Virus record (IMG/VR): IMGVR_UViG_3300037504_000149 | DNA from: a virus | Lineage: Duplodnaviria; Caudoviricetes | Direction: 5' to 3' (one strand) | Length of the DNA stretch: 64,000 bases | Part shown: piece by piece, positions 1-64,000 of the stretch | Layout: each line of letters begins with the position of its first letter | How positions within the stretch are numbered: position 1 is the first letter of the stretch | Notes under the pieces: generated by a model | What the model was told of the DNA's origin: nothing | Database searches by the model: none | The model's input: the letters and a program-made list of their open reading frames with translations, nothing else | Position numbers and translations under genes: made by a program

Positions 1-465
1 TTTGAAGATACGTTTGAAAACATAGGACAATACCTAAAAAACAAGCGGAAAGTATTGATAGAAGAGTATGGTATGCCTATGACGTATCGTATTGAGAAGT
101 ATGTTAAGTATACTAAAATTGTAAACTTCTTAGGATTAAAACTAGGAATACCAGAAGGACATACCTTTTATATTAACTTTGGAACGTTTGAGGGGAAGCG
201 TATAATAGAGCTAAGTTATAGAGAGGAGATGTGTTGTCCTAAACTTATTGCTGATGATAATGGTATGTGCGAAGAGGTAGACCTCCGCGTGTTCCCTGGT
301 GCAGTTAAATTCCTTAAGAATTTAGAAAAAATATACTTAGAACAGGAAAGGCAAAAAAAAGAAGAAAAGCAACGCAAAAGAGAAGATAGAAAGAGGAAAG
401 AAGAGCTTCTTTTATCCAAACTAAGGGAGGATAATGAAAAAGGAGTCAGAGATGACGCGCAATGA
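1..465 (+). CDS. hypothetical protein, 5'-partial
   Basis: Frame open from base 1 to TGA at 465; charged C-terminus. Confidence 0.6.
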   Translation, partial: FEDTFENIGQYLKNKRKVLIEEYGMPMTYRIEKYVKYTKIVNFLGLKLGIPEGHTFYINFGTFEGKRIIELSYREEMCCPKLIADDNGMCEEVDLRVFPGAVKFLKNLEKIYLEQERQKKEEKQRKREDRKRKEELLLSKLREDNEKGVRDDAQ

Positions 466-628
466 ATTGAAGAAAAACCTAGCAGATGCCATTACAAAAG
501 CAGCTCGGGAACTTTCGGGATACCCTAATGGCAACGCGGGGGAACAACGAAAGAATTATGAGACCCTCGTGGACTCATATAAAAAACTCTTCGATGAGGA
601 GCTTCCTCAGGTGCTGGACAGGTTTTAG
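452..628 (+). CDS. hypothetical protein
   Basis: AAGGAG RBS before ATG 452. Confidence 0.55.
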   Translation: MTRNELKKNLADAITKAARELSGYPNGNAGEQRKNYETLVDSYKKLFDEELPQVLDRF

Positions 629-662
629 AACAATGACAGCGTCTATGTTGAAGTAAGATACC

Positions 663-704
663 AGGGCCGGAGCTTTCCGGCTTCGGCCCTACCAACAAAA
701 GGAG
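663..704 (+). repeat. 42-bp direct repeat copy 1 (hairpin + ACCA + RBS)
   Basis: agggccggagctttccggcttcggccctaccaacaaaaggag, identical to 1446-1487. Confidence 0.95.
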
Positions 705-710
705 ATAACG

Positions 711-1418
711 ATGAACAACATATCTATCGAGTTTGACCATAACATGTATTTAGCAGTTCACGCAGAAGAGGATGCACGTACACCAGAAATAATGGTAACA
801 TTGTGTGATAAAGATTCTGCGTCAGAACCAGTAAAAATGGACATGTATGGGCTACTTAAATTACGTACTTTTTTAAGTAAGTTACGTGGTATTAAAGCTA
901 TGCAGACATGCTCATACAGCATACCAGGTGGCATAACGGCTACCTATAAGTACCTTGAAGATAAGGATATTCATATAGGTAGTACCTTGGCAAGAGAACC
1001 AGCTATACATATGACGAGTGAGACTGCAGAAAGTTTGCATAAAGCTATCAACATAGTTTGTGATTTAATAGACCGCAATCGTAGGGGTATAATAACTATA
1101 CACACTCAGTATAAGCAACATAAGAGAGCGGGAAATAATGAAATATATAGGAAGAAAAACAGAAAGGAGATGGCAAAACGTACACCAGATTTTGTAGTTC
1201 GCGCACAAAAAGCTGAAGACGAGGCTTATTCAGTTTACAAAAAAGTACGGAGCTACGAAAAGGATGCAGAAGAGTATTTGGAAGCTGCGGTTGCGTATGC
1301 TGAAGCAGCTAGAATTTACGCTGAAGATAAGTATAAGGCTGAAGCAGGTAGAATTTACGCTGAAGCTAAGCGTAAGTGGGAAAAAGCGGCAGCTAAACAT
1401 ATGGAAGAGAAACTGTAG
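711..1418 (+). CDS. hypothetical protein
   Basis: 235-aa ORF, strong RBS, helical C-terminal repeat (AEAxRIYAE twice). Confidence 0.75.
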   Translation: MNNISIEFDHNMYLAVHAEEDARTPEIMVTLCDKDSASEPVKMDMYGLLKLRTFLSKLRGIKAMQTCSYSIPGGITATYKYLEDKDIHIGSTLAREPAIHMTSETAESLHKAINIVCDLIDRNRRGIITIHTQYKQHKRAGNNEIYRKKNRKEMAKRTPDFVVRAQKAEDEAYSVYKKVRSYEKDAEEYLEAAVAYAEAARIYAEDKYKAEAGRIYAEAKRKWEKAAAKHMEEKL

Positions 1419-1445
1419 AGGGACGTAGAAGAAACTGCGCCCTAA

Positions 1446-1487
1446 AGGGCCGGAGCTTTCCGGCTTCGGCCCTACCAACAAAAGGAG
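1446..1487 (+). repeat. 42-bp direct repeat copy 2
   Basis: Identical to 663-704. Confidence 0.95.
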
Positions 1488-1492
1488 GAAAG

Positions 1493-1801
1493 ATGAAAAC
1501 TTTATACAAGTCTTTTCGATGTTGTGATAACGCTTACTATTACCGATGCGCTATTGTTGTAGCAGAAGACGAAACAGAAGCAAGCAGTTTGCTATATGCT
1601 CGTGCAGAGGAAAATGAAGAAGTATACCCTAGGGGTTGGTGGCATGATGTATCTCACCGTCCATTAGGGAAGATTGAATTGAAGCGAGGCGAAGATCCCA
1701 TCTTGTGGTATGATAGTGCAAACATAGTTTCTCTGCTTACTAAAGGAGAAGAGTTGTTTGAGGCTATGAAACAGTTATATTCTTCTAAGAGGAGAAAGTA
1801 G
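1493..1801 (+). CDS. hypothetical protein
   Basis: AGGAGG RBS, 102 aa. Confidence 0.7.
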   Translation: MKTLYKSFRCCDNAYYYRCAIVVAEDETEASSLLYARAEENEEVYPRGWWHDVSHRPLGKIELKRGEDPILWYDSANIVSLLTKGEELFEAMKQLYSSKRRK

Positions 1802-1868
1802 AGGATAAAAAAGGAAGCTTAACGGAAAAAGTCCCGCACCCTGTGTGGAAAAAAGGAAGGAGAGAACG

Positions 1869-2138
1869 ATGCGAAAGCTAACTGAAGTACGAGATGGTAG
1901 CGGTCGAAATATAGAATTGCACGATGCTAAGTATAGCTCCAAATGGGAAATAAGCATCCTAGGGAATGGTGATCAAAGTGTTCCTGTTACCATAACAGCA
2001 GAGGAAGTAGAGGTAACCTCAGATGGTCGTGAAATGCCGACAGACTGGGTTTACTTTGTCGTGGACGATGCACGGAAAGTAGGTATTGATCGTTTTCTTT
2101 TAACATATCGCGAGTGTGATAGAGAATCGGCTAACTAA
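1869..2138 (+). CDS. hypothetical protein
   Basis: AAGGAG RBS before ATG 1869. Confidence 0.65.
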   Translation: MRKLTEVRDGSGRNIELHDAKYSSKWEISILGNGDQSVPVTITAEEVEVTSDGREMPTDWVYFVVDDARKVGIDRFLLTYRECDRESAN

Positions 2139-2153
2139 AACAGAGGAACAATA

Positions 2154-2744
2154 ATGTCTAATTTTCTAGTTTGGGATCGTTACTTTTTGCGTATCGCACG
2201 TGAAATCGGTAAAAAGGCTAACTGTTCATCAAGAAAAATTGGTGCGGTACTTACTAGAGATAATTGTATTATATCTACAGGTATGAATGGATCACCTATG
2301 GGTATACCACATTGTAAAGATCGTTTTTATTCCTTCGAAGAAGTTATGACATTTGCCGAAGTAGTAGCTTCATCTATTGATCTAGAATACATTAAGGATA
2401 AACAAAGTAAAGGACATTACAAAGATAGCGAAGAAAATTTTAAACCTGGTTGTCCTCGGCGTATTCTAGGCTTCCCCAGTGGTACTGGTTTATCATTATG
2501 TAATGCTGGACACGCTGAGCGTAATGCACTTATTTTAGCTGCCCGTAACGGTATAAAGACTTGTGGTAGTACATTAGTATGTTACTGTGGTATTCCTTGC
2601 AAAGACTGTATTATCGAGATAATTAACGCTGGTGTAGAAAGTTTAGTTTGCTTAAAAACAGATATTACTTATGATAATTACAACATATGGTTACTTAATA
2701 ACAGTAATATCAGTGTACGTACTTATAGTAAGGAAATGTTATAG
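2154..2744 (+). CDS. dCMP deaminase
   Basis: CSSRKIGAV, GMNGSP, HAERNA and PCKDC zinc-deaminase motifs. Confidence 0.92.
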   Translation: MSNFLVWDRYFLRIAREIGKKANCSSRKIGAVLTRDNCIISTGMNGSPMGIPHCKDRFYSFEEVMTFAEVVASSIDLEYIKDKQSKGHYKDSEENFKPGCPRRILGFPSGTGLSLCNAGHAERNALILAARNGIKTCGSTLVCYCGIPCKDCIIEIINAGVESLVCLKTDITYDNYNIWLLNNSNISVRTYSKEML

Positions 2745-2836
2745 TTTTTATGCGATAGAAGTTAACTAGTATAAAATTAAAGTAGAAAATAACTACATAA
2801 ACACTAATCAAACCTAAGATATGTAGTAAAATTTCC

Positions 2837-2865
2837 TTGACATTTTCAATTACTTTTGCTATACT
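2837..2865 (+). promoter_or_regulatory. sigma70-type promoter
   Basis: TTGACA-17-TATACT with extended TG. Confidence 0.8.
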
Positions 2866-2895
2866 GTTTGTGTTGGCATTCGTGACGGAGGGGAC

Positions 2896-3486
2896 ATGGG
2901 ATTATATTCTGCTAATTTGTCTACAAAAGTAGACTGGATCAAAGATCAGCATAATGCTGTAAACCATATGTACGGTGAGCATCCTTACACTTTTCATCTA
3001 AATGCGGCTGTTGAGGAAACTATTCATTGGTTTCACTTTTCTGAACCTATTAAAGACCATTTTCATATGTTATTTAAACAGCATGCTTTGGAAGAATTAG
3101 TTCTAGCAACGTGGGGGCATGATTTACTTGAAGATACCCATTGCTCCTATGATGATATCTATAAACATTTAGGTGTTCTTGTAGCAGAAATTATATTTGC
3201 AGTAACCAACAATAAAGGCCGTAATAGAAAAGAACGAGCTGATAAAAACTACTACAAAGGTATAATGACTACCCCTGGAGCAACATTAGTTAAATTGTGT
3301 GATAGAATCGCTAATGTCAAATATAGTAAAGAAACTGGTTCAAGTAAGTATTTTATGTACCGAACTGAGATGCCACATTTTATGGCTAGTTTGTTTCCGG
3401 TAACTACTGATAGGCGTTTTGCTTTATATTTTGATGTTATCACCCATCTTATGTCTCTTTTCGACGATTGGAGTTCTGATGCCTAA
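2896..3486 (+). CDS. HD-domain hydrolase, RelA/SpoT (p)ppGpp-hydrolase-like
   Basis: PYTFHL, GHDLLEDT, VKLCDRIAN motifs. Confidence 0.85.
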   Translation: MGLYSANLSTKVDWIKDQHNAVNHMYGEHPYTFHLNAAVEETIHWFHFSEPIKDHFHMLFKQHALEELVLATWGHDLLEDTHCSYDDIYKHLGVLVAEIIFAVTNNKGRNRKERADKNYYKGIMTTPGATLVKLCDRIANVKYSKETGSSKYFMYRTEMPHFMASLFPVTTDRRFALYFDVITHLMSLFDDWSSDA

Positions 3487-4435
3487 GCATATTTTTAAGC
3501 CGATGAAAGCTCCCTCCAAGGATCTACTCCGGCTGTTTAGTGATGAAAGTGATAAGTTTAATCCTGATAACTTCCCCTTTCAGAATTATGGTGCAAGTGT
3601 TAAATACGATGGTATCCGTGCTGAAATTTCAAATGGAGACATTCTTTCTGCACGTGGTAAAGCTCTAGGTAATAAACATTTCCATGAAGTATTTACACCT
3701 ATTTTTGAATGGTCTAAAGCAAACCCTACCATTCATGTAGAAGGTGAGTTATACCATCCTGATTTAACGTTTCAAGAGATCACTAGTATTGTCCGTTCTC
3801 ACGATGGAGAATTAGATAAACTTGAATTTCATGTGTTCGATTTCCAAGATATTAATATACCTGATAGGATTTTTAAAGAACGTTATTCTCTACTCCGTAG
3901 TCATGTAGAAGCTAATGAATGGGGTGAAGGTATAGTAGCTGTCGAGCAAGAAGTTTTACATAACTACGATGAGTTTTACCAATTATTCACTGATATTACT
4001 GAAGATGGTGGCGAGGGCTTGATGTTGAAAGCTTGGGATTCTCATTATAAATATGGTCGCGCCACTGTTAATCAGGGAACCTTTTTCAAAGTTAAAAAGT
4101 TCCTTACCGCAGACGTTACTATTACAGGATTTATTGAAGGAGAGAAACTAAAGGATGGTGCTGAGGTACGAAAAGGTTATTGGGATGGTCGTACTGAGCG
4201 TTCACGAAAGAAAGCTGACTATCAAAAATCAGGTACACTAGGTGCATTGATTGTGCAATTTGGTGAACATGAAGTTAGGGTAGGTTCTGGATTGAATGAT
4301 TCACTCCGTGAGAAAATATGGCGGAATCAACCTGAGTTTATCGGTCGTACTATTGAGATGCGTTATATGGATTGTGGGCGTAAAAACCTCCCCCGTTTCC
4401 CTACTTTTATTCGATTTAGAGAAGATAAGGATTAA
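3479..4435 (+). CDS. lig: ATP-dependent DNA ligase
   Basis: KYDGIR adenylation motif, EGELY, EGLMLK, LPRFPTF. Confidence 0.95.
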   Translation: MPKHIFKPMKAPSKDLLRLFSDESDKFNPDNFPFQNYGASVKYDGIRAEISNGDILSARGKALGNKHFHEVFTPIFEWSKANPTIHVEGELYHPDLTFQEITSIVRSHDGELDKLEFHVFDFQDINIPDRIFKERYSLLRSHVEANEWGEGIVAVEQEVLHNYDEFYQLFTDITEDGGEGLMLKAWDSHYKYGRATVNQGTFFKVKKFLTADVTITGFIEGEKLKDGAEVRKGYWDGRTERSRKKADYQKSGTLGALIVQFGEHEVRVGSGLNDSLREKIWRNQPEFIGRTIEMRYMDCGRKNLPRFPTFIRFREDKD

Positions 4436-4652
4436 TCTATAATGACATGAGGGGTTGTTATGTATACCAGCGAACAAGTTGTTGTTATACGGCATAAACG
4501 ACCTATTAAGGTTGTATGTGATGTATGTGGTAAATCATCTTATATAGGTTCTATTGAAGGGCTTACTTATACAACAATAAATTTTAATGTTGCAGATCTT
4601 GTCTAACTTTACGTCTATTCTACGTAACTTTCGTGTAACAGAAAGGTCTAAA

Positions 4653-5171
4653 ATGGATAGCTTCATTGAGAGTTTAATGGGTCATAAACGGAAGATTGTT
4701 TCTATAGTAGCTCCTATTGAGGATACTAAAGAAGTTTTAGGTACAAGAGGGTTTACACCTATAAAAGATTTGAAAGTGGGAGATATTGTACAGTATCGTC
4801 CCAAGATTAATCCTAACAAATCACCTATAATGAATCACCCTATTTTGGTTGTCAGGGTTTTCCCAGCACCAAAATGTAACCCTAACGCTGATATAGGTAG
4901 TGTAGCGTTTTCAGAAAGGTATGACTTTGAGGGAGTTTGCTTAATACGTATGTACGAAACAGACGAGGAACCAGACGAAAACGAAATCTTCACTAACCCA
5001 CATACTCAGTCTAAACGACCTGATGAGATGTCAGAAGAGGAGTTCTTGGAGTATTTGGATCAGCAGCATATAGACGAGCCGGAAGATATACAGAAAGCTC
5101 ATACAAAGCTACTTGCAGAATGTATACAAGTGTGTGCATTCGACTCTCGCCGTTTTGAGCGTGTAAATTAA
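4653..5171 (+). CDS. hypothetical protein
   Basis: GAAAGG RBS before ATG 4653. Confidence 0.7.
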   Translation: MDSFIESLMGHKRKIVSIVAPIEDTKEVLGTRGFTPIKDLKVGDIVQYRPKINPNKSPIMNHPILVVRVFPAPKCNPNADIGSVAFSERYDFEGVCLIRMYETDEEPDENEIFTNPHTQSKRPDEMSEEEFLEYLDQQHIDEPEDIQKAHTKLLAECIQVCAFDSRRFERVN

Positions 5172-5193
5172 ATTTTATAAAATGGGGATAATT

Positions 5194-5222
5194 TTGAAAT
5201 ATTCCCCGTTTTATGCTATACT
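5194..5222 (+). promoter_or_regulatory. sigma70-type promoter
   Basis: TTGAAA-17-TATACT with TG; followed by gtttgtgt as in the 2837 promoter. Confidence 0.75.
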
Positions 5223-5244
5223 GTTTGTGTGTCTGGGAGAAAAT

Positions 5245-5595
5245 ATGATTCTATTAGGAGATACGTTTAGTACAATTTATACCCTTGAATTCCACTTCTC
5301 TAGAAAATTAACTGAAGTGGAAAAGGATTATTTTAACGACTTGTATATTACTACATTCACTAAACGTCAATGGACAGAAGCCTATCTTACCGAAGAAGAT
5401 GGACCAGATGATGATACAAGTTTTATAATAACAGAATACTCTAACTTGTCACATTGGCCTTGGTTAAATAAACTGATAACTAAACTTCGAGCAAAGTTTT
5501 TACTACATAAATTTGAGCGAAAGTATAATGTTATGGCAGAATTACGCCATATAGAATTAATACATATTTCATGGTCTGGGGCTTATAGTGAGTAG
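5245..5595 (+). CDS. hypothetical protein
   Basis: GGAG RBS downstream of promoter. Confidence 0.65.
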   Translation: MILLGDTFSTIYTLEFHFSRKLTEVEKDYFNDLYITTFTKRQWTEAYLTEEDGPDDDTSFIITEYSNLSHWPWLNKLITKLRAKFLLHKFERKYNVMAELRHIELIHISWSGAYSE

Positions 5596-6148
5596 AGGTA
5601 CATCGATAGCAGGACGTAAGAACACATCTGGGCCTGACTTTTATTGCACTCCAGAATGGGCAACTCGGGCATTGATGGATAATTGCGCCGAAGTAGGTGG
5701 TTTCGAGGGAACTATTTATGAACCAGCTTCGGGCAATGGGGCAATGGCTAAAGTTATAGAAGACTATTACCCAGATGTAATAGCGTCGGATATCCAAGAA
5801 GAATGCTATGGTGAAAGTAATGTAGACTTTTTAGATATTACAGATTTTAAAGTTGATAATATTATAACAAATCCTCCCTATAAATTAGCTCAAGAATTTG
5901 TAAATAAAGCTTTAGAACTAACTAATTCTAAAGTAGCAATGCTTCTTAAGTTAACCTTTTTAGAAAGCACTAAACGTCATAAATGGTGGAAGACTGTTCC
6001 ACTACGTAAAGTTTGGGTGTTTTCGCGTAGAGTAACAATGTACCCTTACGGTACTGAAAAACCTAAGAATAGTGGTACTATAACATATGCGTGGTTTTTA
6101 TGGGAACACAATTATACAGACGAACCAGTAATAGGATGGATAGAATGA
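5588..6148 (+). CDS. DNA adenine methyltransferase (phage type)
   Basis: DFYCTP, EPASGNG SAM motif, ITNPPY. Confidence 0.9.
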   Translation: MSRGTSIAGRKNTSGPDFYCTPEWATRALMDNCAEVGGFEGTIYEPASGNGAMAKVIEDYYPDVIASDIQEECYGESNVDFLDITDFKVDNIITNPPYKLAQEFVNKALELTNSKVAMLLKLTFLESTKRHKWWKTVPLRKVWVFSRRVTMYPYGTEKPKNSGTITYAWFLWEHNYTDEPVIGWIE

Positions 6149-6450
6149 TAAAATATACAGTAATAGAAGTAAAGATGAGACAGGATAATACAATTGCTAA
6201 TATAAGTAATTATACATTAGATGATAATAATAGTTTATTGGATTTTATTAAAAAAATATTTATCAAATGGAGTGATAACGAGCAAGATATGTTAGCTGAG
6301 TATGAACCCCATAAACTTATCAAATATATTGAAGATAACAATTCTATAGTTTTAACAGATCCTGATGGTGTAGTTTATCTAATTCAAAGATATATACCAG
6401 AACCTTCAAACTACGATATTGCATACTTTAAAAGTTTGGATAGAAAGTAA
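6145..6450 (+). CDS. hypothetical protein
   Basis: ATGA overlap with upstream gene. Confidence 0.65.
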   Translation: MIKYTVIEVKMRQDNTIANISNYTLDDNNSLLDFIKKIFIKWSDNEQDMLAEYEPHKLIKYIEDNNSIVLTDPDGVVYLIQRYIPEPSNYDIAYFKSLDRK

Positions 6451-6479
6451 CTACAGATAGTATAGTTGGAAAGGATCTT

Positions 6480-6890
6480 ATGTATTTACTGGAGTGGGCA
6501 GGTATTGGTGTAGCTGCTTTTATAATCGCTAAGATTATTATATCTTTCTTCAAAGGTCGTAACACACAACATGCCGTAAATTGTGTGTATTTTAACACTA
6601 ATTCTCCGATAGTGTCTGGTGCAAGAACTAATTGTCAAGTTTGTGGAAAGGTAGATCATTTTGGCTATGTTATTTTGCAAGAGATAGCAGATGAAGTTTA
6701 TGAAAAATGCGGATTATCTAGGGATGGAACTATATGCTTAAATTGTTTACTTCAGGCATGTGAACGGCTAGGTATAGAGCAAAAAGTAGCGGGAGGTTTG
6801 AAAATTGGATTCGTGATGTTTTATAAAAGTATAGAAGATAATACTGAACCTATATTACCAGTACAACCACCTAGTAAGTCAAGTAAATGA
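6480..6890 (+). CDS. membrane-anchored Cys-rich hypothetical protein
   Basis: N-terminal hydrophobic helix, CxxC motifs. Confidence 0.65.
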   Translation: MYLLEWAGIGVAAFIIAKIIISFFKGRNTQHAVNCVYFNTNSPIVSGARTNCQVCGKVDHFGYVILQEIADEVYEKCGLSRDGTICLNCLLQACERLGIEQKVAGGLKIGFVMFYKSIEDNTEPILPVQPPSKSSK

Positions 6891-6900
6891 AAGGTGTTAT

Positions 6901-7125
6901 ATGTTAATTTTACAATGGATTGCAGCAGCACTAGTTAGTGTAGGTGTACTTTTATTGGCATTAAACAGGTTACATAAATTAGGATGGATTTTAGTTTTGA
7001 TTGGAAATGCGGGTTTATTAGTTTGGGGCAGTCTTTCCCATAACGGTGGAGTTGTTATAATGGGGTCTGTCCTTACAGCTTGTGCAATACTTGGGTTAAT
7101 CAAACATAAAGGAATGAAGTCATGA
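6901..7125 (+). CDS. small membrane protein
   Basis: Three hydrophobic segments. Confidence 0.65.
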   Translation: MLILQWIAAALVSVGVLLLALNRLHKLGWILVLIGNAGLLVWGSLSHNGGVVIMGSVLTACAILGLIKHKGMKS

Positions 7126-7751
7126 CTATTGGTAAGTTTGATAGAATACTTTGGTACGACTTAGAAACAACCGGACTTGATGTAAACACACACCATATAA
7201 TGCAATTATCTTATGTCATTGATATTTGTGGTGATGTAGTGTTAGAAAGAGACATAAAGTTTAAACCTTACAATACTGATACTATATCCCCACAAGCATT
7301 AAAAGTGACTGGTATAAATAAAAATGAACTACTCTCCAGAGAAATGACAGCTAAAGATGCTTTTGGACTTTTATTAAGTGATTTGAATAAACATAAAGGA
7401 GGCCAAGGTAAAGGTTCCCCACGATTTATAACAGGTGGGTATAATATTGCTGTGTTTGATAAGAAATTCTTAACTGAATTCTTTGAACTCAACTTATTAA
7501 AAAAATCTTCATGGCCACCTAAATATTATTACTATTTTTACCAACAACCGGTACTAGATGTAATGTACTTTTATATGTCATTAGCGTTAGGAGATCCTCT
7601 TTTAAAAGAGTGGCATGAAACAGAGAAGTTTAATTTAGAGAATATACACGCAATGCTGTTAGAAAAAGATATGAAAGCTCACGATGCTTTAGCAGATATA
7701 CACGCAACTAGAGATATATATTACGCACTTATAGACGTATTGAACATATAA
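7122..7751 (+). CDS. DEDDh 3'-5' exonuclease (DnaQ-like)
   Basis: YDLETTG, GYNIAVFD, AHDALAD. Confidence 0.9.
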   Translation: MTIGKFDRILWYDLETTGLDVNTHHIMQLSYVIDICGDVVLERDIKFKPYNTDTISPQALKVTGINKNELLSREMTAKDAFGLLLSDLNKHKGGQGKGSPRFITGGYNIAVFDKKFLTEFFELNLLKKSSWPPKYYYYFYQQPVLDVMYFYMSLALGDPLLKEWHETEKFNLENIHAMLLEKDMKAHDALADIHATRDIYYALIDVLNI

Positions 7752-7761
7752 GGAGATATTT

Positions 7762-8244
7762 ATGGAACGCAAATCACTGGATAACGAACTACGTAGATTG
7801 GAAGATACGCTTAATGTCAGAATAAGTGCTTACTTCCACCCTAAAGAACATACGGTTAGATTGGTTATCAAAGATAAATATGATCAAGAAAATGATTTAA
7901 CGGTAAACTTTTCTTATTACAAATTATTTAAAATAAATTATAACACTGAAGTTAATTATGATTTATTGGAATATGTTCTCAATCAAGTAGTTATGAAGTA
8001 TTGGAACACACCTACTGATAATAAATTAAGAACTATTGAGGAAATGATTAATCTTGGTGAGGCAAACGTGAAAAGTAAGGAAGAGTATCGAAGAAGAAGT
8101 GAACGCTCAGGTGTTGCTTGCCCTCTATGTGGTAAGGAAATGAGAATTAAAGAGAAAATGCTATATACCTCAGATTCTACGTTACCAAGCACGACATTTG
8201 CGTGTGACTCTTGTGACAACGAGGTAACTATACAAGGAGTTTAG
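7762..8244 (+). CDS. hypothetical protein with C-terminal zinc ribbon
   Basis: CPLC...CDSC. Confidence 0.7.
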   Translation: MERKSLDNELRRLEDTLNVRISAYFHPKEHTVRLVIKDKYDQENDLTVNFSYYKLFKINYNTEVNYDLLEYVLNQVVMKYWNTPTDNKLRTIEEMINLGEANVKSKEEYRRRSERSGVACPLCGKEMRIKEKMLYTSDSTLPSTTFACDSCDNEVTIQGV

Positions 8245-8246
8245 AT

Positions 8247-8630
8247 ATGGTTACTGACCAGGACATTATAGAATTACTAGCTAATGAAATACAAGACCTA
8301 GAAGCAATATTGTATAATTTGTGGGACAATTTACATATACTCCACATTACTACTAATAATTTAGTAGAACATCTAAAAGATGAACCGTTATGTGATAAGA
8401 ATTATAAGAAATTGTACTTGCATGGTCTTGAAAAAATAAAAACAGGTATATCTAATGACCATTCTTACGAATCTAATTGTGAATATACGTTATACGATTT
8501 ACTTTTAGATACATACAACGATTATTTAGTTAAAATTGAGGAATATAAAAAATTAACAAAATTTGATCCTGTTAAAGAGTTTGATTTAGAGTTTGAACTA
8601 CCTGAATGGATTTTACCAGAGGAAGAGTAA
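8247..8630 (+). CDS. hypothetical protein
   Basis: AAGGAG RBS, 127 aa. Confidence 0.7.
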   Translation: MVTDQDIIELLANEIQDLEAILYNLWDNLHILHITTNNLVEHLKDEPLCDKNYKKLYLHGLEKIKTGISNDHSYESNCEYTLYDLLLDTYNDYLVKIEEYKKLTKFDPVKEFDLEFELPEWILPEEE

Positions 8631-8632
8631 TT

Positions 8633-9244
8633 ATGGAGGACGACCCGAATAAGCAACCTAAAAAACACAATTATATAAAGCGTATAGCCGTCTTCGATAT
8701 TGACGATGTACTGCCGTACATTTGTTATAGCTCTAAAGATCCCGCTTCTAAAAGGAAGTTTGCAGGACATGAGGTTAATTTATCTAATCCTAAATTTATC
8801 TTATTTAGACAATATCTAGATAACTACGGTAAAATATTTTGTGAAAATTGCGGTATTGTAGGAGAATACTTCGCTTTAGAATCAGCTAAGAATGGTGAAG
8901 CTGAAGTACATTTAAATCTTTATGGTTATGATAACGAAGGTGATGAAGTTTTACTAACGCGTGATCATATATTACCGAAGTCTAAGGGTGGTAAAGATGC
9001 GTGTTATAATATGCAGGTATTATGCTTACCTTGTAATAAAGCTAAAGGTGCAAAATTAAAGCATGAATTGTTTATTTCTCAGATGCCTACAGTATCTAGA
9101 GGTAAAATCTTGGGAGCTTTATTTAAGGGTACTAGAAATGCAGGATTGTTTCATCATGAACAAACACCAGTATATATCAATAATAACACTATTAAACCAT
9201 TGTTAAAGTATTTAGAAACTCTTGGTTTAACTATAGAAAATTAA
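8633..9244 (+). CDS. HNH endonuclease
   Basis: CENC...TRDHILPKSKGG...NMQVLCLPCNKAKG. Confidence 0.9.
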   Translation: MEDDPNKQPKKHNYIKRIAVFDIDDVLPYICYSSKDPASKRKFAGHEVNLSNPKFILFRQYLDNYGKIFCENCGIVGEYFALESAKNGEAEVHLNLYGYDNEGDEVLLTRDHILPKSKGGKDACYNMQVLCLPCNKAKGAKLKHELFISQMPTVSRGKILGALFKGTRNAGLFHHEQTPVYINNNTIKPLLKYLETLGLTIEN

Positions 9245-9265
9245 CAGACATTTGATATTAGTTTA

Positions 9266-9357
9266 GGAAGGGTTGACCCCAGTAGGTGCGGGAAGCAGTC
9301 TTGAAAACTGTTGATCGTTAACGCGATTTGTGGGTTCGAGTCCCACCCCTTCCGCCA
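9266..9357 (+). tRNA. tRNA-Ser(UGA)
   Basis: Cloverleaf, loop CTTGAAA, long variable arm, G73-CCA. Confidence 0.92.
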
Positions 9358-9393
9358 ATTTATCTAAGGCGTAACTGTGCTTGGAGATTACTG

Positions 9394-9933
9394 ATGTATA
9401 TATCATGGAAAAAGCTACTAAAAACTGCTCTTCGAGCTTGCTCTAGAGTAGTATCATCCCCCCCTAGTTTATTAATAACTTTCCTTAAATCATCATTACA
9501 GATACTTTTATATAAGAATAAAATCTTTTCCTTCCATAATGCTGTTAGAGCAGCGACATTATTAAAGTTGCCTAACTGGAAGAAGGCTTTAGGAAGGGTG
9601 ATAGCCCACGTTCACCTTAAAGCTAAAAAATATTATGAGGATAAAGTTATCTATCTTCGCAATCATAAAGCTCTTAAAGAGGGCAGGTTAGAAGATGTAG
9701 ATATAGATGCTGTTAGGGCTGCTAAGTCTGCTTCTTGGGTCGCTTATCTTCTTGGTTTCGATGATGTCGATACGACTTCTGCTGGTTGGAATGCTGCTGA
9801 GGCTGTTATGGCTGTTGGTGATGCTGAGTATATTGCTGTTGATGCTGATTATGCTACTTATACTGCTGCTAGAGCTGTTGATAATGTAGATACTCTCATT
9901 GACACCTACTTTGATGTTTTGGAGGAAGTATGA
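9394..9933 (+). CDS. Ala/Trp-repeat paralog 1
   Basis: Homologous to the four following ORFs. Confidence 0.8.
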   Translation: MYISWKKLLKTALRACSRVVSSPPSLLITFLKSSLQILLYKNKIFSFHNAVRAATLLKLPNWKKALGRVIAHVHLKAKKYYEDKVIYLRNHKALKEGRLEDVDIDAVRAAKSASWVAYLLGFDDVDTTSAGWNAAEAVMAVGDAEYIAVDADYATYTAARAVDNVDTLIDTYFDVLEEV

Positions 9934-10442
9934 GTAAGATGATACTTTGGAAAACAATGGAAGACACAGAAGGTATCTGTAATGAAACTTTAGAGGAAGT
10001 TATTGAACAACTAGGGGGAGATGGTATTACCTTATCTCAAGCACGTAAAGCTTGTAAGAATAAAATCTTTTCCTTCCCTAATGCTGTTAGAGCAGCTAAA
10101 GCATTAAGGCTGCCTAACTGGAAATTAGCTTTAGGTAAGGTAGTAGCTCATGTCCACCCTAAAGCTAAAAAATACTATAAAGATGAAGCTGTCTATTTCT
10201 ATAACCAGAAGATTCTTGAGGAGGGTAGATTAGAAGATATAGATAGTGCTGCTGCTGAGGCTGCTGTTGATGCTGCTGCTACTTGGGCTGCTTGGGATGC
10301 TGGGGCTGCTACTAGGGCTGCTAGGACTGCTGCTGATGCTGCTATGTGGGCTGCTACTTGGGCTGCTGCTGATGCTGCTGAGGCTGTCGATAATGTAGAC
10401 ACTCTCATTGACATCTACTTTGATGTATTGGAGGAAGTATGA
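9930..10442 (+). CDS. Ala/Trp-repeat paralog 2
   Basis: ATGA-coupled tandem paralog. Confidence 0.85.
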   Translation: MSKMILWKTMEDTEGICNETLEEVIEQLGGDGITLSQARKACKNKIFSFPNAVRAAKALRLPNWKLALGKVVAHVHPKAKKYYKDEAVYFYNQKILEEGRLEDIDSAAAEAAVDAAATWAAWDAGAATRAARTAADAAMWAATWAAADAAEAVDNVDTLIDIYFDVLEEV

Positions 10443-10903
10443 GTAAGATAATACTTTGGGAAACAATGAAAGATACAGTTGGTATCTGTAATGAAACTTT
10501 AGAGGAAGTTATCTCTAAACTAGGAGGAGATGGCATTACTCTACCTCAAGCTCGTAGAGCTTGTAAGGATGGAATCTTTTCTTTTCCTGATGCTGTTAAA
10601 TCAGCTACGGCATTACAGCTTTCTAACTGGAAACTAGCTTTAGGGAAGGTAGTAGCTCACGTCCATCCTAAAGCTAAAAAATATTATGAGGACAAAGTTA
10701 TCTATATTCAGAATCAGAAGGCTTTGGAGGAGGGTAGGTTAGAAGCTATAGATCAGGATGCTGCTAGGGCTGCTGCTAGGATGGCTGCTTGGGCTGCTGC
10801 TGATGCTGAGACTGCTTGGGATGCTGCTGATTGGGCTGCTGAGACTACTGGTGATGTAGATGATCTTATTGACATCTACTTTGATGTATTGGAGGAAGCA
10901 TGA
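10439..10903 (+). CDS. Ala/Trp-repeat paralog 3
   Basis: ATGA-coupled tandem paralog. Confidence 0.85.
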   Translation: MSKIILWETMKDTVGICNETLEEVISKLGGDGITLPQARRACKDGIFSFPDAVKSATALQLSNWKLALGKVVAHVHPKAKKYYEDKVIYIQNQKALEEGRLEAIDQDAARAAARMAAWAAADAETAWDAADWAAETTGDVDDLIDIYFDVLEEA

Positions 10904-11406
10904 GTAAGATGATACTTTGGGAAACAATGAAAGATGCAGATGGTATTTGCAATACCGATTTAGAGGAAGTTATCTCTAAACTAGGAGGAGATGGCATTAC
11001 TCTACCTCAAGCTCGTAGAGCTTGTAAGGATGGAATCTTTTCCTTTTCTGATGCTGTTAGAGCAGCTACAGCATTAAGGCTGCCTAATTGTAAGTTGGCT
11101 GTAGGTAAGGTAGTAGCTCATGTCCATCCTAAAGCTAAAGATTACTATAAAGATAAAGATACCTATTATCGTAATCAGAAAGCCCTTGAAGAGGATAGGT
11201 TAGAAGATATAGATATCGATGCTGCTGCTTGGGCTGCTGAGGCTGTTGCTTGGGATGCTAGGGCTGCTAGGGCTGCTAGGGCTGTTTGGGCTGTTGAGGC
11301 TGCTGGGGTTGCTGCTGCTGCTAGGGCTGCTGTGGATGCTGCTGGGGCTGTCGATAATGTAGATACTCTCATTGACACCTACTTTGATGTTTTGGAGGAA
11401 GTATGA
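10900..11406 (+). CDS. Ala/Trp-repeat paralog 4
   Basis: ATGA-coupled tandem paralog. Confidence 0.85.
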   Translation: MSKMILWETMKDADGICNTDLEEVISKLGGDGITLPQARRACKDGIFSFSDAVRAATALRLPNCKLAVGKVVAHVHPKAKDYYKDKDTYYRNQKALEEDRLEDIDIDAAAWAAEAVAWDARAARAARAVWAVEAAGVAAAARAAVDAAGAVDNVDTLIDTYFDVLEEV

Positions 11407-11909
11407 GTAAGATATTTTGGAAAGAATTAAGAAATATTGAATATATCTCCTATAAGAGTTTAGCGAAGTTTATTGATATATTAGGAGGAGATGGTATTAC
11501 CCTAGAACAATTTCGTGAAGCTTGTAAGGAGAAAGTATTTTCTTTTCCCAATGCTGTTAAAGTAGCTACAGCATTACATCTTCCTAATTGGAAGAAGGCT
11601 TTAGGGAAGGTGGTAGCTCACGTACATTCTAAAACTGAAGAGGGTTATAAAGATAAAGATGATTATTTACATAATCAGAAAGCCCTTGAAGAGGGCAGGC
11701 TAGAAGATATAAATATAGCTGCTGCTGAGGCTGCTGCTAAGGCTAATGATGGTATTTGGGCTGGTGAGGCTGCTAGGCGGGCAGGTGATACTACTTTGGC
11801 TGCTGAGGCTATTAGGATTGCTTGGGCTGCTGAGGCTGCTACTTGGGCTAATGATAACGTAAATGATCTTATTGACATCTACTTTGATGTATTGAAAGCT
11901 GCTGATTAA
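11403..11909 (+). CDS. Ala/Trp-repeat paralog 5
   Basis: ATGA-coupled tandem paralog. Confidence 0.85.
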   Translation: MSKIFWKELRNIEYISYKSLAKFIDILGGDGITLEQFREACKEKVFSFPNAVKVATALHLPNWKKALGKVVAHVHSKTEEGYKDKDDYLHNQKALEEGRLEDINIAAAEAAAKANDGIWAGEAARRAGDTTLAAEAIRIAWAAEAATWANDNVNDLIDIYFDVLKAAD

Positions 11910-11949
11910 GACTATCAAGTTAATTGAATCTGTACTAAAAGGATATGGT

Positions 11950-12150
11950 ATGACTAAACGGCAGAAAGAAGTTCTGATGGTTCTAGTGAATAGCCACCCC
12001 CTCCCTACTGCATTAACTGCTCCAGATCATCGAGTAGCTAAAAATACAATAAAGAAGGGGTGGGTTACACGAACTGAAGAAGCTATACCACGATATAGCT
12101 TAACAGAGAGTGGCATTAAAGCGTGCAAAGATTATAATCTAATGTACTAA
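11950..12150 (+). CDS. small winged-helix-like protein
   Basis: KKGWV...YSLTESG pattern. Confidence 0.55.
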   Translation: MTKRQKEVLMVLVNSHPLPTALTAPDHRVAKNTIKKGWVTRTEEAIPRYSLTESGIKACKDYNLMY

Positions 12151-12530
12151 TATACGTAAGCGTATACATCAATTACAGCATTATTAGCTGAAAACTCTAG
12201 CTGGACATCTAGGCCATGTAAAACTTCATCGAACGCAAAAGCCCAATTATCTGCGCCATCAATTACTTCTGGGTATGAACTGGAAACACTGACTAAATTT
12301 GATGATGAGACACCTTCCTTAATATCTAATGTAGTAGCTACATTATTAGTTACAATTACAATACCTCGTAAACGTTTAAATAATGTTTTAGTGGTTAGCT
12401 CACTATAAGTAGATATCACTGTCGATAATTTATCAGATGTTACGGTCACACCATTTGGAATACTATAAGATGTTTGATTGATTAGTTCATAACGATGATC
12501 GATACTACTAAAAGGATTTAATGTAGGCAT
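12147..12530 (-). CDS. hypothetical protein (isolated minus-strand gene)
   Basis: AGGAG RBS before ATG at 12530; TGGTATAAT -10 at about 12561-12569 on minus strand. Confidence 0.7.
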   Translation of the reverse strand: MPTLNPFSSIDHRYELINQTSYSIPNGVTVTSDKLSTVISTYSELTTKTLFKRLRGIVIVTNNVATTLDIKEGVSSSNLVSVSSSYPEVIDGADNWAFAFDEVLHGLDVQLEFSANNAVIDVYAYVY

Positions 12531-12585
12531 GATTCTCCTGTTTGAATTGTTTTCGCTATAATTATACCACAACGCCCGAAAAATC

Positions 12586-12614
12586 TTGAAATTCCTAGCG
12601 ACGTATGTTATACT
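12586..12614 (+). promoter_or_regulatory. sigma70-type promoter for tRNA-Phe/Ile
   Basis: TTGAAA-17-TATACT with TG. Confidence 0.75.
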
Positions 12615-12627
12615 GTATTCGGATTAC

Positions 12628-12705
12628 GGTGAGGTAGCTCAGTAGGTAGAGCACCTGGTTGAAGCCCAGGGTACTGCGGGAGTTCGATTCTCCCCCTCAC
12701 CACCA
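12628..12705 (+). tRNA. tRNA-Phe(GAA)
   Basis: Cloverleaf, loop TTGAAGC, CCA. Confidence 0.92.
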
Positions 12706-12709
12706 ATAT

Positions 12710-12783
12710 AGCGGAGTAGCTTAGTGGTAAAGCAGGTGGCTGATAACCGCCAGATGGCAGTTCAATTCTGCCCTCCGCTACCA
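12710..12783 (+). tRNA. tRNA-Ile(GAU)
   Basis: Cloverleaf, loop CTGATAA, CCA. Confidence 0.92.
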
Positions 12784-12799
12784 TTAAAGGAGTAAGTGT

Positions 12800-13882
12800 A
12801 TGGGCACCATTAGATACAAAAATATCAAGAACAAACTTCATACTTCCTTATTTAATAATAATTACAAATATGTTGACACAAAACGTATAGCAGCATCTAA
12901 TACACAATATAACATTGGCGATATATTTTCAGGGGCTGGTGGATTAACGCTAGGTTTTCAAATGGCAGGTTATAATCCAATATTTAGTGCAGAATTAGAC
13001 AAAGATGCATCTGCAACATATAAAAATAATTTTCCAAATACTTATCATTATAATGGGTATATACAAAATATAAGTAAAAATATGGCATTAAATGCAATTG
13101 GTGAAAATAAAATACACATATTATGTGCAGGTTTTCCGTGTCAGGGCTTTTCTATTGCAGGTGCAAGGAATGCTACAGATAAAAGAAATCAGTTATTTAA
13201 GGAGTTTATAAGATTTACAAACTATTTTAAACCATGGTTTGTTGTTGGTGAAAATGTTCCGGGAATTATAACGCTAAATAAGGGCAAATTTTATGACCTT
13301 ATTATTAACAGTTTTAAAGAAATAGGTTACCCAAATATGTCTGTTCTTATTTTGGAGTCTGCCGATTATGGTGTTCCACAATATAGACCAAGAGCGATAT
13401 TTATTGCTAATCGTTTTGGATTGGTAAATCCGTATCCTAAAGAAATATATAATACTAATGAACATATCAGCATAGAGAACGCTATTGATGATTTAAAATA
13501 TGTTCCTAGAAATCCAGATATAAATCATGAATGGACTCGTCACTCTAAAACAATGGAAGAACGTATTTCTTATGTAAAAGCTGGAGGCTCTCTTTATGAC
13601 AGCTATACAGATGCATGGAAAAGACAATATAAAGGTAAACCTTCGATGACAATAAAAGAAAACCACGGTGGTGTCCATATTCATTATGAACTAAATAGAA
13701 CCATTTCTGCAAGAGAAATGGCTCGTTTACAAAGCTTCCCTGACTCGTTTATTTTCAAGGGCAGGATGAAACGTGTAATGTTTCAAGTTGGTAACGCAGT
13801 ACCACCTCTCCTAGCTTATCACATTGGACTTGCGCTTAAGCCGTCGTTGGTCGAAATTGAACAATTAAAGTTAGGAACTTAA
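12800..13882 (+). CDS. DNA (cytosine-5) methyltransferase
   Basis: FSGAGG, GFPCQGFS, GENVPG, QYRPR, GNAVPP motifs. Confidence 0.95.
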   Translation: MGTIRYKNIKNKLHTSLFNNNYKYVDTKRIAASNTQYNIGDIFSGAGGLTLGFQMAGYNPIFSAELDKDASATYKNNFPNTYHYNGYIQNISKNMALNAIGENKIHILCAGFPCQGFSIAGARNATDKRNQLFKEFIRFTNYFKPWFVVGENVPGIITLNKGKFYDLIINSFKEIGYPNMSVLILESADYGVPQYRPRAIFIANRFGLVNPYPKEIYNTNEHISIENAIDDLKYVPRNPDINHEWTRHSKTMEERISYVKAGGSLYDSYTDAWKRQYKGKPSMTIKENHGGVHIHYELNRTISAREMARLQSFPDSFIFKGRMKRVMFQVGNAVPPLLAYHIGLALKPSLVEIEQLKLGT

Positions 13883-13894
13883 CATCCTATTGAA

Positions 13895-13921
13895 CTGCCC
13901 TCCGCTACCATTAAAGGAGTA
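13895..13921 (+). repeat. 27-bp duplicate of tRNA-Ile 3' end + RBS (att-like)
   Basis: ctgccctccgctaccattaaaggagta, identical to 12768-12794. Confidence 0.92.
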
Positions 13922-13924
13922 TGT

Positions 13925-14089
13925 GTGCGTAAAGGTACAAAATCATTACTTAAGTGGCTAGGTATCATAACTGTATTGAGCTTTACAGGTTTAATTTTCT
14001 TTACAGTTATAATACCTATGTTATTACCAGCTATTGTTCTTACACTAGCTGTGATTGGTGTTATTTATTTACTGTCTAGATACCTCTAA
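13925..14089 (+). CDS. small membrane protein (not in ORF track)
   Basis: GTG after AAAGGAG; MRKGTKSLLKWLGIITV..., two hydrophobic helices, 54 aa. Confidence 0.6.
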   Translation: MRKGTKSLLKWLGIITVLSFTGLIFFTVIIPMLLPAIVLTLAVIGVIYLLSRYL

Positions 14090-14100
14090 AGGAGTTTACT

Positions 14101-14343
14101 GTGAAAAATCTTTTCAAGAAACAACCCTTGGCTATGTGGATTGGTGTATTCTTTCTAGGCATCGTCCTTACAGCATTAGCCATTAAACTCTTTCCTCTCT
14201 TCTGTGTTGTCGTAGGTTTGAGTTTGGTCAGTCTTCTAGTTATAGGTCCGAAAAGCATTAAGCAGTTGTTTATGCGAGCTAAACGGATTCATATGATTAA
14301 CGAGGCTGGCAAAGCTGGTAAATACAAGCATACACTAGACTAA
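14101..14343 (+). CDS. small membrane protein
   Basis: RBS, two hydrophobic helices. Confidence 0.7.
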   Translation: MKNLFKKQPLAMWIGVFFLGIVLTALAIKLFPLFCVVVGLSLVSLLVIGPKSIKQLFMRAKRIHMINEAGKAGKYKHTLD

Positions 14344-14350
14344 AATTTAC

Positions 14351-14427
14351 TCCCCGGTAGCTCAGTTGGATAGAGCACCTGACTACGAATCAGGGTGTCG
14401 GAGGTTCAAGTCCTCTCCGGGGAACCA
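14351..14427 (+). tRNA. tRNA-Arg(ACG)
   Basis: Cloverleaf, loop CTACGAA, CCA. Confidence 0.93.
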
Positions 14428-14447
14428 ACACACTCTAAGGGGATATT

Positions 14448-14771
14448 ATGGCAAAAGCAAGTAAATCATTACAGAAAAGTAAAGATCGTAAAATAAGAAT
14501 TGAAGACTGGGTTATCGAAGCTGTAAAACCTGAACGTAGGCATAAATCTACTGGTTTTATAGCAATGGCATCAGGTATAGACAAGGCAGTTTTAAAAGGT
14601 ATCATCTATAATCATCCTGATTATGATGATGGTGAGGAAGTAGAAATTTACGATATAGTAAACTACGATTACAACCTAAGAGTAGCCCGTACTGGGTCGT
14701 ATGAAATTAAATTAGGCCAACCTACTAAAGATTACGTCAAGTGGTTACATCAAAACGGATACGTCTACTAA
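14448..14771 (+). CDS. hypothetical protein
   Basis: 107-aa ORF with RBS. Confidence 0.7.
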   Translation: MAKASKSLQKSKDRKIRIEDWVIEAVKPERRHKSTGFIAMASGIDKAVLKGIIYNHPDYDDGEEVEIYDIVNYDYNLRVARTGSYEIKLGQPTKDYVKWLHQNGYVY

Positions 14772-14785
14772 AGAAAGGGCATAGC

Positions 14786-16135
14786 ATGGATAAGACAACC
14801 GCTAACTGTGAAGAGTTTACCCCTATGGATGGCCAGCATAAGGTATCTAAAGCCTTTACTTATATTCCAACTATTGAAAGGCATCTGATTAAGTATGCTT
14901 TGACCAAGTTGTTAGAGGACAATCCACCTATCATGTTTTCGCGTGCTAGTGACTTCACTAACGCACCTCCCACTTTAACTATTAAGGTGGGTTATGAGCA
15001 GCAAGCGCAGGTAGTTGATAACGCTTTTGTTTTATGGGAAGATTGTGTATTACGTTACTGGGAGGCTCAAGTAGGTAATGAAATACATTTGTTTGTAGAC
15101 ATACTTGGGCAATCACCTGAAATTGTGGAGGATTACGAAAAGCTGTACAAAGAGTATATACAGCGTCACAACTTCTACCAGGGCAAGACTCTTAAGTTCA
15201 CTCGCGAAGGACTAGAGTTTATGCCTGCCGTAGACCGTCCGTGGGAATCGGTTGTCTACGATGACGATACTAAAACCGACATCCTACTTAACACTTATGA
15301 ATTTCTGAGCGACGAAAAATATCATGTTGTGGGCAAAAAACGTGGTATCCTGCTGGAAGGGCCTCCGGGAACAGGTAAAACCTCAATGGTAAAGGCTATC
15401 TTCCATAAGCTGCGTGAAAACGGAATTACACAGATTTACCTGTCCGATGACTGTTTTAGTCAGATGAGTGTCGATGCTATGTTTAGGTTTTTTGATACTT
15501 ATCTTGCTCCAGGCTTGATGGTGTTTGAGGATATTGACACCATTGGTGAGAGTAGAGAATCCAAGAGTTCAATACTTATTGGCTCTCTACTAACTAAGTT
15601 TAACGGTATCAACGATTTAACTAACCCCATTGTGATGATGGCAACCACTAACCGGATGGAAGTGTTAGATCAAGCGTTGACGCGACCTCAGCGATTTAAC
15701 CGAACAATTACTTTTGGATACCCCGAGTATGATATACTTGTATCTATATTCGAGAGATTGTTTGGGTTTGAACCTCCTGAAAAACTACATGATATGCATG
15801 AGGAGGGGAATAGCGTTAAACAGGCAGGTAAGTTTAAAAACACTAAACTTACAGGAGCCCACATCGAGGATATATACCAAAACGCTAAGATGCTAGCTAT
15901 CAAACGGGATAGTACAGTAGAGGAGTGTTTAGATGATGCGATGGAGCTAACACGAAAGAACTTCATCACAAGCATTGGTAGTGAAAGTATCACCAGGGGA
16001 TTTGGTTTTGGAGCTGGTATAGCTAAAGGAAGTAAAAAAGAGGAAGATACCCTTGTAGAATTAGACTCCCCCGATAAAAAAGAGGATGATGATCCTAAAC
16101 GCGACCTCCCCAAAGATCCCGTAGATGAAGAATAA
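14786..16135 (+). CDS. AAA+ ATPase
   Basis: GILLEGPPGTGKT Walker A, VFEDID Walker B, TTNR..LDQALTRPQRF SRH. Confidence 0.92.
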   Translation: MDKTTANCEEFTPMDGQHKVSKAFTYIPTIERHLIKYALTKLLEDNPPIMFSRASDFTNAPPTLTIKVGYEQQAQVVDNAFVLWEDCVLRYWEAQVGNEIHLFVDILGQSPEIVEDYEKLYKEYIQRHNFYQGKTLKFTREGLEFMPAVDRPWESVVYDDDTKTDILLNTYEFLSDEKYHVVGKKRGILLEGPPGTGKTSMVKAIFHKLRENGITQIYLSDDCFSQMSVDAMFRFFDTYLAPGLMVFEDIDTIGESRESKSSILIGSLLTKFNGINDLTNPIVMMATTNRMEVLDQALTRPQRFNRTITFGYPEYDILVSIFERLFGFEPPEKLHDMHEEGNSVKQAGKFKNTKLTGAHIEDIYQNAKMLAIKRDSTVEECLDDAMELTRKNFITSIGSESITRGFGFGAGIAKGSKKEEDTLVELDSPDKKEDDDPKRDLPKDPVDEE

Positions 16136-16239
16136 CTTTCTTCAAAAGTCGAGCTGTACCGGCTTAAGGGTAGATATAAGTACGGTTGATATACCTGAAG
16201 TAGAAACTACCCATTCCTGAACTAGAACAAAGAGGTAAT

Positions 16240-16644
16240 ATGTTCTACCAGATTAAGAAATTGTTAACTATTGGATTATTGTTAGTAGCTCTTCTTCTAG
16301 GAATTGAGCTTATAGGAAGTGCTCAAGGAATAGCAGAAGCAATGGAAGTTAAAGAAGATATGGGCAGAATAGCTGCTCAATACGAACAAATGCAAATTAA
16401 CTTTGGAGTGATGGCACGTACTCTCCAAGGTCAAATATATAAGATTGAGTATTTAGAAAAAGAACGTGAAGCTTTGTTTGAGCTTACGTCAAACACTCGA
16501 CCAGCATCTCATTACACAACTAATGACGCTTGGCGTGAGCCTTTTGAGTCATGGGCTGAGCAGTTCAATGATGATGCAGTAGAGCAAGCTTTGGGTTCGG
16601 GTGGATTTGAACTTACGGATCCTAACGAAATTCCGGGTGAATAA
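16240..16644 (+). CDS. membrane-anchored coiled-coil protein
   Basis: N-terminal hydrophobic helix. Confidence 0.7.
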   Translation: MFYQIKKLLTIGLLLVALLLGIELIGSAQGIAEAMEVKEDMGRIAAQYEQMQINFGVMARTLQGQIYKIEYLEKEREALFELTSNTRPASHYTTNDAWREPFESWAEQFNDDAVEQALGSGGFELTDPNEIPGE

Positions 16645-16646
16645 CC

Positions 16647-16675
16647 TTGACTTTTTCAGTGAGTTATGCTATACT
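16647..16675 (+). promoter_or_regulatory. sigma70-type promoter for tRNA-Tyr
   Basis: TTGACT-17-TATACT with TG. Confidence 0.8.
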
Positions 16676-16688
16676 TGTAGTGTTGAAT

Positions 16689-16780
16689 GGCAGGGTGCTA
16701 GAGTTGGCTGAATAGGACAGGCTGTAAACCTGTTGCCGATGTGCTGAACACCGGGGGTTCAAATCCCTCCCCTGTCACCA
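16689..16780 (+). tRNA. tRNA-Tyr(GUA)
   Basis: Cloverleaf, loop CTGTAAA, long variable region, CCA. Confidence 0.88.
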
Positions 16781-16781
16781 C

Positions 16782-16851
16782 GCGAGGCGTGTAAGGTTTG
16801 GGGATTTTCGCTACCTTAAGATGATACTATGTATCGCCATATACGCCTTGC
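16782..16851 (+). ncRNA. putative structured small RNA between tRNAs
   Basis: 12-bp closing stem gcgaggcgtgta/tatacgccttgc enclosing two hairpins. Confidence 0.5.
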
Positions 16852-16857
16852 ATCATA

Positions 16858-16931
16858 GCCCCGGTAGCCAAATGGTAAGGCGGGGGATTGCAAATCCCTG
16901 ATTATCGGTTCAAGTCCGTTCTGGGGCTCCA
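16858..16931 (+). tRNA. tRNA-Cys(GCA)
   Basis: Cloverleaf, loop TTGCAAA, U73-CCA. Confidence 0.9.
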
Positions 16932-16938
16932 AAAAATT

Positions 16939-17208
16939 ATGAACAGACACAACGCCAGCACAGATTATATTGCCGCTGAAGAGTGGGATCAATACTTTGA
17001 GCACACTTTACGTGCGGTAAATATACAACACATTAGCGATCCGGGCCTTAAAGAGGCTATTAAAAGATGGCGACGTATTCAAAACATCTTTACAAAACAT
17101 CAACATGATTATGGCGTTCCAACCAATGATGATAGCTTGTATGAGAGAGCTGATTATTGGTACGAACGAGCAAGAACACTATATAAACAGCAGCAACTAG
17201 ATGTGTGA
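16939..17208 (+). CDS. hypothetical protein
   Basis: ATG just after tRNA-Cys. Confidence 0.55.
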   Translation: MNRHNASTDYIAAEEWDQYFEHTLRAVNIQHISDPGLKEAIKRWRRIQNIFTKHQHDYGVPTNDDSLYERADYWYERARTLYKQQQLDV

Positions 17209-17215
17209 TTACATT

Positions 17216-17293
17216 GGGCCTGTAGCTCAGTTGGTTTAGAGCCCCCGCCTCATAAGCGGTTGGTCGTGGGTTCAAGTCCCACCAGGCCCACCA
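17216..17293 (+). tRNA. tRNA with CAU anticodon, probably Ile2 (lysidine type)
   Basis: Loop CTCATAA, GGGCCTG acceptor; separate fMet and Met genes exist at 47.2 kb. Confidence 0.8.
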
Positions 17294-17313
17294 ACTATCC
17301 TAAGGAGAAATGT

Positions 17314-17517
17314 ATGGAAGCCACAAAGAATAGTCTACGTAAAGCAGGTGGTATAGGGTTTTCAGGATTACTAACTGTAGCTTTTGTTGTACTTAAACTA
17401 ACTAATGTAATTGATTGGAATTGGTTTTGGGTATTAAGTCCGCTGATTATACCTACAGGAATGATCATGCTGCTCATTGGTATATTACACGTTTTTGGTC
17501 CAAAACATCTAAACTAG
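17314..17517 (+). CDS. small membrane protein
   Basis: GGIGFSGLLTVAFVVLKLTNVIDWNWFWVLSPL, a common phage TM family pattern. Confidence 0.75.
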   Translation: MEATKNSLRKAGGIGFSGLLTVAFVVLKLTNVIDWNWFWVLSPLIIPTGMIMLLIGILHVFGPKHLN

Positions 17518-17593
17518 TGGCAGGTGGCCTAATGGCTAAGGCACCCGGCTGTTAACCGGATGATTGAGGGTTCAAGTCCCTCCCTGCCAGCCA
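17518..17593 (+). tRNA. tRNA-Asn(GUU)
   Basis: Cloverleaf, loop CTGTTAA, G73-CCA. Confidence 0.92.
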
Positions 17594-17639
17594 AACATTA
17601 CCCAGTAGCGAAAGAAGTGACACTTAGGAAGGACGCACC

Positions 17640-18413
17640 ATGCCTGGTTACAAAGGTACACCTACTTCCATCGATTACAACGACACACCTCAAGAGGGCG
17701 TAGCTGTGTCTGATAAGATGGCATCACCTAGATATACTGGATTGCATTACACTTTAGGCGGTCCAGGTAAGTTGGGTATTGATGCTGTAGAATACATAAC
17801 TACTGGTAAACGTGGTAGTGGGCGTTCTCTACACACTACTTCTGGATATCAAAAATTCGTAGATGGCTTACGTGGTGCTACGTCTAAGTATCTGCTCAAT
17901 TTTATTAAGAATATCAATGATCGTAAAGTATTCTTTAGCACTAGGAGTTATAAAGAAATCGTAGAGTTAGCGAGCCTTAAGACTGTAAATATTGAACTTT
18001 GTGGTACATGGCACGAGTTTAGCGCTGTACACACCGAAGTGGCACCGTCTATAGATACATTACTAGATGGAGTTAATGCCGCAGAAACAGATACTTGTAC
18101 TATATTCTATGATGGTAAACAATTCCAATTCGTAAAACAACAGGAAACTGTAACATCACCTGTATTACGTTTTAGCTTTAGAAGCTTGTACGATCCTAAA
18201 TACTTAGCTTTACTAGACTATAAGATCGCCAATAATGTAAAAGCGAAAGATGCTTGGGAGTTACGAGCATATAGAGATGAGCAATGCAAGCAAGAAGCTG
18301 CAAGTAATATTGAGGGCTTGGAGAATGAGATTAATAAACTTGTCCGACGTAGAAAGGAGCTGCTGGAAGGTACTTGTAAATTGTACACATGCACATATGA
18401 GGAACAAATATGA
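17640..18413 (+). CDS. hypothetical protein
   Basis: 257-aa ORF, GAAGGA RBS. Confidence 0.75.
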   Translation: MPGYKGTPTSIDYNDTPQEGVAVSDKMASPRYTGLHYTLGGPGKLGIDAVEYITTGKRGSGRSLHTTSGYQKFVDGLRGATSKYLLNFIKNINDRKVFFSTRSYKEIVELASLKTVNIELCGTWHEFSAVHTEVAPSIDTLLDGVNAAETDTCTIFYDGKQFQFVKQQETVTSPVLRFSFRSLYDPKYLALLDYKIANNVKAKDAWELRAYRDEQCKQEAASNIEGLENEINKLVRRRKELLEGTCKLYTCTYEEQI

Positions 18414-19117
18414 TACAGTTTATATGTAATAATAATTATAAAGAGGCATCAACACTTAGCAGAATATACCAACACATGACCAATGGTAGTCCTTGGGCAA
18501 TAATATCAGCGTCCCATACTCAGTATATAGACGGCGAGCCTGTAGGGGGAAAAGAGCTTCCAGAAAATGAAGATCGTATGTTTGATATGATAGAAGAATT
18601 CTATACTTTAGAGGACGGCCAACCGACAGGGTATATTCCGATAGATGGTGTTTGGTGTGAAATAATTGAAAAAGATAAAAATGATAAGCCTATAAAAATA
18701 GACATACAGTTCGAAGATTCCTTATTTATACCTAATATGTCATACTCAGAAGTTGTTGCGTTAGGTGGTAATTTTGATCAGCATTCTGTTTTTTGGGGTA
18801 GTGGGGAATCGTTTGATGATAGCTATTATTTAGACTTAGATGAAAACGTAGCACATAGAATACTTAATTGGAGAATTTTACCTCATACGGAAAAAGAACG
18901 TGATATTAGATTCGGTACAGAGGATGAAACTAAGGATACTGATAAAGAGAAATATCGTAAAGATCATCCTTCTTGGGAACTATTATCTGATGAGGAAAAA
19001 GCGAAGAAAGAGTTAGAGGATTCTTCAGGTGCTACAAGAATCCCCGGAGACAGAAACTTCATTTTCGATATAGAGTGGGATAAAACTTCCGATCCCTTCG
19101 AAAACGATAGAGATTAA
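18410..19117 (+). CDS. hypothetical protein
   Basis: 235-aa ORF, ATGA-coupled. Confidence 0.75.
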   Translation: MIQFICNNNYKEASTLSRIYQHMTNGSPWAIISASHTQYIDGEPVGGKELPENEDRMFDMIEEFYTLEDGQPTGYIPIDGVWCEIIEKDKNDKPIKIDIQFEDSLFIPNMSYSEVVALGGNFDQHSVFWGSGESFDDSYYLDLDENVAHRILNWRILPHTEKERDIRFGTEDETKDTDKEKYRKDHPSWELLSDEEKAKKELEDSSGATRIPGDRNFIFDIEWDKTSDPFENDRD

Positions 19118-19124
19118 GTATTAC

Positions 19125-19201
19125 GGGCGGTTAGCTCAGTTGGTTAGAGCGCTTGGCTTACATCCAAGAGGTCGTGAGTTCGAGTCTCACACTGCCCACC
19201 A
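19125..19201 (+). tRNA. tRNA-Val(UAC)
   Basis: Cloverleaf, loop CTTACAT, CCA. Confidence 0.93.
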
Positions 19202-19209
19202 ATTGCTCT

Positions 19210-19295
19210 GCCGGAGTGGCGAAATGGAAGACGCGGAAGATTCAAAATCTTCTAAAGGTTACTTTGTGTGGGTTCAAATCCCACCTCCGGCACCA
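19210..19295 (+). tRNA. tRNA-Leu(CAA)
   Basis: Cloverleaf, loop TTCAAAA, variable arm, CCA. Confidence 0.92.
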
Positions 19296-19308
19296 CTTAA
19301 GGAGTATT

Positions 19309-19833
19309 GTGTATAAAGCCGACTATATAAACAATACCTATGAAGCATTTGAGTTAGGTAGTACCAGTTATAATACTGAGCATGATTGGCAGCTTAACGG
19401 CGTATTATTCTTAACTGAAGTAGAAGATGGAAAAACACCTAGTTTATTACCACTGATCAAGTCAATAGATTTTAGTAAAAATTATATACTAGGCTTAGTA
19501 ACTAAATTTCAAGATCAAAAAATAATTTTCTGCCCTCCCATTGTAGGTAATTTATGGGCTATGCTATACTCTTTAGATAATAATGATCATATCGCTGATG
19601 CATTTTCAGAAATAGAGTTTACTAAGGATCTACAGAACGCAGCAGTATATTTAACTCATAGTGGTAAGTGGAGTGTTGAAAATACTAATAATTTAGTACC
19701 ATTTCCTTTTGGAAGAATACGACGAGTGGTTTTACATGATGAAGATATCGATGTTCCATTCTTTACAATGCTTTGGTATCCTCAAGCATTTACCGCTATA
19801 CAAGAAATTCACGCTAGAATAGATAAGGAGTAA
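19309..19833 (+). CDS. hypothetical protein
   Basis: GTG after AAGGAG; track ORF start overlaps tRNAs and was trimmed. Confidence 0.7.
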   Translation: MYKADYINNTYEAFELGSTSYNTEHDWQLNGVLFLTEVEDGKTPSLLPLIKSIDFSKNYILGLVTKFQDQKIIFCPPIVGNLWAMLYSLDNNDHIADAFSEIEFTKDLQNAAVYLTHSGKWSVENTNNLVPFPFGRIRRVVLHDEDIDVPFFTMLWYPQAFTAIQEIHARIDKE

Positions 19834-19835
19834 GT

Positions 19836-20306
19836 ATGTATTTACAAGAATTTTTAAACAACTCTTACACAGGGCTTAGAGAAGGTACGTTAAAATTAGA
19901 AAATGATACTGATGAAGAGCTATCAGTGGATACGTTTAAGAAACTTTACACTGAATTGAAGACTCACGGAGTAATTCCAAATAAGGCTTTCAAACATTTA
20001 ACACTACACTTAGAAAAAGCTAGTGATGATCTAGGGCATACGTGGTACAATGTATATGCTTCTGATGGAATTACGCCAGTTAAGATTGGTTTAGAGGCGA
20101 TAACTTGGGAGCAATGGCTAGGTATACAAGTCGATCCTGCTGTAGTTGATCGAGGTTTAGTTGCTGCTTGTGTTATTGCAGAAGCTATGACAGAATTTGG
20201 TTCGTCGTACTATGAGCATCGAAAAGCGGTAGCAGAATTTTCTGCTATTATGGAACAGCAACATTCTGCTGATGAGGATTCAGAAATTGTCAAAGAGCTA
20301 CATTAA
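19836..20306 (+). CDS. hypothetical protein
   Basis: AAGGAG RBS. Confidence 0.7.
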   Translation: MYLQEFLNNSYTGLREGTLKLENDTDEELSVDTFKKLYTELKTHGVIPNKAFKHLTLHLEKASDDLGHTWYNVYASDGITPVKIGLEAITWEQWLGIQVDPAVVDRGLVAACVIAEAMTEFGSSYYEHRKAVAEFSAIMEQQHSADEDSEIVKELH

Positions 20307-20802
20307 AAGCTTTGGGTATAGACAATTTTACTACCGTAACCATCTTGTTAGGCGTGCATATTCAAGATGTGATCTAGCGCTTAATCCTCGTGATTTGGAA
20401 AGAATTAAAACTAAATTACGTAAAGGATACACTAGATTAGCTGAGGAAAACAACAAGTATTTAATTCACGAAGTCACTTTAGGTAAGTCTGTTATTTTTG
20501 CTGTTATTGATAAAAGTAGTAAACGATTAGTGACATTTCTCAATAGTCTAGATTGTAAATTTTCACGTAGTAAAGAGTTAGAAACCGATGCTTTTAGGTT
20601 TTATAAGTATGTATTAAGACCACAAGACCTAAAGCAAATAACTAAATTGATACAGTCTAACCGTAGTTTACCATGTGGTAAAGCTAACGATAGATATAGT
20701 GTTAGGCAAGTTAATTACGACAAAATAAGTTTTCTTGTAGAGTATGACAAGAGATCACACAAAGTAACAGCTTTCCTGCCACCCGAGATGAAGTGTAGAT
20801 GA
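20272..20802 (+). CDS. basic hypothetical protein with internal domain duplication
   Basis: PRDLERIKTKL...KRLVTFL and PQDLKQITKLI...HKVTAFL. Confidence 0.65.
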   Translation: MRIQKLSKSYIKSFGYRQFYYRNHLVRRAYSRCDLALNPRDLERIKTKLRKGYTRLAEENNKYLIHEVTLGKSVIFAVIDKSSKRLVTFLNSLDCKFSRSKELETDAFRFYKYVLRPQDLKQITKLIQSNRSLPCGKANDRYSVRQVNYDKISFLVEYDKRSHKVTAFLPPEMKCR

Positions 20803-20810
20803 ACTACCGT

Positions 20811-20886
20811 GGGAGAAGTAGTCTAACGGTCAAGACAACTGGTTGTGGCCCAGTCGATTCCAGTTCAACTCTGGACTTCTCCCCCA
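20811..20886 (+). tRNA. tRNA-His(GUG)
   Basis: G-1:C73 pair, loop TTGTGGC, CCA. Confidence 0.92.
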
Positions 20887-20946
20887 ACTTTTGCAACTAT
20901 AACTAGCATGGTTAGTGCTTGTTAGCATTATACCGAAGGAGACATC

Positions 20947-21387
20947 ATGGAAACAAGGAACTTCGATTTTATCATTCGTGAAGCTGATGGTATGGGTCGC
21001 GGTACACCTAAAGCTATGGTACGTATCGTAGCTGTAAAGCCTTTTGATGAAACGTCTACCTACATAGAAGTCGATCGTGCTACTGCAATATGCCACCCTA
21101 AAGACAATCCTTCTAAAGCTATGTTTAGGAAGATTGTTAGTGGCAGACTTCAGGCTCTTAAGACTACAAAAAGTATACTAGCTAAAGCTGCTTCCTTTCC
21201 TGATAAAGAGGTAATTAAAGCTAAACGACGCTACAATTCCTTGAGGGATAAGAAGTGTACCATAGAAACAGATAAGGAATTGGTATTGCCAAGGATACCT
21301 TCTAAGTTAAAGTTGGAAGAGCCTTTAGTAGCTAAAGAAGATTCAGATGATTTAGTCTATCATTTCTACCTTTGTAAGTCGTGGTAG
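20947..21387 (+). CDS. hypothetical protein
   Basis: AAGGAG RBS. Confidence 0.7.
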   Translation: METRNFDFIIREADGMGRGTPKAMVRIVAVKPFDETSTYIEVDRATAICHPKDNPSKAMFRKIVSGRLQALKTTKSILAKAASFPDKEVIKAKRRYNSLRDKKCTIETDKELVLPRIPSKLKLEEPLVAKEDSDDLVYHFYLCKSW

Positions 21388-21402
21388 TGATTACAGTAAC
21401 AC

Positions 21403-21479
21403 GGGGGAGTAGTGCAGTCTGGTAGTACACCTGCTTTGGGAGCAGGGAGTCGCGGGTTCAAATCCCGCCTTCCCCACCA
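21403..21479 (+). tRNA. tRNA-Pro(UGG) copy 1
   Basis: Cloverleaf, loop TTTGGGA, CCA. Confidence 0.92.
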
Positions 21480-21492
21480 TTTACAATGTTTT

Positions 21493-21624
21493 AGTAAGGT
21501 CTGGACCACCGGGGCTGCCGTACACATTAATCTACCACAGGGTATTCAGTCCCAGTTAGTTACGGCGGAGTCTGGCTCCTCCAGCTAAGTAGTCGAAGGC
21601 GGTGGATAAGACTACTGTTTTACT
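21493..21624 (+). ncRNA. putative structured ncRNA between the two tRNA-Pro genes
   Basis: Stems ctgga/tccag, gccgta/tacggc, agtagtc/gactact; possible pseudoknot ccaccg/cggtgg. Confidence 0.55.
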
Positions 21625-21625
21625 T

Positions 21626-21702
21626 AGGGTAGTAGCGCAATCTGGTAGTGCACCTGCTTTGGGAGCAGGGGGTTGTGGGTTCGAATCCCACCTACCCTAC
21701 CA
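21626..21702 (+). tRNA. tRNA-Pro(UGG) copy 2
   Basis: Cloverleaf, loop TTTGGGA, CCA. Confidence 0.92.
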
Positions 21703-21721
21703 TAATTAATTAGGAGATACA

Positions 21722-22087
21722 ATGTGTGACAAAAAGATTCCATTGTACAATAACATTCCTCCAACTCCTGAAGACTTAAAAAAGTCGATCATTAAATATT
21801 ATGGAGCACTGCTCGCATTTGAAGGTAAAAACCCTTCAATGAGTGACGAAGATGTACTCTACTGGAGTAATTGGGGAGATTATCGTCAGTCCGAGATTTG
21901 GTCGCACGTCTTTGTAGTAGCTCAAGAACAGCAGTGGCCAGTTGAGATAAACTTTTCTACAGAAACGGGAGAAGGATTGTATGCAGTAAGTCTCTCCGAT
22001 ACAGAATGGTGGTTGAATGCTTTCCCTACTGAAGAGGAAGCAGTAAAGTTTTGTAAGCAGCATAATTTAAATCTAAGAGATATGTAA
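21722..22087 (+). CDS. hypothetical protein
   Basis: AGGAG RBS. Confidence 0.7.
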   Translation: MCDKKIPLYNNIPPTPEDLKKSIIKYYGALLAFEGKNPSMSDEDVLYWSNWGDYRQSEIWSHVFVVAQEQQWPVEINFSTETGEGLYAVSLSDTEWWLNAFPTEEEAVKFCKQHNLNLRDM

Positions 22088-22090
22088 CGT

Positions 22091-22167
22091 GGGGTAGTAG
22101 GCAAATTGGTCAAGCCGCCTGCCTGTCACGCAGGAAATTGCGGGTTCAAGTCCCGTCTACCCCGCCA
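22091..22167 (+). tRNA. tRNA-Asp(GUC)
   Basis: Cloverleaf, loop CTGTCAC, G73-CCA. Confidence 0.93.
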
Positions 22168-22304
22168 TAACTGATTTTAACCTTACTAATTTTTTAAGAG
22201 GTTTATAATACCTTTGTATTACCCTGTGGTAGCAATATCAGAATACTGGTAACAGCGCATCACCTGTCCCATCCTAATATTCCTATATCTCAAAAGGAGA
22301 TCTT

Positions 22305-22628
22305 ATGTCATTATCAGAAAAGGAAATTCGCACTAGATTATACAGTTCAGAACTTAAGATAGCACAATTACATTATATGATAAGTGTTTTGGTACAAAAG
22401 TTAGAACGGGAGAATGTGGTAGAAAAGGATTACCTGAGTAAACTTCTAAATTCCAAGGAGGCGGCAGCGGATACTTTGTCTAAGAGGAATCAAACTGCTT
22501 TAGAGCATTGGCGTAAGTATGCGCTAACAGAGGAAGTCACTCCTATGACTTCGGAGATTCCAGAGGAAGATACTCCTACGACTTCGGAGATTACAGAGGA
22601 AGATACTCCTACGACTTCGGATAGTTAA
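22305..22628 (+). CDS. hypothetical protein with C-terminal 11-aa tandem repeat
   Basis: 33-bp unit about three times at 22528-22621 (EEDTPTTSEIx). Confidence 0.7.
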   Translation: MSLSEKEIRTRLYSSELKIAQLHYMISVLVQKLERENVVEKDYLSKLLNSKEAAADTLSKRNQTALEHWRKYALTEEVTPMTSEIPEEDTPTTSEITEEDTPTTSDS

Positions 22629-22736
22629 GGTGACAGTAAATGGTAGATAGTATTGGTACATTGTTCTTCCGTATTTTACTGAAAGTATTATTATGGCCTT
22701 TCATCATTATAACTTTTGTAACAAGGAGAAAACACA

Positions 22737-23282
22737 ATGATAGCATACCGAATTAAGTTTGTATTAAATCCGGGACAACCCATACTCATTTGGGACGAGT
22801 TCCATAATGGTAAAGTGATAGTAGAAGCCCCTACAACGAAGAATCGTAAAGTAGATACTACAACATATGAGAAAGGTAAACCTATCGAATCTACTTATAC
22901 GGTTGAAGAAGCGTTGGATAGGGGAGAAAAAGAAATATTTTTAGAAGATTTAAACGCGACACATTTAATGAAACATGATGGTAAATTTCGTAGAATTGCA
23001 AATATTGAACGTTTAGGTTTCCCTCCTGGAATTACAAAAGAACAAGCAGCTAATCCAGACATAGAAGATAATGATTGCCTATTTGATGATTGTAGTGGTA
23101 AACTAATCTTATGTCCTGTACGAAAAGACTCAATACCTGGAGTATCGTTATTGTACTGTCCTAGTTGTGATATGAGTTTTAGTATATGTGAGGATTGCAG
23201 AGAGATACTAGCTGATATAAACGTCATTATGATCAGGGGAAATGTATACTGCAAAGAGTGTGCACAAAAATATGCTAGATAA
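22737..23282 (+). CDS. Cys-rich zinc-finger-like hypothetical protein
   Basis: CPSC, CEDC, CKEC. Confidence 0.7.
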   Translation: MIAYRIKFVLNPGQPILIWDEFHNGKVIVEAPTTKNRKVDTTTYEKGKPIESTYTVEEALDRGEKEIFLEDLNATHLMKHDGKFRRIANIERLGFPPGITKEQAANPDIEDNDCLFDDCSGKLILCPVRKDSIPGVSLLYCPSCDMSFSICEDCREILADINVIMIRGNVYCKECAQKYAR

Positions 23283-23338
23283 CACAACACTATCAAGTTT
23301 GGTTGTTACTTTAATTAGATTGTTAAGGTGATATAACA

Positions 23339-23764
23339 TTGTTGAACTCAAGTAAACAATTTTGGTCATTTTATAGTTTACCAGACTATAAGTTGTGCTT
23401 GTTTATTAATAAAGACACAATAGTTAAAGGTCCACGTACTGGAGCTTCCACTGTTCGTGAAGCAGATTTGCAAAGAGTTTACCATACCTTAGATAAAAAT
23501 ATAGACAAACGAATAGGTACGCTTCTGTATGAAAAAGGTCTTATTGTGTTTCCTATTAGTAGTGATTTTTTAGCCTTCCCCGTGCGAGAACACTGGTGGA
23601 ATCCAAAAAATCCTGCTATAATAAAGAAGTCATGCGAGCAGCTCGTCAAGTGGGCTAATTACCGGAACGAGTATAAATACGTGCTGCGTAATCCGGGAAT
23701 AGGTGACGACGCTCTTAAGCCGTTAGAAGCTGTTGATAACGTAGTAATTACTGAGCCATCGTAG
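23339..23764 (+). CDS. divergent macro-domain-like (ADP-ribose-binding) protein
   Basis: FPVREHW...IIKKSCEQL...NPGIG resembles phage macro-domain FPTKxHW...PxxGxG; stop codon lies inside tRNA-Thr. Confidence 0.55.
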   Translation: MLNSSKQFWSFYSLPDYKLCLFINKDTIVKGPRTGASTVREADLQRVYHTLDKNIDKRIGTLLYEKGLIVFPISSDFLAFPVREHWWNPKNPAIIKKSCEQLVKWANYRNEYKYVLRNPGIGDDALKPLEAVDNVVITEPS

Positions 23765-23831
23765 CTCAATTTGGCAGAGCAGCCGCCTTGTAAGCGGCAG
23801 GTTGAGGGTTCGAGGCCCTCCGATGGCCCCA
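23755..23831 (+). tRNA. tRNA-Thr(UGU)
   Basis: Cloverleaf, loop CTTGTAA, CCA. Confidence 0.92.
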
Positions 23832-23845
23832 TAATTTAATAGTTC

Positions 23846-23920
23846 GCGGGCGTCGTCCAATTGGTAGGATGGGAGGTTTCCACCCTCCTGATGCCGGTTC
23901 AAATCCGGTCGCCCGCTCCA
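23846..23920 (+). tRNA. tRNA-Gly(UCC)
   Basis: Cloverleaf, loop TTTCCAC, U73-CCA. Confidence 0.92.
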
Positions 23921-23942
23921 ACTGTTTAGGATAGGAGTTTCA

Positions 23943-24200
23943 ATGAATTCTGTGGCGTACTCGTACACCTCTCCGTATGATATTTTTGATGTCATAGAAG
24001 CTACTCCCTCCATACCACTTGTTAAATGGCCTGTATGTCCACTGTGCGCTGCGTATGGGCAAAATGTACCTCAAACACCCTACTTACATCCAATTAAATT
24101 AACTACTTACTGGGAATGTGAACATCATGGTCATTGGAGATATGTAAAGAATGGCTGGAAAAGATTCTTCGATCCAGTAAACGGTCCGTGGGGTGCATAA
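23943..24200 (+). CDS. small zinc-finger-like protein
   Basis: CPLC...CEHHGH, AGGAG RBS. Confidence 0.65.
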   Translation: MNSVAYSYTSPYDIFDVIEATPSIPLVKWPVCPLCAAYGQNVPQTPYLHPIKLTTYWECEHHGHWRYVKNGWKRFFDPVNGPWGA

Positions 24201-24201
24201 T

Positions 24202-24549
24202 ATGGTAGATGAAATAATTAAATTAAAACCTACAAATTGGTATATACTATTAGTGTTAAAGCATTTAGATACACAACGTGGCGAAGCTGTTAATATCATG
24301 AGTATAATATCTAAATCTGTTAAAATGTTTAAAGAAAAGTTTGAGGGATTCTGTTTTACCTCTATTAAAGATACATTAAATAATCTTAAAGCAGTAGGAT
24401 TTGTTGTTTCTTCACCAATAGATAAAGAAAACTATGCCCCTGGACCTCACGTAAGGTGGCAGATAACAAAAGCTGGTAAAGAGCATATACGTAAGACAAC
24501 TGATATCTTTGGCAGACCCAAGAAGAAGTATCTTGCTCAGGAGGACTAA
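24202..24549 (+). CDS. winged-helix-like hypothetical protein
   Basis: LNNLKAVGFV...WQITKAGKE (PadR-like wing). Confidence 0.6.
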   Translation: MVDEIIKLKPTNWYILLVLKHLDTQRGEAVNIMSIISKSVKMFKEKFEGFCFTSIKDTLNNLKAVGFVVSSPIDKENYAPGPHVRWQITKAGKEHIRKTTDIFGRPKKKYLAQED

Positions 24550-24551
24550 GG

Positions 24552-24815
24552 ATGTCTCACCACGTAAACTTCAACTTAGACTCTTTAAGTTTTGAACGTA
24601 ACATGAGTAATGACAGCTACTTAACTAACAGACAAGTGCAGGCTGGTAAACATACTATAGAGATCATTACATGTCCTGAAGGTTCCTATTTGTTTAAGCA
24701 GGACGATGGTGAGTGGGGTGCTGGTAAGGTGCTGTCTTCAAAACAGAAAACGCAGTTACTTAGTACTAGTGAAGATACATTTATTGACGAAGCAAATCAA
24801 ATGTTAGGAGAATAA
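24552..24815 (+). CDS. hypothetical protein
   Basis: GAGGA RBS. Confidence 0.65.
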   Translation: MSHHVNFNLDSLSFERNMSNDSYLTNRQVQAGKHTIEIITCPEGSYLFKQDDGEWGAGKVLSSKQKTQLLSTSEDTFIDEANQMLGE

Positions 24816-25211
24816 ATGTGGCGTTGGGCAAAAGATAAGTGGACAAGCCAAGAACACACGTGGGATATTTTCGGTTATAGTCTGTTGAGTCACGATAAGA
24901 TTGCTCACTTTCTAGGTGGCTGGCTACTATTCCCCCTATTAGCTATATATGTAAGTACACTGACAGCTATAGCTATATCCCTCGGTTTCTGGTGGTTGTG
25001 GGAAGTTAAAGACGCCTTAGTTCCTTACGAAAAAGTAGGTTGGTTAGGGGGCGATGGTTTTAGTTGGAAGGATGGTTTAGCCGCAACACTTGGTATAGGA
25101 TTAAGTGTTCTACTTACTATTAGTTTAGGTTCGTTGGTTGGTTTAATCAGTGGACCAGTATTAGGCGTAACAGCTATGTTGATTAGACCCAAACACGAGA
25201 TAGGAGAGTGA
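24816..25211 (+). CDS. membrane protein (YfiM-like motifs)
   Basis: DKIAHF...WEVKD...GFSWKD, hydrophobic. Confidence 0.65.
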   Translation: MWRWAKDKWTSQEHTWDIFGYSLLSHDKIAHFLGGWLLFPLLAIYVSTLTAIAISLGFWWLWEVKDALVPYEKVGWLGGDGFSWKDGLAATLGIGLSVLLTISLGSLVGLISGPVLGVTAMLIRPKHEIGE

Positions 25212-25303
25212 ATTATGTTAAGTACCAAAGATCACAACAAAGATGAAGCCCTTTTTGGGGATGGAAAAGAAAACAACTTACTAACTATCCAGAACGTAAA
25301 CTT

Positions 25304-25648
25304 GTGGAAGTTGAATTAACGGATGGTACACACGCTGATTGTAAGTTTACAGTAGTATATCCTTATCCAAATATACACTATAGCAATTTAGACAACGTGA
25401 TAAGGTTACACATAGCCGAAGAAGGTTTTCGTGCAAGTGTAGATAAGTTGATGGAGGATATGGAAATGGATTACGAGTTAACCATAGAGCATGAGCACTG
25501 TGTTACAGAACCCACTAATGATTACTTACAAGTTAATGGGTATCATGTTACACTAAAGGTTAAAAGTGATCCTGTAAAGTGTATGATTCAGAATCGTGAT
25601 AAGAATCTTCGTGAAGCGTTTGTTAGTATAAAGCGCCTATTAAGTTAA
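25304..25648 (+). CDS. hypothetical protein (start uncertain)
   Basis: 114-aa ORF. Confidence 0.55.
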   Translation: MEVELTDGTHADCKFTVVYPYPNIHYSNLDNVIRLHIAEEGFRASVDKLMEDMEMDYELTIEHEHCVTEPTNDYLQVNGYHVTLKVKSDPVKCMIQNRDKNLREAFVSIKRLLS

Positions 25649-25729
25649 GATGTAGTTGGCAACACTTGGTATAGATAGCTGTTACGCCTAAATTAAGCTA
25701 CAGTATACTATGTAAACCTTAGTAAGGAA

Positions 25730-25803
25730 TGGGGAGTAGACTAGTGGCAGGTCAGGAGACTTTGAATCTTCAGGCGGTGGTTCGATCCCACCCTCCCCAG
25801 CCA
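25730..25803 (+). tRNA. tRNA-Gln(UUG)
   Basis: U1-A72, loop CTTTGAA, CCA. Confidence 0.92.
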
Positions 25804-25840
25804 ACATTCCAAGACATTAACGACCACACTATTTAACTAG

Positions 25841-25914
25841 TGGGGAGTAGTGCAATGGCAGCACGCTTGGCTCTGGACCAAGTAATGTAGGTTCAAGTCC
25901 TACCTCCCCAGCCA
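25841..25914 (+). tRNA. tRNA-Gln(CUG)
   Basis: U1-A72, loop CTCTGGA, CCA. Confidence 0.92.
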
Positions 25915-25938
25915 AGTTGAAATAATTACGGAGAAATT

Positions 25939-26157
25939 ATGAGCATTGTAAAATATAAGCATCATGAACATGATGTGTACGTAAAGGAAGAATATAAAGG
26001 AAAACATAACGATATATGTTTATGTATAGATTGTAAGCATAGTAACTTCACAGATCACGAAAGTAGTTGTCCTCTAGCTGCTATGCTTTATGCGTTCTGT
26101 CGCGAACATGGTGGGACAGCTATACGTTCTGAATGTCCTCGTTATGAAAGTAAATAG
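25939..26157 (+). CDS. small Cys/His-rich protein
   Basis: CLCIDC, RBS GGAG. Confidence 0.65.
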   Translation: MSIVKYKHHEHDVYVKEEYKGKHNDICLCIDCKHSNFTDHESSCPLAAMLYAFCREHGGTAIRSECPRYESK

Positions 26158-26166
26158 TTAAAGTAT

Positions 26167-26242
26167 GGCGCTATCGAACAAGTGGTTAGTTCACCGGCCT
26201 TTCAAGCCGGAGATCCCGGTTCAATTCCGGGTAGCGTCACCA
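26167..26242 (+). tRNA. tRNA-Glu(UUC)
   Basis: Cloverleaf, loop CTTTCAA, CCA. Confidence 0.92.
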
Positions 26243-26328
26243 AATTTTATAAAGAAGTATGTAGGTATAACTGCTTAGATTTTATGCAGATTACAACAAA
26301 CTAGAGAATTACAACAGCAGGAGTTTAC

Positions 26329-27240
26329 ATGCCTTTCTTCGCCCCACCCAAAACTTTTCTAATCATAGATAGTTTTAACTCTATTTTTCGTAGTCACTAT
26401 GCGTATAAACGTAAGCCATTAACTTGTAAAATTGTAGAAGACGGCGAAGAACGTACACAAGTAGTGAGTGCACTTTATGGTACTTTACGTATTATCTCTT
26501 CCGCTATCCAAAATTACAAACCTGATAATTTTGTAGTGGTGTTAGATTCTAAAGGTGGTAACTTTAGGCATGAGCTTTTTCCTGAATACAAAAAACAACG
26601 AAAGCCTATTCCAGAGGAATTACCGTGGCAAATAAATAAACTAAAAGAAATTCTACCTACATTAGGTTGGCCTGTCGAAGCGATTAAAGGTTACGAAGCT
26701 GACGATATAATAGCTACTATAGTATCTAAGATAGAAGAAGAAGAAGATGACTATGAAACTTACATAATGTCTCAAGATAAGGATTTACTACAGTTAGTTA
26801 CGTATAATGTTAAACTTATTACACGTAGCACAAATAATCCTCAATATCAGCGTGATGGTATGTATGTTCAGGATCGTTATAATCTCCTAACTCCTCAGTT
26901 TCGCGATTACTTAGCTCTAAAAGGAGACGCATCAGATAACTTACCAGGAATTAAAGGTGTTGGAGAAAAAACTGCTACTAAGTTATTGAATAAGTATGGA
27001 GATTTAGAAGGTATTCTTGAAAACGCAGATAAGATAAAGGGTAAAATTGGTAAGCGTTTACAAGAAGGAGCAGATACCGCACGGCTGATGTATAAATTAG
27101 TTGGCCTTAAGACAGATGCACCAATTAGTCCTTTGGATGAATATGTTGTTGGTGAGCCAACTGAAGATGCTTTACGGTTGTTGTCTGAACTTGGATTTGT
27201 CAGTTTAATAGAGTCTATGGGTTTAGCAAGGGAATTCTAA
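26329..27240 (+). CDS. 5'-3' exonuclease / flap endonuclease (Pol I N-terminal-like)
   Basis: FRHELFPEYK, EADDIIAT, DKDLLQL, GDASDNLPGIKGVGEKTA. Confidence 0.95.
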   Translation: MPFFAPPKTFLIIDSFNSIFRSHYAYKRKPLTCKIVEDGEERTQVVSALYGTLRIISSAIQNYKPDNFVVVLDSKGGNFRHELFPEYKKQRKPIPEELPWQINKLKEILPTLGWPVEAIKGYEADDIIATIVSKIEEEEDDYETYIMSQDKDLLQLVTYNVKLITRSTNNPQYQRDGMYVQDRYNLLTPQFRDYLALKGDASDNLPGIKGVGEKTATKLLNKYGDLEGILENADKIKGKIGKRLQEGADTARLMYKLVGLKTDAPISPLDEYVVGEPTEDALRLLSELGFVSLIESMGLAREF

Positions 27241-28211
27241 TGATAAAACAACTTAGAGAACAGTTAATTAATCATCCCCTTAGTGGCAAGTTTATTTATG
27301 CTGCATTAAGTGGTTCACATCTGTATGGTACTGAAACTCCTACAAGTGATGTAGATGTTCGCGGTGTTTTTAAAGCAGACCTAGAAGATATCATTTTTCA
27401 GAAAGACGAGAAAGTTTACAGTTTTGATTTGATGTTAGATGGGGAGCGTGTAGATAATCAATTTACAGAATTTCGTAAATTTATATACGATGCTAGTATA
27501 GGTCAAACTTACGCTTTAGATATATTATTCGCTAATCCAGAATCAATAATCTACGTAGATCCACAGCTAGGTAGATTATTATTGAAACATAAAGATAAAT
27601 TATTATCCAGGAATATGTCAGCAATAGTACACTATTGTATAAACCAAGCGAAAAAATACACAGAACGTGGAAAAAAGTACAATACATATAAACAATTGCA
27701 GATATTTTTAAAACCTTTCAAACCTAACACTAAGTTGTGTGAAATAGATTTAGTTGATGCTCCAGTAGACATAGTGTCTAAAGTTAATAAAGGTACTGGT
27801 ATTGAAGAAGATTTTATTAGTATAGGAAATAAACTATTTCCTATGAATACTAAAGTAAACCAACTTCGTATGAGTTTGAAAACTACACTAGATAATTATG
27901 GAGATAGAGTTAAAGAAGCAGCTCAACAGGGTAAAGATTTTAAAGCTTTATCTCATGCTTATAGACTTGTTACTGAACTAGAAGAATTGTGGTTGACAGG
28001 TAAAATAACTTTCCCTCTTAAAAACCTAGAGTTTATTAAACAAATTAAACGTGGTGAGTACATATGTGATGATTATGGTAGCGAATTACATAATCATATT
28101 GATACTATCTTAGAACAACCAACAAAACTACCAGAAACTTACGATGAAGATTTTTGGAATAGTATTATCAAAAACGCATATATGTACCCTCAAAGTGACC
28201 CTCTGAAATAA
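27240..28211 (+). CDS. Pol-beta-superfamily nucleotidyltransferase (T4 NrdC.11-like)
   Basis: GSHLYGTETPTSDVDVRG; KALSHAYR. Confidence 0.85.
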   Translation: MIKQLREQLINHPLSGKFIYAALSGSHLYGTETPTSDVDVRGVFKADLEDIIFQKDEKVYSFDLMLDGERVDNQFTEFRKFIYDASIGQTYALDILFANPESIIYVDPQLGRLLLKHKDKLLSRNMSAIVHYCINQAKKYTERGKKYNTYKQLQIFLKPFKPNTKLCEIDLVDAPVDIVSKVNKGTGIEEDFISIGNKLFPMNTKVNQLRMSLKTTLDNYGDRVKEAAQQGKDFKALSHAYRLVTELEELWLTGKITFPLKNLEFIKQIKRGEYICDDYGSELHNHIDTILEQPTKLPETYDEDFWNSIIKNAYMYPQSDPLK

Positions 28212-28224
28212 TTTGAGATTTAAG

Positions 28225-28253
28225 TTGTAATGCTGTATAAATTATGGTATAAT
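28225..28253 (+). promoter_or_regulatory. sigma70-type promoter
   Basis: TTGTAA-17-TATAAT with TG. Confidence 0.7.
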
Positions 28254-28283
28254 ACTATCTGATTGAAGAGTGGCTTGTCTTGT

Positions 28284-28359
28284 GCCCCTGTAGCTCAGAG
28301 GACAGAGCATCGGACTTCTAATCCGAGTGTCGAAGGTTCGATTCCTTCCAGGGGTGCCA
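28284..28359 (+). tRNA. tRNA-Arg(UCU)
   Basis: Cloverleaf, loop CTTCTAA, CCA. Confidence 0.93.
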
Positions 28360-28360
28360 T

Positions 28361-28437
28361 CCCCCAGTAACTCAGTAGGATAGAGTAACGGTTTCCTAAA
28401 CCGTAAGTCGCAGGTTCGATTCCTGCTTGGGGGACCA
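28361..28437 (+). tRNA. tRNA-Arg(CCU)
   Basis: Cloverleaf, loop TTCCTAA, CCA. Confidence 0.92.
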
Positions 28438-28453
28438 ATCTTGATAGATTTCT

Positions 28454-28482
28454 TTGACTTTTGAGTGTGATTATGTTATACT
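28454..28482 (+). promoter_or_regulatory. sigma70-type promoter
   Basis: TTGACT-17-TATACT with TG. Confidence 0.8.
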
Positions 28483-28510
28483 AGATTTGTTAAAATCACA
28501 ATTCGGTTAT

Positions 28511-28597
28511 CCGGGGGTGGCGGAACTGGTAGACGCAACGGACTTAAAATCCGTTGGGAGCAATCCCGTGAGGGTTCGACCCCCTCCTCCCGGACCA
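28511..28597 (+). tRNA. tRNA-Leu(UAA)
   Basis: Cloverleaf, loop CTTAAAA, variable arm, CCA. Confidence 0.93.
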
Positions 28598-28625
28598 AAC
28601 GCATCTTAGATGAGTAAATACAATT

Positions 28626-29398
28626 ATGCTGGAAACCAATAAAATATATTTAGGAAATCATTTGGAAATTTTAGCTTCTTGTAATTCAAACTATATAGAT
28701 TTAACCGTCACTAGTCCTCCTTATGACACTTTGAGAGATTATGACGGCTATACTTTTAGTTATGAGTCTTTATTAACTACGTTATACCGTGTAACTAAAG
28801 ATGGTGGTGTAGTTGTTTGGGTTGTGGGAGATCAAACATACAAGTTTTGTGAATCTCTTACTTCTTTTAAACAAGCGTTGTATGCTGTAGACGTTGGCTT
28901 TAAACTACTAGATACTATGGCTTTCGTAAAACAAAACTATGCACCCGCGTACCCTACAATGAGACGCTATGCACAAGTGTTTGAATATATGTTTGTTTTT
29001 GTAAAAGGCTACAAACCTAAAACATTTAATCCTGTTAGAATTCCCGTTGCTGAAAGAACAAAAAAGCGTAAAAAAAATATGGTGGGCTTAAATATAGGAA
29101 AAAAGATGGTTCATATACAAAGCCTAAAAAGATAGAAAATATAAAAGATACAAAAAAGGTTTCTAATGTTTGGAGTCTTTCTACAGGTGTAAATCCAACT
29201 GAGCACCCCGCAGTATTTCCTATAGAATTAGCTCGGCGACACATTGTAACATGGAGTAACGTAGGAGATTTAGTTTTAGATCCTATGTGCGGGAGCGGGA
29301 CAACATGTGTAGTTGCTAAACAAACAGGACGTAATTATATCGGGATTGATTGTTCTGAGAAGTATTGTGACATTTCCCGACAACGTTTAGCGTGTTAG
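28626..29398 (+). pseudogene. N4C/N6A DNA methyltransferase split by a frameshift in an A8 run
   Basis: TSPPY in the first frame; HPAVFP and DPMCGSGTT in the -1 frame after 29070-29077, ending TAG 29398. Confidence 0.85.
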
Positions 29399-29420
29399 CG
29401 TGTAGTTAAAAGGAGTAAAT

Positions 29421-29669
29421 ATGGATATAGAAAGCTTAAGATACGGTTGGGTTGGACTAACAAGAAGTAATAAAAAACGCAGACTTCGTGCTGCCTTTGT
29501 TTGGTATATGCATTGGGTAGAAGCTCGTCCTCCTGCAGGAAAAGTTATTGTAAGTATTGACGAAATCACTGAATTCTTAGGTATCTCCGACAAAACAGCT
29601 AAAAGATGGTTGGAAGATTGGGGATTAGGAGTGCAAACCCTCGATCCTAGTGATAATTTACTTGCGTGA
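29421..29669 (+). CDS. small HTH-like protein
   Basis: SIDEITEFLGISDKTAKRWL. Confidence 0.65.
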   Translation: MDIESLRYGWVGLTRSNKKRRLRAAFVWYMHWVEARPPAGKVIVSIDEITEFLGISDKTAKRWLEDWGLGVQTLDPSDNLLA

Positions 29670-29687
29670 TGCCGGAGCGGAGAATCG

Positions 29688-30212
29688 ATGGTTAAGTTGA
29701 CTAAAAAGGACATGACTACCCACCTCGAATTTCATTATCCGCTAGGTAAGTGGGTACAGGCGAAAGGCGCTGAACTACCTTTACGCTTATACTGTCGAGG
29801 TTGTTTACATTTATACGAAACTCCTGCCGTTGCAGTTTTCATGTCTCCCCACCATGAGATTCCAAATTACACTCGTTGTTTTGAGGCTATAACAGACGGA
29901 AAAACTATTACCGACGGGACAATAATAGGTACGCGAAAAGTGAAATTGATACAAGAGATCGAGCTACCACAACCTACTACACAACAGCGGTTGTATTTCG
30001 CTCGGTTGTGTGGTATTAAGGTTGGGTACACGGACCTCATGCACCTTCACCTAACTTATTTAACTCATGCCGTAGCTCGTCAACTACACAAGGTTGCCGC
30101 ACTCCAAGCCGCGCACACAGCTCATTGTGCAGCTCGTGATGGTGTTAATATCGTTCCGCTTGCTGAGCGGGCAATTCATCAAGATTGTACTGATTCTGAG
30201 GATAAGGCATAA
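29688..30212 (+). CDS. hypothetical phage protein
   Basis: 174-aa ORF, Ala-rich C-terminus. Confidence 0.7.
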   Translation: MVKLTKKDMTTHLEFHYPLGKWVQAKGAELPLRLYCRGCLHLYETPAVAVFMSPHHEIPNYTRCFEAITDGKTITDGTIIGTRKVKLIQEIELPQPTTQQRLYFARLCGIKVGYTDLMHLHLTYLTHAVARQLHKVAALQAAHTAHCAARDGVNIVPLAERAIHQDCTDSEDKA

Positions 30213-30462
30213 ATGCTTGCGTCGAAAATCATTATTGGTACGGTTGTTGGTGGTGGGTTGATTGTTGGACTGGTAGTATTTGTAATATCCTTTATTGCAA
30301 AGATCATTCATTTTGAACGTCTTATTCGTGAAGAACGTACCGATGAGCTTTTTGATGATGAATAGTCGTGATAGATTGTTATATGTTACTTATTCCTTCT
30401 TGCTAAAATAATGAAGATACCAATCTTTAGATGTAGTAATAACTTATGTTTGGAGGAAAAAG

Positions 30463-30681
30463 ATGAAAACCGAAACTTGGGAAAACATTATATTTGCTAT
30501 TCTTACACTATGTGTGATTGCATTAATGTTTTTCATTGCATTTTCGGCAGGTGCTGGTGTAGTTGATATCGAGGATTCTTATGATATTGAAGCATTAAGA
30601 AAGGTTGTAGAGAGAGGTAAGTTAGCAGAAGCACGTTTAGAAGAGATAGCATCTGAAATATATCAGCCTACTAAGGAATAA
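30463..30681 (+). CDS. small membrane protein
   Basis: GGAGG RBS, one TM helix. Confidence 0.7.
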   Translation: MKTETWENIIFAILTLCVIALMFFIAFSAGAGVVDIEDSYDIEALRKVVERGKLAEARLEEIASEIYQPTKE

Positions 30682-30746
30682 AGTAATTATATTATAGCAA
30701 CTTAGTTTGTAAACTGGTATAGTTACAATTTATTAAGGAAAATTAG

Positions 30747-31382
30747 ATGCTTAAGCTTAGTTGTAGATATGCTATATATTTAATAACTAAAGGTTATGAT
30801 AGTAACCGTGATACATACACATCTAACTTTGTAAATTTATTAAAGAAAAGTAGATTGTTCCATCAATGTTATGAAATTTTTAGGTTTCCACGGTTTAATG
30901 GATTAGACTCTATCTCTCGACCTGGAACATATAGTATATTTAAACTTCTAGATGATGAAGAATCTGGAATGTCTAGATCGCACGTCGTAGGAGCATCATC
31001 TATATTTAGTTTAGTCCAAGAAGCTGTACACACACCACTTGATATTAATGTTTCTAATACATTAGATGATATAAAAGATATTATAGGTATTCTAATGTAT
31101 ACCAATTATTACTTTAAAAACGGCAATATATGTTTTCTTGATAAAAACCCACATGTTTTATTTGTATATGATCCACCTGATATTTTAAAGACATCTGATG
31201 ATAAGACAGTTGCAATCGATGGTACAGATAGCATCAATATTTATTTACTAGATAATAGTTCAATACAAGAAATTGATTCAAATACATCAGCTAATACTAT
31301 TTTAGCGAAATTTCCCGGAAAACGGATTGAAGATTATATAACTAAACATGATACTTCCACACAACATTTTACTGTAAAATAA
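30747..31382 (+). CDS. hypothetical protein
   Basis: 211-aa ORF; its stop lies in the transposon target duplication. Confidence 0.7.
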   Translation: MLKLSCRYAIYLITKGYDSNRDTYTSNFVNLLKKSRLFHQCYEIFRFPRFNGLDSISRPGTYSIFKLLDDEESGMSRSHVVGASSIFSLVQEAVHTPLDINVSNTLDDIKDIIGILMYTNYYFKNGNICFLDKNPHVLFVYDPPDILKTSDDKTVAIDGTDSINIYLLDNSSIQEIDSNTSANTILAKFPGKRIEDYITKHDTSTQHFTVK

Positions 31383-31397
31383 TTCGGAATTATCCCC

Positions 31398-31601
31398 TTG
31401 ACAAACTCAACATACTGGTCGCTTCTCAAGCGCGGTGTGTATGGTATCTTCCATCACGTATCGAAACGACATCTGCGTCGTTACTGTGATGAGTTTTCCT
31501 TCCGCTGGAACAATCGTCGGATCGACGACGGATTGAGGCGGGACTTCGCCATGTACTCCAGTGGAAACAAACAACTGACCTATAAGATGTTGGTAAGGTG
31601 A
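31398..31601 (+). pseudogene. IS1595-family transposase C-terminal remnant
   Basis: WSLLKRGVYGIFHHVSKRHLRRYCDEFSFRWNNR...LTYKML. Confidence 0.88.
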
Positions 31602-31605
31602 TATA

Positions 31606-33555
31606 ATGCCTGATAGAGAGCACTTGGAAAGCCCTTATCCTGATATCAACGAAGAGCGCCTTGCCAAGCTCAGGGAGCTTTTTCCTGAAGCGTTTACCGA
31701 GGGTAGACTTGATATTGACAAGCTGCGTGAAACCCTCGGAGAGCAAGTTAACACGGAGCCTGAACGCTATAACTTCACTTGGGCGGGCAAGCGAGACGCC
31801 TTAAATCAAATACGCAAGCCCTCCTGGGGTACGTTGGTTCCCGCTAAAGATGAATCTGTTGATTTCGACCATACCAAGCATATCTTCATCGAGGGTGAAA
31901 ATCTTGAAGTATTGAAGCTTTTGTACAAGTCATACTATGGTAGAGTGAAGATGATATACATAGACCCTCCCTATAATAAGGGAAAAGACCGTGTATATAG
32001 TGATAAGTGGGATGATCCCAAGGAATATTATCTTCAAGTTACGAGACAAAAAGACAGCGAAGGTAACCTGTTAACAACGAATACTGGTGCCGATGGTAGA
32101 TTGCATTCTAATTGGCTTAGTATGATGTATCCTCGTTTGTTTTTATCCAGACAACTATTAACAGACGATGGCATTTTAATTATATCCATTGATGAAGATG
32201 AACTTGTTAATGTTCAAAAACTATGTTGTGAAATATTTGGTGAAGAAAATGTGTTAGGTAACTTTCCTGTTATTATGAACTTAAAAGGAAATCAAGATGC
32301 TTTTGGTTTCGCAGAAACACATGAATATATTGTCATATGTGCAAAAAATAAACCTACTTGTACAATAAATAAATTTGATGTAAATGAAGAAGAGGTATTT
32401 AATAAATGGAAAGAAGATGAATATGGCTTGTATAAAGAGGCAGATAATCTAAGAGCAACAGGTATAAATGCACCCAGGTCTAAGAGACCTAATTTATATT
32501 ATCCTATCTTTCTTAATATAGGTACAAAAGAGTATTACGTTACACTAGATGATACTCCATTGAACGATAGTGACATTGCTATCTACCCAATAAATAAAAA
32601 CGGTGTTAAATTGTCATGGTATTGGAGTAAAGAGACATTTATAGCAAATAAGCATAATTTAATATTAAAGAAGACAACTAATGGTTGGCAATTTTATAGA
32701 AAACAACGTCCAGATATTGGAAATATACCGACAAAAAAGCCTAAGTCATTCTTTTATAAACCTGAATATAGTACAAGCACCGCGACAACAGATTTATTGA
32801 AACTAATGGGTAAAAAGGTGTTTAGTAATCCTAAACCTATTAAATTTATAGTTGATTTGATACGGCTTTGTTCCGATGACAATTCTTTAGTTCTTGATTA
32901 TTTTGCTGGTTCATCAACAACTGGTCATGCTATTTTCTATAATGCTTTATTAAATAGAGATAACCGGCATTTTATCTTGGTACAAATACCTGAAATATTA
33001 GATATTAATAATAATGACCAAAAAATAGCGGCACAGTATTGTATGGATATTGATAAGCCATGTAACATCGCGGAACTATCTAAAGAACGATTGAGGAAAG
33101 CTATTCAAGATTTTGCAGAAGAACCAATGTTATCAAACAGTCTTGGTTTCCGCGTTTTCAAACTCCAGCCCTCACATATCCGCAAGTGGCAACCTCTGCC
33201 TCCCGATACAACTCAAGAGGAATACCTAGCCCAGCTTGAACAAACGGGTGAACCGTTGTTAGACGGCTGGAACGTCGAGGAAGTGATCTATGAAATCATC
33301 CTCGCCGAAGGCTTATCACTAACCTCAAGGATCGAGCAAGTCCCCTGTGAAATGCAAAGAGTCTATAAGGTTGTTGATGATGAAAAACAGCAACACATTT
33401 ACATATGCCTTAACGATAGCATAGATTATGAGTATATTAAGTCGTTGAACTTGTCTGAAGATGATCGGTTTATTTGCCGCGATTCCGCCCTCGATGATAC
33501 AACAGTTGCTAACCTGGCGCTCATGTGCAGGGTTAAAACCATTAGCGAGTTATAG
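31606..33555 (+). CDS. mod: Type III R-M methyltransferase (Mod)
   Basis: ERYNFTWAGK, IYIDPPYN, HSNWLSMMYPRL, LDYFAGSSTT. Confidence 0.95.
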   Translation: MPDREHLESPYPDINEERLAKLRELFPEAFTEGRLDIDKLRETLGEQVNTEPERYNFTWAGKRDALNQIRKPSWGTLVPAKDESVDFDHTKHIFIEGENLEVLKLLYKSYYGRVKMIYIDPPYNKGKDRVYSDKWDDPKEYYLQVTRQKDSEGNLLTTNTGADGRLHSNWLSMMYPRLFLSRQLLTDDGILIISIDEDELVNVQKLCCEIFGEENVLGNFPVIMNLKGNQDAFGFAETHEYIVICAKNKPTCTINKFDVNEEEVFNKWKEDEYGLYKEADNLRATGINAPRSKRPNLYYPIFLNIGTKEYYVTLDDTPLNDSDIAIYPINKNGVKLSWYWSKETFIANKHNLILKKTTNGWQFYRKQRPDIGNIPTKKPKSFFYKPEYSTSTATTDLLKLMGKKVFSNPKPIKFIVDLIRLCSDDNSLVLDYFAGSSTTGHAIFYNALLNRDNRHFILVQIPEILDINNNDQKIAAQYCMDIDKPCNIAELSKERLRKAIQDFAEEPMLSNSLGFRVFKLQPSHIRKWQPLPPDTTQEEYLAQLEQTGEPLLDGWNVEEVIYEIILAEGLSLTSRIEQVPCEMQRVYKVVDDEKQQHIYICLNDSIDYEYIKSLNLSEDDRFICRDSALDDTTVANLALMCRVKTISEL

Positions 33556-33557
33556 CG

Positions 33558-36158
33558 ATGAAGTTCAAGTTTGACGCCAATATGGACTATCAGGTACAGG
33601 CAGTGCGGTCTGTAGTTGATCTTTTCAACGGTCAAGGCATGAATCGCGGTGACTTGATCTCGACAGACACTGCTCTGTTTACTGTACAAAACAGTCTAAG
33701 CCTTCCCGACGCGCACATTCTTGAAAACCTAGGAACAATCCAACAGGACAATAAACTAATCCAAGATGATGAGTTACTAAAAGAACCATTCGGTTTCCCT
33801 AACTTCACCGTCGAGATGGAAACAGGCACCGGTAAAACCTATGTATATATCCGCACGGCTTTAGAGCTTTATAGAACATATGGTTGGCGTAAGTTTATTA
33901 TCATCGTACCTAGTATAGCCATCAAGGAAGGGGTAACAAAAACGTTTGAGGTAACGAGAGAACACTTCGCCAATCTATTTGGTAACATTCCATACAAGTG
34001 GTATGCATACGATTCAAAGCGTCTTAGCGATGTGCGTAACTTTGCTTACAGTAATAGTGTCGAGTTCATGATTGTTACAATGCAGTCATTTAATGTTAGA
34101 GAAAAGGATAAGCGGATTATATATAACTACAGAGATGGGTTCCCGGAGAAACCAATTGATTTAATCCGTTCAACAAGGCCCATCTTGATTATGGATGAAC
34201 CTCAAAAGATGGGGGGTCAGATAACGACGGATAAGATAGCTGAATTCAATCCCTTGTTCGCACTTCGCTACTCTGCCACCCACAAGGATTATTATAACCT
34301 TGTCTATCGTTTATCTCCTTATGAAGCGTATCGTAAGGGTTTGGTTAAGAAGATCGAGGTCGCAGCGATAACAACTCATAGGGCTACCGGTAGTCCACTT
34401 ATCGTTGTAGAAAAACTAGCATCTCGTAAAACCTCGATTAAGGCGACCCTACGAGTTAATAAACTGTTAAAAAAAGACGATATTCAAGAAAAAGAGATAA
34501 CTGTTGAACTAGGTGATGACTTAGAAACTATTACTAATCTTGGTCAGTATGAAGGTTATGTCGTGGACGAGATCAACATAAGAGAAGGGTTTATATCATT
34601 TCATAATGGTGTAAGAATAATGAAAGGCGAGGGGATAGGCGACAATAAAGAAGAGATATTTCGTATGCAGATACGAGAGACTATAAAGGAGCACTTTTCC
34701 AAACAATATAAATTAATAGATACGGGTATAAAAGTTATGAGTCTGTTCTTTATTGATAAAGTGGCAAACTTTATAGATGATGAAGGCATTATAAGACGAG
34801 CATTCATTGAAGCATTTAATGAGCTAAAGAAGGGTGAATGGACTAAATATGAACCAGAAGATGTTTGGGGTTATTATTTCTCAGAGCAATCCAAGGGTAA
34901 ATATAAGGATACCGGAGGCAGTACACAAAAGGATGAAGACACGTACAACTTAATCATGCGGGATAAGGAAAGGCTGCTGTCCTTCAATGAACCGCGCTGT
35001 TTCATCTTTTCACATTCAGCCCTTCGAGAAGGCTGGGACAATCCAAATGTTTTCCAGATATGCACATTGAATACAACAAAATCTGATATGAAGAAGAGAC
35101 AAGAGATCGGGCGGGGAGTAAGACTCGCTGTAGATCAGGCTGGTAATAGGCTATTTGATGGAGAAGTAAACAAACTCACTGTTTTTGCCAATGAGAGTTA
35201 TGAATCGTATATTGAGACTTTACAGAATGAGATTGAAGAAGAAGGTGGGGATACATCCCATGTTAAGGAAATGGTTAAGGATCATCGAGAGAGAGTTGTA
35301 CTGAAACGCAAGAAGCTTACTCCTGAATTTGAAGCCCTATGGAATCGAATTAAGCAGAGAACTCGATACTCAGTGTACATTGATACTACCCGGTTAATAA
35401 CTAATGTCGTACAGGATTTATTAGAAGAAGGTGTATCCACTCCAAGTATTGTTATGCGTAGGGCAACTGTAGAATTGGAGGATGATTCTTCCGGTCTCTT
35501 CGGAGCTCCTTCAGTTGCAAAACACCTTGGATCACTGGAGCGAAAAGAGCCTTATTCTGATGTGATAGCTGATTTGTTGCACCATCTTCAATATAATAAA
35601 CCTCCATTGCACATAAGTCGCAATACACTATTAAACATCATACAAGAAGTATCAGGTAATCTAAATATACTAGATAATCCATCACAGTTTGTGTTATCCA
35701 CTTCTCGATTCATTAAGAATAGGGTTGCAGAGGAACTTATCAATGGTATAAAATATGAAAAAATGGAAGCATATTATGAGATGGCCCAAGTATTTGAAGA
35801 AGAGGTTGAAACATGGGGTGACCTTGTTTTAAGGGCAGAGAAATCTATATACGATCAAGTATATATTGAAAGTAATATTGAGGAGACATTTGCAAGAAAG
35901 CTGGATAGCTTTCCGCGTATAAAGTTGTTTGTTAAGTTGCCCCGGAAGTTCAAAGTTGGAACACCTGTCGGGGACTATAATCCTGATTGGGCAATTATAG
36001 TTGATGATGAAGATCAACCCGAGACTGAATGTAATCGGTTATATCTTATTGCAGAAACAAAAGGTACAAATAGGATTGAGGAACTACGAACAGACGAACA
36101 ACATAAAATCAAATGCGGACAGAAGCATTTTGAAGAGTTTGAGGATGTTACGTTTTAG
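33558..36158 (+). CDS. res: Type III restriction endonuclease/helicase (Res), C-terminus probably frameshifted
   Basis: METGTGKT, DEPQ, LRYSATH, EGWDNPNVFQIC, QEIGRGVR, YNPDWA...ETKG. Confidence 0.93.
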   Translation: MKFKFDANMDYQVQAVRSVVDLFNGQGMNRGDLISTDTALFTVQNSLSLPDAHILENLGTIQQDNKLIQDDELLKEPFGFPNFTVEMETGTGKTYVYIRTALELYRTYGWRKFIIIVPSIAIKEGVTKTFEVTREHFANLFGNIPYKWYAYDSKRLSDVRNFAYSNSVEFMIVTMQSFNVREKDKRIIYNYRDGFPEKPIDLIRSTRPILIMDEPQKMGGQITTDKIAEFNPLFALRYSATHKDYYNLVYRLSPYEAYRKGLVKKIEVAAITTHRATGSPLIVVEKLASRKTSIKATLRVNKLLKKDDIQEKEITVELGDDLETITNLGQYEGYVVDEINIREGFISFHNGVRIMKGEGIGDNKEEIFRMQIRETIKEHFSKQYKLIDTGIKVMSLFFIDKVANFIDDEGIIRRAFIEAFNELKKGEWTKYEPEDVWGYYFSEQSKGKYKDTGGSTQKDEDTYNLIMRDKERLLSFNEPRCFIFSHSALREGWDNPNVFQICTLNTTKSDMKKRQEIGRGVRLAVDQAGNRLFDGEVNKLTVFANESYESYIETLQNEIEEEGGDTSHVKEMVKDHRERVVLKRKKLTPEFEALWNRIKQRTRYSVYIDTTRLITNVVQDLLEEGVSTPSIVMRRATVELEDDSSGLFGAPSVAKHLGSLERKEPYSDVIADLLHHLQYNKPPLHISRNTLLNIIQEVSGNLNILDNPSQFVLSTSRFIKNRVAEELINGIKYEKMEAYYEMAQVFEEEVETWGDLVLRAEKSIYDQVYIESNIEETFARKLDSFPRIKLFVKLPRKFKVGTPVGDYNPDWAIIVDDEDQPETECNRLYLIAETKGTNRIEELRTDEQHKIKCGQKHFEEFEDVTF

Positions 36159-36195
36159 TTCCTGTAAAAGACGCAGAGGAGATATTCGAGGGAAA

Positions 36196-36312
36196 ATGAC
36201 ACCTAATCCCAAAGACAAACCAGAAGAAAAGGAACGGCTTAAACCACTCTCCATGCACCCTCTAAAGCCGGAGGAAGTGTTAGCGGCTTTTATGAAAGTA
36301 GAGGGGGAGTAA
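36196..36312 (+). CDS. 38-aa peptide at element right end
   Basis: MTPNPKDKPEEKERLKPLSMHPLKPEEVLAAFMKVEGE after GAGGG. Confidence 0.5.
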   Translation: MTPNPKDKPEEKERLKPLSMHPLKPEEVLAAFMKVEGE

Positions 36313-36451
36313 GCACTGGGTTTGTTAAGGGGATAGCTCCGAAATAATTTTGTCTTGGCTGGTTTTTTTCTAAAAGTTATGTTATACTGGTAGCACCAGT
36401 TGGCGAAGAATTTCTTCCCGTTCTGCGGGAACGACGAACTAAGGAGTAACT

Positions 36452-38170
36452 ATGTCTAGATTTAACAAAACAAAGAAGGATGTAGCCAAGACTAGAAACC
36501 ATGAAGGCGCAGTAGCTTATAACTTTCTTGATCCTAAGCTAAAGTTTATAAATACTGCTGCTGGTATGGGTTTCCTTTCTAGGGGTTTTTACCAAAGCGA
36601 GAAAGAACAATTAGATACATTGCTAGAGATGGTACGCGAAAACCCTGAGTTTGCCGCTACTGTTGCAGCGCATCTTCGTAACGATCACAATTACCGTACT
36701 GTACCTTTAATCATTTTAGCTGCGTTAACAAAAACACACAACGTAAGGAAGTTAGTGCCTTATGTTGTTAAACGCGCAGACGAGATGGCTGAAGTGTTAG
36801 CAATCTACAAGTATCTTTGGGGTAACGATACTTTGGCTAACTATACTAGTAAAGGATTATTAAAGGGCATCAAAGATGTAACTCACAACTTTGATCGTTA
36901 CCAATACGCTAAGTATAACAGAACTAAGGCTGAAGTTACATTACGCGATGTGTTGCGTTTAGTACATCCTCGTCCTAAAGATGAGGAACATGACGCAATC
37001 TTTGAAGAGATCATTAACGGAACACTTGCTGCTCCGCCTACGTGGGAAGTTATCCTTTCTGCGGCAGGTGAGAAGAGTAAAGAAGCTAAGTTAAAGGCTT
37101 TGACTCCACTAGTGGAGAGTATAAGCTCTCGTGGTAAATTACCTAGTGAGTGGCAAAACTTGCCAGCAACACTAACAGATGAGCCTATGACTAAGAGGGA
37201 TGCTTGGAACCTTATCTTATCATTAGGTAAGCGTTTCCCTTATATGGCTGCTCTACGTAACTTGCGTAACATCGTAGATGCGGGTGTTTCTGAAAACAGG
37301 ATCAAGGCATTAGCAGATAGACTAGCTGATCCTTGTCAAGTATCTCGCAGTAAGCAGCTACCTTTCCGGTATCTATCAGCAGCTAAAGCGCTGGTAGGTT
37401 ATGGTGGTTTTGATGGTGATACAGGCGCTTTTGATAGAATTAGCACAGATAGAGTGTCTGAAAGCACTATCAACTACGTCATTGCTAAGTTAGAGGATGC
37501 TGTACGGTTATCTGCGGATAACTTGCCTAAGTACGAGGGTTCTACTGTTATCGGTTGTGATGTTAGTGGTTCTATGGATACTCCTATCTCCCACCATAGC
37601 TCTATTAGGTTGTATGAGATAGGACTACTATTTGGTATACTTACATCTATCAGTAATCCCAACAATGCTGTTGGTGCTTTCGCTGAGTTAGCTGAGTTCT
37701 ACACGGCTGAAAACTTGAAGATGTTTGAAAACCATCCATTAAGAGCTGCTGCTAAAGCATATGATCAGATGGGGCATTTAGGTTACATGACTAATGGGCA
37801 TCTAGTGATTCACGCTTTACTAGATCTATACGAAAAGAAGCGTATAGGTACTGTAGATAGAGTGATTTTATTTACTGATATGCAGCTTTGGAATACGTCT
37901 AGGAGGTTCTCCTATGAAGATACCAAAGGACCACTACAGAAAGCATGGAATGCTTACAAAAAAGTGGCTCCTGACGCTAAGCTATACATCATCAACCTTG
38001 AAGGGTACACTACTTGTCCTGTCAATCCTGGGCGTGATGATGTAGTAAACTTCGCAGGATGGAGTGAAAACATACTCCGTTATATTGCCCAGTATGAAAA
38101 TTCTCGTGATGTCATCGACGAGATTTCTGCGAAGTATCCCTCTGAGAAATTAGTTTCTCGTTTAACTTGA
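36452..38170 (+). CDS. rsr: Ro60-related TROVE + vWA RNA-binding protein
   Basis: TRNHEG..AY, KRADEMAE, FDRYQYAKY, RDVLRLVHPRP, TWEV.LS, YMAALRNLRN, SKQLPFRY; vWA MIDAS DVSGSM, T, TDMQ. Confidence 0.95.
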   Translation: MSRFNKTKKDVAKTRNHEGAVAYNFLDPKLKFINTAAGMGFLSRGFYQSEKEQLDTLLEMVRENPEFAATVAAHLRNDHNYRTVPLIILAALTKTHNVRKLVPYVVKRADEMAEVLAIYKYLWGNDTLANYTSKGLLKGIKDVTHNFDRYQYAKYNRTKAEVTLRDVLRLVHPRPKDEEHDAIFEEIINGTLAAPPTWEVILSAAGEKSKEAKLKALTPLVESISSRGKLPSEWQNLPATLTDEPMTKRDAWNLILSLGKRFPYMAALRNLRNIVDAGVSENRIKALADRLADPCQVSRSKQLPFRYLSAAKALVGYGGFDGDTGAFDRISTDRVSESTINYVIAKLEDAVRLSADNLPKYEGSTVIGCDVSGSMDTPISHHSSIRLYEIGLLFGILTSISNPNNAVGAFAELAEFYTAENLKMFENHPLRAAAKAYDQMGHLGYMTNGHLVIHALLDLYEKKRIGTVDRVILFTDMQLWNTSRRFSYEDTKGPLQKAWNAYKKVAPDAKLYIINLEGYTTCPVNPGRDDVVNFAGWSENILRYIAQYENSRDVIDEISAKYPSEKLVSRLT

Positions 38171-38195
38171 AATTTCCGCTGAAGTGTGCTATACT
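38167..38195 (+). promoter_or_regulatory. sigma70-type promoter for pspA and the RNA cluster
   Basis: TTGAAA-17-TATACT with TG. Confidence 0.75.
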
Positions 38196-38232
38196 TATAG
38201 TACGCTAAACGCTAACACAAAGGAGTAAATGT

Positions 38233-38949
38233 ATGGCTAAGAAGGGTAACATTTTCGAGCGCATCGGCAACTTGATCAAGGCGACTATGAATCACCTCCT
38301 TGATAAAGCTGAGATGCCCGAGTATATGCTGAAGCAAGCAATCAAGGATATGCGGGATGAACAGCGTGGAATTACCGATGCGCTGCGTACCGTCAAGACG
38401 CAAATGATTCTTAACAAAAGGCAGATGGTTAGGAGTCGTGAAAGTGCTAAGATCGCTAAGGCTTACGTAGAAAAGTATCAGGACAGTCCTGATATCTCTG
38501 AGCGCATTCAAAACAACGTAGAGCTATCAGCAAGCAACTACGCCACACACATTAAAAACGCTCAGATGTGTAAGTCTAATCTGGAAGCTATGCAGGATAA
38601 GTATGATAAGCTTCTAGATGTTAGTGACAAGCTAGCGCTGATGATCGAGAAACTAGAGATGAGTGCTTCTCGATTGATTGCACAGCATAAAGCTGCTCAA
38701 AGCTTGAGAAAGGTTTACGAAGCGATGGCAGGTATCAACTACGGTGAAGCTATGGAAGTCTTCCAGCGGATGGAAGAACGCATCGAGCAGGAAGATGCTA
38801 TGGCTCAAGCCACTGCCGAAGTTGCAAGCGATCCGTCTCTGTCACCTGAGGCTGCTGAATTCATGAGCGGCACTGATGTGGATGGTCAAGTGGCCCTTGA
38901 CAAAATCTATAATGGTGAGGCAGACAGGGAAATTGCTGAACTAGAGTAG
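38233..38949 (+). CDS. pspA: PspA/IM30 (ESCRT-III-like) protein
   Basis: IFERIGNLIKATMNHLLDKAEMPEYMLKQAIKDM; FQRMEERIEQEDAMAQA. Confidence 0.88.
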   Translation: MAKKGNIFERIGNLIKATMNHLLDKAEMPEYMLKQAIKDMRDEQRGITDALRTVKTQMILNKRQMVRSRESAKIAKAYVEKYQDSPDISERIQNNVELSASNYATHIKNAQMCKSNLEAMQDKYDKLLDVSDKLALMIEKLEMSASRLIAQHKAAQSLRKVYEAMAGINYGEAMEVFQRMEERIEQEDAMAQATAEVASDPSLSPEAAEFMSGTDVDGQVALDKIYNGEADREIAELE

Positions 38950-38950
38950 A

Positions 38951-39093
38951 CCTTCCCATGCCTAATTGCGTGAGGCAAGCGAGGAATATAACACGCAAAG
39001 ATTAAAGTTGTGGCTAGGTAATATGTCGCCTTGAATAACTTTAATCACTTAAACACCAACGCTCATCGTGTTTAAGTTAAACTCCTCGCAAGG
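38951..39093 (+). ncRNA. putative pseudoknotted multi-stem ncRNA
   Basis: Five stems plus a 7-bp pseudoknot ttgcgtg/cacgcaa. Confidence 0.65.
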
Positions 39094-39098
39094 TTCTT

Positions 39099-39177
39099 AG
39101 TGGTAGCGTCGAAGGACGGAGTTACTTCGATTATAAAAGTCGGCACCCAAACTCTTTCCGCCTACTTACCTACCACT
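39099..39177 (+). ncRNA. Y RNA-like module 1 (short)
   Basis: Terminal stem agtggtag/ctaccact, GTCGAAG motif, GAGTTACTTCG, ACTTAC. Confidence 0.85.
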
Positions 39178-39181
39178 TTAT

Positions 39182-39333
39182 ATGAGAGCGTCGCAGTAAA
39201 GAGTTACTTCGCCTGCTAACTGGTAAGTTCTGGGTTCGAATCCCAGGGTGTACAACAAGTTTCACGAGACTTCGTACATCTAACTCAATGGTAGAGTAAC
39301 TAGAGAATCTCTTTACACCAACTTACCTCTCAT
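39182..39333 (+). ncRNA. yrlA: YrlA-type Y RNA with circularly permuted tRNA domain
   Basis: Stems atgagag/ctctcat and gtaaagag/ctctttac; T arm, acceptor, then D arm in permuted order. Confidence 0.92.
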
Positions 39334-39340
39334 TACCTAA

Positions 39341-39415
39341 ATGCGGACGCCGAAGTAGGGAGTTACTTCGTTTATTGGAAAACGCCTACTTCTCTCTACG
39401 CAACTTGCTTCGCAT
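39341..39415 (+). ncRNA. Y RNA-like module 3 (short)
   Basis: atgcgga/ttcgcat, GCCGAAG, gtagggag/ctctctac, GAGTTACTTCG, ACTTGC. Confidence 0.85.
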
Positions 39416-39419
39416 ACAC

Positions 39420-39487
39420 TGGCTATCGTCGATATGGATAGAGTTATAGTATTCCTCCAACACTAGACTCTTCCAATTACATAGCCA
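39420..39487 (+). ncRNA. Y RNA-like module 4 (divergent, CCTCC apical loop)
   Basis: tggctat/atagcca, CGTCGA, agagtt/gactct, ATTAC. Confidence 0.7.
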
Positions 39488-39494
39488 TCGAGTT

Positions 39495-39537
39495 AGGGTG
39501 AGGTAGACTTTCCTCCTTTCAACTACCTCACCCTCCA
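39495..39537 (+). ncRNA. perfect hairpin with anti-SD loop followed by CCA
   Basis: agggtgaggtag/ctacctcaccct, loop actttcctcctttcaa. Confidence 0.55.
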
Positions 39538-39541
39538 CTAC

Positions 39542-39629
39542 GGGCTAGTGGCGGAATTTTGGTAGACGCGCTGGTCTTAGGAACCAGTGGTCTTCGACCG
39601 TGAGGGTTCGACTCCCTCCTAGCCCACCA
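39542..39629 (+). tRNA. tRNA-Leu(UAG)
   Basis: Cloverleaf, loop CTTAGGA, variable arm, CCA. Confidence 0.93.
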
Positions 39630-39736
39630 ACCATAAATAACGTAAAATTACCTGAACTGAACGTGCTGTCAAAAATTGATTTCGAGTGCACGGTTAGAAA
39701 GTATGCACTCCTCGGGTACATAGATGAAGTATTTAA

Positions 39737-39810
39737 GGGGGCGTAGTATAACGGGATTACTCCTGCTTTGCACGCAGGGAATGGGGGTTCGATTCCCCCC
39801 GTCTCCACCA
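39737..39810 (+). tRNA. tRNA-Ala(UGC)
   Basis: G3:U70, loop TTTGCAC, CCA. Confidence 0.92.
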
Positions 39811-39865
39811 AACTACATACGATTACTTCAAACAACAAACTAATATAGAGATTGAAGGAGATGAA

Positions 39866-40279
39866 ATGCCTATTCAACATCACCCTAACAAACATTTATT
39901 ACATTACAAGACTCCTGACGTTACACAAGTTGACGTAGAAGATCGGGAGTCATCTCCCGATATTTTTGAAAATGGGTTATATGAACCAGGATATCACATG
40001 GATAATGAAGGTAATATAGAAATTTTAGAAGTGTCTCTCATTACTAATCCTCAACCTACTCCTAGTTATTGGTTAAAGACAGAAAATGATAATTACATCA
40101 AGTTTTACTACATCAAGAATACTCAAGAATTTATGTGGGAAAAAGGTAACGAAACAACTGAATTACCTGATAACAGTGAAGTTGTCGGTAGTATTACAAA
40201 TTCTGGTAGTATAGAATTTAAGGATATGTCTAAGTTAAGGGATGTTATTAAGAACGGTATTAGTACATATGATGGCTAA
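39866..40279 (+). CDS. hypothetical protein
   Basis: AAGGAG RBS. Confidence 0.65.
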   Translation: MPIQHHPNKHLLHYKTPDVTQVDVEDRESSPDIFENGLYEPGYHMDNEGNIEILEVSLITNPQPTPSYWLKTENDNYIKFYYIKNTQEFMWEKGNETTELPDNSEVVGSITNSGSIEFKDMSKLRDVIKNGISTYDG

Positions 40280-40377
40280 TCATATACTGGTACAAAATGC
40301 ATACAGTTATCAATAAGTATATACACTTTCGTCTCTGAAGGTTTTATTGTAACTTGGTGTATGTGAGAGGAAGATTT

Positions 40378-40453
40378 GGGGCGGTAACTCAGTTGGTAGA
40401 GTACCTGGCTTTTAACCAGGGGGTCGTGGGTTCAACCCCCACCCGCCCCACCA
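40378..40453 (+). tRNA. tRNA-Lys(UUU)
   Basis: Cloverleaf, loop CTTTTAA, CCA. Confidence 0.93.
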
Positions 40454-40487
40454 AATTATCCCAAAGAGGCGTATGTAGAACAAACAT

Positions 40488-40564
40488 AGGTCCGTAACTC
40501 AACTGGTTAGAGTACCTGCCTCTTAAGCAGGGAGTTGAGGGTTCGACTCCCTCCGGGCCTACCA
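40488..40564 (+). tRNA. tRNA-Lys(CUU)
   Basis: Cloverleaf, loop CTCTTAA, CCA. Confidence 0.93.
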
Positions 40565-40588
40565 AACCTTTATTACTTAGGAGATAGT

Positions 40589-40876
40589 ATGTGCCCGGCT
40601 GACCCAGAAATGTACCCCGAATGCAATAAGTTTAACAAAGCTTCAGGTAAGTATCACACTATTATGAATTTTATAGATTGGGCTTGTTCAAAAGGTTACA
40701 GCCTTGTCGAAGTAGATAAAATTGTGGCTGTAGGTAAAAATGGAATTAAACCTCTTGACGTAGATATTATTAGTCCAGAACCCGTTACTGAAGATGTTCT
40801 ATTTGAATACTTTGAGATAGATAGGGATAAGTTAGATGAAGAAAGAGATAGAATGGTGGAGTCCTTAAAAGAGTAG
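40589..40876 (+). CDS. hypothetical protein
   Basis: AGGAG RBS before ATG 40589. Confidence 0.7.
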   Translation: MCPADPEMYPECNKFNKASGKYHTIMNFIDWACSKGYSLVEVDKIVAVGKNGIKPLDVDIISPEPVTEDVLFEYFEIDRDKLDEERDRMVESLKE

Positions 40877-40972
40877 AGGGTCGTCGTGGGAAAAGCATAT
40901 GCTCATAGAACAGGTAGGCGTAAAGAATTGCGCAGTTTCAATACGTTTTGCAAAGTGCTGGAGTGTCTATCA

Positions 40973-41057
40973 GGAAGTGTAGACTAATGGTAAGTCATCG
41001 GTCTGGAACACCGTGGGGTGTAAGCCCTTGTAGGTTCGAATCCTACCACTTCCGCCA
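40973..41057 (+). tRNA. tRNA-Ser(GGA)
   Basis: Loop CTGGAAC, variable arm, G73-CCA. Confidence 0.9.
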
Positions 41058-41086
41058 TACACATAGCAACACTTAAGAGATAAACC

Positions 41087-41353
41087 ATGCTAAAAGATAC
41101 CCATCTAGATCAGATAGATAAATGTACTGCTCAGTTGATGAATACTAATCTACGCCATGATTGTACTGTATTAGGTATACCTAAAAAGCAACATCAACCG
41201 CTTAAGGGAAATATAACTTGCCCTCATTGTAATACACTGATTCCAATAGAAAGTAAGATGAAGATTGGTAAAGGAAATACTGTGACAGTCACTAGTGATA
41301 TTCCACGAGAATGTCCTAACTGCCATAAAGATCTTAAAGTTGTTGTTAGATAG
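41087..41353 (+). CDS. zinc-ribbon protein
   Basis: CPHC...CPNC. Confidence 0.65.
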   Translation: MLKDTHLDQIDKCTAQLMNTNLRHDCTVLGIPKKQHQPLKGNITCPHCNTLIPIESKMKIGKGNTVTVTSDIPRECPNCHKDLKVVVR

Positions 41354-41438
41354 TGCTGAACTTCTCCTAACCTCCCCGTAGGGGTAGTGGGGATTATAAT
41401 TACTACCCCATTTAAAAGTTTGATTTTGTGTGTATTGT

Positions 41439-41524
41439 GTCGGAGTGTCGAAATGGAAGACGCGGAAGATTCAAAATCTTCTAAAGGTTACTTTATGAGG
41501 ATTCAAATCCCTCTTCCGGCATCA
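41439..41524 (+). pseudogene. degenerate copy of tRNA-Leu(CAA)
   Basis: Near-identical to 19210-19295, with D-stem and T-stem substitutions and ATCA instead of ACCA. Confidence 0.8.
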
Positions 41525-41544
41525 GATTATAACGATGGAGAGGT

Positions 41545-42342
41545 ATGGTGTATAAAGCCACAGATTTAAAAAATTTGTTACGCAAATACCACAAACCGCC
41601 GGAATGGGCAATCTTTTTCGAAGTTAGTGATGCTACAGGCGCGAGGGCGAGTCGTTATGCGGACGCCGTGGCGATAAACCTCTGGCCTTCTCGCGGATTG
41701 ACACTGCGGGGCTTTGAGATCAAAGTTTCGCGCAGTGACTACAAGAGGGAGTCACAGATACCAGAAAAGGCAGAAGCTGTCGCTCGTTACTGTGATGAGT
41801 GGTGGATTGTGTCTCCACAGGGGTTGATAAATACTCCAGAATTAGAGTTGCCTACAGCATGGGGTTTACTTGAAGCGGCTGACAATAAACTTCACATTAC
41901 TAAGGCTGCAGAAAAAACAAAAGCTGCGCCACTTGACCGTACATTTTTCGCATCCTTGTGTAGGGCTGCACATAAGCGTATTGTAAAAATCGAGAAAACT
42001 TCCGTAGCACGATCTGACATTCAGCCTACGCTTGATGATGCTTTTAAACGCGGGAAGGCTCAGGCAGCAGCCCAAGCCGAACGTCAGATTGATCGTAGAG
42101 TAAAAGATGCAGAACGTAAAGAGGCCAAGATTAAAGAATTTACAAAGGCAACAGGACTCAGTGCTGACGCTCTTGGTGGGATGCTTATTCGCTATAGGGT
42201 TGGTGAGGCGTTCATGGCAGAGGTTGGTAATCCTACTGCGACAAAAGGTGCAATAAGAAGCGCACAGCGAGTACTTAGTGATATTATGAAGACTATAGAT
42301 AAATTAAATGATGCCTATATGCGGGGGATGGACGGCCGATGA
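41545..42342 (+). CDS. PD-(D/E)xK nuclease-like protein (MmcB-like)
   Basis: FEV...RYADAVAINLWPSRG...GFEIKVSRSD...CDEWWIV. Confidence 0.75.
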   Translation: MVYKATDLKNLLRKYHKPPEWAIFFEVSDATGARASRYADAVAINLWPSRGLTLRGFEIKVSRSDYKRESQIPEKAEAVARYCDEWWIVSPQGLINTPELELPTAWGLLEAADNKLHITKAAEKTKAAPLDRTFFASLCRAAHKRIVKIEKTSVARSDIQPTLDDAFKRGKAQAAAQAERQIDRRVKDAERKEAKIKEFTKATGLSADALGGMLIRYRVGEAFMAEVGNPTATKGAIRSAQRVLSDIMKTIDKLNDAYMRGMDGR

Positions 42343-42417
42343 GGGTGTTAGAGGTACTAACCGGGTGATGAAAGGCACCCTCTAAACCCGTAGGGTTTAA
42401 TGGGTTTAGTAAACCAG
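42342..42417 (+). repeat. about 75-bp multi-hairpin repeat copy 1
   Basis: gggtgatgaaaggcaccc + ctaaacccgtagggtttaatgggtttagtaaacc; recurs at 42740-42817. Confidence 0.85.
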
Positions 42418-42425
42418 GGAGAGTT

Positions 42426-42662
42426 ATGATGAATGCCCTGAAGTGGATTGCACTCGTCGCATCCGTGATCATACTACTTGCTGCGGGAGTGACGGGCTCG
42501 GTCATCCTGATGATGGCTGGCATTTTCGGCTGTATTGTGAGCTTGGTGGCGATCAAGCTAGACTGGTGTGAGGCTCGTGCGATAGCCGTCATCATTATAG
42601 GCACTGCTACGAGCATAGCAGCTTTGGCCTCATTGCTATGGTTGCTATGGTTGATAAGCTAG
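42426..42662 (+). CDS. small membrane protein
   Basis: Three hydrophobic helices, higher GC than flanks. Confidence 0.65.
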   Translation: MMNALKWIALVASVIILLAAGVTGSVILMMAGIFGCIVSLVAIKLDWCEARAIAVIIIGTATSIAALASLLWLLWLIS

Positions 42663-42739
42663 ACGGGGGTCTAATGGTACAGTACATAAAAATGTCTAAC
42701 GAGGAGTTCTTCATTACACAGCTTACAGATAGCACTTTC

Positions 42740-42817
42740 AGGGTTTAGGGAAACCTAACAGGGTGATGAAAGGCACCCTTCTAAACCCGTAGGGTTTTAA
42801 TGGGTTTAGTAAACCTG
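42740..42817 (+). repeat. about 75-bp multi-hairpin repeat copy 2
   Basis: See copy 1. Confidence 0.85.
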
Positions 42818-42827
42818 GTAGATATAA

Positions 42828-43817
42828 ATGCTTAAACTTATACAAGGTGATTGTCTAAAAACGATGCAGCAGGAAATTCCTGCCAATAGTATTGATAGTA
42901 TAATTACTGATCCGCCCTATGGGATTGGTTTTCTAGGAGCAAAGTGGGATTCTCTCCCTCCCGGAAAAGAAGTTTTTGAGGAGTGTTTGAGGGTACTAAA
43001 GCCAGGTGGTTATCTCTTATCTTTTGGAGGTACTAAAACTTATCACAGAATGGCAAGTGCAGTTGAGGATGCAGGATTCGAAATTAGGGATATGATAGAA
43101 TGGGTTTACGGTAGTGGTTTCCCTAAAAGTTATAATATATCAAAAGGTATAAACAAACTAGATGATAAACTTATTGAAAAATCATCCGAATGGGAAGGAT
43201 GGGGTACGGCGTTAAAACCTGCACATGAACCAATCTGTATGGCGAGAAAGCCTTTAGAAGAGAAAACAATTGCTAGGAATGTATTAAAATATGGAACAGG
43301 CGGGATAAATGTAGATGAGTGTAGAGTAGGAGGTATCTCTGGTCGCTTTCCCGCTAACTTCATTCATGACAATAGCGAAGAACTTAGAGAATGCTTTCCT
43401 GAGACAAAGAGTGGTACAATATCTAAAAATTATAAGCAAAAGAAAAGATTTGATGTGGGGGAAAAAGGTAAAGGTAGTAATTTAGATGAGAGCAACTGCT
43501 ATGGAGATTCGGGTAATGCCCTCCGCTTTTTCAAGTCCATAAAGTATTGTGCAAAAGCAAGTAGGAAAGAGCGGGGAGAGTACAATAAACATCTAACAGT
43601 TAAACCTATCGCTCTTATGGAATACCTTGTGACTATGACTACAAAAGAAGGTGGTACGGTTCTAGATCCGTTTATGGGTAGTGGTACTACAGGTATTGCT
43701 TGTATGAATTTAGATCGACGTTTTATCGGTATAGAGTTAGACCCTGCATATTACAAACTTACTAAAAGAAGGATAAGTGAAAATACTTATGATAAACAAA
43801 GGGATAAAGATGTTTAA
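42828..43817 (+). CDS. N6A/N4C DNA methyltransferase (beta class)
   Basis: TDPPY, ALKPAHEPI, HLTVKP, DPFMGSGTT. Confidence 0.93.
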   Translation: MLKLIQGDCLKTMQQEIPANSIDSIITDPPYGIGFLGAKWDSLPPGKEVFEECLRVLKPGGYLLSFGGTKTYHRMASAVEDAGFEIRDMIEWVYGSGFPKSYNISKGINKLDDKLIEKSSEWEGWGTALKPAHEPICMARKPLEEKTIARNVLKYGTGGINVDECRVGGISGRFPANFIHDNSEELRECFPETKSGTISKNYKQKKRFDVGEKGKGSNLDESNCYGDSGNALRFFKSIKYCAKASRKERGEYNKHLTVKPIALMEYLVTMTTKEGGTVLDPFMGSGTTGIACMNLDRRFIGIELDPAYYKLTKRRISENTYDKQRDKDV

Positions 43818-44258
43818 AGAAAAATCCGAGGACACGAATTATGGCATCATTGAAGATCGGCTTAGGGTTAATGAAGGCAATGAGCTAGTAGATGTACAGG
43901 TATGTAATAATGTCGGCATTTGGATGACCGTCGTTCGTTTTATTACTGACAAATGAGGAGAGATGGATACCAAACCAAAAAGAAAGAGAAAGAAGATAGA
44001 TCCGTATGACCTTTCTTCTGTACATAAACTCTTAGAAAAGAGTTCTTTGAGAAGTGCAGAAAAGCGCAGAAAAAACACTAGGAATAAAAATAGTTTCCGA
44101 ACAGCATATGACCTGACAAAACGACCTTGGGACTGACAAATGATAAGTGATTTAGTTTATTACTTAGATTAGTTAGATATAATCACACCAGTATTACTGC
44201 TGGCACGGGAATCTCTTTTGTGGGCTCCTGATATGTCAGACGATACCCTTAAGGAGCT

Positions 44259-44759
44259 GTGATGATTTATATAGATATTTTTCCATACGACGATGATTGT
44301 ACTGAGTGGGGTTGGGGTATTACTATTTTCACAGAAAAGAGATGTAATTCTCTGTCCCCTACTACAATACACGATAGTAAAGATGATGCCCGTAACGCTG
44401 CGCTAAAATGGACTAAAGAGATGGATATTTCTGCTGAATTCCGCGAAAGTGAAGACTCTAGGTATTTTGACTGGCCTCTAAAATTTAGAAATGTACAGAC
44501 CTTTTATTGCACCTGCGGTGGAGTTGGAATACAAGTAGCACATTATCCTGCTGATTCAGTTAGTCCTAAAACAACACATATATCTTATGTTGCAGTGAAC
44601 CCACATAACATAGGTTTGTGGGATCGCATTAAGAAAGGATTTCGCTACATTTTTACTGGAAAACCTGTAGTAAACCATACGGTAGAGCTGGAAGAGGAAG
44701 GTGTCAAAGCGTTGATAGACTTCCTGCAACAAAGTTTTATCTTCGAAGAAAAAGAGTAA
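44259..44759 (+). CDS. hypothetical protein
   Basis: AAGGAG RBS. Confidence 0.7.
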   Translation: MMIYIDIFPYDDDCTEWGWGITIFTEKRCNSLSPTTIHDSKDDARNAALKWTKEMDISAEFRESEDSRYFDWPLKFRNVQTFYCTCGGVGIQVAHYPADSVSPKTTHISYVAVNPHNIGLWDRIKKGFRYIFTGKPVVNHTVELEEEGVKALIDFLQQSFIFEEKE

Positions 44760-44780
44760 CTAGATCGGACAAGCGTAGTG

Positions 44781-44807
44781 TTCGGTTCGAGTCCGGACCA
44801 GGACACC
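44781..44807 (+). other. tRNA 3'-fragment remnant (T arm + acceptor strand)
   Basis: ttcgg ttcgagt ccgga ccaggac acc with no matching 5' half. Confidence 0.4.
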
Positions 44808-44864
44808 CTATTAATATTACCAATCTACTTGATGCATAATAAAACCCTCTCCAAGGAGACTTCT

Positions 44865-45089
44865 ATGTCCAGCCATACAGTGCGAATTAGTGATGAGAGC
44901 AAAAGACAACTGGAGCAACTGTCTGCGTTCTATCAGCTCAGTCAGATAAAGACTCTGGAGATGTGTCTGGAAGCCGCTTATCGTGAAAAGATTTTAGAAG
45001 AGGCTAATCGAGCTTATGCGCGGCAGAGGGTTAATAAAGTTGCTTGGCAGGAGGAGCAGGAAGAACGTAAGCTGTGGGGTATCTATTAA
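44865..45089 (+). CDS. orphan antitoxin-like ribbon-helix-helix protein
   Basis: MSSHTVRISDESKRQLEQL...LEEANRAYA...AWQEEQEERKLW resembles antitoxins of MazF/PemK modules. Confidence 0.6.
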   Translation: MSSHTVRISDESKRQLEQLSAFYQLSQIKTLEMCLEAAYREKILEEANRAYARQRVNKVAWQEEQEERKLWGIY

Positions 45090-45176
45090 GGTGCTTTTCT
45101 TTAAAGACACGAGGAAATTAAGATGAAAATAAATCTAGAGATATCAACAAATTAGAGGATAGGGGTTTAACAGCTT

Positions 45177-45605
45177 ATGCGACGAGGTACATCTCTCAAG
45201 CTACTACAAGAAGTTAAGGCACGTCAAAACCCCTCCCACCCCTTATATTACCAACCTTTTATATCCTCTAAGAGTAATTTACTTAGAGATTACTACAAAT
45301 CTAAACTTAATATACCAACTGAATTTAGGGTTATTACTAACCATTGCTCTACTATAATTGCTAAAAACTATAATCGTGTAGTGGTTGGTGATTATGGAGC
45401 TTATGTAGAATTTACTAAAGAACAGTTAAAGGCAGAATTAACTAATAAATTTGGTAAAGCTAAACGCAGGGGATTGAAATATATTTGGAAACAAACTGTA
45501 GACTCATGTCACACTAAAGTTTATTTCCAATTAAGACGTGTACAATATGCAGATTACATTCCCGGCCATTATTACATAGATCCTGCACATCTAAACTGGG
45601 TATAG
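45177..45605 (+). CDS. hypothetical protein
   Basis: RVVVGDYGAYVEF...VQYADYIPGHYYI. Confidence 0.7.
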   Translation: MRRGTSLKLLQEVKARQNPSHPLYYQPFISSKSNLLRDYYKSKLNIPTEFRVITNHCSTIIAKNYNRVVVGDYGAYVEFTKEQLKAELTNKFGKAKRRGLKYIWKQTVDSCHTKVYFQLRRVQYADYIPGHYYIDPAHLNWV

Positions 45606-45632
45606 ACAAAAGTTGTTTAAGGGAGTATCTTT

Positions 45633-46538
45633 ATGTTAGCTAACAATTTGACAATCAGTGTTCCTAGTAGAGTATGCGATAAGGGGTGCCCTTACTGTAT
45701 TAGTAGAGTTACTCCTTCTCCTAAAATTGATAAACAAACCTTTTACGAAAATATACCTAAATTAAAGAAACTAATCGATAACGTAGGTATTACTTCAATA
45801 TTAATTACTGGCAAAGGAGAACCTTTTTTATATTTTGAATTAGAAAGATTAATAGATAAGTTTAAAGAATATCCTTTAGAAATACAAACTAACGGAGAAA
45901 GATTATCTAAAGCAGTGAATAATAATGTAACTTCTATTGAAGTAATGCTACAAAAACCTATTAATGCTATATTAAAGCATATTAATGTACTCTCTATATC
46001 GGTAGATAGTTTTTCTCAATACAAATCTTTACAGCAGCTTATAGGTAAAATAAAGCATACTAGTCCATCTACCATCATTAGATTATCTTTTAACGTGACT
46101 AAACAATTATTAGATCTTCCCGATGATTTAGATATAGATTATTATATTAAACATAGTGCTGAAGCCGGTGTTCGACAAGTAACATTTAGAAGAGTTTCTT
46201 TACCAGATACTATACCTACAAGTATCAATGACGACAATAAGATAATATCTTCAACATATGCAGCTATTAAAGGGTGGATAGAAGAAAATGCTAATGCTAA
46301 AATGTTTGCTACATGCTATGCTAAGTTACATAAATTAATCGAGAATCTTGAAGCACCTTGTATACGTAAATTTAATTTTGGTGGCGAAGTGTATGATCTT
46401 GGTGGTTTATCGCTAGCTTTAATGGACGTAACTTGTGTTCAAGAAAATCATAATGAAGATAATTTACGTAGTTTAATATACCATCAAGATGGACATCTAT
46501 ATACATCTTGGAATAGTTTGGGAAGTATTTTATTCTGA
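45633..46538 (+). CDS. radical SAM protein
   Basis: CDKGCPYC, ITGKGEP, QTNG. Confidence 0.9.
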   Translation: MLANNLTISVPSRVCDKGCPYCISRVTPSPKIDKQTFYENIPKLKKLIDNVGITSILITGKGEPFLYFELERLIDKFKEYPLEIQTNGERLSKAVNNNVTSIEVMLQKPINAILKHINVLSISVDSFSQYKSLQQLIGKIKHTSPSTIIRLSFNVTKQLLDLPDDLDIDYYIKHSAEAGVRQVTFRRVSLPDTIPTSINDDNKIISSTYAAIKGWIEENANAKMFATCYAKLHKLIENLEAPCIRKFNFGGEVYDLGGLSLALMDVTCVQENHNEDNLRSLIYHQDGHLYTSWNSLGSILF

Positions 46539-46582
46539 TTTATGTTATAATCATAAAGCATTAAATTCCACGTGACAAACAA

Positions 46583-47158
46583 ATGAAATTTATCTATTCT
46601 AATAATTATGACATACATTGGTATACGGGACACAGAGGTATTGATTCGTTTCAACAATTAGTAAATTATCCTAGTTGGCTATACCTTACGCAAGATGTTG
46701 AATTTGCTCGTGTATATGGTCCAGTGTGGGAGATTTGGTTAAGAGACAACTTAAAAACATTTGATACTGCCAATGGTAAAGAAGTCGATATGAAAGTACG
46801 TATGTACATAGACTATCTTCTACAAGATAAGACATTAGAAGATTTAGTTTATGAATCAAATTACGAATCGTTTACACAGGAAGAATTATATAATCGCGTG
46901 TATGATGAAGTTGAAGAAATGTTTACTCCCGCAGATGTAAAAGAAGTATCTTTTTATGATGGGGATTTAACAGCGTGGTTGTGGGAAACGTTTGAGTATC
47001 AATTAATAACATTCAACACTACAGCTATTGTGGTAGATTGTTATAACGGTTTGAGTCACGGTAGATTATACTTACCGGATACCAAAAGTTTTGGCCTTCC
47101 CGAAGATGAAGATTACGACGGTCCACCCCCAGGCGAGATGGAATATAACTTGAAATAA
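46583..47158 (+). CDS. hypothetical protein
   Basis: 191-aa ORF after TGTTATAAT -10. Confidence 0.7.
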   Translation: MKFIYSNNYDIHWYTGHRGIDSFQQLVNYPSWLYLTQDVEFARVYGPVWEIWLRDNLKTFDTANGKEVDMKVRMYIDYLLQDKTLEDLVYESNYESFTQEELYNRVYDEVEEMFTPADVKEVSFYDGDLTAWLWETFEYQLITFNTTAIVVDCYNGLSHGRLYLPDTKSFGLPEDEDYDGPPPGEMEYNLK

Positions 47159-47178
47159 TCGCTACATTGTGCTATAAT
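47150..47178 (+). promoter_or_regulatory. sigma70-type promoter for Met tRNAs and thyX
   Basis: TTGAAA-17-TATAAT with TG. Confidence 0.8.
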
Positions 47179-47184
47179 TAACGT

Positions 47185-47262
47185 TGCGGGGTAGAGTAAT
47201 GGTTTAGGACTCAACGGGCTCATATCCCGTCCACGGTGGTTCAATTCCACCCCCCGCAACCA
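47185..47262 (+). tRNA. tRNA-fMet(CAU), initiator-like
   Basis: Three G-C pairs closing the anticodon stem, loop CTCATAT, CCA. Confidence 0.85.
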
Positions 47263-47272
47263 AGTGTTTCGT

Positions 47273-47347
47273 GGCGGATTAGCCTAGTGGTTTAGGCACA
47301 GGTCTCATATACCTGTTACCTGAGTTCGATTCTCAGATCCGTCACCA
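47273..47347 (+). tRNA. tRNA-Met(CAU), elongator
   Basis: GGCGGAT acceptor, loop CTCATAT, CCA. Confidence 0.88.
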
Positions 47348-47373
47348 CCATGTTTAATAAAGGAGTTTATATA

Positions 47374-48027
47374 ATGCAAGCTAAAGTAACATTACTTCAT
47401 TGTACAACTAACCCGGAACAAGTAATAGAATTAGCAGGACGTACAGCACATCGTTCTACAAATAAAATAACTAAACATTCTGCTAAACAATTCTGTCAAC
47501 TGCTAAAACGGCTTGGGCATGAATCTGTCTTTGAGCATGCTTACGCCTCCTTCCAGCTAGAAAACGTATCACGCTCGCTAACTCATCAATTGGTTAGACA
47601 TCGCTTAGCTTCCTATACTCAAGAATCTCAAAGGTATGTAAAGCAAGACGGGTTTTCTTATATTACCCCACCATCACTAAAAGATAAATTAAAAGGTTTA
47701 GATGCTAAATTACGATCTAAATATCGTAATTATATGTTAGATGCTGCTAGTTTTTATAAAAGGCTTATCGAATCTGGCATACCCAAAGAAGATGCTAGAT
47801 ATATAATACCTAATGCTGCTAGTACTAAGATAGTAGTTACAGCTAATTTTAGGCAATGGAGACATATGTTAAAATTACGTGGTAGTTTACACGCACAGTG
47901 GGAAATTAGGGAAGTATTTGTAGATATACTACGTAAACTATGGAAGATAGCACCTAATGTATTTGATGATTTTCAAGTAGAATTAAGGAACGGACAAGAG
48001 TATATAATCCAAACACAAAGGAGTTAA
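47374..48027 (+). CDS. thyX: flavin-dependent thymidylate synthase
   Basis: GHESVFEH, RHRLASYTQESQRY, EDARY, AQWEIR. Confidence 0.96.
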   Translation: MQAKVTLLHCTTNPEQVIELAGRTAHRSTNKITKHSAKQFCQLLKRLGHESVFEHAYASFQLENVSRSLTHQLVRHRLASYTQESQRYVKQDGFSYITPPSLKDKLKGLDAKLRSKYRNYMLDAASFYKRLIESGIPKEDARYIIPNAASTKIVVTANFRQWRHMLKLRGSLHAQWEIREVFVDILRKLWKIAPNVFDDFQVELRNGQEYIIQTQRS

Positions 48028-48028
48028 C

Positions 48029-48616
48029 GTGTCAGAAGAAAAACACATAAACTTTAACGAGATACAAAATGAACTTTCTAAAGGTCCAAACCCTGAAGAG
48101 TTAGAAAGTGAAGAAACTGTAGAGGATCAAGAAGATAATGGTCTAACATTAGAGATTGATCAAGATGAACTAGAAGCTTTATCTAGTGAAATAGCTGAAG
48201 AATACGCATTTAAATTGGATAGTGAGACTTTTGATACTAAAGAAACTTTTGCTATCTATTTCCGTATTCTATTCGCTATGTCTTCCCTAGATATGGTTGC
48301 TAACAACCTTTCTCAACTTGCAAGGGCAGTACAACAGCAGGGTGGAGACTCTCGTCCTTTCGCTGATTTGGCTAATAAAACCTCTATGGTAGGTTTGATT
48401 CTACAACCTCTATTAGAAAAAGTCAAAAATTCTGGCGCTGAACATATTTTAGAGGAAAAGGGTAAAGATTACCAATTAGCAATATCGTACTGGCTCTCCC
48501 AAGAAGCGGTAAGTAAATTTCAAGACCTGATTGCTGCGACTCGGGCTAAGTCCAGTGTCCTTGGACCAGACGGCCAACCTGCTAGTAAGGATAAACCTAG
48601 CATCCTTATTCCGTAA
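48029..48616 (+). CDS. acidic hypothetical protein
   Basis: AAGGAG RBS. Confidence 0.7.
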   Translation: MSEEKHINFNEIQNELSKGPNPEELESEETVEDQEDNGLTLEIDQDELEALSSEIAEEYAFKLDSETFDTKETFAIYFRILFAMSSLDMVANNLSQLARAVQQQGGDSRPFADLANKTSMVGLILQPLLEKVKNSGAEHILEEKGKDYQLAISYWLSQEAVSKFQDLIAATRAKSSVLGPDGQPASKDKPSILIP

Positions 48617-48627
48617 GCAAAACCCCC

Positions 48628-48656
48628 TTGACAAAATTTACGGAATATGATATAAT
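48628..48656 (+). promoter_or_regulatory. consensus sigma70-type promoter
   Basis: TTGACA-17-TATAAT with TG. Confidence 0.85.
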
Positions 48657-48682
48657 GTCCGTAGAAAGTCAAGGAGGGACTT

Positions 48683-49468
48683 GTGGAAAACTTTCGGAAA
48701 GTGGCGCTAATCGGCGCAATTTACAACAACTTCGATAGGCTATTTGACATACTATCTCTCATTCGTATGCGAGATAAGCGTGATGTGAACGCGATTATAG
48801 CCTATGGTGGTATCGATGCACGAGCTTACGGGGATCAATTGAATCGGCTCTCTACTTATGTAGAAGAGACGCTTCAGATCCCCTTTTACCTTATCCCTCT
48901 AGGTATAGATAAGGTAGATAATCTTATTAATTGGTTTGGTGTAGGTAAATTGCACTTTATGCCCACTTCATCCTCCTCCCAAAAAGAACATAATTTTAGT
49001 GGATACAAACAACAGGTAACGGTATACCAACCATCAGTTAATATCGGTGGATTTAAGATTGGATGTAGTTATAAAACATTAGGGAAGCCTGATAGTATTT
49101 ATGGTGAGTCTAACGATGACCCTAATCATCTACATTTATTTGTAGGCAAAGCTGATGACCATGTAGACGTTGGGAATATCCCTACTGTAGTTTCTCCGAG
49201 TTTATCTCATAAATCAAGTTATGTGAGGTATAAGGAAACAGACTTTTTAAAGATAGTTAGGCTGAAAAAAGACTATCCAGAATTCTTCTACTATGGATGC
49301 TCTGTAGACAATGACACTCAACATTTATGGAAAGTACATATCCCAGTTGGTTATGATGGTTGGTGCTGCAAAAAAATAGAACGTTTAGATGCTCGTCCAG
49401 AGTTTAACGTTACTAAAGTAGTTTATCATAACATTCATCTTCCTAGTAGCTCTCACAAGAAGGATTAG
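48683..49468 (+). CDS. hypothetical protein, possibly a degenerate metallophosphoesterase fold
   Basis: VALIGAIYNN...IIAYGGID echoes calcineurin-like motifs but lacks the catalytic residues. Confidence 0.5.
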   Translation: MENFRKVALIGAIYNNFDRLFDILSLIRMRDKRDVNAIIAYGGIDARAYGDQLNRLSTYVEETLQIPFYLIPLGIDKVDNLINWFGVGKLHFMPTSSSSQKEHNFSGYKQQVTVYQPSVNIGGFKIGCSYKTLGKPDSIYGESNDDPNHLHLFVGKADDHVDVGNIPTVVSPSLSHKSSYVRYKETDFLKIVRLKKDYPEFFYYGCSVDNDTQHLWKVHIPVGYDGWCCKKIERLDARPEFNVTKVVYHNIHLPSSSHKKD

Positions 49469-49480
49469 AAAGGAGTTCTT

Positions 49481-51382
49481 GTGACTACTTACGCCTCCAC
49501 TTTGTTAGGTTCTGGGTTTCCGAACAAGCGTAAATCACCTAGAAAGCCTGCGTATTTCGGAGTCCCTAGTACGGAACTTGCTGATAAATTGGTATATTAT
49601 CGGCGCAAGTTTCTACCAATTATTGCCGATCCATCACTAAGTGACGACGGTAACTATTATGAAGTTATTGCTGTCAATCCTGACTATAAGGATTTTGTCG
49701 TTAGTTACTGCATTGTAGACATGGATGCAATTAGTGACTGGGGTTCTTTACCTTCTTCCGTAGTCCAGTATGAGAAGGATGTTTATTCAAACATTTCCGG
49801 GAAGTATTACGGCGTCAAAAAGTTGAATATACGCCGTGATGACCCACGTTATGATTACTATTACTCTTTCTTCCGTGATCCTTATAAAGAATTAGGTTTT
49901 GGGTGGGGTCGCCCAAAGAAGTTCAAGCGTTGGAGAGTAAATAAATCTTTGGCGTATAAGTTACCTCTTAAACATCCTGTGCATCATCACACTACTGTAG
50001 CTGGTAAATCTTTTGAGGGTGTACGTGCAAAACCTTATGACACCACTTACAGCCACAAGCATCGTGAATCTAGGCATGTTGCTGACATTAACAAACAACG
50101 TCGGCCTTACCTGTCACGTGAAGGGCTTAGTCGTGTTTTAGAAGACCAAACCCAGCCACCTGTACCTCATCGTCAGTTGAAGCCCTCTGCAGCTTATGAG
50201 CGCAAGCGCATTGAGGTAGACGAGGAAGATCAGACTGAAGCTATTGTGTCTACCTACAAGCGATTTGGGTATAAACTAACTCCTATTGATACTTGTCGTG
50301 CTGGAGCCTTTTGGAGGTACATCCTGCGTATAGATGATGATCTTAAAGACTATTCCAAGCTAACTAAAATTACAGAAACGCTTGGTATGGATTTAAGTCG
50401 CAGGGATGTAAATGTGTTGTTAGTCCCTGAAATTAAAGGTATTGAGGTACAGGTTCCTACAATGAAAGTACCTCCCCTTTACCTGTATGATCACATTAAC
50501 AAGCTTCGTGATTATAACGATATGTACCTGCCAGTATTCATTGGTGATGTAGGCAGGGTTCGTTACATAGACGGTGACACAGTTCATAGCGATCAGTTCA
50601 AAGTTATTGATTTAGCTGAGGCTCCCCATCTTTTAGTAGCTGGTTCTACGGGTACAGGTAAGTCGGTTTTCCTACATACACTGATACACTCACTTCACGC
50701 CGCCACACAGTATATTGACCCCACACTCATCACCATTTTCGATCTCAAAGGTAATGAGTTTCAGGAATATACTAAATTGGACCCTGTACATGGATTTGGC
50801 AAAGTTGATAACTATATAGACATCTGTACAGGGCATGAGGATGCGATTCAGTGCTTCAAGTTCTACGTAGACACTATGCAGGCTCGTTACAAGTCTATGG
50901 CTAGGGTGAACGATTGTACACCTGATGGTGCTACCATTAAAAATTGGTATGAGTTGCTGGCTTTATGGTCTGTAGGAGATGGCTACGTAAAGCGCGTCTT
51001 AAACGAAAAGAGCCATCGAGATTATGGTCCCATTGTACTCATTATCGACGAGTGGGCAGATCTGCTGTATGGTACAAGCTCGTCTAGTCAACGCAATTAC
51101 ATCGTAGAAAGTCTAAAACGACTAACTCAAAAAGGTCGAGCTGCGGGAATTCATGTTGTGCTTGCTACGCAGTCACCCCGTAGTGATGTGCTGTCAGGTG
51201 AGATTAAGAACAACTTCCCTACTCGTTTGTGCTTCCGTGTACCTACTAAGACGGATAGTCGTGTTGTGCTAGATCGTAACGGTGCGGAGAAACTTACTAA
51301 TCCTGGTGATGGATTGCTACTTAGTCCTTTAGAGGGATATCAAGGTCTACTAACTAGGGTTATTACACCTCTTCCTTGTTAG
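49481..51382 (+). CDS. FtsK/SpoIIIE-family ATPase
   Basis: PHLLVAGSTGTGKS, IIDEWADL, KGRAAGIHVVLATQ, GAEKL. Confidence 0.93.
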   Translation: MTTYASTLLGSGFPNKRKSPRKPAYFGVPSTELADKLVYYRRKFLPIIADPSLSDDGNYYEVIAVNPDYKDFVVSYCIVDMDAISDWGSLPSSVVQYEKDVYSNISGKYYGVKKLNIRRDDPRYDYYYSFFRDPYKELGFGWGRPKKFKRWRVNKSLAYKLPLKHPVHHHTTVAGKSFEGVRAKPYDTTYSHKHRESRHVADINKQRRPYLSREGLSRVLEDQTQPPVPHRQLKPSAAYERKRIEVDEEDQTEAIVSTYKRFGYKLTPIDTCRAGAFWRYILRIDDDLKDYSKLTKITETLGMDLSRRDVNVLLVPEIKGIEVQVPTMKVPPLYLYDHINKLRDYNDMYLPVFIGDVGRVRYIDGDTVHSDQFKVIDLAEAPHLLVAGSTGTGKSVFLHTLIHSLHAATQYIDPTLITIFDLKGNEFQEYTKLDPVHGFGKVDNYIDICTGHEDAIQCFKFYVDTMQARYKSMARVNDCTPDGATIKNWYELLALWSVGDGYVKRVLNEKSHRDYGPIVLIIDEWADLLYGTSSSSQRNYIVESLKRLTQKGRAAGIHVVLATQSPRSDVLSGEIKNNFPTRLCFRVPTKTDSRVVLDRNGAEKLTNPGDGLLLSPLEGYQGLLTRVITPLPC

Positions 51383-51389
51383 GAACATT

Positions 51390-51998
51390 ATGCGTTGGTT
51401 ACTTATACTGCTACTTGTAGTAGTAAGTTGTAGCGATGACGCTAGTATCGAAGATACAAAACTTCGACATAGTGTAGAAGTTTCTACGTCTATCCAGCGC
51501 AACATTTATAAATTAGCAATAAGTGAATTGTTAGAACGTATTGAGGATAATGAAGATAGATGGAAAGAGTTTAAAGATACAGATAGTTTATTCGAATCTG
51601 TGTACATCACTCCGTATAGTGATTTAGTAGTAGATGTTTATCCAACATTCGATACTTGGATTAAGGGTAAGATAAAAGAGTTAATGATAGTTTATCTAAA
51701 TCAACATTCTGAGTGGATTGACGCTGCTGTATCACGTTGCTGGTACTTCGCCTTAGGTGAGTTAATATATGCTCCCCATGACAAAGTGTTCCACACACAA
51801 GTAGAAAAGTTAGTAAATAATATTTTAGTTTCCAAAGATACATGGTTGTATGCTCAAGTACATTCTCATGTACGTCTTCCTACATTATGGTATAATGATG
51901 CAATACCTCACTGGATAAGTTATTATTGGGGTGCAGAAATTTTATATAATGCTGGATATCCATCTAAATCATATGTTATACTGTCTTTAGAAGAATAG
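51390..51998 (+). CDS. putative lipoprotein
   Basis: MRWLLILLLVVVSC lipobox-like start. Confidence 0.7.
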   Translation: MRWLLILLLVVVSCSDDASIEDTKLRHSVEVSTSIQRNIYKLAISELLERIEDNEDRWKEFKDTDSLFESVYITPYSDLVVDVYPTFDTWIKGKIKELMIVYLNQHSEWIDAAVSRCWYFALGELIYAPHDKVFHTQVEKLVNNILVSKDTWLYAQVHSHVRLPTLWYNDAIPHWISYYWGAEILYNAGYPSKSYVILSLEE

Positions 51999-52007
51999 TC
52001 ATTTAAC

Positions 52008-52095
52008 GGAAGTGTGTGCCGAATGGTAAGGCAGCGGACTGCTAATCCGTAGTCTCATACGAGACTTGCAGGTTCGACTCCTGTCACTTCCGCCA
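52008..52095 (+). tRNA. tRNA-Ser(GCU)
   Basis: Loop CTGCTAA, long variable arm, G73-CCA. Confidence 0.93.
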
Positions 52096-52132
52096 TCTTA
52101 AACAGATAAATACATTTAAATAATGAGGAAAT

Positions 52133-52540
52133 ATGTTACTTATATCAGGTAGTAGAGGTATTACTGATTATAAAATTATCACAGATGCTATGAATTATTG
52201 GTTACACGAGGGTAATACTATTCAGCATGGTATTGTGTTAGGTGGAGCTAAAGGAGTTGACACACTAGGTCAATTATACGCTGAAAAACATAATATAAAG
52301 CTTAAAGTTATTAAAGCTGATTGGGAAAACTATCCAATTAGTGCTGGTTACAATCGTAATCATGATTTATTAAAGTATACGGATAGTGCAGTAGTTGTTT
52401 GGGATGGTCAGAGCCGTGGAACAAGGCATATGATAAGTTTACTTACCAATCAACTTATACCAGAACTAGCTACACAGCATCGTTTTTTATTAAAAACAGT
52501 CCTTACAACTAGTTGTAACTTCACATGGTTAGATGTTTAG
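52133..52540 (+). CDS. SLOG-family (DUF2493-like) protein
   Basis: ISGSR, GGAKGVD, AGYNRN, WDGQSRGT. Confidence 0.88.
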   Translation: MLLISGSRGITDYKIITDAMNYWLHEGNTIQHGIVLGGAKGVDTLGQLYAEKHNIKLKVIKADWENYPISAGYNRNHDLLKYTDSAVVVWDGQSRGTRHMISLLTNQLIPELATQHRFLLKTVLTTSCNFTWLDV

Positions 52541-52553
52541 AACGGAGTGACTT

Positions 52554-53657
52554 ATGGGATTTTTAGCTGATGTATTTTCTACGGTTGGGGAATTTGTTGA
52601 AAAAATCTTCTCTAAACGAAATGTACCCTCAGACTATATTGCGAATCGTAAAAAGTACTTCCGTGAAGAGGAGTACTTTATGGACGATGTGGTGAGACTT
52701 AAGTTAAGTAAAGAGGCTCGTGATGGCCTAACCAAAGCTAGAAATTTACTGCGTAATATAGCTAGTGAAGAAGGCATGACACTAGGTAATAGTAATTTAG
52801 CTAAACGTACTTATACTCCAGGCAGTGAAATGCGTGAAGTTAACGGTGTAATGATGACTAGGGAAGATTTTGAAAAACAACAACGTGAGAAGAATGGTTC
52901 AGTAAATGCACTAGCTATACAACAAGAATTTAGTAAACATCCTATTATTAATTCCTTTCGCCATTTACTAGATGTAGTGAATACACTAGATGTAGTGCCT
53001 GCTAGTTTGTCTACAGATAGACAAAAACTTATAGCTTCCTTTATTGAGAAAATTTCTAAACAGTTAGGTACATTACCTCTACACTATCAGCGAACATCTA
53101 AGTTGTGGATTATGCTTGATAAGTTGCGTGAACAACGTGAACGTGCTTGTAGTAGAATTACTACTATAGGTAATAAAGACAAGTTTGAGCAAGTGCTTAG
53201 ACGACTTGATACTAACATTGAGAAAATAGAAAATAAAGCTGCACAGTTCGGGTATATTTTTGTAGCTAAAGCTAACAAGCTCCTAGATATTTGTGATAAG
53301 GTATCTATTAACATTGTCAAGATGGAGTTTGATGTAGCTACTACAAAGATTAGAGAAGAAACTGAAGTCTTACTTGAAGGACAAGATCTAGATTCTATGG
53401 AAGCAGATCTTGATATCCTCTCAGACGAAACGGACGCAATGCTGGATGCTGCACTTGAAGTTGATGAAGATACTGAGTGTGATTTTGCTAAGTTTAAGGA
53501 TGCTTATGAACGTAACTATAACTTACGGCAGCTATCTTCAAGTAACTCTACCTCCTCCGAAAATTCTGATGTTACACCAGACAATACTACTATAGACGAG
53601 AATGATTTAGTAGAGTCTGAGTGTGTTGATACTACGTTTGAGATTATTGACGAGTAG
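52554..53657 (+). CDS. coiled-coil hypothetical protein
   Basis: Amphipathic N-terminus, long helical heptads, acidic tail. Confidence 0.75.
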   Translation: MGFLADVFSTVGEFVEKIFSKRNVPSDYIANRKKYFREEEYFMDDVVRLKLSKEARDGLTKARNLLRNIASEEGMTLGNSNLAKRTYTPGSEMREVNGVMMTREDFEKQQREKNGSVNALAIQQEFSKHPIINSFRHLLDVVNTLDVVPASLSTDRQKLIASFIEKISKQLGTLPLHYQRTSKLWIMLDKLREQRERACSRITTIGNKDKFEQVLRRLDTNIEKIENKAAQFGYIFVAKANKLLDICDKVSINIVKMEFDVATTKIREETEVLLEGQDLDSMEADLDILSDETDAMLDAALEVDEDTECDFAKFKDAYERNYNLRQLSSSNSTSSENSDVTPDNTTIDENDLVESECVDTTFEIIDE

Positions 53658-53668
53658 AAAGGATACCT

Positions 53669-54883
53669 ATGTTTACTACTATTGATAAATATGATCTACC
53701 TATCCATATGTGGGTTGATCCTTCCACCCTGCTATCTGAAACTATCAAACAAGCTGCTAATGCTGCTAACCACCCCAGATCTGTAGGTGCAGTAGCTTTA
53801 ATGCCTGACACACATTGTGGTTATGGTGTTCCTATTGGGGCAGTTGTAGCTTATGAAGACGCAGTTGTACCTTATAATGTAGGGTCTGATGCTGGTTGTG
53901 GTATGGGGTATGTAGAAACTAACCTTCAAGTAGATCAAGTTTATGAAAAACTTCCTAATGGGAAAACGGTGTTAGAGGAAATCTATGCCATGATCCAAGA
54001 ACTTATCCCTGTAGGTTTTTCTAAGCACGATCACGCACAATATTGGCAAGGATTCTATAATGCGCCCAAACAGTCTAAAATCATCTCTAAGGAGCTTCCT
54101 AACGCGAAGAGGCAGTTAGGTACTCTTGGGGGAGGAAATCACTTTATAGAGCTTCAGAGGCGTTCTGACGGCAGGCTATGCATCATGCTCCACTCCGGTT
54201 CGCGACACCTTGGTAAAGCTCTTTGTGATTATTACAATAATCTTGCGAACGATCTTACTAGCTACCCACAGTTGAAAAAGCAGAAGCTTGCTTATTTAGA
54301 TGTACATTCAGATGCTGGAAAGGAATATCTTGCGGCTTTGACATTTGCTTTACGTTATGCTCACGAAAACCGTCAGCATATGATGGAAAACGTTAAAAAG
54401 AGTGTTTACGAAATATTCTTTAATAGATTAGGTATTGAGCCTAAATTTACAGATGAAGTAAATATACACCATAACTATACCTCTAAGGAACGTTGGTATG
54501 GTAAAGATGTGTGGGTACACCGTAAAGGCGCTATTTACGTACCTAAAGGTGCACGAGGAATTATACCTGGCTGTATGGGTACTGCTAGCTATATCGTTGA
54601 AGGATTAGGAAATAAGCTAAGTATGGATAGTGCATCTCATGGTGCTGGACGTACTATGGGCCGTGGTGCAGCTACTCGCAATCTCGATCCGAAAGAGCAG
54701 GAACGTAAAATGCAAGGCATTCTTTACCCTAGTTTTGTTAAGTCAAAGAAGAATGACAAAGTAAAGTATGATTTAGGTGAAGCTCCTGATAGCTATAAAG
54801 ACATTGAAGAAGTTATGGACAATCAGACCGATTTGGTAAAAATTGTCCATCGCTTAGAACCTATAGCTGTTCAAAAAGGTTAG
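53669..54883 (+). CDS. rtcB: RtcB RNA 2',3'-cyclic phosphate/5'-OH ligase
   Basis: MPDTHCGYGVPIG, DAGCG, GGGNHFIE, HSGSR, HHNY, HRKGA, SHGAGR, EAPDSYK. Confidence 0.96.
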   Translation: MFTTIDKYDLPIHMWVDPSTLLSETIKQAANAANHPRSVGAVALMPDTHCGYGVPIGAVVAYEDAVVPYNVGSDAGCGMGYVETNLQVDQVYEKLPNGKTVLEEIYAMIQELIPVGFSKHDHAQYWQGFYNAPKQSKIISKELPNAKRQLGTLGGGNHFIELQRRSDGRLCIMLHSGSRHLGKALCDYYNNLANDLTSYPQLKKQKLAYLDVHSDAGKEYLAALTFALRYAHENRQHMMENVKKSVYEIFFNRLGIEPKFTDEVNIHHNYTSKERWYGKDVWVHRKGAIYVPKGARGIIPGCMGTASYIVEGLGNKLSMDSASHGAGRTMGRGAATRNLDPKEQERKMQGILYPSFVKSKKNDKVKYDLGEAPDSYKDIEEVMDNQTDLVKIVHRLEPIAVQKG

Positions 54884-55518
54884 AGATTAACTAACTTACT
54901 AACCTTTTTGATAATGCTCTTATAAGGAAAGTTGTCCCCGGGGTCACCTTTGTGTCGATTAATTGATTCGTGCCCCATGATACCTTCATAATTTTTCCAA
55001 TCTTCATCACCTTTGTGATATTCCCACCCCCATTCAGGATAGGTTGGGGGAATGTCCCACTCTCTACATAAATGTGCTAATAACAAAGTACAGCTATTTA
55101 GCTGTGCTTTTGTGTATTTAGGTGTATATTCTTGGGGGTGGCTTTCTAAAGCTACACCTAGACTAAGGGCGTTATCATCAAACTTAGGTGTACTTGTAGA
55201 ACCAGCATGCCAAGCTTCATATTTATCATCTACTAGTTGATATATAGTACCGTCGTAACCTATAATGTAATGATAGGATACCTTAGAATCTGGGTTGTTT
55301 ATCCAGTCTAACACGTGTCCCATACCATGAATTTCTCCAGCAGAATAATGTACTACTATTTGAGTAGGGTGTCTCGTGGGTGGGGAATCTAAATGAGAAC
55401 CAGTGTAGTTTTTAGTTTCCTTTTTATCCACTATAGTTAAATTATCTAAACCTTCTTTAAGTTGTGTATATTTACTAAACAAACTTTTTAAATTATCTAT
55501 AAGTTTTTTAATCAACAT
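54880..55518 (-). CDS. N-acetylmuramoyl-L-alanine amidase (endolysin)
   Basis: IVVHYS, SYHYII, AWHAG, GH...KGDPG. Confidence 0.92.
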   Translation of the reverse strand: MLIKKLIDNLKSLFSKYTQLKEGLDNLTIVDKKETKNYTGSHLDSPPTRHPTQIVVHYSAGEIHGMGHVLDWINNPDSKVSYHYIIGYDGTIYQLVDDKYEAWHAGSTSTPKFDDNALSLGVALESHPQEYTPKYTKAQLNSCTLLLAHLCREWDIPPTYPEWGWEYHKGDEDWKNYEGIMGHESINRHKGDPGDNFPYKSIIKKVSKLVNL

Positions 55519-55864
55519 TCTCGTCGTCCTCCTTATACATTAGGAATGATGCTATTTGTTTACCTGTATCTCCACCTAATTTTTCAGCTAGCTTAGAAAT
55601 TCTATCTTTAGTTAGTTTATCTCTAGCTACTCTACCAAGTAAGTAAAGTGCACTCAATATACCCCAAATTGGTGTATAAACTTCGATAATAGTTTTTGTG
55701 CAACTTCCCTCAAGGAAAAATTGAGCAACTATTACACCGACTAGAATTACTGTAGATATTGCCCATACAATCCATGAACTATCATTGGGTTTTAATGTTT
55801 TTCTTTTTTTTGTTTTAGCTACTATCTTATTCTTATCTACTTTAACTTCTGTTTTTTTAGACAT
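55508..55864 (-). CDS. putative holin
   Basis: Two TM helices, directly upstream of the amidase. Confidence 0.6.
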   Translation of the reverse strand: MSKKTEVKVDKNKIVAKTKKRKTLKPNDSSWIVWAISTVILVGVIVAQFFLEGSCTKTIIEVYTPIWGILSALYLLGRVARDKLTKDRISKLAEKLGGDTGKQIASFLMYKEDDENVD

Positions 55865-55866
55865 AA

Positions 55867-56082
55867 TTATCCTTCTGTTACAGTGTACATGGTTTGTTCA
55901 TCAAATATTAAATCATCTAGCGTAAGTGTGTAATCCCAATCAAGATTATCATTCAAATATTGTAGAATATTTTCTTGGGTTCCTTCAAATATGCCCATTC
56001 TTAAAGCTCCTAAAGAATCTCCCTGTTCATCTTTCTTAGTCCATACTACATAAACATTTGTTTCTTTGACAACTAAGTCCAT
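55867..56082 (-). CDS. small tail-associated hypothetical protein
   Basis: AAGGAG RBS, follows the tail-fibre gene. Confidence 0.6.
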   Translation of the reverse strand: MDLVVKETNVYVVWTKKDEQGDSLGALRMGIFEGTQENILQYLNDNLDWDYTLTLDDLIFDEQTMYTVTEG

Positions 56083-56093
56083 ATTTACTCCTT

Positions 56094-58715
56094 TTAAGGT
56101 GTTCTAGCGTCATCCCAGCTATCAGTATCAAGATTAAAGAATCCACCAGTAATTCCATTAGAACCAAAACCTCCAGTACCAATATCACTAAAGGTTGATT
56201 CATCATACTCCCCGCCGCTTAAATAGATTCTAGAGCTAATATTGTTTGTCTTACAATCATTTGTACCACAATTTAATACAGTACAACCATTAGCTCTAAT
56301 AATCGAAGAACCACCGTCCGTAAGTAAGCCGTTTGTATCAGCACCATCTACTTCACAATTGTACAAGCGTAATTCAGCCCCATTGCTAGAACAACGGAAC
56401 GCATACGTCATACCGCCCTTACATATTACATTAAATAGCTTCCACTTGTCACAACCGTTATTCCAAACACCATACTCAGTTACATTATCGGTGGATTCTA
56501 CAATCTTTAGATCTCTGAAACAAACACCAGAATCTGTAAGACTAGTACATTTTATTGCCCCCTGGCAGTCGTCAAAGTGTAAAGCATAGCCACAAACGTT
56601 GGACCAAGTGCTGTTAGAACCAGTAATTCCCCAGTTATAATCTTCCATGTAAATATTTTGTAAAATTAAATTACTTACATCGCCTATATCAAATGCTTTA
56701 TCATTATAGGTTGTATAATTTCCCTTCAGAGTTAAATTGGAGATCGCAGAGTCTGATGCAGGATTGAATGTATCCATTGCGGCACCTGCGGTATTATCAA
56801 TTATGCAAGTATTTCTATTAAATCCCATTATATCTACATATTGCTGACCCGCTATTGCTGTATCTACCTCATAAGTTCCTGGTAAAACCCAAACTACCAT
56901 TCTGTTGTCAGCGGCGGGAGTGTTACCAGACGCAGCAGTTAAAGCGGCAGCAATAGTGGTATAATCTCCATAACCATTTGGACTAACAACATAAACATTA
57001 TCATCTCCGTAAATGGAAGACAACGATAAATAGTCCATCGCGTCGTCAGTTTTTACAAGTATTCTATCATTATCAGCAGCACTAAAACCCTTCACTTCTA
57101 ACTTACTAGTAGCCGCGTTTTCTGCTATTGATGCATCATCATCATCTACCTCTAATGATCCATCTACGTTTTGTGCGAGCATATCGCCCGCCACATCAGC
57201 GGCTATTTTATCTTTGTCTACCGAGTCATCAGCTAATTGGGTAGTATCTATACCACCATCAGGCACATACAATTCATCAGAACCATTAATACCTACGGTA
57301 GTACCATCTGTTCGTATATTATCTGTTCCATCTGTATGACTAGCAGCGTGGGCACCAGGAGTTAGACCAGAATGGGTATGTAATGATGTATCTGATCCAT
57401 CAGTTAACTCTTCTAACTCTAAAGCAGTAACATCAGTATCTCCATCGTTACCACTTATTACTGAATAATCAACATCATTACCTATTTTAGCTGCTGTTAT
57501 ACCGTTATCCTTAACTACTATTTCATTAGATATATTTTGGCCTATTGTAGTATTATCAAAATTAACGCCTATCCTTAGATCTTCATCTCCGCCATCATTA
57601 ACTTCAGTTAAGTCAATAGTACCGTTAGATGTTATTTTGGCGTCTAAATACCCAGAATCTGTATCATTGGAACTTACTTTAACTTTCTCGTCGTCACCAC
57701 CAGGATTAGGAAGATATGTCATTTCTTCATCATCTGTATCATAAAACAATCCAGTAACAGTACCACCTCCACTAGTATCTATAGCAGATTCATCTAAATA
57801 ACCACCTGTAATTACAATAACAGAATCTGAATTAGCTGCTTTTAACGGTTTAGTGCTAGTACAATATAAATCATTTACTTGAAGCGGTGGATTAGCGGCC
57901 GCAGCTTCGTACCCTACACCTATGTCTCCTCCATGTATTTTAGTATCCCCTATATATCCTGTATCTTGACAATATATACCAGTACTATAATTATTAATAT
58001 AACACGAATTAATTTTCAACTCAGTATACGATCCACCTGCAATTGCTTTACTGGTACCAGATGCTGTATTATAAAATAAACAGCAGTTTATCCAACTTCT
58101 ATTACCTAGTCTATTTTTCCAGTAAATACCATACTCATTACAATCAATAAATTGGCAACCATAAAATACCGATTCAGTTATATCAGTATTTTGACTTTCC
58201 CAACCTCTATATAAATTCTCAAAAGTTACATTATAGAATAAATTATCTAAGCAACCACCAGCTAATGATACTTCTGTCGCTGCGATACCTTCCCCAGAAG
58301 CATTGCCATACATACTCAAATTATTTAACTTTAATCTACCACTAATTTTTTCTAACATAGTGATATTTGATGATGCAATATTAACAAATGTTGATAAATC
58401 TGGACCAAACCCTATAATTGACAAATTATATTCCATTAATTGTATTTTAGTCGAGATACTATGTTCTCCAGGCAATACTATAATAGTATAATTATCATTT
58501 CCAGTAGATATAAAATCACTATTTATATGTGCTACCAGTGAGGTAACGGAAGTATAAAGTCCACCTTCTCCTAAAGTGTACACTTTACTTCCAAATATGG
58601 AATTAGCTACATTATCTGAAGTATTAGTAGTACTAGTGGATGGTGTACTATTTAATATTCTTCTTTTCAAGTCTAAACTCAAATCATGCCATCTTATATA
58701 TCTACTTACACTCAT
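56094..58715 (-). CDS. tail fibre/spike with two right-handed beta-helix (pectin-lyase-like) domains
   Basis: IIVLPGEH and VWVLPGTY starts, each followed by Asn/Cys-ladder repeats; acidic linker. Confidence 0.8.
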   Translation of the reverse strand: MSVSRYIRWHDLSLDLKRRILNSTPSTSTTNTSDNVANSIFGSKVYTLGEGGLYTSVTSLVAHINSDFISTGNDNYTIIVLPGEHSISTKIQLMEYNLSIIGFGPDLSTFVNIASSNITMLEKISGRLKLNNLSMYGNASGEGIAATEVSLAGGCLDNLFYNVTFENLYRGWESQNTDITESVFYGCQFIDCNEYGIYWKNRLGNRSWINCCLFYNTASGTSKAIAGGSYTELKINSCYINNYSTGIYCQDTGYIGDTKIHGGDIGVGYEAAAANPPLQVNDLYCTSTKPLKAANSDSVIVITGGYLDESAIDTSGGGTVTGLFYDTDDEEMTYLPNPGGDDEKVKVSSNDTDSGYLDAKITSNGTIDLTEVNDGGDEDLRIGVNFDNTTIGQNISNEIVVKDNGITAAKIGNDVDYSVISGNDGDTDVTALELEELTDGSDTSLHTHSGLTPGAHAASHTDGTDNIRTDGTTVGINGSDELYVPDGGIDTTQLADDSVDKDKIAADVAGDMLAQNVDGSLEVDDDDASIAENAATSKLEVKGFSAADNDRILVKTDDAMDYLSLSSIYGDDNVYVVSPNGYGDYTTIAAALTAASGNTPAADNRMVVWVLPGTYEVDTAIAGQQYVDIMGFNRNTCIIDNTAGAAMDTFNPASDSAISNLTLKGNYTTYNDKAFDIGDVSNLILQNIYMEDYNWGITGSNSTWSNVCGYALHFDDCQGAIKCTSLTDSGVCFRDLKIVESTDNVTEYGVWNNGCDKWKLFNVICKGGMTYAFRCSSNGAELRLYNCEVDGADTNGLLTDGGSSIIRANGCTVLNCGTNDCKTNNISSRIYLSGGEYDESTFSDIGTGGFGSNGITGGFFNLDTDSWDDARTP

Positions 58716-58718
58716 AAT

Positions 58719-60683
58719 TTACCTATGATAATCACGAGCAACTTCTAAAAATCCAGTAACATTTACTCCTGTTCCAGTAGTCGCTCTAATCTGTAAAGTT
58801 ACTTTATTTCCATTTACTAAATCTTCTTCACCTATCCAGTAACTTTCTACATCATTATTTTGACATATTAATGTAATAGTTTTTACACCGTCTATATATA
58901 CGTACAACTCTATGTCATCAGAAAATTTATCTGTATTTTTCGATACACCACAATATACTCTATTAATATACCAATCTTCATCAGCTACCCAAATCCCTAA
59001 GTTCTCTTCATACACAACAGCTCCTGTAGTTGGTGCTTGATTTGCCCATATTATAGGTACTAATCTAGTGTCTTCATCTCTGCCATAAAATTTCATGGCA
59101 TCGGACATAGTAGTTACACCTAAATTGAACATCCATTCATCTATAGATGTTATACGTTCTTGTGCCGTGTATAAATCAGTTAAACTAATAGACTGCCCAC
59201 CACTTAAAGAACCTCCCATTCCACCTAGTATACTTAAGTGAGAGCTAGTTGTTGGCTGGTCATCTGTAGTATTCATTGTACCACTGCCTGACATATTCCA
59301 ACTTGCGTAAATATCAGTCGCGTTTATTGGTACAATTTTAAAGTATACGGTATTTTCAGTATATTCCCAAGGAAGTTTGAACGAAGTACCTTCTACTACT
59401 TTTTCTAAATAACGTTTGTCAGTCTCATCAGGTTGTGCCCCTTCTCTAGCGTAAATAGCATAACGTAAAGCATTAGATATAGCTGTCCATGATAAGTCAA
59501 AATATCGTTTAGCTCCTGTGACAGTTAACACAGCACCTAAAGGTTGGGTTACTCCAGTTGAACCTCCACCAAGCACGAAACTTGTTCCAGCAATCCACGA
59601 ACTACGTGATATACCAGTCCAGTTACGGTAGCAGGCGCGTGCATAAGGCGTTACTTTCATCCCAGGAGTCAAGTTTGGAATGAATATAGATGTAGCTGTA
59701 GATGTTGTATCAGAAATATTATTTCTATTTTCAGTACTATAAACTGGTATCTGAGACAAAGATTGATCTATACCTGCTACTTTTGTAACAGGAACTAGTT
59801 TAAATTCGTAAAAATGCGGTGTAACACCAGAGCTAGGCGCTGTTAATGATAATTCTGCATAAGCCCTAGTATTATGTTCGCTGGAATGTATATTGATACC
59901 ATTATACTTCAAGTCATAGTCCATACCAGTAGAAGATGTAACATTAGTTGGTGTATTTACTGTAACATTAGATGTTACGTTATCATGTCCTCCTGTAGTT
60001 AAACTACCACCATTAAACACATAATTGAATAATGTATATATCTTATCTATTACTTCTTTTAAATTCGTAGGTGTTTGTGTTATATCGTACTCATCATCAA
60101 AAGTAGCTATATTTACATCTGTAGTAGGTATGCTAGCCTCATAAGTATGAGGAGACCACTCTTGCCTACCAGTATTATTTATTGTTAGCCCACCTGTAGC
60201 CGATACAGCGGCTAAAGTTCCAAGTATTATATAACTAGTTGTAGATCCAATAGCTGATGTAGCATCAACTACTGCTGGTTCTACAGTAATAGTTCTGACA
60301 TAATTAGTGGAATCACCCGTAAACTCATTATGCCTTCCATCTGGATTAGATTCTGTTTCTGTTCTCTGAAGTACGATATACTTACCAGCATCGCTTGCAG
60401 TTATCACTTTATCTTGTTGAGACGACATATAAAGTACTTGCCCTAAACCGTTAACCCCGAAGGTAGCGGATACACGAATTGTATATGCCGCCCCTCCAGG
60501 ATTTGCCGTCACCGTACCGCCGCTACATACACCAGCAGTTGAGGTGATAGACACAAACGATCTTATAAGTTCGTTGTATTGTGCATTAAAAGCATCTATA
60601 AAATCATCAGTTTCAGCTTCACAATCGTCAAGCCTTCCCCAAATAATTCCTTCTTGGTTAGCATCTGCTGTAAAATTAGACAT
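58719..60683 (-). CDS. tail/baseplate structural protein with Fn3-like segments
   Basis: Thr/Ser/Gly-rich, LSWTAI...YAIY; position in module. Confidence 0.65.
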   Translation of the reverse strand: MSNFTADANQEGIIWGRLDDCEAETDDFIDAFNAQYNELIRSFVSITSTAGVCSGGTVTANPGGAAYTIRVSATFGVNGLGQVLYMSSQQDKVITASDAGKYIVLQRTETESNPDGRHNEFTGDSTNYVRTITVEPAVVDATSAIGSTTSYIILGTLAAVSATGGLTINNTGRQEWSPHTYEASIPTTDVNIATFDDEYDITQTPTNLKEVIDKIYTLFNYVFNGGSLTTGGHDNVTSNVTVNTPTNVTSSTGMDYDLKYNGINIHSSEHNTRAYAELSLTAPSSGVTPHFYEFKLVPVTKVAGIDQSLSQIPVYSTENRNNISDTTSTATSIFIPNLTPGMKVTPYARACYRNWTGISRSSWIAGTSFVLGGGSTGVTQPLGAVLTVTGAKRYFDLSWTAISNALRYAIYAREGAQPDETDKRYLEKVVEGTSFKLPWEYTENTVYFKIVPINATDIYASWNMSGSGTMNTTDDQPTTSSHLSILGGMGGSLSGGQSISLTDLYTAQERITSIDEWMFNLGVTTMSDAMKFYGRDEDTRLVPIIWANQAPTTGAVVYEENLGIWVADEDWYINRVYCGVSKNTDKFSDDIELYVYIDGVKTITLICQNNDVESYWIGEEDLVNGNKVTLQIRATTGTGVNVTGFLEVARDYHR

Positions 60684-60695
60684 ATTATCCTCGTT

Positions 60696-61865
60696 CTAAG
60701 CTATATATGTGTTACTTGGAAATTTTAATATACATAACGCATACGCTGGTTTTACCCACCTAAGTACTGCTTGCATTTGGTCAACTTCATCAGAAGTATA
60801 ATCATTTAAAAATTCTATTCGTATAGTAAATCTATGAGCATCACCGCTAATATACTTTGATCTTCCATAGATAAACTTATTACCTATCATTCCTGAAATT
60901 TTAGTACCGTCACAATATAATGCACCTAAAAATACATAATCTTTTCCATAGATACCAGCAGGAGTATTAGATGATGTTTTTAGAGTTAGGTATCCATCAG
61001 AATTTAATGTTCCATCAACGTATACATAAGTCCAACCTACCACTGCTGATACACTTGATGTAGTGTCAATTAGTCTACCAGTAACACCATCTCCCGCATA
61101 ACCATACCATTCATCTACTGTGAAATCTAAGGAAGGTGGATTTAATACTGATATTTTTCCAAGAGTAGCAAACCTCATATCGCTAAAATCTTTATACTTA
61201 CCTACTCTTGGTGTTTCTCCTGTTATAGCTGTTAGTGGTAATATAAGTGCATTGTACAGCCCTTTCTGTCGAGAGGCATCTACTGCGGTTTGTATAATTG
61301 TAGTATATTGTGATGCTGTTTGTGTGCTTAATTTGTTAATATCAAACAATTTACCAAACTTATTATATAATGATGTATAAGTTGGTGTATGCTCATCATT
61401 ATCACTAGCGTATAATAACCCGTTACCTAATGTATCATGTAACGCATCTATAATAATATCTGATTCATCTGCCTGAAGCCAAGCAGCTAACGGCCAGTAA
61501 GCCCCATGTACTCCTTTAGTAACTTCCTCACTACCTACCTCTACTTTTATAACGGTATTAGGTATAGTGAAATAGTCTACACTACCTACAGTTATTTTTC
61601 TACCCATCTCTTGTAAAGGTACTGCAAACTCAAATGTACCATCAGAATTGACAGTTGTAGTAGTATGTAAGCTTTCATTAACATACACTGTAACTGTAGT
61701 TCCGGCCGTTGAATCTGTTGTACCATGCCATCTTAATGCTTTATTAGCTAACAATGTAGTATTAGGACTAGTATTCCAAACAGAATCCGAATCGATCATA
61801 TGTTTGATATACTTAAATCGCCTATTATTAAGTTTTAAAGTTGTTGGTGGAGTTAAAGTTAACAT
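60696..61865 (-). CDS. baseplate wedge-like protein
   Basis: Follows baseplate J; C-terminal LRWVKPAY motif. Confidence 0.65.
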   Translation of the reverse strand: MLTLTPPTTLKLNNRRFKYIKHMIDSDSVWNTSPNTTLLANKALRWHGTTDSTAGTTVTVYVNESLHTTTTVNSDGTFEFAVPLQEMGRKITVGSVDYFTIPNTVIKVEVGSEEVTKGVHGAYWPLAAWLQADESDIIIDALHDTLGNGLLYASDNDEHTPTYTSLYNKFGKLFDINKLSTQTASQYTTIIQTAVDASRQKGLYNALILPLTAITGETPRVGKYKDFSDMRFATLGKISVLNPPSLDFTVDEWYGYAGDGVTGRLIDTTSSVSAVVGWTYVYVDGTLNSDGYLTLKTSSNTPAGIYGKDYVFLGALYCDGTKISGMIGNKFIYGRSKYISGDAHRFTIRIEFLNDYTSDEVDQMQAVLRWVKPAYALCILKFPSNTYIA

Positions 61866-63463
61866 TAGTAATAAGTTATGTTACCTAAAGAAGCATACTC
61901 AAGATTAGATATATAAATCTTGTAATCTGTTACACCCTTTAGATCTGATTGTGTAGTTGTACGTAACTCAGTGGATTCATTTTCTTGTTTTCTAAAAACT
62001 TCTAACGGTGTAGCTAAAGTATCAACACCCTCCGCACCTTCAATAGCTCCTATAATATCAGACTCATACACATCATCACCAAGTAAAGTGCCTGGATATG
62101 TATCACTACCGTAGAATACTTCGTTGAGTGCGTTTTGTATATTTTCTTTGACAGTTTCTAAAGCATAGCCACTTTTTAACGTAAGGTCTGATATACCTAT
62201 ATCTATTAATACTCTGTCAGCTTCTTTTACGTACACTTCGCCAACTGTATCATAATTAGACCCTTCATTTAACTTGTCTTGTAGCCATTCTATCTTAGAA
62301 TTTCGTGTATAAGACACATCTACGGTATCCCCGCTTGCAGGCGCAGAACCAGCTTTCCATTGTACTTTGTCTAACGCAAATACTGTTCCAGCTTTCTTAT
62401 GGCTAGTATTCGTAATTGTTACTGTTCCTGCTGGAGTTTCTGTTACTACAGGTATAGAATCTTTTACAAACTCAAAATCAACACCTTCAGTTTTAGAAAC
62501 AGGTGGGCCTCCCCCAGCAGGTGTTACGGTAATACCAGTTACCTCTTTAACAGGCTGTTTATTTAAATAAATATTACCCTGTCCGACTGATTCTATTTCT
62601 TGAGTTTCAGCGCTCTCCTCAAATAACACAACATAGATATCAACACCGCCAGGTCTAATTGATTCCGTATCACCCGGCATAATTACTTTAGCTTGCCTAC
62701 AGCCATTATCAAGCATGAAGTTCTCGTAGCCTGCTCGTGTGGGGATATAATAGCCCTTCATACGACTTTCTACCCTATTAATGAGTGATACCATGCTTTC
62801 TTTGCCAAAGCCTCCTGTGGCGGCGCTACGGTTCGTACAAGAGACATGGCCTGGAGCACCCGTACATTTAGTTAGGCGATATGCGGCAACATTACCTGTA
62901 GCTCCAGAAGTATTGCATTGAGCTGATACATCTATGTAATACCATCCAGTTTCAGAACCGTCATAAGTAGGTGTCTGGCCTGTTACTTGTGTAGTAGTGG
63001 AAAAATACAAGGAAGAGTTTCCAGTATCATAAACCTTTGTGCCGATATTAATTGTTCTAGAAGTTCCATTCTCATAATAGAATCTGATAGTTACAGTAGC
63101 GTATTTATCTTCTATACGTGTTACTCCATAATTTCTAGCCATTGCTGTTATATCATTTTTAACGTAATCCTTCATTTCTTTATAGGTGTAAATTCTTTCT
63201 GTAGAAGGATTAATTCCCATAGCGTTACGTAACTGTTCTATATAAGACGGTGACTGTATAATGTACTTCATACCTTGTATAGTTTGCATCTTATGTAGGT
63301 AATCAAGCAACACCCTAAGATGTGAAGATTCCCTAGCTATAGGGTCTACTGTAGTAATCTTTAACGGATCACCAGGTCTGTTAATAGATAATGTACTATT
63401 AACATCTTTAATACTATTTATTAACCTTCTAGCGATTGTTAGTTTTGATTCTCTTATACTCAT
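61865..63463 (-). CDS. baseplate J-like protein
   Basis: YGVTR...ATV, AQC...GATGNV, TNRSAATGG...ES, PGGVDIYV. Confidence 0.9.
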   Translation of the reverse strand: MSIRESKLTIARRLINSIKDVNSTLSINRPGDPLKITTVDPIARESSHLRVLLDYLHKMQTIQGMKYIIQSPSYIEQLRNAMGINPSTERIYTYKEMKDYVKNDITAMARNYGVTRIEDKYATVTIRFYYENGTSRTINIGTKVYDTGNSSLYFSTTTQVTGQTPTYDGSETGWYYIDVSAQCNTSGATGNVAAYRLTKCTGAPGHVSCTNRSAATGGFGKESMVSLINRVESRMKGYYIPTRAGYENFMLDNGCRQAKVIMPGDTESIRPGGVDIYVVLFEESAETQEIESVGQGNIYLNKQPVKEVTGITVTPAGGGPPVSKTEGVDFEFVKDSIPVVTETPAGTVTITNTSHKKAGTVFALDKVQWKAGSAPASGDTVDVSYTRNSKIEWLQDKLNEGSNYDTVGEVYVKEADRVLIDIGISDLTLKSGYALETVKENIQNALNEVFYGSDTYPGTLLGDDVYESDIIGAIEGAEGVDTLATPLEVFRKQENESTELRTTTQSDLKGVTDYKIYISNLEYASLGNITYY

Positions 63464-63471
63464 ATTAATTC

Positions 63472-63936
63472 CTATAACTCAAAATTAGGATAAACAGGAA
63501 GTTCCTCATTAGCTTCACTTTGGGCATGTACCTCAACAACAAACTTAGTAGGTGCGTTATCCCAATAAGCCACTCTAGTTTTTAAAGTTTTACTCTCTAT
63601 TGAAACAGTTTCATTAGGGGGAAAGCCAGCACCCTTCTGTAAAAAATGTAGATCTTCTATAGCATTTTTAACACCTATTTCTATAACTGCAATTGTTTCA
63701 AATGAATCTAACGGTAAACCTACGAGTAAAGGTAGTATACTTCCAGCATTCCCAAGTAATACACTATTAGGATTGCGCGATAAGACGAAGTTAAACTCCA
63801 AATCTTGTGCACATTTTTCTTCACTCGTAACGAAAGCAATAGTACCAGTTTCCGGATCAATAGTATAGTCGGTTGACTGGTAAGATGTCATAGGTAAACC
63901 AGTACGTAAACTGCGTAATTTTACTGTTTTAGGCAT
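63472..63936 (-). CDS. gp25/GPW-like baseplate protein
   Basis: Size and position upstream of baseplate J. Confidence 0.55.
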   Translation of the reverse strand: MPKTVKLRSLRTGLPMTSYQSTDYTIDPETGTIAFVTSEEKCAQDLEFNFVLSRNPNSVLLGNAGSILPLLVGLPLDSFETIAVIEIGVKNAIEDLHFLQKGAGFPPNETVSIESKTLKTRVAYWDNAPTKFVVEVHAQSEANEELPVYPNFEL

Positions 63937-64000
63937 TAATCTTCCTCGTCCTCATCAAACTCGCCTATACCGGTATCATAAGCGAGTTTGATGAGGACGA

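Follow-up and report, generated by a model that had tools for sequence, protein, structure and literature searches.

What is the role of a short, perfect RNA hairpin that stands directly before a tRNA gene in a phage genome and carries in its loop a sequence resembling the anti-Shine-Dalgarno (anti-SD) tail of 16S rRNA? The hairpin lies in a 64-kb stretch of DNA (64,000 nt, hereafter the window), which is part of a ~230 kb contig from a jumbo phage with 38% GC. An earlier note on this DNA had read the hairpin and the structure preceding it as 16S-tail mimics, acting either as toxin decoys or as translational regulators that bind ribosome-binding sites (RBSs), possibly delivered by the phage Ro protein. 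The features on which it built, namely the 12-bp hairpin, the CCA that follows it, a CCTCC in the preceding structure and the spacing to the tRNA, are all present where it had placed them.

Gene context and predicted transcription

The locus comprises, in order, genes for Ro/TROVE and PspA, a set of Y-RNA-like modules, the 12-bp hairpin, tRNA-Leu(TAG) and tRNA-Ala. The modules are repeated within a 590-nt noncoding stretch after pspA. RtcB and an RlaP-type nucleotidyltransferase are also encoded in the window, away from the hairpin locus. The features of the locus are the following:

36452-38170, + strand: Ro/TROVE gene (Pfam), upstream of the Y-like array and the hairpin
38167-38195, + strand: promoter-like site with an extended -10 (TTGAAA, 17 nt, TGCTATACT), preceding pspA
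38233-38949, + strand: PspA gene, pspA (Pfam), between the Ro gene and the Y-like modules
39099-39415, + strand: three Y-RNA-like modules with GNCG(A/C)AG ... GAGTTACTTCG, one with a tRNA-like domain
39420-39487, + strand: module 4, a long imperfect hairpin (dG -21.9, z -4.4) with the variant Y-like motif GTCGATATG
39495-39534, + strand: perfect 12-bp hairpin, with arms at 39495-39506 and 39523-39534 and a 16-nt loop at 39507-39522
39508-39520, + strand: anti-SD-like loop core CTTTCCTCCTTTC, conserved in the relative L001 (below)
39535-39541, + strand: CCA (39535-39537) and a 4-nt spacer, CTAC, ending at 39541 before tRNA-Leu; probable 3′ end region after an RNase P cut
39542-39629, + strand: tRNA-Leu(TAG), directly 3′ of the hairpin

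A motif scan found no second promoter-like site between 38167-38195 and tRNA-Ala, which points to a single transcript. The site at 38167-38195 would then probably drive pspA, the Y array, the hairpin and the tRNAs together.

The window holds 31 tRNA genes, all on the + strand, and 30 of these encode NCCA followed by a short spacer. The only call without an encoded CCA, at 41438-41523, has a low score (Rfam, 34.8 bits) and may be a degenerate or atypical tRNA-Leu(CAA). We also noticed that the extended -10 motif TGNTATAMT is enriched in the window (27 copies vs 11 expected, 22 of the 27 on the + strand). Its placement 10-25 nt upstream of several tRNA genes suggests that many of the tRNAs in the window have their own promoters.

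A rare hairpin with an anti-SD-like loop

The 5′ arm of the hairpin, AGGGTGAGGTAG (39495-39506), pairs without mismatch to CTACCTCACCCT (39523-39534), closing the loop ACTTTCCTCCTTTCAA. The predicted folding energy is -21.7 kcal/mol (z -4.05), and none of 200 shuffled sequences folds equally well. Perfect Watson-Crick hairpins of at least 11 bp occur only three times in the 64-kb window, compared to a mean of 0.7 in shuffled sequence. The other two lie at 54871-54911 and 63946-64000; one, of 13 bp, overlaps the rtcB stop codon, and the other, of 19 bp, is truncated at the end of the window. When the 55 nt upstream of each of the 31 tRNA genes were compared, only tRNA-Leu was preceded by a stable structure (z -6.0, with all others above -2). 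The exact 10-mer TTCCTCCTTT from the loop has a single + strand copy in the window.

The loop includes CCUCCUUUC, which we take to be the 3′ tail of many bacterial 16S rRNAs. In many bacteria the 16S rRNA ends in ...GAUCACCUCCUUUCU. Compared to this common tail, which may not be that of the host, the 9 nt CCUCCUUUC agree, with UCA replaced by UUU just before them. The longer run UCACCCUCC is found in both this phage and its relative, is one C longer than the 16S UCACCUCC, and differs in register between the two phages. The 5′ arms are rich in G and resemble SD sequences (GGGUGAGG, GGGGAGGG), and the loop, 3′ arm and tail together form a 34-nt tract in the window (39508-39541) without any G; the corresponding tract in the relative (L001:13449-13478) is 30 nt long.

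Two structural readings were rejected on the arrangement of the hairpin itself. An intrinsic terminator would require a U-tract, and no U-run follows the hairpin, nor does the terminator scan make a call; the tails 3′ of the stem read CCACTAC in the window and CACT or CAGAGAAT in the relative. A remnant of 16S helix 45 is at odds with the position of the anti-SD, which here lies in the loop, not after the stem.

The loop is invariant over a covarying stem in one relative

A search of 5.8 billion proteins returned one relative of the Ro protein, P0002, at 64% identity, and nothing else above 37%. P0002 is encoded on a 16-kb NCBI contig, L001, in which the order of the window recurs: Ro, PspA, Y modules, hairpins, tRNA-Leu(TAG) and tRNA-Ala. 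A further contig, L002 from Logan, is identical to the window across the aligned 711 bases. Directly before tRNA-Leu, L001 carries two tandem hairpins:

L001, 13387-13425: hairpin A, 39 nt, 12 bp, with the 15-nt loop GUUUUCCUCCUUUGA
L001, 13435-13474: hairpin B, 40 nt, 14 bp, with the 12-nt loop UUUCCUCCUUUC

In a register-true alignment, all 12 outer pairs are kept in the three sequences (window, hairpin A and hairpin B), with 100% of cells paired, while at 7 of the 12 both partners have changed. Neither any of the 500 shuffles nor any slid register approached this result. The 11-nt loop core TTTCCTCCTTT is identical in the window and both L001 hairpins, and 13 loop nucleotides are identical between the window and hairpin B. 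The remaining noncoding DNA can barely be aligned between window and L001, except for the Y motif GAGTTACTTCG and the tRNAs. The earlier note had named conservation of the loop versus the stem as a way to judge its idea; in this one relative, the loop core is invariant and the stem has been replaced by compensatory changes, which indicates that the loop is under sequence selection. Judged by this comparison, the hairpin is a real, selected RNA element, with the weakness that a single independent relative makes n = 2 lineages.

The tRNA genes of the two phages differ in how far they have diverged. tRNA-Leu is nearly identical (window 39542-39629 vs L001:13479-13564); its body is identical over ~70 nt despite only 64% identity in Ro, and the differences in its acceptor stem are compensated pairs. 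Divergence is far greater in tRNA-Ala. We also considered a mimic of a CRISPR repeat or of a type III antitoxin and rejected both, given the lack of stem conservation and the single copy in the window.

The covarying stem bears on a rival explanation, in which the hairpin serves no more than the processing or stability of the polycistronic Y-RNA/tRNA precursor and its loop sequence does nothing in trans. It might, for instance, be a stem that protects the 3′ side of the Y array, or it might guide RNase P or RNase E. Its placement would suit such a role: with its CCA it ends 4 nt before tRNA-Leu in the window, 4 nt separate the stem end from the tRNA in L001, the stretch from pspA to the tRNAs has no promoter-like site, and the CCA-like ends are like those at other tRNA junctions of the phage. 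However, a pure structure would not need an invariant loop of 11-13 nt on a freely changing stem. Moreover, none of the 30 other tRNAs has such a leader, and the hairpin is duplicated in L001. We consider this explanation quite unlikely.

The loop is complementary to RBSs of the phage

Upstream of 30 of the 59 long ORFs in the window we found GGAG or GAGG, and for most RBSs the predicted duplex with the loop has an energy of -8 to -15 kcal/mol. The complementarity between loop and phage RBSs that the earlier note had claimed thus holds for RBSs of the AAGGAG type. One site stands out:

1481-1492, + strand: candidate target AAAGGAGGAAAG, abutting the ATG of ORF 1493-1801 and complementary to loop nucleotides 39508-39519

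Here the RBS and the loop are perfectly complementary over 12 nt (duplex -18.5 kcal/mol). This is the only + strand site with at least 9 nt of complementarity to the loop, and the RBSs of the other 58 ORFs reach at most 7 nt. By a rough estimate, the probability that such a match arises by chance, as the extension of one strong SD, is a few in a hundred. The hairpin may have a specific target in the RBS of ORF 1493-1801, as far as base pairing can indicate. The 102-aa product of this ORF has no homologs and no family match, and the part of the relative's genome represented by L001 does not extend to it. Its SD, AAAGGAGGAAAG, is unusually long and touches the ATG, and a strong GC hairpin (~1446-1473) lies just upstream.

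The breadth of the complementarity is also a point against a regulatory role, as most RBSs of the phage itself are complementary to the loop and an abundant RNA of this kind could harm the phage unless its targeting is selective. The possibility that the pyrimidine-rich sequence is instead an RBS on the minus strand was rejected: neither phage has a start codon at a usable distance, and all genes are on the + strand.

Comparison with cuckoo RNAs and a proposed action

Hairpins with anti-SD loops are known from the cuckoo RNAs of Alphaproteobacteria, by which we mean here alpha-r14 (Rfam RF02344, ar14), RSs0680 (CcsR1-4) and NfeR1. A cuckoo RNA has 2-4 hairpins side by side, each 24-50 nt long and with a loop of 9-27 nt. 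The stem sequences vary greatly, and the anti-SD-like sequence CCUCCUCCC is present in all loops (PMC4615179). NfeR1 silences mRNAs through redundant anti-SD loops that occlude the RBS (PMC10746234), and CcsR members, transcribed behind a protein gene, are excised from a longer RNA (PMC8034643).

The phage element shares much of this architecture. It is modular, with hairpins of ~40 nt and loops of 12-16 nt. Its stems vary (7 of 12 pairs changed on both sides) over an invariant 11-nt loop core, as do those of cuckoo RNAs. In L001 the modules are in tandem and, with the lengths and loops listed above, fall within the cuckoo range of size and number; the window, in contrast, has a single clean module of 40 nt, and the 68-nt module before it exceeds the size limit. 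Co-transcription behind a protein gene and release from a precursor, as in CcsR (PMC8034643), are likewise predicted for the phage RNA.

The motif and the setting differ. The phage loops read CUUUCCUCCUUUC, UUUUCCUCCUUUG and UUUCCUCCUUUC; the cuckoo motif CCUCCUCCC is absent from them, and CCUCCU is the only part in common. The phage element also sits in a 38% GC jumbo phage, in a cluster of Ro, Y-RNA and tRNA genes and directly before a tRNA. In an E-value scan, the Rfam ar14 model matched L001:13383-13476 at 19.0 bits (gathering score 58.8), with the two CCUCCU loops aligned to two CCUCCUCCC loops of the model, and found no match in the window at E up to 10. The control loci, three-hairpin cuckoo RNAs of the IMG/VR contigs L260 and L265, reach 81 bits with this model, and two-hairpin CCUCCUCCC loci also fall below the threshold, so the score is a weak test by itself. 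Since architecture and evolutionary signature are shared but motif and model score are not, we propose by analogy that the phage element works like a cuckoo RNA without being a member of the family, and that it represents a new variant.

Small RNAs of Firmicutes with C-rich loops, such as the hairpins of S. aureus RNAIII and RsaE/RoxS, also use C/U-rich loops as seeds that pair with the SD (PMC4615179 and general background). Their motifs, however, are short (UCCC or CCCC), they have no sequence or structural homology to the phage hairpin, and an Rfam search of the window gave no match to the RNAIII or RsaE/RoxS families.

We hypothesize that the hairpin is a phage-borne cuckoo-like RNA whose anti-SD loop masks RBSs, and we assign this reading a probability of about 0.45. 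It would be a small trans-acting RNA module of ~40-47 nt, made as part of one predicted transcript with pspA, the Y-RNA array, tRNA-Leu and tRNA-Ala. Cleavage by RNase P where tRNA-Leu begins would release its 3′ side, and the stable stem would display an unpaired loop of 12-16 nt, (C/U)UUUCCUCCUUU(C/G). This loop would then pair with the SD regions of mRNAs and block 30S binding, the action proposed being that of the anti-SD loops of alpha-r14, NfeR1 and CcsR. Of the two roles suggested in the earlier note, the RBS-binding regulator is the one that gains from this comparison, the precedent being cuckoo RNAs and NfeR1 (PMC4615179, PMC10746234).

Descriptions of anti-SD-loop hairpin RNAs to date concern chromosomal regulators of Alphaproteobacteria, and a limited search of the literature found no description of one encoded by a phage. 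A phage version with its own motif would suggest either that the design arose independently or that it travels, and that it serves during infection to control access to ribosomes. Phage tRNA clusters contain many small RNAs without an explanation; for one of these, the phage version would offer a testable function, and it would tie phage Ro/Y-RNA loci to translation control.

Module 4, the Y-RNA-like array and possible binding by proteins

The earlier note had placed a second anti-SD loop at the apex of module 4. The apical loop of this module, AUUCCUCCAAC (11 nt, 39451-39461), does contain CCTCC (39454-39458). The feature is not conserved, as the apical loop of the positional ortholog in L001 (13332-13378) is GAUAUA; module 4 starts with GGCTATCGTCGATATG and its ortholog with AGCTAGGTCGATGTG. 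In addition, CCTCC occurs 59 times on the + strand of the window, and 12 of the 59 copies lie in some predicted hairpin loop. With the pentamer this common and about a fifth of its copies in predicted loops, the module 4 loop alone is weak evidence.

Among known RNAs, module 4 fits YrlB: YrlB RNAs adjoin Ro and the tRNA-like YrlA, and module 4 keeps a Y-like 5′ motif. Its pyrimidine loop, in contrast, is not kept in L001, and the 12-bp hairpin has no Ro-binding motif. The Rfam model of YrlA (RF02553) matches 39197-39318 at 27.4 bits, below its gathering score of 69; the match in L001 is stronger, at 39.5 bits. The Ro-binding helix of YrlA is defined by GNCGAAN0-1G (PMC4201824). Module 4 has a variant of it only, GUCGAUAUG, and in the 12-bp hairpin (39495-39534) we found neither this motif nor a YrlA match. 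The delivery by Ro that the earlier note had envisaged thus finds nothing in its favor here.

The Y-like modules (39099-39415; L001:12640-13330) number four in the window, module 4 included, and ~7 in L001. Each holds CG(A/C/U)AG(U/G)A-(R)GGAG-(N)UACUUCG, which can fold locally into a 5-8-bp hairpin with GGAG in the loop, for example at 39351-39370. This local fold departs from the YrlA model, which has the same strand base-paired to the RNA 3′ end. We considered a kissing interaction of the anti-SD loop with the Y-module GGAG and rejected it, as it would reach 4-7 bp at most and is not available in all modules.

The pyrimidine-rich loop could instead be a site for a protein, such as the KH/S1 domains of PNPase, ribosomal protein S1 or Hfq, which would make the hairpin an accessory "effector" RNA of the Ro/Y-RNA system. 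In both phages the hairpin ends the Ro/Y-RNA array; a phage Ro, together with its Y-like RNAs, is known to bind host PNPase (PMC12135203); and both the window and L001 hairpin B have a G-free tract of about 30-34 nt that takes in loop, 3′ arm and tail. However, the conserved part is exactly the anti-SD core and not an arbitrary pyrimidine run, the hairpin lacks the Ro-binding motif, and in eight other Ro-encoding phages we found no comparable hairpin near Ro. Location and G-free 3′ half make a protein-binding loop in the style of a Y-RNA effector module plausible, though unlikely in our judgment, and pairing with RBSs is the reading we prefer.

The CCA end

The earlier note had described the hairpin as a minihelix ending in CCA. 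Once RNase P cuts at the tRNA, 39535-39541 would probably form the 3′ end region of the upstream RNA, and the CCA-CTAC-tRNA junction resembles the other tRNA junctions of the phage. In all three hairpins a CCA lies at or overlaps the 3′ edge of the stem, with a register that is not constant. In the window the CCA follows directly on 12 bp, which leaves no discriminator base, or UCCA follows on 11 bp. In L001 the last paired C and the following CA form the CCA, and ACCA overlaps the stem, after 10 or 12 bp.

We considered whether this CCA-ended helix could be a tRNA-like minihelix that is handled by, or titrates, RNase P, the CCA-adding enzyme, EF-Tu or a synthetase. A helix of exactly 12 bp followed by CCA does resemble the acceptor/T-arm minihelix of a tRNA, it stands in a cluster of tRNAs that encode CCA, the CCA recurs at the stem edge in all three hairpins, and the YrlA RNA of M. 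smegmatis is cut by RNase P and receives CCA (PMC4201824). The geometry is nonetheless not fixed, with NCCA after 11 bp in the window and after 10 or 12 bp in L001. The 12-bp reading has no discriminator base, the loops of 12-16 nt have no T-loop sequence, and neither ARAGORN nor the Rfam tRNA model makes a call on the hairpin. A minihelix in the functional sense is therefore highly unlikely, and the description in the earlier note is not supported; the CCA is possibly the mark of a processing end, rather than an established tRNA-like feature.

Possible mimicry of the 16S tail

A loop of 16S-like sequence is expected equally if the RNA is a decoy of a factor that recognizes the 16S tail. In one version, the RNA is a 16S 3′-tail mimic that serves as decoy or spare part against attackers of the anti-SD, such as MazF- or RelE-type toxins, in concert with RtcB, RlaP and Ro. 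All three proteins are encoded in the window, and CCUCCUUUC presumably matches the common 16S tail. A 5′ phosphate is what RNase P leaves, whereas RtcB needs a 5′-OH, and this mismatch speaks against the idea. Toxins that remove the anti-SD do exist (PMC12274833, PMC12620021), and RtcB has been reported to re-ligate the cut 16S tail (PMC5416887). However, no anti-SD-removing toxin is known as an anti-phage defense, and the site of MazF-mt11, CACCU, is absent from the loop, which reads UUUCCUCC (PMC12274833). We regard such a mimic as very unlikely, and for the toxin decoy of the earlier note in particular we found nothing in favor.

A broader combination of these ideas is a comparably long shot. 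Here, the phage would carry a copy of the anti-SD tail together with Ro/Y-RNA particles and RtcB/RlaP, with a CCA-like end produced by tRNA processing, and would use it to soak up host factors that target or recognize the 3′ end of 16S rRNA or to reprogram the allocation of ribosomes among host or phage mRNAs. If true, this would be a ribosome-directed counter-defense RNA of an undescribed kind.

Searches for further cases

A DNA search with the RNA region against the phage collection returned matches to tRNA-Leu only. The Ro protein had no relative in IMG/VR, and its best relative in the phage collection has 33% identity. We also scanned viral, metagenome and genome collections for the pattern TTTCCTCCTTT-N15-40-GTGGCGGAA. 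None of the 4 viral, 71 metagenome and 51 genome hits places the motif in a loop closed by more than 7 bp, and no tRNA is found on any of the 4 viral hits. A scan of IMG/VR for tandem motifs gave one DNA repeat and one coding repeat and nothing else.

Classical cuckoo RNAs, with 2-3 hairpins and CCUCCUCCC loops, are present on more than 20 IMG/VR contigs, including L260, L265, L268, L314, L340, L363 and L371, where they may lie within prophages or in host flanks.
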